26,150 nucleotides of DNA from a virus. Lineage: Duplodnaviria > Caudoviricetes. Location: positions 1-26,150 of IMG/VR virus record IMGVR_UViG_3300028594_000087; one strand, 5' to 3'. The notes beneath the pieces were generated by a model. That model was given only the letters and a program-made list of their open reading frames with translations. It had not been told where the DNA came from and searched no databases. Within the stretch, counting starts at the first letter, position 1. The number at the start of each line of letters is the position of its first letter. This document shows positions 1-26,150 of this stretch, one piece after another. The position numbers were made by a program, and so were the translations under genes.

Positions 1-1675
1 TGTCTATATTACGAATACGCTCTTCAAAGTTCTGCGTAATGTTTTGGAATCGTTCATCTAACGTTACAGAACGACTGTCGCCTAAAAACTCGTCAATATC
101 CATCACATTATTTTGCAAGTCCGCTAACATTCCCGCATGACTACCTGTTACGGTGTCTAACTTAATCTCAACCGCATCCGCATGAGCCTTAGACTGTTCT
201 TCTGCGTAACGTTTAGCTTGTTCAACCGCATCAGTATAGCCTTGTTCGAGTTCGTTTCTTGTCGTGTCTACTGCCGTCGTAATCTCTTGCTCAATGCGAG
301 CGTAGTTTTCTTCGGCTTGACGATAGGCTTCTGCCACGTCTGCATCAAAGGCTTCCGTCCAGTCGTTAAGCGCTTGATTAAACTCTGCTTCCATTCGAGC
401 TCTGTCGGCTTCTACTTCCGCTAAGATGTCGATTTTGGCTTGTTCAAATTCATTTCTGAAAGCTATAGCTTGTGCATTAAACCATGCATCGAAATCTTCT
501 TTTAACTGTGTAATTAAAGACCTAGCATCTCTATTTGCACGTTTAATCTGTGAGTTTAGTCGTTTCAGTTGTCGATTTTTAAAGTGTTTGAAATCACCTA
601 GTGTGAGTTTTGATAGCGACGGATCTAATAAGTTGTGTTCAATCTTTTCTACACGTGCTTGTTTAACAATGCCTGCACGTTTATAGATGATAGCAACTCC
701 ATCACCAAGATTAAGATTGCCTATCTTAGCAATGTTCGTCGTCCAAGTGGCTTTAGGCACACAGTTTTCTAATAACCACTGGTAAGTAGCATTTGCTAAC
801 TCAACTGGATTTTCTATATTCTCAAAGACAACTTCTGGTGCAATTCTCGGTTTTATTTCACCATTTTCATAAAAGCCGTATTCTTGTGTTGCAGAAGGTA
901 TTTCAATCCAGTTTTGACCTTTTGGTTTTTGAATACCATCTTTACTCCACTCAATACCGTCAAACTCTAGACGTGGACCATAACCATCACCTGCTTCTTC
1001 ACCACGCCCACGACCCACTGCCGCAGTGTAGATTTCAGATTCATCTTGTTCCTGTATGAGTGATAGTATATTTGTACCGTAAGCAAAGCGCTCACCAGTC
1101 CAACGACCGATTGCCTTTTTCATGATGATATTCTTACTCACTATTTTTTGACCATCAAATTTCACTTCATAGTCAAATTCAACACCAAAAGTTTCAATGA
1201 GCTTGTTCCATGCGTTTGTCACACTATCACGATAAAAGTTGATGTCATGACGATCAGTTACATCGTAGTCTGTTACATGCCATCCAATCGCATTAAATGC
1301 AACATCTGCAGCCGCTTTAGCTTCACTATCTCTAAAACGTCTATCGTGGATGTTACCTAAAGCTTTTGCTTCATCAAAAAAGATGTGAACCGCATCTATA
1401 ATTAAACGTTCACCACGTTCGTCTGCAGTTAGGTTTGTACCGTATATCTTGTATATTTGAAATCGTTTTTGAACATCATAGTGTCCGACAAACGTTGCAT
1501 CTTCCACTAGTTTTTTATAGTTTGTTTCTCGTCTATCTTTATCTACATAAAAAGACGGCATCTCAGCTGTGAGCTGATAGACACCGTTTCTTTCTACTGT
1601 TTGAGTTGCACTGATAATATGCTTTCTAGGCACAATCCGTTGCAACTCTTTCTTTTTGTTAAATAAATAAATCAT
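1..1675 (-). CDS. Tal-like baseplate hub / phage minor structural tail protein, 3'-partial (runs off left end; absent from ORF track)
   Basis: Manual translation from ATG at 1675 (ATGA overlap with Dit stop): MIYLFNKKKELQRIVP...YTAAVGRGRGEEAGDGYGPRLEFDGIEWSKDGIQKPKGQNWIEIP..., open to the window edge, followed by a coiled-coil-like region; position after TMP-Dit. Confidence 0.9.
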   Translation of the reverse strand, partial: MIYLFNKKKELQRIVPRKHIISATQTVERNGVYQLTAEMPSFYVDKDRRETNYKKLVEDATFVGHYDVQKRFQIYKIYGTNLTADERGERLIIDAVHIFFDEAKALGNIHDRRFRDSEAKAAADVAFNAIGWHVTDYDVTDRHDINFYRDSVTNAWNKLIETFGVEFDYEVKFDGQKIVSKNIIMKKAIGRWTGERFAYGTNILSLIQEQDESEIYTAAVGRGRGEEAGDGYGPRLEFDGIEWSKDGIQKPKGQNWIEIPSATQEYGFYENGEIKPRIAPEVVFENIENPVELANATYQWLLENCVPKATWTTNIAKIGNLNLGDGVAIIYKRAGIVKQARVEKIEHNLLDPSLSKLTLGDFKHFKNRQLKRLNSQIKRANRDARSLITQLKEDFDAWFNAQAIAFRNEFEQAKIDILAEVEADRARMEAEFNQALNDWTEAFDADVAEAYRQAEENYARIEQEITTAVDTTRNELEQGYTDAVEQAKRYAEEQSKAHADAVEIKLDTVTGSHAGMLADLQNNVMDIDEFLGDSRSVTLDERFQNITQNFEERIRNID

Positions 1676-2475
1676 AATACAACACCTCTATATCTAATCT
1701 GAATACTTTTCGGTGTTGGTGTAACAACGATTTGGTCACCGTCTTTGATTAAAAACTCTTCTAAATCAGATGAGAAGTTTAGTCCGTCCATAGCGTTCAC
1801 TTCATCAACAGACTTAGTCACTAATTGCCTAGCGACATCAATTTGATAACGATCTGCAACTAAATCATGCTTGTAGTTTATATTCATGTCTGTTGTTGTA
1901 TTACGCATAGACCATTGTTTTACACCTGTTTCAAATACCAGTCTAATTCTAGGTTCTACAGGAACTTTTGAATCTATAGATAGACGTTGAGCGTTAGTAT
2001 AGTCAATCACTCGTTCTTGTTTATACTTCACTGGATTGTGCCATAAAAAGCTCAAATTCATACGATATGCACTCGCTTGTTGTACAACACTCGCTTCTTC
2101 AAATTCCACATAGTAAGTAAATTCTTGTTCGTCTTTGAATGTGATATAGTTTGTATTCTTTAATCTCAGATTAAATTCATTCAAGAAGTTTTTGAACACT
2201 GATTCATCTTTAACATCGATTAGCAATTCTACATCAATCGTTTTTGCTTTCATGCGCTTACTCATAATCATAGAACCATCAAACTTAGCAGGTGTTTCTG
2301 TTGAAATGTCATAAGCATTTGTTAAACGACCGTCTACATTGACTGTTTCTATTCTCAAATAATCATTCGAGTAATAACTATCAACGTTCCGACCATTTAC
2401 AAGCAAAGAAAAAGACGAAGGCACATGGAGTTCCCCCGTGCGTTCGCCTGGTCTTTCATATTCAACTTCAAACAT
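1672..2475 (-). CDS. Distal tail protein (Dit)
   Basis: 267 aa between TMP and Tal; ITFKDEQEFTYY and LSFLWHNPVKY resemble Dit motifs. Confidence 0.85.
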   Translation of the reverse strand: MFEVEYERPGERTGELHVPSSFSLLVNGRNVDSYYSNDYLRIETVNVDGRLTNAYDISTETPAKFDGSMIMSKRMKAKTIDVELLIDVKDESVFKNFLNEFNLRLKNTNYITFKDEQEFTYYVEFEEASVVQQASAYRMNLSFLWHNPVKYKQERVIDYTNAQRLSIDSKVPVEPRIRLVFETGVKQWSMRNTTTDMNINYKHDLVADRYQIDVARQLVTKSVDEVNAMDGLNFSSDLEEFLIKDGDQIVVTPTPKSIQIRYRGVVL

Positions 2476-5400
2476 TAATAAGCACCTCCTAAGTACGATT
2501 CTTCAAGATTTGTGACCCTTGTATTCTCATGGTTAATATCTTCTGCAAAAGCCCTGTATGAGCGGTTACCAAGGTTAAGATTGATGTTGGCGTTTTGGTT
2601 GATTTCAATGCCACGCTCAATATCATCTTGTACACTATGTCTAATGTTTTGATTAATTGAGCCGATTTGACTGTCTATATCAGCAGTCGTCGTTAAGTCA
2701 GGTGCAAACGAATCCGTCATATCTTTAGCCACATCTGTTACTGCACCGACTGCACGACTAGCCATGCGGTTAATACCGATTTCCAGTCCTTGCATAGTGT
2801 ACTCACCGAATGAACGGAATACTCGTGATGGAGAGTTTATACCTAGTAGGTTCTTAGCGCCTGCTATGGCATCACTAACAACACCTTTCGCAGCGTTTAT
2901 AGCTGAACTTGCCATACTCTTAATACCATTTATCAATCCACGTATTAAGTCAGCACCTGCGCTAACCATGTCACCGACAAAGCCTGAGACTGCGGATACA
3001 ATATTGCTACCCATAGTTGTTACTGCACTCACCGCATTTGCACCACCACTTATGATTGCAGACACAAATTCTGACATTGCAGATATGATAGCAGACACGA
3101 TTTGAGCCCCAAAGGACACGATAGCACTGATTCCTGATGCGATAAAACTTGAAATAGTACTCAGAGCATTAGCTGTTCCACTGGCAATAGAACTCACGAA
3201 ATTAGCCATTGCACTAACGATTGTGGAGACAATTTGCGCTCCAAAACTGATGATTGCACTGATTCCTGATGCGATGAATGATGCAATCGAGCTAATCGCA
3301 CTCGCTAAACCACTTGCAATACTGGACACGAATGATGCCATTGTTGAAGCAATACTACTGATGATGCTTGCACCAAAGCTAATGATGCTAGAAATCACGT
3401 TCGCTATCCACGTTGTAAAGTTTGTAAATGCTGTAGCGAGATTTGTCGCAATTGCAGTTGCAAACTGAACTAATGCTGTTGTGATTGTGGTCACTAGATT
3501 TACACCGAATTGTATAATGCTTGTTATGACATTAGTTATCCAAGTGATGAAATTATTGTATGCAGTCGTTAAGTTAGTCAAAATTGCAGTAGCGAATTGA
3601 ATTAATGCATTAGTAATAGTAGTCACTAAATTTATTCCAAAATCGATAATGCCTGTAATTATGTCTGAAATCCATGTTGTAAATGCGGTTTTAGCTTCAA
3701 GTAATTTTGTGAGAATAATTAAACCGAAAGCCATTAAAGCTGTTCTTATACTTTCTACAACTCCAGTTCCCCACTCAACGAAAGCGGTAATAACTTCTGA
3801 AATCCAAGTCGTGATTGCAGTCCAAGTTTGAGCTAATCCTTCCGTAATGATCGTAACAATCGTATTCCAAGCTGCTTCAAATATTCCCTGTCCTTGTTCT
3901 CTAAATTGATTAAAAGTTTCGATGATTAATGCAATTCTTTCTTGAATGAATGTGGTCACGAACTCCCAAACTGTGTTTACAATATTGCGGAATCCTTCTA
4001 CCTTTTGATACAGCATAATGAAGCCTGCAACAAGTGCAACGATACCTGCTATTACTATGCTTATCGGTCCACCTAGGAAAGCTAGCACTGTACCTAAAAG
4101 AGAAATTGCACCTTTAACAATCCCAACAACGTTGAATATTCTGAGTAATAAACCGATAAATGGTAAAACTACTTTAGTAACCGCCAATATAGCAGGTACT
4201 AACATCATAAATATTCCAGCTAGAGTGATAATCACTCCGATAATTTGTGCAATTATTGGATGAGCTTTGAATAATTCTGATATCCAAGCAGTGATTGAAG
4301 TCACTACATTGAGTACAATCTGTGCAATCGGTGCCATGGCAGTTGCGAAGTTGACAACCATCATCACGATGTTTCCAATCAAACTTACTACAGTTGGTCC
4401 ATTAGTTTGGATATAGTCGATAAACTTCTGGAATCCGTCAGACTCTTTAATTGTCGATGACCATTCTCTGAATCGTTCCATCATGTCTTGTAAACCATCT
4501 AGTACAGTTGAACTATTTTCACCGAATGCAGCGAACAAATCTATGACACCAAGGAAAAAGTCTCCAAATATCTTACCTATTTTAGGCATGTTTTCTTGAA
4601 CATAAGATATAAACTCATGGAAACCATTCGTTTCAGCCATTCTGCCTGCCCATTCTGCAAATTGAGTACCTAAGTTATTAAATCCTTCTGCTACCCATTC
4701 GATTAATGGCATCGCTGCGTTCATAGTGTCGATTAAACCTTGTCCGAATCGTCCTAGTCCACGAATTATGTTCTCGAATACTGCTGTACCTTTTGAGTTC
4801 ATGTTATCGAAGAATCTAAGCATTGTTGGCGACTCTTGCACGAATGCTTTCAGCTCATTTGTCATTCTCGTCATGGAATCGACCACTTGGTTTATGAATG
4901 GTGTTAGACCTTCCAATGCGAATTGAGCAGCGTATATTGCTTGACCCATTTGCATGAATATCTTGTCGATATTTTGATCCACTATTCCATTCCATACAGA
5001 TTTAATGCTTTCTAAAGCACGACTAAATGCATTAGATGCTTCTGTTGCTTCAAACGCCTCATCGTTGTACCTAGCTAATACTGATGCAACGAGTCCACCG
5101 TAAGCCGCAGCACCACCAAAGGCAATACCCACTGCGCCGACGAACGCTAGTAAGTTACCTGCTGTTACACCAATCGCATTACCGAGTGCCATAACAGCAG
5201 ATGTTAGCCCTGCGATAATCGGAATTAATGCACTGAATGAAGCGACCAAGCTACCACGAATCATATTTCCAAGCACTGTACCCACTGCTGATATCATTTT
5301 CGCTAGTCTCATGAGTTCGTTTTGGAAGTTATCGTTCATTCTATCTACTTCTGTGACGAAGTTTCTCAAACCATCACGCTTTATTTCAACTCTACCAATT

Positions 5401-5795
5401 ATTGGTTTTACAAATTTACGTTTAAAACGTGTGAATACACTATCGATTACTTTAAATTCTTTAACGAAAGCACCTGAGTCTATGTCGTGCCATCTACCTT
5501 TTGCATCTTGATAGTGTTTATCGAAATCAATTACAGACTTCTTTGCACCAAAGATAGCTTCTCTAAAGTTAGAAGCATCCCCAAGAATACGTTTAGTTAT
5601 TGAGTTGGACTGAAAACGTTTAGACAATGCTTCTGCTTGCAACAATCTACGTCTAAAACGACTGATGTCTGCTTCTACCTCTGTTTCAATCTCATTAGGA
5701 AATGATATAGCTTGTGCTTGTGCGCGTTTTAAATCACGCTCGAAATCACGGGTGTTTGCCATGATTTCCGCAACAAATCTAGAAACGTTATCCAT
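2475..5795 (-). CDS. Tape measure protein
   Basis: 1106 aa, Ala/Ile/Ser/Thr-rich helical protein with periodic F/W and hydrophobic segments; N-terminus FVAEIMANTRDF...PNEIETEVEADISRF resembles Phietavirus-type TMPs; follows tail chaperones. Confidence 0.96.
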   Translation of the reverse strand: MDNVSRFVAEIMANTRDFERDLKRAQAQAISFPNEIETEVEADISRFRRRLLQAEALSKRFQSNSITKRILGDASNFREAIFGAKKSVIDFDKHYQDAKGRWHDIDSGAFVKEFKVIDSVFTRFKRKFVKPIIGRVEIKRDGLRNFVTEVDRMNDNFQNELMRLAKMISAVGTVLGNMIRGSLVASFSALIPIIAGLTSAVMALGNAIGVTAGNLLAFVGAVGIAFGGAAAYGGLVASVLARYNDEAFEATEASNAFSRALESIKSVWNGIVDQNIDKIFMQMGQAIYAAQFALEGLTPFINQVVDSMTRMTNELKAFVQESPTMLRFFDNMNSKGTAVFENIIRGLGRFGQGLIDTMNAAMPLIEWVAEGFNNLGTQFAEWAGRMAETNGFHEFISYVQENMPKIGKIFGDFFLGVIDLFAAFGENSSTVLDGLQDMMERFREWSSTIKESDGFQKFIDYIQTNGPTVVSLIGNIVMMVVNFATAMAPIAQIVLNVVTSITAWISELFKAHPIIAQIIGVIITLAGIFMMLVPAILAVTKVVLPFIGLLLRIFNVVGIVKGAISLLGTVLAFLGGPISIVIAGIVALVAGFIMLYQKVEGFRNIVNTVWEFVTTFIQERIALIIETFNQFREQGQGIFEAAWNTIVTIITEGLAQTWTAITTWISEVITAFVEWGTGVVESIRTALMAFGLIILTKLLEAKTAFTTWISDIITGIIDFGINLVTTITNALIQFATAILTNLTTAYNNFITWITNVITSIIQFGVNLVTTITTALVQFATAIATNLATAFTNFTTWIANVISSIISFGASIISSIASTMASFVSSIASGLASAISSIASFIASGISAIISFGAQIVSTIVSAMANFVSSIASGTANALSTISSFIASGISAIVSFGAQIVSAIISAMSEFVSAIISGGANAVSAVTTMGSNIVSAVSGFVGDMVSAGADLIRGLINGIKSMASSAINAAKGVVSDAIAGAKNLLGINSPSRVFRSFGEYTMQGLEIGINRMASRAVGAVTDVAKDMTDSFAPDLTTTADIDSQIGSINQNIRHSVQDDIERGIEINQNANINLNLGNRSYRAFAEDINHENTRVTNLEESYLGGAY
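3015..3806 (-). repeat. Six tandem 44-aa (132-nt) repeats in TMP with 11+15+18 aromatic spacing
   Basis: e.g. WITNVITSIIQ/FGVNLVTTITTALVQ/FATAIATNLATAFTNFTT; identical 20-mer gcactgattcctgatgcgat at 3124 and 3256 (132 nt apart). Confidence 0.9.
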
Positions 5796-5818
5796 CGCCC
5801 CACTCCTTTCTTATTTAT

Positions 5819-6172
5819 CTATTTTGATTTTTTCTTATCTAGCCAACGTTGCAACGCTTTTTGTTGTACCATTCTAGTGGCACGTGCATGCTTACGTTTT
5901 TGTTTTTTATCATACTCATAGCTTGATTTAGATTGATTGATCAACGCACGTTCTTCTTCAATCTTCTTACTAATTTGTTTAACGTTCTTACCATTATTCA
6001 ACTGAGCAAACATGATTGATTGAGTACGCATATCCTCTAAACCATCTAATCGTCTATGCCTAGCACCTTTTATCATCTGTTCCCACTCGTGTGGAGTGAG
6101 GAGTTCTAATTCAGGTACAGGAATATAACCGATTAGTTGTATGGTCTTTTCAATTACATAGTCGAAATCTAA
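5819..6172 (-). CDS. Tail assembly chaperone C-terminal extension (gpT-like), probably expressed by -1 frameshift from the upstream ORF
   Basis: Frame LDFDYVIEKTIQLIGY...LTPHEW begins at the upstream stop in the -1 frame, with no obvious RBS/start there; position between chaperone and TMP. Confidence 0.8.
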   Translation of the reverse strand, partial: LDFDYVIEKTIQLIGYIPVPELELLTPHEWEQMIKGARHRRLDGLEDMRTQSIMFAQLNNGKNVKQISKKIEEERALINQSKSSYEYDKKQKRKHARATRMVQQKALQRWLDKKKSK

Positions 6173-6666
6173 GCCTTGTTGTTGTACGGTGGTTTGCCTG
6201 TTATTTCTTCGTACAGTTCCACGAACAGTTCCTGAGACTCCTTCGCTTTCTCTTTTTCTTCGCCTTTCTTCGTCTGAGATGAACGTTTCATCATAAACCA
6301 CAGGGTTTGCAATTTTCCCTTGTAATATCCATCTTCATTTAACATGCGTAGCGCACCAACGAAGTATGGTTTTAAATCACCTGTCTCAGCTGCAATGTCC
6401 TCAATTGTTGTTGCAATTTCTTCAAAAGACGGCTGCTCTTTTAAATAATGAGAAGTGGCACTATGCCAAAATTCAATGAGTTTATCTGGATCTTGTTGCA
6501 TCAAGCCCATGAAGATGGAAGTTACGCCATCTGTTTCTAACTTTTTACCTGTTTCTTCGTCTACTTCATTAGTAGCGTACTTCTTAGCTGTTTTACCAAA
6601 TAAATAAGTACCTTTAGCTTTAAAAATCTTGTCATTAATTCTAATTTCAGTAATTGATTCAGTCAT
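6169..6666 (-). CDS. Tail assembly chaperone (gpG-like)
   Basis: 165 aa after major tail; KAKGTYLFGKTAKKYATNE and FWHSATSHY resemble staphylococcal phage tail chaperones. Confidence 0.88.
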   Translation of the reverse strand: MTESITEIRINDKIFKAKGTYLFGKTAKKYATNEVDEETGKKLETDGVTSIFMGLMQQDPDKLIEFWHSATSHYLKEQPSFEEIATTIEDIAAETGDLKPYFVGALRMLNEDGYYKGKLQTLWFMMKRSSQTKKGEEKEKAKESQELFVELYEEITGKPPYNNKA

Positions 6667-6696
6667 GTTTTACAAATCCCTTCAAAATAGATAAAT

Positions 6697-6720
6697 AAAA
6701 AAGAGTGGCATACGCCACTC
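6697..6720 (-). terminator. Intrinsic terminator after major tail gene
   Basis: Minus strand GAGTGGC-GTAT-GCCACTC followed by TTTTTTATTT, 6 nt after the stop. Confidence 0.85.
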
Positions 6721-6726
6721 CATGTT

Positions 6727-7266
6727 TTAAACGTTCTGTGATTCAACTTCTTCTAAGTTACCTGTTTCTTGTCCAATCGTTTCATAAGCAACTTGACCTG
6801 CTAGTGATGGATCTAGAATTTCATCTGGTAGCTTAGGTTCTTCGCCATCAGCTGAGTTCAATTTAACTTTTAGAGATACTTCGATGTTATCTTCTTCATC
6901 ATCCACACTTAATGAACGTGATTCTGGAATAACATATGCAAATGTTGAGTTGTGTTTAGCATCTAAGTCACTGCCAATTACAGTGTTGTCGATAATCCAG
7001 AATCGCATTTGACGACCGTGTTTACATGCTTCTTTGAAGTCTCTATCTGCGCTAAATGTTGGGTCGTAAGGGAAAGTCACTGAGATTGTTTCTTCAACTA
7101 CCCCGCCACTCCAATCTTTGCGGTTGCCTTTGATTGATTCTCTTAATTCATTCTCCATCTCATGTGAGAATTCGCTTGTACCTGTGAGTACATAGTTTTC
7201 TGCAGTTGCTTCTGCAGTCGGTACATCTGCAGGAATACCAAGTAATGTCCATTTATCTACTGCCAT
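6727..7266 (-). CDS. Major tail (tube) protein, TP901-1-like family
   Basis: 179 aa acidic protein at the expected position; GRQMRFWII, STFAYVIPES and DGEEPKLPDE motifs. Confidence 0.88.
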   Translation of the reverse strand: MAVDKWTLLGIPADVPTAEATAENYVLTGTSEFSHEMENELRESIKGNRKDWSGGVVEETISVTFPYDPTFSADRDFKEACKHGRQMRFWIIDNTVIGSDLDAKHNSTFAYVIPESRSLSVDDEEDNIEVSLKVKLNSADGEEPKLPDEILDPSLAGQVAYETIGQETGNLEEVESQNV

Positions 7267-7689
7267 TTAACTCATCCTTTCAAATAATAGTTTATGACGA
7301 ACCGTATACACCAATCTCAAAACACCATGTGATGTTTTGTTATCGATATCGTTCATCACTTGTTCGTTTGATAATCTAACTTTTGTTATTTCATAACCAT
7401 TCAATACGAACGGTTTTTGCTTTGCGTGATATTTCATTAATCGCATTAATTCACGGCACTCAGGCTTACTATCAGCGTATATATGCATCTGGACTGCAAT
7501 GTCTTCATGCATGCCTGTAGACGATTCAGATTCGATTACATCTGTCTCACCGACAATTGTATAAGGCTTAACCAAGTCCATCTTCATGCCGTCATATATA
7601 CCAGTCACTCTAGCTTTCAGCGGTGACTGTAGTAAGTGATTGAACAATGCGTTGTATAACGGCTCATGAGCAGATACCCAGTTACTCAT
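7267..7689 (-). CDS. Tail terminator/completion protein (DUF3168 / SPP1 gp17-like)
   Basis: WVSAHEPLYNAL, PYTIVGETDV and HGVLRL motifs; synteny. Confidence 0.85.
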   Translation of the reverse strand: MSNWVSAHEPLYNALFNHLLQSPLKARVTGIYDGMKMDLVKPYTIVGETDVIESESSTGMHEDIAVQMHIYADSKPECRELMRLMKYHAKQKPFVLNGYEITKVRLSNEQVMNDIDNKTSHGVLRLVYTVRHKLLFERMS

Positions 7690-7700
7690 ACAGCCACCTC

Positions 7701-8087
7701 CTAGTTGCTAAAGTAGTTTTTGAAATACTTCCTTGCTATATCTAATGACGGGAACCAGAAAGGTTGAGCGACCATTCCGTAAGTGGTATAGAACTGTCCG
7801 TCTTTGTAGTAAGTCCATGGTATTTTCTTAGCACGTGAGCCTTTTGTTGCGTGGACACCAGTTCCAAACTCCACGTACACCGCATAAAAAGCTGAGACAA
7901 ATACAGTAGCTTTTAATCCGCTTACTTCCGACTGAATACTTGCTTTCAAGTTACCTTCGTCTACAGGCGCTCTTGAACTCGCTTCTGTATTTAGTAATTG
8001 TGCAGTCTCAGCCACACCGCGTTTTGCGTTCTCAACACCTTTATCACTAAACGCTTGCAACGCTCTAGCCAAGTTATTCCTAGCCAT
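7701..8087 (-). CDS. HK97 gp10-like tail component
   Basis: APVDEGNLKASI, YAVYVEFGTG and AQPFWFP motifs; start moved to ATG 8087 overlapping the end of the upstream gene. Confidence 0.88.
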   Translation of the reverse strand: MARNNLARALQAFSDKGVENAKRGVAETAQLLNTEASSRAPVDEGNLKASIQSEVSGLKATVFVSAFYAVYVEFGTGVHATKGSRAKKIPWTYYKDGQFYTTYGMVAQPFWFPSLDIARKYFKNYFSN

Positions 8088-8412
8088 TCGCAACACGCCT
8101 AACTGGTGCAGAAGCAATCTCATGTTGTCCACCCTGATCTTGTAGGTCGCCAACGAACTCATAGCGTTCACCATCGTAAATAAAAACGTCTAGACGAGTA
8201 ATATCCGCACCGTAAGGCACGTACAGAACTCTATCTAGACGTATATCTAAACTATGGTAATTCGCTTGCTGAGATGTGCTAGGCGTGTCCATGAACGCTT
8301 TTAAATCGTGTGTGGATGTGTTCTCTGTCTTAACAGGTGGATAAACTGTGTCGTCCACAATACGCTCTGTACGCTCAACTGTGATTGCGTGAGGGAATTC
8401 ATTTAAAGACAT
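8080..8412 (-). CDS. Head closure / head-tail joining protein (SPP1 gp16-like)
   Basis: EFPHAIT, AFMDTPSTS and DQGGQHE motifs; synteny. Confidence 0.82.
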   Translation of the reverse strand: MSLNEFPHAITVERTERIVDDTVYPPVKTENTSTHDLKAFMDTPSTSQQANYHSLDIRLDRVLYVPYGADITRLDVFIYDGERYEFVGDLQDQGGQHEIASAPVRRVANG

Positions 8413-8758
8413 GAAATCTCGCCTTCTTTCGCACCATAAACCTATCTAGTAGGCTCATTAAGTGCTTAGGATACGTATCCTCATAATCTTTAAATGTGTA
8501 GCTCACAGTACCCATAGAACGTGATTTGAGGTTACCTTTCACATCCGCCCGTTGGTTATGCTCAATGACACCAGCAATAAACTTAGCAATAGCAAAAGGA
8601 TAGCTCTCAAACCCTTCTAAATCGTTGTTCGTGATGTACTTCACATCGTCTAAGAGGTCTAGCACATCTTTCTCGAACAGTGCTATATTGTCATCAGGAA
8701 TACTGACATTATTCGCATCAAGTATTTCCCTTACTTCCGCTACGAGAGTTTGTGACAT
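8399..8758 (-). CDS. Head-tail adaptor (SPP1 gp15-like)
   Basis: GNLKSRSMGTVSYTF motif; synteny. Confidence 0.85.
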   Translation of the reverse strand: MSQTLVAEVREILDANNVSIPDDNIALFEKDVLDLLDDVKYITNNDLEGFESYPFAIAKFIAGVIEHNQRADVKGNLKSRSMGTVSYTFKDYEDTYPKHLMSLLDRFMVRKKARFHVFK

Positions 8759-8915
8759 TTAATCACTCCTCTTCTTTTTTAGTCGCCTTCTTACGTGTAG
8801 GCTTCACTTCTTTATAACCTTTCGGTGCATAAACCACTCTATGCGCCTTTTCAGTTACTTCCAGAGTGTTGCCGTCTTTTTCAACTTTAATTAGTTTAGA
8901 CATTTAATCACTCCT
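8754..8915. repeat. 17-bp direct repeat gacatttaatcactcct at 8754-8770 and 8899-8915
   Basis: Identical RBS-spacer-start (AGGAGTGATTAAATGTC on minus strand) for two consecutive genes. Confidence 0.9.
8763..8903 (-). CDS. Small 46-aa capsid-downstream protein (not in ORF track)
   Basis: AGGAGTGA RBS, then MSKLIKVEKDGNTLEVTEKAHRVVYAPKGYKEVKPTRKKATKKEEE; fills the gap exactly; similar small genes follow the capsid gene in staphylococcal phages. Confidence 0.85.
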   Translation of the reverse strand: MSKLIKVEKDGNTLEVTEKAHRVVYAPKGYKEVKPTRKKATKKEEE

Positions 8916-8922
8916 ATATTTT

Positions 8923-9843
8923 TTATACTCCAGCATCTACTGCAGGTGTCAGCGCTGCGAAAGCATCTGGCTTAACGTTCATGAATGCTACATGCATTGT
9001 TGCACGTAATGCGAACATATCACGTTCAAACAGTGATACAGGCTGTCCTGATGCATCGTCAGCAGTTAAAGTAGTCAGTGTCGCATCTTCTGATACAGCA
9101 TACTCGATACCTTGTAAGATACCGTAACGTGCATAATCCCAATCTCCGAATAATGCTTGCGCTTGGTCTTTGTCGAATGAAGCGCCTTGTGTGTATGCAA
9201 TTGGTAAACCTAATAACTCGTTAGACTGTCCATCGAATAATGGACGACCGTTTGTGTCAGCTTCTCCACGCATTTTTCCGCGGAATGAACGAGTTGTAAG
9301 AATACCGTTTGGATCGTGGTCATTTTCTTCAATCAGTGAGATAACACCATTTGCATCTTCGTACAAGTTACCTGTATCAGCAATAACGTTGCCTTCCTCT
9401 GTTGCACCAGTGAAGATGGCTTTACCTGATTCACCGTAAGGAGTATCTGTACCAAATAATGCTGCAGCATCAAATTTCTTGTAGAACGTTTCTGCAATTA
9501 ATGGTGCAACTTCGTTAAAGAAGTCTTTCGCAGTGTAGCGTAAGAACTCTTTAGAAAGTGGGATGATGACACCGACCTTCTTAGCTTCCATTTCAGCTTG
9601 TAGGTACTGTGGTTTAGAAGTTTGAATACGTTCAGTTTCAGATACCCAGTAAGCACCTAAACCGTCTGCTAGGTACGTGAAAGTCTTTTTAGGTGCAGTC
9701 ATTTCTTCTGCTTTCGCAAGTTGCATAACCGCTGAACCTCTCATAATGTCTTTAACAACTAAGTTGCCTTGCTCTTGTGGGATAAATCCTGTTTTTGCAT
9801 CCTGTAATAGGACGTTATCAGGTGTGTAATTAGGTACTGCCAT
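8923..9843 (-). CDS. Major capsid protein (HK97 fold)
   Basis: 306 aa; GAYWVSETERIQTSKP, MEAKKVGVIIPLSKEFL and SLFERDMFALRATMH motifs of staphylococcal pac-type capsids. Confidence 0.96.
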   Translation of the reverse strand: MAVPNYTPDNVLLQDAKTGFIPQEQGNLVVKDIMRGSAVMQLAKAEEMTAPKKTFTYLADGLGAYWVSETERIQTSKPQYLQAEMEAKKVGVIIPLSKEFLRYTAKDFFNEVAPLIAETFYKKFDAAALFGTDTPYGESGKAIFTGATEEGNVIADTGNLYEDANGVISLIEENDHDPNGILTTRSFRGKMRGEADTNGRPLFDGQSNELLGLPIAYTQGASFDKDQAQALFGDWDYARYGILQGIEYAVSEDATLTTLTADDASGQPVSLFERDMFALRATMHVAFMNVKPDAFAALTPAVDAGV

Positions 9844-9858
9844 AGTTAATCGTCTCCT

Positions 9859-10443
9859 TTAATATTTATTTCTGATATTGGCTTCTTCAGCCATTTCTTT
9901 GAATGATTGAGTTTTTGGAGCAGTGTGTCCTGCACCATCTTTGACATCTCTTCCATTTTCTTTGAACTTCTGTTCAACTTGCGCTTGTACAGTTGCATCG
10001 AGTTTCTCTTTAAACGTGTCTAAATTAGCACTTGTCGTTTCTTCGTCATCACCGATGAAAAAGTTGACTAAATCAGTTGGCAACGACTTCTCTTGCGCTA
10101 ATTTAATCGCTTTGTTTTCTAGCGATGTACGTTTAGCTTGTTTGTCACGATTCTCTAATTCTTCTTCCAATTTACGGATACGTTTCTGTTCTTCCGTCTC
10201 CTCTGGATTTCTTTTTGCAACTTCCTCATCCACGATAGTTTGTAAGTTGTTGTCTTTCCAAGTTTGTAGAGACTTTGCGTGATAACGATCTAAAATCGGT
10301 TGGAGAATTTTCTTGCCTTCGTCTGTATCTAAATAACTTCTTACGTCATCATCTGATACCGTCTTGAATTCATTTATTACAGACTGAACATCTGAGTTAC
10401 CTTTGTTATCTTCTAAATACTGTCTAACTTCCTGTAAATCCAT
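9859..10443 (-). CDS. Capsid scaffolding protein (DUF4355-like)
   Basis: Acidic coiled coil directly upstream of capsid gene; WKDNNL and RNPEETEEQKRI motifs. Confidence 0.9.
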   Translation of the reverse strand: MDLQEVRQYLEDNKGNSDVQSVINEFKTVSDDDVRSYLDTDEGKKILQPILDRYHAKSLQTWKDNNLQTIVDEEVAKRNPEETEEQKRIRKLEEELENRDKQAKRTSLENKAIKLAQEKSLPTDLVNFFIGDDEETTSANLDTFKEKLDATVQAQVEQKFKENGRDVKDGAGHTAPKTQSFKEMAEEANIRNKY

Positions 10444-10460
10444 AATGATTTACTCCTTTC

Positions 10461-10678
10461 AACCACCATGTACGTATAGTCCATAGTGTTTGCATAAATT
10501 TACGTAAAGATACGCATTAAAAATAGACCTTTTAACGTCTTGTCTAGGACGAGCTGTAGTTACAGCTATTAAGATACTGGCATTGCTGATGAGTTATTGT
10601 TCGTCATCATAGCCCAGACCACCTCCTTAATGAGTTTTAGTGCTTGTATTAATAAAGCATCACTCCCTTCAGTGGTCT
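10461..10678 (-). ncRNA. Candidate structured cis-regulatory RNA upstream of scaffold-capsid genes (several hairpins and an H-type pseudoknot)
   Basis: Stems AGACCAC/GTGGTCT, TGCTT/AAGCA, TGATGA/TCATCA, AGCTGTA/TACAGCT, CGTC/GACG crossed with TAGAC/GTCTA, and CACTATG/CATGGTG, all within about 220 nt. Confidence 0.5.
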
Positions 10679-10841
10679 ATTTATCCTTTGTTTCATTCCA
10701 TTTCTGTAAATCTTCTCGTTGCTTTTCGCCGATTTTCATATTAATCATAGGATTACGTCTATTAATCTTCTTCAACTCTTTAGCAATCTCAGCAGTATTC
10801 CTTGCTATCTCTTTTAAGTATTGTTCACTTCTATCTTTCAT
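10677..10841 (-). CDS. Small 54-aa hypothetical protein (not in ORF track)
   Basis: RBS AGGAGTGG, TAATG coupling; MKDRSEQYLKEIARNTAEIAKELKKIN... resembles the small gene between minor head and scaffold in staphylococcal phages. Confidence 0.8.
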   Translation of the reverse strand: MKDRSEQYLKEIARNTAEIAKELKKINRRNPMINMKIGEKQREDLQKWNETKDK

Positions 10842-10939
10842 TACTGACCACTCCTAACGATAATCAACGTACCGTCAAACGGATTTCTAATAACATAATC
10901 ACCATTCGATAACTGCTTAGGTTCTACATCAATAATCAT
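10841..10939 (-). CDS. Small 32-aa hypothetical protein (not in ORF track)
   Basis: MIIDVEPKQLSNGDYVIRNPFDGTLIIVRSGQ; overlaps upstream stop and is coupled TAATG to the next gene. Confidence 0.6.
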   Translation of the reverse strand: MIIDVEPKQLSNGDYVIRNPFDGTLIIVRSGQ

Positions 10940-11099
10940 CTACATCACTCGCAATCCTTATGAGAATAATTAGATTAATCGCTATAAAAATAAGCAACAT
11001 ACCTTGAAAGTAGTTGCCTTGAATCATTACATTAATTGCAGATATTAAACTAAGAATTGCCATGAGCAGTAATAGAACCGTCGCTTCATTCCACACCAT
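10929..11099 (-). CDS. Small two-helix membrane protein (56 aa)
   Basis: GGAG RBS before ATG 11099; two hydrophobic stretches separated by QGNYFQG. Confidence 0.7.
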   Translation of the reverse strand: MVWNEATVLLLLMAILSLISAINVMIQGNYFQGMLLIFIAINLIILIRIASDVDDY

Positions 11100-12015
11100 G
11101 TGATTTACTCCATTCTTCGTATGAAATGTAATCAATCAATGATGTGCTACCATCTTCATTCCTTGCACGTCTGACTGATGGCATCCGCCCATTCACTTTG
11201 AATAACTTCTTACACCTGCAATTAATATTCTGTTTTGCACTATCCACACCGACTAACAGACCAGGTGCTTTACCTGTAGAAAATCCAACTTTAAAATTAC
11301 CATTTTCATCTTCTGTTTTACCGTCCATTTTACGATGTGAGGTTCTTGTTCTCATATCGAGTGTTGCATCCCAATAACCTTGTAACCTAGCACCATTATC
11401 TTTAGCGACTTGCGCAGCATCTTCGGTGGACTGACTGAGTGAGCGATGTCCTTCTGTTCTAGCGACAAGACGAGCTTGTCTAATACTTAAACCAACGTCT
11501 TGATTAATGGATTGTGCAATTTGATTGTAACCATTGCCTGCAAGTATACCTTGTGCAATGTGTCCTCTTATTTGGTCTAGCACACGTTTTCTGTGTCTTT
11601 CAAAAGTAGGTGCAAGCTTAATTAATTCAATCGGCTGTTGTAGTGCATCTTGTATTACTTTGGCACTTGGTGCAGTAAAGCTCATCTGTATACCTGATGT
11701 CTGCTCGTACATGTATAAACTTCGCATGTAGTTATTCAAGTAGACTGCGGTTTGACTGTAGATGATTAAGTTGATGATTTCTGAGTAATCGCCTTGTAGT
11801 AATTCTTCGATGCGTTCCATTTCTTTTTTGAATCGATTGTATTTATTAAACTCAGTCCATGTGACGTGTGGATCATCCGTTTGGTACTTCGCTAACATCT
11901 CTGCCATTGTTTGTTTAATATACTTCAAACGCCTAGCGAGAATTTTTTCTGTTTCTCGTTCAGCTTGTGCGATGAGACTATCAATCTTCTTGTCTATCTG
12001 TTCCTGTGTCATCAT
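11086..12015 (-). CDS. Minor head protein (SPP1 gp7 / Mu F family)
   Basis: ARLVARTE, WDATLDMRTRTSHRKMDG and INCRC motifs. Confidence 0.93.
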   Translation of the reverse strand: MMTQEQIDKKIDSLIAQAERETEKILARRLKYIKQTMAEMLAKYQTDDPHVTWTEFNKYNRFKKEMERIEELLQGDYSEIINLIIYSQTAVYLNNYMRSLYMYEQTSGIQMSFTAPSAKVIQDALQQPIELIKLAPTFERHRKRVLDQIRGHIAQGILAGNGYNQIAQSINQDVGLSIRQARLVARTEGHRSLSQSTEDAAQVAKDNGARLQGYWDATLDMRTRTSHRKMDGKTEDENGNFKVGFSTGKAPGLLVGVDSAKQNINCRCKKLFKVNGRMPSVRRARNEDGSTSLIDYISYEEWSKSHGVE

Positions 12016-13360
12016 TGCCAGTCACCACCAGCTCATCATTCATTTTTTCGATTTCGTTTTCTGCATCTTCAATCAAGTTAGATAAATCATAACGAGAAGA
12101 GTCTGAAATTTGACCGTTTAACGTACTTAATACTTGCGCTTCTTCTAACTTATTGACTGGAATGTTACGTTTCCACTTGAAACTCACGTTTAAATAGTCT
12201 AAATCTCCACCAGAACGCTTACTTTTACGTTTCCATATGCTATACAACACTTTAAATTGATAACGCAGTGCGGCGGTCATTTTACGTTCAAACGTGATGC
12301 ATTTATTTTCTAAAGCCATGAGCTTTAAGTGCATACCAATCACAGGTACGTTCCCGTTAAACTCATCACTGTTAAAGTTGACTGATTTAGCAAATCGCAT
12401 GATGTTTTTTTCTAGTCTGTCTAGATGATTCTCAATCATGGTGTCATTCACATCTTTAGTTAGGTACTTCACATCCTGCTTTTCATCGTACAGTTCAAAT
12501 GCACCAGATTCTTGCAAGTCTTGAATTTCATCTGAATCCATACCCAATCCACGTAACACCAGGTATGCTAATCGTGTTTGACTAATTTCAGATGATGCAT
12601 CAGATAGTGTTCTATCGTAGCCATCTATTAGAGACAACACTCTTTCAGTATCTCCGATTAATTCTTCGTTGTTCGGTACACCGAACAATGGATTGTAATC
12701 AGATAAATGAGATTTTTTTCCTTTAAAGTGCATACTACGTTCTCCACCAACATAGGTGTGATAGTGTGATTTGTCATAAAAATCTGCATGCCACGTTTCT
12801 TTCTTAGTCGCCTCATCTACAACGGGGTAGTAATGCAAGCTATATTCAGGCTCTGACATATCTTCGCCTAAGAACATTACATTATACGGTTTAAGGTTCT
12901 TAATACGCTCATTGCCTTCTTTGTCGATGTAGATAATCCTTGCAGCATAGCCACATATCGCAGCCATCTTTCCAAGCTCAGAATCTTTATCAGGTACGTT
13001 GTTCATCAAGCTAAACTGTTGAATAAGTTTCGTTTCTTCATCATCTTCATCACGATAGACAATCGGCACACCATGCATGTAACCAACTCTTGTATCTACA
13101 ATTTCCACATCAAACGCATTGTTAAGTTTGTTATTAACGAATTGGTCAATACGTTTCACATTTCCACCAGTTTCAAAATCCTCATACTGCTTAACAGGGT
13201 CGTGCCTAAAAACAGGAATTGCATCTTGTTTAGCTTGATAGCGTTCGTACAAGTTAAACATTCGCCTACGATTATCTTTATTTAGCTCAATCATCTGTTC
13301 TATATGTTTTGGCTGTACACCATTTTTTTTAATATCTTCAATCAGATCTGGTACGTTCAT
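11981..13360 (-). CDS. Portal protein (SPP1 gp6-like)
   Basis: 459 aa after terL; NNKLNNAFDVEIVDTRVGY, LIDGYDRTLSD and KYLTKDVN motifs. Confidence 0.95.
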   Translation of the reverse strand: MNVPDLIEDIKKNGVQPKHIEQMIELNKDNRRRMFNLYERYQAKQDAIPVFRHDPVKQYEDFETGGNVKRIDQFVNNKLNNAFDVEIVDTRVGYMHGVPIVYRDEDDEETKLIQQFSLMNNVPDKDSELGKMAAICGYAARIIYIDKEGNERIKNLKPYNVMFLGEDMSEPEYSLHYYPVVDEATKKETWHADFYDKSHYHTYVGGERSMHFKGKKSHLSDYNPLFGVPNNEELIGDTERVLSLIDGYDRTLSDASSEISQTRLAYLVLRGLGMDSDEIQDLQESGAFELYDEKQDVKYLTKDVNDTMIENHLDRLEKNIMRFAKSVNFNSDEFNGNVPVIGMHLKLMALENKCITFERKMTAALRYQFKVLYSIWKRKSKRSGGDLDYLNVSFKWKRNIPVNKLEEAQVLSTLNGQISDSSRYDLSNLIEDAENEIEKMNDELVVTGNDDTGTDRQED

Positions 13361-14608
13361 CTAGGCACCTCGTTTCATTTTATCTTTCTTACGTATACGT
13401 TCCATGCTGTAGCGTAACGCATCTAGAAAGTGGTTATATTCATCAATTGGTTTATTAATTGGCTCATCGTACTTGTTGGTGTCCCACACATAGTTTGATA
13501 GCTCATTGATTGCATTTACACATCTAGGATGTACAAATATGGTGTACTGCTGAATGTACTGAATGCCATTTTTAATACTGTCAGGACCTTTTTCAGCACG
13601 TGCAACCTTACGTAAACCGTACCGTCTTAAATCAACTATTGATTTAGGCTCTGCACTGTCTGCGATAATCAATTCCTTGCCATAACCTTTGTCAATTACT
13701 CGTTGAGCAATCTCATCGTTCAGTAATGCTTTTTCGTATAACTCATCAAAGATGTATAACTCTCTATTCGGTATATCTACTAAAGCACAACTTAGCGATG
13801 TCGGGTCGTTCGTAAATCCGAAGTCCATTCCAAAAGCAGATACAACGCCTGGTCGCTTACTGATTTCGTTAGTATCGAATAAGCGTTCATGCCAGTTTTC
13901 GTATATGCCACCTTCGGCAATTCCCCATTCTCCTAATCCTTCAATTTTGTATCGTCTAGGTGATTTTATTTTCATTTCTTCAAACAACGATATATCTGCA
14001 TCATCCAAGAATTCATTACATAAATAGTTTGTTGTCTTAGTAAATACATTCGGACTGTCTGATTTAAAGAATCGCTTATTTAACCAATGCTTTTCACTCC
14101 ACGGGTTAAACGTCAAAGTAATTTGTTTGAACAATCCGCCTGTATCACCACGGATTGACATATCTATCTTGTTGAAGTCATCCTCTTTTCTGACTTGGAA
14201 CGCTTCTTCAAACCAAGCCCAACATAGATAACCATGTTCAACCGTCGCTGATGTCACACTCATTGGATCATCAAGCCCACGGAATAATATCTTCTGACCT
14301 GTAGAACGTCTTACAACTTCCATAGGAGAGACCTTCCAATCGAACTCATCATACACATGTAATTGCCGTGCAGCCCACTTTAACTGCGAGTAGGTACTAT
14401 CCTTATGGTCTTTAAATACTTGTCTTATCACTAGTAGGTTCGCTTTCGGATACCTTATCATCCTGTACATAAAATTAAGAGCGGTTGTAGTAGACTTTTT
14501 GCTACCACGACCGCCCTTTAATACTCTATATCTATGCTCACTATTCCAAAAATCCCTATAGCCCTCTCCAACTACTTCTGATATTCGAACACTATTTGTA
14601 GTCGTCAT
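13361..14608 (-). CDS. terL: Terminase large subunit, PBSX family
   Basis: Walker A KGGRGSKKS, WFEEA, TFNP, nuclease GMDFGFTNDP, ADSAEPKSI and NHFLDALRY. Confidence 0.97.
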   Translation of the reverse strand: MTTTNSVRISEVVGEGYRDFWNSEHRYRVLKGGRGSKKSTTTALNFMYRMIRYPKANLLVIRQVFKDHKDSTYSQLKWAARQLHVYDEFDWKVSPMEVVRRSTGQKILFRGLDDPMSVTSATVEHGYLCWAWFEEAFQVRKEDDFNKIDMSIRGDTGGLFKQITLTFNPWSEKHWLNKRFFKSDSPNVFTKTTNYLCNEFLDDADISLFEEMKIKSPRRYKIEGLGEWGIAEGGIYENWHERLFDTNEISKRPGVVSAFGMDFGFTNDPTSLSCALVDIPNRELYIFDELYEKALLNDEIAQRVIDKGYGKELIIADSAEPKSIVDLRRYGLRKVARAEKGPDSIKNGIQYIQQYTIFVHPRCVNAINELSNYVWDTNKYDEPINKPIDEYNHFLDALRYSMERIRKKDKMKRGA

Positions 14609-15011
14609 ATATATTCACACCACCAGAATGTTCAATCGACTGTTCTATCTTATCTCTGTACTTGTGAGGTAATCTATTCTTCAATGCAAAGATGAGGGAT
14701 GTCGGATTGGCGTGCTCATATTTCCTCACAGTTACAATCTCGCCTTGGTTAGTTACAGTTTCTTCTTCGTAGTAGTAACCAGTTGCTCTCTTATGCAAAG
14801 CGTTCTCTAATTGATAGTCAGAAACCTCTTTACCCTTTTTTATGGCTGCCGAAAATGCCGGGTACTTATCTCTCCATGTTCTCATCGTCGAATAAGCAAC
14901 ACCTAAATTTTTAGCAATCTGCTCATCAGTTAGTCCATCACGTTTCCATCCTTCAACCAGATCTAACTTATCGTCAATCTCCATTTTTTCGTAATAACTT
15001 TTCCTAGCCAA
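14592..15011 (-). CDS. terS: Terminase small subunit
   Basis: HTH GLTDEQIAKNLGVAYSTMRTW, ENALHKRATGY and FALKNRLPHKYRDK; probable TTG start at 15011 after AGGAGGTG. Confidence 0.92.
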   Translation of the reverse strand: MARKSYYEKMEIDDKLDLVEGWKRDGLTDEQIAKNLGVAYSTMRTWRDKYPAFSAAIKKGKEVSDYQLENALHKRATGYYYEEETVTNQGEIVTVRKYEHANPTSLIFALKNRLPHKYRDKIEQSIEHSGGVNIYDDYK

Positions 15012-15046
15012 TCTCATCACCTCCTTGCAATATGTTTTATTTATTC

Positions 15047-15102
15047 AAAACCAACGGCAACCTAAAAAATATGAGTGAAGTGAGAGGTTACTCGTTGGTT
15101 TT
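15047..15102 (-). other. Long hairpin with 21-nt pyrimidine-rich loop upstream of terS
   Basis: AAAACCAACG-A-GTAACCT / AGGTTGC-CGTTGGTTTT; the G-U pair favours the minus strand. Confidence 0.7.
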
Positions 15103-15110
15103 CAACAAAC

Positions 15111-15135
15111 AAAAAAGACACCTTAATTGGTGTCT
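15111..15135 (-). terminator. Intrinsic terminator after moron gene
   Basis: AGACACC-AATTAA-GGTGTCT followed by TTTTTGTTT, 8 nt after the stop at 15144. Confidence 0.85.
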
Positions 15136-15143
15136 GAGTAATG

Positions 15144-15569
15144 TTATAGCTTTATAAAATGTTTTAAATTCTCTTTATGCATAGATTTCTCTTTCTTTAT
15201 TATCAATGTTTTCCCATTCGCATCTAAGTAAGTAACTTTATTTGGATGAGCTTCATATGGATCCCTTTCAAATGATACCTCAGATTTCATAGGCTTCTCA
15301 TAATAATTACAGTTCAACTCTTCACCTTTATTTATAACTTCAACGAATGATTCATTTTCGACTTTAATTACAGCTCTGTCATCTTCTAAGAAAATAGCTT
15401 TTGCTTTATCGATATTTATATATTCTTGATTCAGCAAAGAATGTAGATCATCTGAAATATCAGCTTTGTCTAAGTGATAATCTATGTTCTTACTTTCTAC
15501 TTTTTTTCCGCAACTAATATTAAATAATCCTAACAACTTTTGCCAATTACTGATAGATTTATCTTCCAT
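15144..15569 (-). CDS. Hypothetical 141-aa protein, moron-like
   Basis: RBS AAAGGGAG before ATG 15569; AT-rich; has its own promoter and terminator; no recognisable motif. Confidence 0.8.
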   Translation of the reverse strand: MEDKSISNWQKLLGLFNISCGKKVESKNIDYHLDKADISDDLHSLLNQEYINIDKAKAIFLEDDRAVIKVENESFVEVINKGEELNCNYYEKPMKSEVSFERDPYEAHPNKVTYLDANGKTLIIKKEKSMHKENLKHFIKL

Positions 15570-15598
15570 TTTTAACACTCCCTTTATTTGATACATCC

Positions 15599-15607
15599 AA
15601 TATACCA
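15599..15607 (-). promoter_or_regulatory. Extended -10 promoter for the moron
   Basis: TG-G-TATATT about 30 nt upstream of the ATG. Confidence 0.6.
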
Positions 15608-15631
15608 AATAAACCGCCCTTTCGGACGGTT
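15606..15631 (-). terminator. Terminator-like hairpin
   Basis: AACCGTCC-GAAA-GGGCGGTT followed by TATTT (imperfect U tract). Confidence 0.65.
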
Positions 15632-15646
15632 CTAATCAAATATATG

Positions 15647-15709
15647 AGGGAGGACTCATGGCGTGAGTCGTTGGATGTGACGAGATTTAAACCTCACCGC
15701 ATCCTCCCT
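15647..15709 (-). ncRNA. Candidate three-way-junction leader/small RNA directly downstream of the late promoter
   Basis: AGGGAGGA/TCCTCCCT closing stem with inner hairpins GGATGCGGTGAG/CTCGTCACATCC and GACTCA/TGAGTC. Confidence 0.55.
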
Positions 15710-15712
15710 TCC

Positions 15713-15760
15713 ATTGTACAATACGTTCTCTCAAACCAGGTAACTTATCAAATTTATCAA
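15713..15760 (-). promoter_or_regulatory. Putative RinA-activated late promoter
   Basis: Direct repeat TTGATAAAT-TTGATAAGT (15743-15760) just after the rinA stop, -10 TACAAT (15713-15718), no consensus -35. Confidence 0.7.
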
Positions 15761-15779
15761 GTAGTTTCTGTGGATAACT

Positions 15780-16205
15780 CTAATCTTTTAGTATTTCTGC
15801 TATCTCTAATTGAATCTGATGTACTCGTTGTGGTGTGCATTGTAGTATTTTGCTGATGTGTTCATAAGTATATCCTTTTAATCTATAGTGGAATACCAAA
15901 CCAAGTTTTTCGTCTGAACGTTCAATAATTCTATCCCAGCGATTCTGAATATATAGAACCTTGTTCTGTATCCGATCAATACGTTTATCTCTTTTGATTT
16001 GTCGGTTCACTTTTCTAAAGACAGGGTCACTGTTTCCTCCAACTGCTTTCGGCATTGCTGCTTCAAGTCCATACATAGCGATATTGCCGCCAAGTATTTC
16101 ATCATAGTATTCCTTATTGAGTTCTATTAAATGTTTGAGGTTTGAATGATAATTATTAATCAATTCCATAATCTTTTCGGTCGTATATTTAGTCGCATAA
16201 CTCAT
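15780..16205 (-). CDS. rinA: RinA/ArpU-type late transcription activator
   Basis: Last early gene before the packaging module; IAMYGLEAAMPKAVGGNSDPV motif and C-terminal sigma-4-like HTH (GYTYEHISKILQCTPQRVHQI). Confidence 0.8.
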   Translation of the reverse strand: MSYATKYTTEKIMELINNYHSNLKHLIELNKEYYDEILGGNIAMYGLEAAMPKAVGGNSDPVFRKVNRQIKRDKRIDRIQNKVLYIQNRWDRIIERSDEKLGLVFHYRLKGYTYEHISKILQCTPQRVHQIQLEIAEILKD

Positions 16206-16212
16206 AAATCAT

Positions 16213-16695
16213 CTACACCTCTTTTAAGTAGTCTAACGGTTTGCCTCCACCTGTTTTTATTAACGTGGCATGTTTTTTCATCCATTCATATGGAATGCTC
16301 TTACGGTCTGCTGTGCGCTCATATTCAAGGTATTTATCAATGGTCAGTCGATAACACTCTTTGTAATCAGTAAAATAGATGATTAGGAAAGCTAAGTGTC
16401 CGAGTTCCTGTACTTTCTGTAAGTAATTCTTTTGGTGTTCAGACACGTTATTAAATGGAAAACTTTTCTTAGCGGTTTGCTTAGCATCAAATGCAATGAA
16501 TGGTCCATTATTGATGCATCCAATGTAATCTACAGTACTTTTCTGTTTATAGAACGCCTTACCTGTTCGTGTGTTGTAATTGATTGGTGTTGCTACCTTA
16601 TCCACCAACGCAATATTCTTATTCTTATAAACAATGTTGGTGCGATCAATTATATCTTCGAGGAATTTCCCTCTGTTAGCGTATGTTCGTTGCAA
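16213..16695 (-). CDS. recU: Holliday junction resolvase RecU
   Basis: YANRGKFLE, KVATP, KSTVDYIG, AFDAKQT, EHQ and RKSIP motifs. Confidence 0.93.
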   Translation of the reverse strand: MQRTYANRGKFLEDIIDRTNIVYKNKNIALVDKVATPINYNTRTGKAFYKQKSTVDYIGCINNGPFIAFDAKQTAKKSFPFNNVSEHQKNYLQKVQELGHLAFLIIYFTDYKECYRLTIDKYLEYERTADRKSIPYEWMKKHATLIKTGGGKPLDYLKEV

Positions 16696-16708
16696 TCTTT
16701 ATCACGTC

Positions 16709-16876
16709 CTAAATATCATCCTCGTCGTCATCTTCGATAGCGAACGTTGCTCTTAAAATGTGTAATAAATGCCTAGCTTTTTTTATGTCTGTTAAGTCAA
16801 TGTCTGCTGATGATTTATATCCAGACAGTTCTTCAATCACTTCTTCATCTGTCATATCATTGATTGGTTTCATCAT
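16709..16876 (-). CDS. Hypothetical protein
   Basis: GGAG RBS before ATG 16876; fills gap. Confidence 0.65.
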   Translation of the reverse strand: MMKPINDMTDEEVIEELSGYKSSADIDLTDIKKARHLLHILRATFAIEDDDEDDI

Positions 16877-17105
16877 TATCAATCTCCACTTCGCAAAAAA
16901 CATTGTATTTAAAATTAGTTACTTCTTCTCGTAAAATAGAGATATTATCTTCGACTAAAGCAAAATTTATTTTAATAAACTCTTCAGAAGGGCTTTCTCT
17001 TGTATTGTTTATCCCGAATTCTAATAAGTCTATTAAATTCCTCATATGTTGTATTTGGTATTTAGCGTACTCAGCGTTCAAAATAGTTTCGGTTTCTTTA
17101 CTCAT
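16857..17105 (-). CDS. Hypothetical protein (AT-rich)
   Basis: GGGAGG RBS, 82 aa. Confidence 0.75.
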   Translation of the reverse strand: MSKETETILNAEYAKYQIQHMRNLIDLLEFGINNTRESPSEEFIKINFALVEDNISILREEVTNFKYNVFCEVEIDNDETNQ

Positions 17106-17184
17106 CTTTATTCCTCCCTAATATTTCTTTCATTTTATCAACTATCGTCTTATCTCCACTGGTCTGTTCCGTCGAACCAGGCAC
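17098..17184 (-). CDS. 28-aa micro-ORF after dut (not in ORF track)
   Basis: GAGGTG RBS, GTG start overlapping dut stop: MPGSTEQTSGDKTIVDKMKEILGRNKDE. Confidence 0.5.
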   Translation of the reverse strand: MPGSTEQTSGDKTIVDKMKEILGRNKDE

Positions 17185-17741
17185 TACCGATGCACCTCGT
17201 CTGTACTACCAAAGCCATTCGTTCCTCTATCGCTCTGAGTGCGGAATTGGTCTACAATCTCTAACGATGGAGTCACTATTGGTACGATGACTAATTGGGC
17301 AATTTTATCACCTTTGTTAATCAAATAAGACTTACCTTCCGCTAAATCAAAAGGATTACCATTCTTAACTTTCTCATTTTTGACATCATATAAAAGTGGC
17401 TCATATGATTGTTCTAAAGTGTGGTTGTTTTGAATGATATTAAATTCAGGTTTCTGTGAATCATTCTTAATATTTATCTTCATTTCTCCAGTAAACCCTG
17501 CATCAATCTTCCCAGTCTCAATCACTAAATCTGTTTTACTTGATACACCAGATCGTGATGTTAAAAATCCAACATAACCTGGTAGAATATTGACTGCGAT
17601 GCCTGTACTTAGCTTATGCTTTTCTTGTGGTTTGAGCACAACTGACTCAGCAGCATATATATCAAGTCCTGCATCGTGTTCATGTGCCCTAGTCGGCAAC
17701 GTGGCTGATTCACTGAGTTGTTTTATTTGTAATTTATTCAT
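17184..17741 (-). CDS. dut: Trimeric dUTPase with phage-specific insertion
   Basis: Motifs AGLDI, SRSG, GKIDAGFTG, AQLV and RGTNGFGST; extra segment between motifs III and IV; start moved to ATG 17741 (GGAGG RBS). Confidence 0.96.
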   Translation of the reverse strand: MNKLQIKQLSESATLPTRAHEHDAGLDIYAAESVVLKPQEKHKLSTGIAVNILPGYVGFLTSRSGVSSKTDLVIETGKIDAGFTGEMKINIKNDSQKPEFNIIQNNHTLEQSYEPLLYDVKNEKVKNGNPFDLAEGKSYLINKGDKIAQLVIVPIVTPSLEIVDQFRTQSDRGTNGFGSTDEVHR

Positions 17742-17742
17742 G

Positions 17743-17856
17743 TTATCTATTCCTCCACCAATCAATAATTAAATACGTAATACAAGCGATTAAGCTAAGT
17801 GTACAAAGCACGATAAGCCCTAGCAGTCCGATAAGTTGCCAAGCGAGTAGGCTCAT
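17743..17856 (-). CDS. 37-aa single-pass membrane peptide (not in ORF track)
   Basis: ATGA-coupled; MSLLAWQLIGLLGLIVLCTLSLIACITYLIIDWWRNR. Confidence 0.7.
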   Translation of the reverse strand: MSLLAWQLIGLLGLIVLCTLSLIACITYLIIDWWRNR

Positions 17857-18101
17857 GAGAGTTCGCCTTTATAATTCTTTAATATATTTTCTATGTCCAC
17901 GAAAGCTATCTCAGGATTTGTTGGACTATCGTTATTCCCAAAATTTTGGTTTAAATCTTCCATTACTTCGAGAACTTCATCAAACGCTTGTGCTTTATTC
18001 TTCACTTCATAAAAGTAATCCTTTAACTCCATTTCCAATTCAGTATTTTCGTGATAGTAATTGTGTATAGCTTCATTGATTAAATCTTTGTGATTAGTCA
18101 T
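17853..18101 (-). CDS. Hypothetical protein (KAQAFDE motif common in staphylococcal phage small ORFs)
   Basis: ATGA coupling on both sides. Confidence 0.78.
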   Translation of the reverse strand: MTNHKDLINEAIHNYYHENTELEMELKDYFYEVKNKAQAFDEVLEVMEDLNQNFGNNDSPTNPEIAFVDIENILKNYKGELS

Positions 18102-18391
18102 TCTTCATCACGCTCCTCAGGCACATTCTCTATAATCTCTTGCTTTAACTCAGGACTAATACTCTCATCACTCATAATTCTGTATTCCAAATACTCATTC
18201 TGTTCTGTTTTACGTGAGTAGTCTTGTTGAAGCTCGTTATAGCCTTCGTATAACTCGTCATACGCTTCCTGTAAGGCTTCATAGTCATCTAATAGGACTT
18301 CGTACCTCGCATCGTCTGTATGGCTTTGTACAGCCGTTAAAATGAACCCTATGAGTATTGCAACGATGACTGTTCTGATGAGTAGGTTCAT
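18098..18391 (-). CDS. Membrane-anchored or secreted coiled-coil hypothetical protein
   Basis: N-terminal hydrophobic helix then heptads YEVLLDD-YEALQEA-YDELYEG-YNELQQD. Confidence 0.78.
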   Translation of the reverse strand: MNLLIRTVIVAILIGFILTAVQSHTDDARYEVLLDDYEALQEAYDELYEGYNELQQDYSRKTEQNEYLEYRIMSDESISPELKQEIIENVPEERDEE

Positions 18392-18597
18392 GCTCTATCA
18401 ATCCTTAAAATATATTCGTCTTTAGTTTCGCTAGCAGTAATTACATGAGAAGGCAGTCTGTTCTGTATAGTCCTAGCTACGTGGATGAAGAATTTCCTGT
18501 CGTAAAAATCTTTGCTATAGCGTTTTTCTGTTGGGAATACTAGGTGGCTCATCAAGTGGTATAACTCACCTTTAATTAATTCTGGTGTGGACTTCAT
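18388..18597 (-). CDS. Hypothetical protein
   Basis: ATGA-coupled ORF with GAGG RBS. Confidence 0.72.
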   Translation of the reverse strand: MKSTPELIKGELYHLMSHLVFPTEKRYSKDFYDRKFFIHVARTIQNRLPSHVITASETKDEYILRIDRA

Positions 18598-18842
18598 AAT
18601 CTCGCCTCCACATCTTTCGGTATAACTTCTGTAAGCTCACGATCTGCGATGAATTGTTTATAATCTTCTGTGGTTAAATAAAACAACTGTTCACCTTTCA
18701 GATAAATGGATACTGGCACTAGCTTGTAACCTGCTTCAATCGGTATTGCGGTGTACATGTAATTCTGATTAGCGTTATACAGTCGCTTGCGGTATTTGAA
18801 GCCATATTGTTTATTGGTGAATAGTTCGAGTTGTTGCATCAT
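18594..18842 (-). CDS. Hypothetical protein, DUF3269-like
   Basis: GGAGG RBS; visible similarity to the upstream neighbour. Confidence 0.7.
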   Translation of the reverse strand: MMQQLELFTNKQYGFKYRKRLYNANQNYMYTAIPIEAGYKLVPVSIYLKGEQLFYLTTEDYKQFIADRELTEVIPKDVEARL

Positions 18843-19051
18843 AGCAAGTCCTCCAACGTCACTTGTTCACCTGCTAATGAATTGAGCCTCATATTGTCCT
18901 TGTATTCTTCAAAATCTTCTAAAGGTATAAACGTATTAGGATGGTATTGATTCTCATTGTAGACCACCTTATAGCCGTTCTTAGCCTTATCAAAAGTAGC
19001 TGTACCGATTGGTTCGATTTCATCTCTATACAAATTCAATACTTTAGCCAT
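18839..19051 (-). CDS. Hypothetical protein, DUF3269-like
   Basis: TGATG-coupled start at 19051; EDFEEYK...L...QVTLEDLL pattern. Confidence 0.7.
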   Translation of the reverse strand: MAKVLNLYRDEIEPIGTATFDKAKNGYKVVYNENQYHPNTFIPLEDFEEYKDNMRLNSLAGEQVTLEDLL

Positions 19052-19581
19052 CACGCCCACCCCTTGAAGCACTGATCAAATAATTGTTTGTGGTAATCAT
19101 TTATCACCAACTCAGTTTGTTTTACTGGCTGATCTATGCTCACTTTCATCGTAGGTCTTTTGACTCTTCTAACTTCTCTAATTGGTTCATTCTCATGTAC
19201 TGGTGCGTACTTAGCGTTATGTGTTCTCTTTACTATCACAGTTTCACCCTCTATTGGTATTAGTTTATTAAACATTCCTCTTTCTTCTGCGACATTGGAT
19301 CGGATGAATATCAATTGTTCTTTAGACAAATTGGTGAAATTAGATATTTCTTCGAAAGTGCCACTCACAATAAAATCGTCTAGATGATACAAAGCGTACA
19401 CCTGTTCCCTGGTACCAATACGCTTCATCTCATAACCTTTTCTTGGGTTAGTTCTTAAAGACTGTACAAAGTTTCGACTTTTATTAATTGCTTCACAAAT
19501 CTCTTTGATTGTTCCGCTAGCGATCAATTCGCCATTCAGAAAGAGTTCGTATACATCAATCGTTCTAATGGCTTTACTCAT
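19051..19581 (-). CDS. Putative DNA-binding protein with duplicated small HTH-like domain
   Basis: YELFLNGELIASGTIKEICE and YALYHLDDFIVSGTFEEISN repeats. Confidence 0.72.
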   Translation of the reverse strand: MSKAIRTIDVYELFLNGELIASGTIKEICEAINKSRNFVQSLRTNPRKGYEMKRIGTREQVYALYHLDDFIVSGTFEEISNFTNLSKEQLIFIRSNVAEERGMFNKLIPIEGETVIVKRTHNAKYAPVHENEPIREVRRVKRPTMKVSIDQPVKQTELVINDYHKQLFDQCFKGWA

Positions 19582-19593
19582 GCTGACGACCTC

Positions 19594-20064
19594 CTACACT
19601 TCAATCGCTTTGATATCTTTGACCTGATATCCGATGTTTTCTAATCGTTCTAACAATGGCTTTGGATATGGCATTGGGAACTCTTTATCCACTTTTCTTA
19701 GATATTTGATTCTGCCGATAATCTCGATAACTTCTTTATCGTCTATCGTGTGATTCTGCTGTTTGACTTTCTTTTCTAGTTTTCGTGGCGGTTTGCTAAT
19801 CGCTTCTTCAACCGTCCACCCCATATCCAACCGAGCCATCAATGTTTTTCTTGAAATACCTGCTATTTCCGCATGATCTACTTGTTCTCTAGTAACTATG
19901 ATTCCTTTATAGTTCATGCCACCTTTACGAATTTGTGGCATCTCAGTAATTGCTCGTTCTACTGGCCATCCTTTACAAAGACGGCTCGATAATGTTTTCA
20001 TGTTAATTCCGTTATTCTCAGCAGTTTGTTTTTGCTCTTTGCTCAAATCTCTCATGCTGGTCAT
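19594..20064 (-). CDS. PVL ORF50-like protein with duplicated domain
   Basis: AENNGINMKTLSSRLCKGWPVERAI and AEIAGISRKTLMARLDMGWTVEEAI; start moved to ATG 20064 after GGAGGG. Confidence 0.75.
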   Translation of the reverse strand: MTSMRDLSKEQKQTAENNGINMKTLSSRLCKGWPVERAITEMPQIRKGGMNYKGIIVTREQVDHAEIAGISRKTLMARLDMGWTVEEAISKPPRKLEKKVKQQNHTIDDKEVIEIIGRIKYLRKVDKEFPMPYPKPLLERLENIGYQVKDIKAIEV

Positions 20065-20263
20065 CGCTATCCCTCCATAAGTACACCAATACATCCGCTA
20101 ATTTAGCTCTTACAGTCGATTGTGGCTTGCTTAACAGGAAATCTATCCAACTATCCCCGAACAACTCCAAAGCGCTTATATCGTCTTTTGTGATGGTCTC
20201 ACGTCGTTCCAATTTATCCGCCAATCTCATTTCTGGACTGACGGGTTCATATATTGCCTGCAT
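20018..20263 (-). CDS. Hypothetical protein
   Basis: TAATG-coupled to dnaC, AGGTG RBS. Confidence 0.7.
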   Translation of the reverse strand: MQAIYEPVSPEMRLADKLERRETITKDDISALELFGDSWIDFLLSKPQSTVRAKLADVLVYLWRDSDDQHERFEQRAKTNC

Positions 20264-21036
20264 TACTTCACACCTTTCATGCGGTAGTCAGCACCATCTA
20301 TCACAATTACTTTCGCTTTTTCCATCATTCTCGAGAACACACGATATAGTGCCTGCGATGATCTAAACTGCTCACTTGTTAAGTTCGTCGTATAGATTGT
20401 GCTTTTATTTCTTCTTGAATCCACTAATCTGAATAATTCTGATACTTCCCACTCACTCATTCGGTTTGCTCCAACGTCATCTAATATGAGTAGGTCTGCT
20501 TCTTTAGCGAATTTATAGATTGGGTGAATCTGATTTAAGTCTTTAAATCCCTGTTTTAGCTTATCCATATAGTCAGGTAATGAGATAAACAAGACTTTAT
20601 CGTTTGTTGAAGTTAGGTAGTTACGTACAGCAGCAGCGAGATGCGTTTTACCAGTACCAAAAGTACCTTGCACTAGAAGTGAGTATGATTCTTTACTCAT
20701 CTCATCAAAGTGTTCCGCATAGTACTTCATCTTTTTAGCGGCAGTCTCTTGTTGTTCATTACTAGGTTCGTAATTCTCGAAAGTTTTTTCTTTGTAATCG
20801 CCGTGAATCACACTTGCTTTGTTGAATGCATCGGATTTAATCCTCTTCTGTTGCTCGTTGATATACTTAATACGGTCGCATATACATCCAGACTGATTTT
20901 CTTTAACTTCACCATTTTCAAATTTGATGCGCACAATTTTTAAATCTTTACCACACCCGTCGCATACTTCACCTGTATGTTCGACTGTTGTATCTTTGAT
21001 TTTGTTTTCGCTCATCAGTCTAACGATTTCTTCCAT
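20263..21036 (-). CDS. dnaC: DnaC/IstB-like AAA+ helicase loader
   Basis: CxxC...CxC zinc site, Walker A GTFGTGKT, Walker B LLILDDVG, YTTNL, SRM and GADYR. Confidence 0.93.
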   Translation of the reverse strand: MEEIVRLMSENKIKDTTVEHTGEVCDGCGKDLKIVRIKFENGEVKENQSGCICDRIKYINEQQKRIKSDAFNKASVIHGDYKEKTFENYEPSNEQQETAAKKMKYYAEHFDEMSKESYSLLVQGTFGTGKTHLAAAVRNYLTSTNDKVLFISLPDYMDKLKQGFKDLNQIHPIYKFAKEADLLILDDVGANRMSEWEVSELFRLVDSRRNKSTIYTTNLTSEQFRSSQALYRVFSRMMEKAKVIVIDGADYRMKGVK

Positions 21037-21046
21037 GTCATCCCTC

Positions 21047-21790
21047 CTAGAATCCTAGATGCTCTGTTAAATCTTTTTCATATTGACTGTTTAGATCTAT
21101 GCCATCGTTCCCACGTAACTTAGACATTTTCTGTTTAGCTATATTCTTGAACTCGTCTATATCTAAATAAGATTGATTATTTAAGAATGTTGTTGGATAA
21201 CGCTGGTACTGTTTATCAGTTACTGTTTGTAAATAAGCTTTTGTTCCTTCTAAAATTTTTTCGTAACCATGTTCCTTATGACACTTTTTAAATACAGTAA
21301 ATGATTTCTTTTTATCTAGTTTTTTATCGTAAAGATTCCACCATTCTTCAAAGTCAGATTCAATCGCATTTTCTAAATGCGCATTACTATTTGTATTATT
21401 ATTATTTGTATTATTAATAGATGTATTATTAACTTCATCATTTTCTAAATAGGGGTGTTTAATATTCTTAATAGGGTCATTTAATTTATTAACTAGGGTG
21501 TTTAATTTATTAACCACCTTTATCGTTCTTTTTTTGACCTCTTTACCTTCGTATTCAAAAGTTACTTCAATTAAATTTTTCTCATACAGTCTATTAATGA
21601 TTTGAGAACATCTTCCTTTGGATATTCCGAAGAAATCGGCAAAGTGTTTATTGCTTGCAAAGCATCCCTTTTCGTTATCTAAACTATCTATTTCTACTAG
21701 AAAGAGTTTCTCCATGACACTTAATTCTTCGTTTAGCCAGACTTCTTTAGGTATCCAGATTCCTTTAAATGCTCTGTTCATTTTTTTCAC
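21047..21790 (-). CDS. Replication initiator / replisome organiser (N-terminal winged HTH)
   Basis: FKGIWIP, GCFASNKHFA, Asn-rich linker and C-terminal FEEWWNLY...YPTTFLN; directly upstream of the loader. Confidence 0.9.
   Translation of the reverse strand: MKKMNRAFKGIWIPKEVWLNEELSVMEKLFLVEIDSLDNEKGCFASNKHFADFFGISKGRCSQIINRLYEKNLIEVTFEYEGKEVKKRTIKVVNKLNTLVNKLNDPIKNIKHPYLENDEVNNTSINNTNNNNTNSNAHLENAIESDFEEWWNLYDKKLDKKKSFTVFKKCHKEHGYEKILEGTKAYLQTVTDKQYQRYPTTFLNNQSYLDIDEFKNIAKQKMSKLRGNDGIDLNSQYEKDLTEHLGF
21382..21514. repeat. Putative replication origin: three 21-22 bp iterons plus AT-rich unwinding element
   Basis: TAGGGGTGTTTAATATTCTTAA (21450), TAGGGTCATTTAATTTATTAAC (21472), TAGGGTGTTTAATTTATTAAC (21494); TGTATTATTA three times in 21382-21433. 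Confidence 0.8.
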
Positions 21791-22457
21791 CTCGTAACAT
21801 GCTATTGAGTTTGTCGTCCACTTTTATCCAACTGTTAGTTAGGTGGTATTTTTTGTTAAAAGAATCCATTCCAATCTGATGCTGTTCGTTATGGTGACTT
21901 CTACATAGTGCTAACACTTGATTGTTGTAATGGTTCATCTCGTTACGATTACGCCCTTTACCTATGGCGAAACGATGTGCTAGATCACTTTTCTCCTTGC
22001 CACAAATTACACAGGTTCTATTTATCGTTGATAGATAGATAAAGTAGTTATCCTCTTTCATCAAATCGCTTGTTTTATAAGACAGTGGTATGTGATGTTC
22101 AAACACCCACTGCAATATCAAATCGATTAAGTCACTTGCCTGTCGTTTACTACAGTTTGAAAGTGATAAGCGTCCTTCAATCCCTTGCATTACCTTCAAA
22201 TAGTCCATAAACATTGCTCGCATGTATTCACTTGGTTGTCCTGTTGCTTTCTCAATATCATTCACTAAAGCAAACACTTTTCTTCTCTGCTTTTGAGTAA
22301 TGACAAATGGATTGAATACCTTCACATCCGCTTGGACGGTAAAGCCGTTATCTATCATCAACGTTTCATCTTTTCCGATTTCCAAACCTTTGATGACAGC
22401 AGTGTATGTGCCGTCATCTTCAAGTTTGTAACTCACGATTTCTTCCACTGCTATCAC
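21765..22457 (-). CDS. Putative HNHc nuclease (DUF968-like)
   Basis: QRRKVFAL, CVICGK, DLAH and LALCRSHHNEQH motifs; follows ssb. Confidence 0.88.
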   Translation of the reverse strand: MIAVEEIVSYKLEDDGTYTAVIKGLEIGKDETLMIDNGFTVQADVKVFNPFVITQKQRRKVFALVNDIEKATGQPSEYMRAMFMDYLKVMQGIEGRLSLSNCSKRQASDLIDLILQWVFEHHIPLSYKTSDLMKEDNYFIYLSTINRTCVICGKEKSDLAHRFAIGKGRNRNEMNHYNNQVLALCRSHHNEQHQIGMDSFNKKYHLTNSWIKVDDKLNSMLRGEKNEQSI

Positions 22458-22467
22458 CTCGTTTCAA

Positions 22468-22938
22468 TTAAAAAGGCAAATCTGAGTCATTGATTGGAAC
22501 TGAACCTTGTGAGTTACCAAATGGATTAGGCTCATATACGCCCTGTGAGCCACCATATTGTTGGTTTGAAGTATTTGTATAGTTGCTATTGTTTTGGCTC
22601 TGAGAATCGTTATTTGAGCTATTTCCGCCTGTAAAATGCATCTCGTTTACAACAAGTTCAGTAACAAATACTTTTTGTCCGTTATTATTCTCATAACTAC
22701 GACTTTGCATTCTTCCGCTCAGTCCGATTAGGTCGCCTTTTTTGTGATACTGATTAATAATTTCTGCGGTTTTGTCAAAAGCGACAAAGTTAATGAAATC
22801 TGCTTCACGTTCACCTGTTTGTTTGTTTTTGAACGGACGATTTACTGCGATTGAGTTGTTGAGCACCATCTTTCCTGATTGAGATTGTCTAGGTTCTAAG
22901 TCTTTAGTTATACGTCCGATAAAATTTGCTTGATTCAT
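22468..22938 (-). CDS. ssb: Single-stranded DNA-binding protein
   Basis: GRITKD, AVNR, ADFINFVAF, GRMQSRSY and acidic C-terminal DSDLPF. Confidence 0.97.
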   Translation of the reverse strand: MNQANFIGRITKDLEPRQSQSGKMVLNNSIAVNRPFKNKQTGEREADFINFVAFDKTAEIINQYHKKGDLIGLSGRMQSRSYENNNGQKVFVTELVVNEMHFTGGNSSNNDSQSQNNSNYTNTSNQQYGGSQGVYEPNPFGNSQGSVPINDSDLPF

Positions 22939-22955
22939 TTATAAAACTCCTTTTT

Positions 22956-23558
22956 TTATTGTTTAGATGCTTTGTTGATACCGTCATTTACACGAGTCAA
23001 CAATTGCTTGAATTCAGTCTCTGTATGTGATTGTCTAATGCCTAATTTTCCTTTAAGTTCATTTACATCCATGTTGTACAGTTGGGATAATTCTTGCGTT
23101 TTATTATTGAGCAGTCCTAGTTGATCATTACTAGCCATCTTTTCTTGCTTAGGTGCTTGGTTACCACTTGCGCTGTTACCGTCATCATCTTGGTCAGAAG
23201 TGATACCAAACACTGCTGATAATGAGTAGCGTTTTAGATAGGTTATAAGAGCACCTGCACCTTGAGCGGTTTCTTTATCGGCTTTCATATGAACAGAATC
23301 AAATTCAATCCATTCACCACTCTCATGCATTAACATTGTTGCTACTCCAACTCTTCCTTGTTCGTCATTTAAAGCCCACTGAACGAACGATAAACCATGA
23401 TTAGGGGCTTCCTGAGTAATTGCTTCTACAACGTTCTCTAGTGGTACATATTTGCTCTTGAAGAATGGATTATTCTTATCTTTTAATGGTTGCTTCACTT
23501 CCGCTTGAAACTTCGCTAGTGCTTTTGATAATTCAGAAATGGAATCCGACTTTCTCAT
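22956..23558 (-). CDS. ERF-family single-strand annealing protein
   Basis: KDKNNPFFKSKY and GALITYLKRYSLSAVFGITSDQDDDG. Confidence 0.94.
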   Translation of the reverse strand: MRKSDSISELSKALAKFQAEVKQPLKDKNNPFFKSKYVPLENVVEAITQEAPNHGLSFVQWALNDEQGRVGVATMLMHESGEWIEFDSVHMKADKETAQGAGALITYLKRYSLSAVFGITSDQDDDGNSASGNQAPKQEKMASNDQLGLLNNKTQELSQLYNMDVNELKGKLGIRQSHTETEFKQLLTRVNDGINKASKQ

Positions 23559-23791
23559 TAAATTTGAACCTCCTCATAATCGACTGAGATTGTCTCAGTC
23601 CGTTTAATAACCTTGTACTCACCTGTTTCTAGTAAATCCGACCATTCAGGCGGTGTGCGTTTTTCATTTACTTCGTATAGCTTTGCGTGGCTGATAAGTG
23701 TCGTTAAACCAGTTGCTGATGTTACGTAAAATCCTGATGATTTATGTTGTAACAGGTAGCGAGTGTCTGTCTTATCTGTCACGACCAACAC
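23558..23791 (-). CDS. Hypothetical protein
   Basis: 77 aa, TAATG-coupled to ERF gene; exact start uncertain. Confidence 0.7.
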   Translation of the reverse strand: MLVVTDKTDTRYLLQHKSSGFYVTSATGLTTLISHAKLYEVNEKRTPPEWSDLLETGEYKVIKRTETISVDYEEVQI

Positions 23792-24038
23792 GCCCTTTAA
23801 AAACCTGTGGTATACTGTAGTTATTGAATATATTTACATCGTCACTGTTCTCAGCAGTGGCTTTTTTCATTGCTATTTCTAATCTGCGATTTCTTTGTTT
23901 CAATTCAAAAACTTGATTACGTAAACAAAGGTTCTCTCTTTCAAGTCCCTCGTTATCTTCTCTAAGTTCTTCTACTTCTTGCTTCGTCGTATGAATTAAG
24001 TTTGCAAATTCATTAAAGTTTTTTGGTCTGTATTCCAT
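23772..24038 (-). CDS. Coiled-coil hypothetical protein
   Basis: AGGGGA RBS, heptad pattern. Confidence 0.75.
   Translation of the reverse strand: MEYRPKNFNEFANLIHTTKQEVEELREDNEGLERENLCLRNQVFELKQRNRRLEIAMKKATAENSDDVNIFNNYSIPQVFKGRVGRDR
23806..23867 (+). ncRNA. Candidate ~45-nt antisense sRNA with own promoter and terminator
   Basis: TGTG-G-TATACT (23806-23816), then GTCACTGTT-CTC-AGCAGTGGC-TTTTTT (23841-23867) with G-U pairs valid only on +. Confidence 0.65.
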
Positions 24039-24049
24039 TACTAATCCCC

Positions 24050-24289
24050 CTAATATTGATGATCAGTTAATGCTTCTTGTAACTCTGCATGTACTGAATC
24101 AGGTACTTCATTATTCTTGTGTAATCTAATAAGAATGCGGTTTGTTTCTTTTAGTACTTCAAGTACTTCTTCAAAGGCTTCTTTGTAGTCATTTGCATCT
24201 GTTTTTGTGTTACTAAGTTCTTGTTTCAAAACGCTATTTTCTTCTTGTAGATCTTCAATCTCATATTGCATGGAGTAATACATCACCAT
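24050..24289 (-). CDS. Coiled-coil hypothetical protein
   Basis: GGAGGG RBS, 79 aa. Confidence 0.75.
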   Translation of the reverse strand: MVMYYSMQYEIEDLQEENSVLKQELSNTKTDANDYKEAFEEVLEVLKETNRILIRLHKNNEVPDSVHAELQEALTDHQY

Positions 24290-24435
24290 TCAGCACCCTC
24301 CTCTTCTAATCCATAGATTTCTGAGTAAGCATCATCAATATCAGGTGTGATGCAATACTGTCTGTAGGTCATAATGGCTACGAAAAACAGTGTGAGTAAT
24401 AGTATTGCGATTGCATCTTTCATCCAAGTTTTCAT
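24283..24435 (-). CDS. 50-aa single-pass membrane protein (not in ORF track)
   Basis: AGGAGGT RBS; MKTWMKDAIAILLLTLFFVAIMTYRQYCITPDIDDAYSEIYGLEEEGAEW. Confidence 0.75.
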   Translation of the reverse strand: MKTWMKDAIAILLLTLFFVAIMTYRQYCITPDIDDAYSEIYGLEEEGAEW

Positions 24436-24439
24436 TGCC

Positions 24440-24712
24440 TTACCTCCTGTATTGATCGAGAATATCGACTACTAACTTCCTGCCCAACTCTCGTTTGATA
24501 TAGATTTTTCTGTCCTTTTGAATCACTGCTTTTTGGAATCTTTCTTCATATAACAAGTGGTCTTTGAAATACTGATAAGTCAGCCCAACTTCTTCTGCGA
24601 ATTCCTTTGGTGTCGTGAATAAACGTTCATCTTGTTTCTGATTAACGATGGACTGTACAATCTCTGCAATCATCGGTTTGAGCTCATCAACTTCTACTAC
24701 TGTTATCGCCAT
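24440..24712 (-). CDS. Excisionase-like / DUF771-like small DNA-binding protein
   Basis: FTTPKEFAEEVGLTYQYFKDHLL...RKIYIKR resembles a MerR/Xis-type winged HTH. Confidence 0.6.
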   Translation of the reverse strand: MAITVVEVDELKPMIAEIVQSIVNQKQDERLFTTPKEFAEEVGLTYQYFKDHLLYEERFQKAVIQKDRKIYIKRELGRKLVVDILDQYRR

Positions 24713-24714
24713 GG

Positions 24715-25218
24715 TTATATCCTCCTTTGCATTTTCAGACGGGCATCTCTGTTCGCATTAAGCTGTTGCGGTGTGAGTCCGTAGTCATTGATTAAGCAAT
24801 TTACAAAGCTAGTACCTTCAAACAGCACATCTTGTAATTCAGCTATCATGAGCTTGAGTCCTTCAAGTTCCTGATCAGTTGTATGTTCAGGATGTTTGTC
24901 TAAACAATTTGCCTTGAGTACGCTCATGAATTCTTCTATCTCACGTTCGATGCGGTACATGAACGCTAGTCTGTGACCATCGTATACTCTGTCTGATGCT
25001 GTTGGTTGTGCGTACCCCTCTGTCATCTCGTACGCCACATCATTGAGCATCTGAGCATCTCTAGTGTTATTCAGTGCTGCACTGTACATCATCTGTGTGA
25101 GTGGTTTCTGTCCGCTTTCCACTCGACTGATGTATGATTTATCAACGTGCAGTTCATTCGCTACATCCTGTTGCGTTAAATTGTTTCTTTTTCTATAACT
25201 TGCAATTACATTCGCCAT
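24715..25218 (-). CDS. XRE-family HTH regulator with helical C-terminal domain
   Basis: RKRNNLTQQDVANELHVDKSYISRVESG; start moved to ATG 25218 after GGAGG. Confidence 0.88.
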   Translation of the reverse strand: MANVIASYRKRNNLTQQDVANELHVDKSYISRVESGQKPLTQMMYSAALNNTRDAQMLNDVAYEMTEGYAQPTASDRVYDGHRLAFMYRIEREIEEFMSVLKANCLDKHPEHTTDQELEGLKLMIAELQDVLFEGTSFVNCLINDYGLTPQQLNANRDARLKMQRRI

Positions 25219-25234
25219 GAATTGTCCTCCAGTC

Positions 25235-25287
25235 ATCAATTTCTAATTGATTGTTGATTTGATTAGTCGTTATACTCTATTTAGAGT
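25235..25287 (+). promoter_or_regulatory. Counter-oriented sigmaA-like promoter with overlapping palindromes
   Basis: TTGATT (25247-25252)-N18-TATACT (25271-25276); inverted repeats ATCAATT-tct-AATTGAT (25235-25251) and ACTCTA-tt-TAGAGT (25274-25287). Confidence 0.6.
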
Positions 25288-25360
25288 TAATTAAGTTAGT
25301 CGCATAACTGATAACTCATTGGTAAGGCTAGTTGGTCGCTAGTCCTTACCGCCTTCTATT
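25283..25360 (+). ncRNA. Candidate two-hairpin sRNA antisense in trans to the rinA start region
   Basis: Hairpin 1 GAGTTA..AGTTA-GTCGCA-TAACT..TAACTC; hairpin 2 GGTAAGG-CTAG-TTGGTCG-CTAG-T-CCTTACC; 25296-25319 matches 16189-16212 at 22/24. Confidence 0.6.
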
Positions 25361-26090
25361 CAGCTGTCCGTTCCTCTTCGGATTCAGCTAACTCTAGAGT
25401 TATTTGTCTTGTTTTCATTAATGTTGCTGTAGACGGTGTCCACTGATTGATAAAGTCGATAACAATATTGAAATATTTTTGTCTTAACTGAGTTCTAGTT
25501 TTGATATCAGCTACATCATTCACACCGTGATTAATATCTTTATATAGTGCTGATCTAACTTCTTTAGTGTTCGCTAGTGCAAAAGCATTGATAGTATTAG
25601 CAACCGTTCTATTTACTTGTCTTGAAATATAGGAATACTCCCCTGCTTCAAGCTTCACTTCTTCTTTTAAATAAGTGACATCTTTCTCAACTGTTTCTAC
25701 TCTTTCAGAAGTTTCTTTTAATGCTTTAAATTGAAGTTCCAACATTTCCATTGGACTTTTAGGTTCTTCATACTTCCCTGTCTTTCTGATTTGTGGTAAA
25801 ACTTCAGAAGTTACCCACTTTTTAAAACGTTTTGCAGATTCTAGTTGGCTACCAAAAATAAGAGCATATAATCCAGATTCATTGATGATGTATGTTTTTC
25901 TCATTTGACCTGAGTCGGTGATTCCCCTACTCAGCTTATCTTCTGTATCAACATGTCTTTTTAAAGCATCACTTGTATCCTTGTAACCTAAAACTTTCGC
26001 TACATCTTTTCCGACAAAATATGGTTCATCTTCGATAGTCAAAGTTCTTACATTATTTTCTTCAAAATTAAATACTTGTAATTTATTCAT
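25356..26090 (-). CDS. ant: Phage antirepressor (BRO-N + ORF6C-like domain)
   Basis: PYFVGKDVAKVLGY, INESGLYALIFGS and AKRFKKWVTSEVLPQIRKTG; C-terminal ALYKDIN...FINQWTPS. Confidence 0.93.
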   Translation of the reverse strand: MNKLQVFNFEENNVRTLTIEDEPYFVGKDVAKVLGYKDTSDALKRHVDTEDKLSRGITDSGQMRKTYIINESGLYALIFGSQLESAKRFKKWVTSEVLPQIRKTGKYEEPKSPMEMLELQFKALKETSERVETVEKDVTYLKEEVKLEAGEYSYISRQVNRTVANTINAFALANTKEVRSALYKDINHGVNDVADIKTRTQLRQKYFNIVIDFINQWTPSTATLMKTRQITLELAESEEERTAE

Positions 26091-26107
26091 TTGTTACTTC
26101 CTTTCTT

Positions 26108-26150
26108 TGCTATACTCACCTTAGGAAGGTGGTGAACTATTTGGATAAAG
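26108..26150 (+). promoter_or_regulatory. Promoter, RBS and TTG start of a plus-strand gene running off the right end
   Basis: TG-C-TATACT (26108-26116), AGGAAGGTGGTGA, then TTG GAT AAA at 26141. Confidence 0.6.

Follow-up and report, generated by a model that had tools for sequence, protein, structure and literature searches.

The window, that is, the whole stretch of 26,150 nucleotides analysed here, is a 26-kb piece of a temperate phage, and its minus strand carries every gene from the antirepressor to the tail. The nearest named relative for the region of the RNA and its target is prophage L005 of Jeotgalicoccus marinus; the body of its RNA and its target are identical to those of the window, yet its activator is 57% identical. 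The following features lie around the target gene:

15780..16205, minus strand: ltrC, late transcriptional activator of the LtrC family, 141 aa (PHROG 1058; profile match to phage 55 ORF34)
16177..16183, minus strand: possible second seed at +23..+29, able to pair with loop 2 through a match that includes one G-U pair; lost in some relatives
16189..16212, minus strand: target site, −7..+17 of ltrC, directly past the recU stop codon (alignment)
16216..16221, minus strand: Shine-Dalgarno of ltrC, GAGGTG, within the 3′ end of recU (sequence)
16213..16695, minus strand: recU, Holliday-junction resolvase, upstream neighbour of ltrC (profile matches)

The start codon of ltrC is the ATG at 16205–16203 of the minus-strand ORF 15780–16205. 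The 141-aa product matches PHROG 1058 and shows a weak C-terminal match to a sigma70 region-4-like HTH. An earlier note on this DNA had named the gene rinA, which is wrong; the target is ltrC, because the LtrC type member, phage 55 ORF34, is matched by a profile built from 12 homologs (hhalign 96.9%, E 1.7e-10, 83 columns), and 80alpha RinA is not (7.7% with the same profile). No RinA model in NCBIfam or PHROGs matches the window activator, and its homolog P0011 matches PVL orf61-like proteins. LtrC has been defined as a family of late activators that includes a Macrococcus member, and from this family membership and the position of the gene we infer a late-activator role for LtrC of the window (available part of PMC3753634).

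Between ltrC and terS there is one ORF of 154 aa (15144–15608, minus strand), which belongs to no known family. A terminator-like hairpin with a T run lies at 15110–15135, 3′ of this ORF, and therefore terS may require its own promoter or read-through. Right past the ltrC stop codon, two 7-nt direct repeats (15745–15760, minus strand) are candidate LtrC binding sites, and a 9-mer at 15769–15777 (minus strand) matches the DnaA-box consensus. Immediately past the recU stop codon, within 16189–16212 (minus strand), an out-of-frame ATG opens a frame of 7 codons that overlaps the ltrC start and ends in the seed.

The second set of features lies at the far end of the early region:

24715..25218, minus strand: XRE-type HTH gene, 167 aa, PHROG 1124; it runs divergently from the RNA promoter and is tightly linked to it
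25247..25252, plus strand: predicted −35 hexamer TTGATT, with TTGA invariant in 14/14 aligned window-clade copies
25271..25276, plus strand: predicted −10 hexamer TATACT, 18 nt past the −35, with key positions fixed in 14/14 copies
25283..25360, plus strand: predicted small antisense RNA of ~75–80 nt, both ends inferred and the 3′ end uncertain
25284..25317, plus strand: hairpin 1, whose loop GUCGCA (25299–25304) is the seed and is predicted to be unpaired
25296..25319, plus strand: segment complementary to the ltrC start region at 22/24 (alignment)
25320..25351, plus strand: hairpin 2, with a nearly invariant UUGGUCG loop (25332–25338) and a freely covarying stem
25350..25356, plus strand: 3′ tail, predicted by co-folding to pair with the ltrC Shine-Dalgarno across hairpin 2
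25356..26090, minus strand: Bro-N/ORF6C antirepressor gene (ant), with its stop codon at the predicted 3′ end of the RNA; not a fixed neighbour in relatives

On the plus strand, 25296–25319 and 16189–16212 are identical at 22/24 positions, the first 14 of them contiguous, so that the match described in the earlier note, spanning −7..+17 of the activator ATG, was reproduced. The two mismatches lie opposite the G of AUG and at position −3; a G facing the G of AUG is retained in every lineage, and this mismatch counts against a pairing sRNA. Apart from one repeat within the tape-measure gene, this is the only direct 24-mer pair of at least 22/24 in the window, and ~0.035 such pairs are expected per window (independent-base, both strands); the match by itself is modest evidence. 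As direct repeats, the two sites are unable to pair with each other in a single transcript, so that an RNA from the opposite strand is needed. As for other repeats in the window, inverted 24-mer pairs at 21/24 occur at 5804–5829 and 6680–6705, which flank tail chaperone genes and are probably terminator-like, and at 13946–13970/19369–19393; repeats spaced by 15 bp at 21388–21432, in the replication initiator gene, are likely origin iterons or a low-complexity linker.

The main evidence comes from relatives. The segment −7..+17 of each ltrC homolog was searched against its own locus in 51 loci (the window, 7 named genome loci, and 43 IMG/VR loci). A direct copy of at least 20/24 lies within 10 kb upstream in 31/51 loci, and an inverted copy above 17/24 was found in none of the 51; many Macrococcus matches within 10 kb are an extra target, the RNA proper being at 10–18 kb in longer stretches. 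The RNA is present on 36 of the 44 ltrC-bearing IMG/VR contigs, and the other 8 stop less than 7.5 kb upstream of ltrC. RNA and target are 9.1 kb apart in the window and about 9–18 kb apart in relatives, and all copies share one orientation. Four sequence types can be told apart (window/Jeotgalicoccus, Salinicoccus, Macrococcus, and Mammaliicoccus), and in the prophages of all these genera, which were assigned from record titles and protein names, the element is placed against the early operon. The RNA of each relative mirrors its own target over 20–24 nt, including the non-coding spacer from the Shine-Dalgarno to the AUG, and from one lineage to the next both partners change in step; between the window-type and the Salinicoccus-type pairs, compensatory intermolecular changes are seen at +5 and +16. 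Two findings count against the sRNA interpretation: in three Jeotgalicoccus loci the RNA is of the window type but meets its target with a C-A mismatch at +5, and the many loci collapse to about four independent sequence types. A short imperfect complement to a distant mRNA is kept by covariation, as is the case for trans-encoded sRNAs. The earlier proposal that the intergenic sequence downstream of ant covaries with the first codons of the cognate late activator holds for the four sequence types; the part that made ant the neighbour does not hold, since the neighbour is the HTH gene.

The distribution of the pair appears to be limited. No start-site copy was found in phages 55, 80alpha, phi13, phiRS7, 2638A, IME1354_01, and CBP1 (7/7, best 15–17/24), and no comparable copy is present among the Bacillaceae-type LtrC loci listed. 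When named phages were searched by blastn with the RNA region, 4 matches at chance level came up, and 151 sampled genomes, a set with no positive control included, gave no match to the Macrococcus-type RNA model. A scan for the two-loop pattern was rejected as an RNA finder, being too loose (about 1700 estimated stretches). In the distant LtrC loci L063, L060, and L019, ribosome-binding regions are duplicated 6.8–7.8 kb upstream; these duplications look like paralogous gene starts, not hairpin RNAs.

The element itself has properties expected of an RNA. Among the 14 entries listed as sequencing runs matching a Macrococcus-type locus, none was an RNA data set, and four of these runs showed DNA-like contigs only, which says nothing about expression. 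The promoter-like plus-strand site TTGATT-N18-TATACT proposed earlier is indeed present just upstream, but in the window alone such a site is not above chance (3 found vs 5.5 expected), which counts against the sRNA. Among 14/14 window-clade copies, the first T, second A, and last T of the −10 are fixed, and the spacer sequence drifts while the spacing of 18 nt stays constant; TATACT is invariant in 15/15 Macrococcus copies. The Mammaliicoccus and Macrococcus types have their own conserved −10 boxes, and a promoter signature is present in all three alignments. The window hairpins fold with −25.8 kcal/mol (z −4.8), and hairpins 1 and 2, with GUCGCA as the loop of hairpin 1, fold as had been claimed; the UUGG of hairpin 2, described as a YUNR-type loop, fits YUNR, by sequence only. 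Every type has 2–3 hairpins with loops of the UU(G/A)GUC(G/A) type. Hairpin 2 shows two-sided changes in 11/13 pairs (11 sequences), and stem covariation amounts to two-sided changes in 11/19 pairs (11 sequences) and 7/28 pairs (10 sequences); the covariation score was reached by 0/500 shuffles, and slid controls were far lower. The Mammaliicoccus set has one-sided stem changes only. As to the 3′ end, no intrinsic terminator was found in the window, and the window clade is likewise without one, which counts against the sRNA and bears out the earlier caveat that this end is uncertain; the Mammaliicoccus type has a terminal hairpin with a U-tract in 8/8 aligned copies.

The antisense strand folds more stably than the sense strand in 18/18 copies (z −3.3 to −6.9, 2–5 G-U pairs each). 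The copies are related, and therefore these 18 folds count as three or four lineages, not as 18 trials. Secondary structure is thus conserved on one strand, as expected of a trans-encoded base-pairing sRNA, and the promoter signature, stem covariation, and strand asymmetry together point to an antisense-strand RNA. In L340 (9410–9520), a window-type RNA has an additional hairpin between hairpins 1 and 2, which shows the middle to be modular. Rfam gave 0 matches in the window at gathering score; 4 loci spanning three RNA types gave 0 matches at E ≤ 1.

Two other explanations can be weighed here. According to the first, which is very unlikely, the copies would be sense-strand sites for a phage RNA-binding protein, either a translational repressor or an antiterminator, with the hairpin copy in the early mRNA acting as a decoy or as the place where the protein loads. 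All copies are indeed direct repeats on the coding strand, and the sense strand folds too; however, only the antisense strand can form the G-U pairs, its fold is the better one in all 18 copies, and the promoter and U-tract are on that strand as well. The wholesale switches between lineages, while 20–24 nt continue to match, also exceed what a protein needs. According to the second, which is more improbable still, the copies would be operator sites in the DNA, bound by a regulator of the phage, for example LtrC or the product of the neighbouring HTH gene. It has been reported that Ltr proteins bind 7-nt direct repeats (PMC3753634, in the part available), and the 24-mer holds two imperfect 7-nt tandem units, with the HTH gene always close by; but covarying stems around single-stranded loops would serve no purpose in an operator, the 51 loci hold no inverted copy above 17/24, and the Ltr sites known from the same source lie just downstream of the ltr gene, where the window is without a copy of the motif.

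On the target side, selection appears to act at the nucleotide level. Codons 3–5 are identical in 13/13 distinct window-clade ltrC genes, codons 2–5 in 23/23 Macrococcus genes, and codons 2–7 in 6/6 Mammaliicoccus-type genes, with zero synonymous change in the target codons within lineages. From position 15 on, same-residue codon pairs differ in 53% of cases in the window clade, 33% in Macrococcus, and 19% in the Mammaliicoccus type. In L308 the seed is retained though the protein starts in another frame, and in 9 further Mammaliicoccus-type activators, of which 8 are only 32–35% identical to the ninth, the start cassette is kept, in one of them with a single mismatch. Selection that acts on 5′ codons in general could play a part, yet it would not produce a match to a hairpin far away.

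Co-occurrence is consistent with a functional pair. An ltrC-like gene is present in 11 of 45 J. marinus family genomes, and 8 of the 45 match the RNA model; the 8 RNA-bearing genomes are exactly those with a seed-bearing ltrC (8/8 vs 0/37). The three others have near-identical ltrC copies with three different seed changes and no RNA. Two of these three seedless loci were inspected, and both are defective prophages missing the whole early region, so that relaxed selection could have other causes. In these loci (L309 and L310; G005:C21 and G043:C1), the repressor, replication initiator, and ltrC are directly adjacent and the early region is missing; each adjoins another prophage carrying the RNA. 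That the repeated sequence has no regulatory role and arose by chance, through an old duplication, or at a recombination hot spot is the least probable explanation. About 3% of windows this large are expected to hold one such match, and phage modules recombine at short homologies; against this, the pair recurs with different sequences in four types, so that covariation already refutes it, and both the frozen codons and the co-occurrence contradict it further.

The earlier note had treated ant as the linked neighbour of the element, a view that was not upheld: the fixed neighbour is the HTH gene on the promoter side. By motif count, the RNA lies on the opposite strand, upstream of the PHROG 1124 HTH gene, in 46/46 HTH loci; under a strict hairpin-cluster criterion at those loci, the association is found for the Macrococcus type only (25/46). 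Among 61 partly redundant RNA matches, 48 lie within 250 nt of the HTH gene. No second copy of the RNA promoter motif was found in 11 prophage arms, a fold search with the HTH protein gave generic XRE fold matches and none at E ≤ 0.001, and no start-site copy lies beside 3 full-length distant HTH homologs among 78 loci.

Predicted energies agree with pairing between the RNA and ltrC. For 14 same-phage RNA–target pairs, the net co-fold gain ranges from −16.4 to −22.4 kcal/mol, compared with −3.1 to −11.8 kcal/mol when window-clade RNAs are co-folded with targets of the Macrococcus or Mammaliicoccus type, and −0.8 to −8.9 kcal/mol on three seedless targets. Macrococcus RNAs on window-clade targets reach up to −17.6, overlapping the cognate values, which counts against the sRNA reading. 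In an accessibility-aware sliding scan of 816 windows, ltrC is the best site apart from the RNA's own locus, with −19.4 vs a background of −4.3 ± 2.0 and a minimum of −12.5. In the predicted duplex, codons 1–6 and the spacer are paired with loop 1 and with the 3′ arm of the same hairpin, and hairpin 2 stays intact. Hairpin 1 alone supplies −15.6 of the −19.4 kcal/mol net binding, and the 3′ tail contributes about 2.4 kcal/mol. Hairpin 2 with the tail alone gives −4.4 on ltrC, which is background level and also counts against the sRNA, and the invariant loop 2 makes no measurable addition to ltrC binding. The idea that loop 2 generally needs the seed at +23..+29 was rejected, as several relatives are without that seed. 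Another candidate, 10566–10630, seemed a better target by RNAduplex without accessibility (−45.5 vs −43.3 for ltrC) and fell to −9.7 with accessibility.

In two lineages the RNA appears to have more targets. Each of the 9/9 Mammaliicoccus-type proviruses searched holds at least 4 same-strand copies: one follows cro, one is the RNA itself, one follows a small early gene, and one lies at ltrC. In the replication region of Macrococcus prophages, a copy without a hairpin immediately precedes a ribosome-binding site. The extra sites score −17 to −29 kcal/mol, except one at −11.6. In the window and L316, ltrC is the sole trans site, so that the single-target reading of the earlier note stands for the window and does not extend to the Macrococcus and Mammaliicoccus types with their extra early-operon targets. 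The Mammaliicoccus-type provirus L304 has two more strong predicted targets near the ssb end (12417–12482 and 12725–12790, ltrC-oriented). In L480, L491, L506, L524, and similar loci, a conserved sense-strand hairpin follows the post-cro target, its loop complementary to the RNA loops; a second kissing site or an attenuator is possible.

The RNA is also a perfect cis complement of the early transcript at its own locus, with a net −73 kcal/mol. This raises an improbable alternative, in which the RNA would pair with ltrC but would mainly cause the early transcript to be cut by RNase III or to terminate prematurely with polar effects; its overlap in cis, between ant and the HTH gene, would then matter as much as the trans site. 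It has been reported that RNase III acts on such duplexes for OOP (PMC12197685) and RNAIII (PMC4152353), both sources being available in part, and the extra targets lie just past stop codons or upstream of ribosome-binding sites, some beside a hairpin. However, the sole trans site of the window and L316 covers the Shine-Dalgarno, AUG, and first codons of ltrC, the classic place for an initiation block, and a role in cis only would leave the covariation with a site 9–18 kb away unaccounted for.

The claim of the earlier note that an antisense sRNA acts in trans on the late activator is supported by the covariation, the hairpins, the promoter signature, and the strand asymmetry. Judged from sequence, the two-hairpin element is likely transcribed against the early operon as an RNA of ~78 nt, which is predicted to pair with ltrC mRNA in trans and block its translation. 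The conserved sigma-A-type promoter would fire the plus-strand RNA, and the exposed loop 1 would contact the CGACUAA seed in ltrC codons 4–6. Hairpin 1 would then open and pair back over the AUG, and the 3′ tail would cover the Shine-Dalgarno, so that ribosome loading on ltrC would be blocked. Leaky early transcription in a lysogen, or transcription early after infection, would yield no LtrC, and without LtrC the packaging, structural, and lysis genes would stay off or be delayed. On induction, the early transcript, as a perfect complement, would titrate the RNA and release ltrC past a threshold, giving a delay. In Macrococcus and Mammaliicoccus, the RNA type would also strike one to three more early-operon sites.

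A broader and distinctly speculative model treats the multi-loop RNA family as a second immunity layer in Staphylococcaceae and Salinicoccaceae prophages. The RNA would silence the late activator and several early genes through fixed address tags while the genes themselves swap; the linked HTH protein, as an analogue of CII, would switch its promoter, and titration of the RNA by the early transcript would time lysis. If this were true, the RNA could also silence superinfecting phages bearing the same tag.

The control of Ltr proteins has been called poorly investigated (PMC13123087). The published control of ltr acts by cI via the early promoter (PMC3753634), and for Listeria LlgA post-transcriptional inhibition by an unidentified factor has been reported (PMC13123087); each of these sources is available in part. 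No RNA targeting an ltr gene was found in the literature, mostly open-access, including the available parts of PMC5415839 and PMC3074167. The motif was not found in the searched part of the Fremin 2023 supplements, and it could be one of the 10,006 candidates left unannotated in PMC10690425. The element apparently represents a conserved, undescribed family of phage antisense RNAs aimed at a late activator in trans. In many temperate phages of Gram-positive bacteria, packaging and lysis are under the control of Ltr late activators, and such an RNA would account for the frozen N-terminal codons on otherwise divergent activators. The natural cognate and non-cognate RNA–target pairs would be useful for studying specificity, and a search in each phage for a hairpin copy of the start region of its late activator offers a route to more circuits.

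Known systems resemble the window RNA in part. C4 pairs through several loops at separate target sites, a likeness to the present RNA, and is cut from the same transcript as its targets. C4 of P1 and P7 is likewise a phage antisense RNA acting on a phage regulatory mRNA (PMC8201110), but it controls an antirepressor, whereas the window RNA has its own predicted promoter on the opposite strand, a late-activator target, and no Rfam match. P22 sar and lambda OOP are, like the window RNA, short hairpin RNAs directed against the early operon (PMC12197685); they act on the overlapping ant or cII, whereas the conserved partner here is a distant start region and ant is not a fixed neighbour. Within the Ltr superfamily (RinA, ArpU, LtrA–C), the target of the window belongs to the LtrC family and appears to end the early cluster ahead of terS, with the 154-aa ORF lying between the two (PMC3753634). 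S. aureus RNAIII is comparable in mode of action only, as redundant hairpin loops seed pairing at ribosome-binding sites (PMC4152353); it is a long chromosomal RNA with host targets, and no sequence relation to the window RNA is claimed. The closest comparison is lambda aQ (paQ), which, like the window RNA, is antisense to a late-gene activator; aQ lowers Q and favours lysogeny (PMC2327240, PMC12197685). These comparisons draw on the available parts of the sources cited. Lambda aQ is made from a CII-activated promoter, and its proposed action on Q is in cis, whereas the window RNA shares the late-activator target, here LtrC, but is encoded 9–18 kb away from it, not at the target, and pairs imperfectly. 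The element offers a concrete RNA mechanism, in which a trans-acting counterpart of lambda aQ would have arisen separately in Gram-positive phages.
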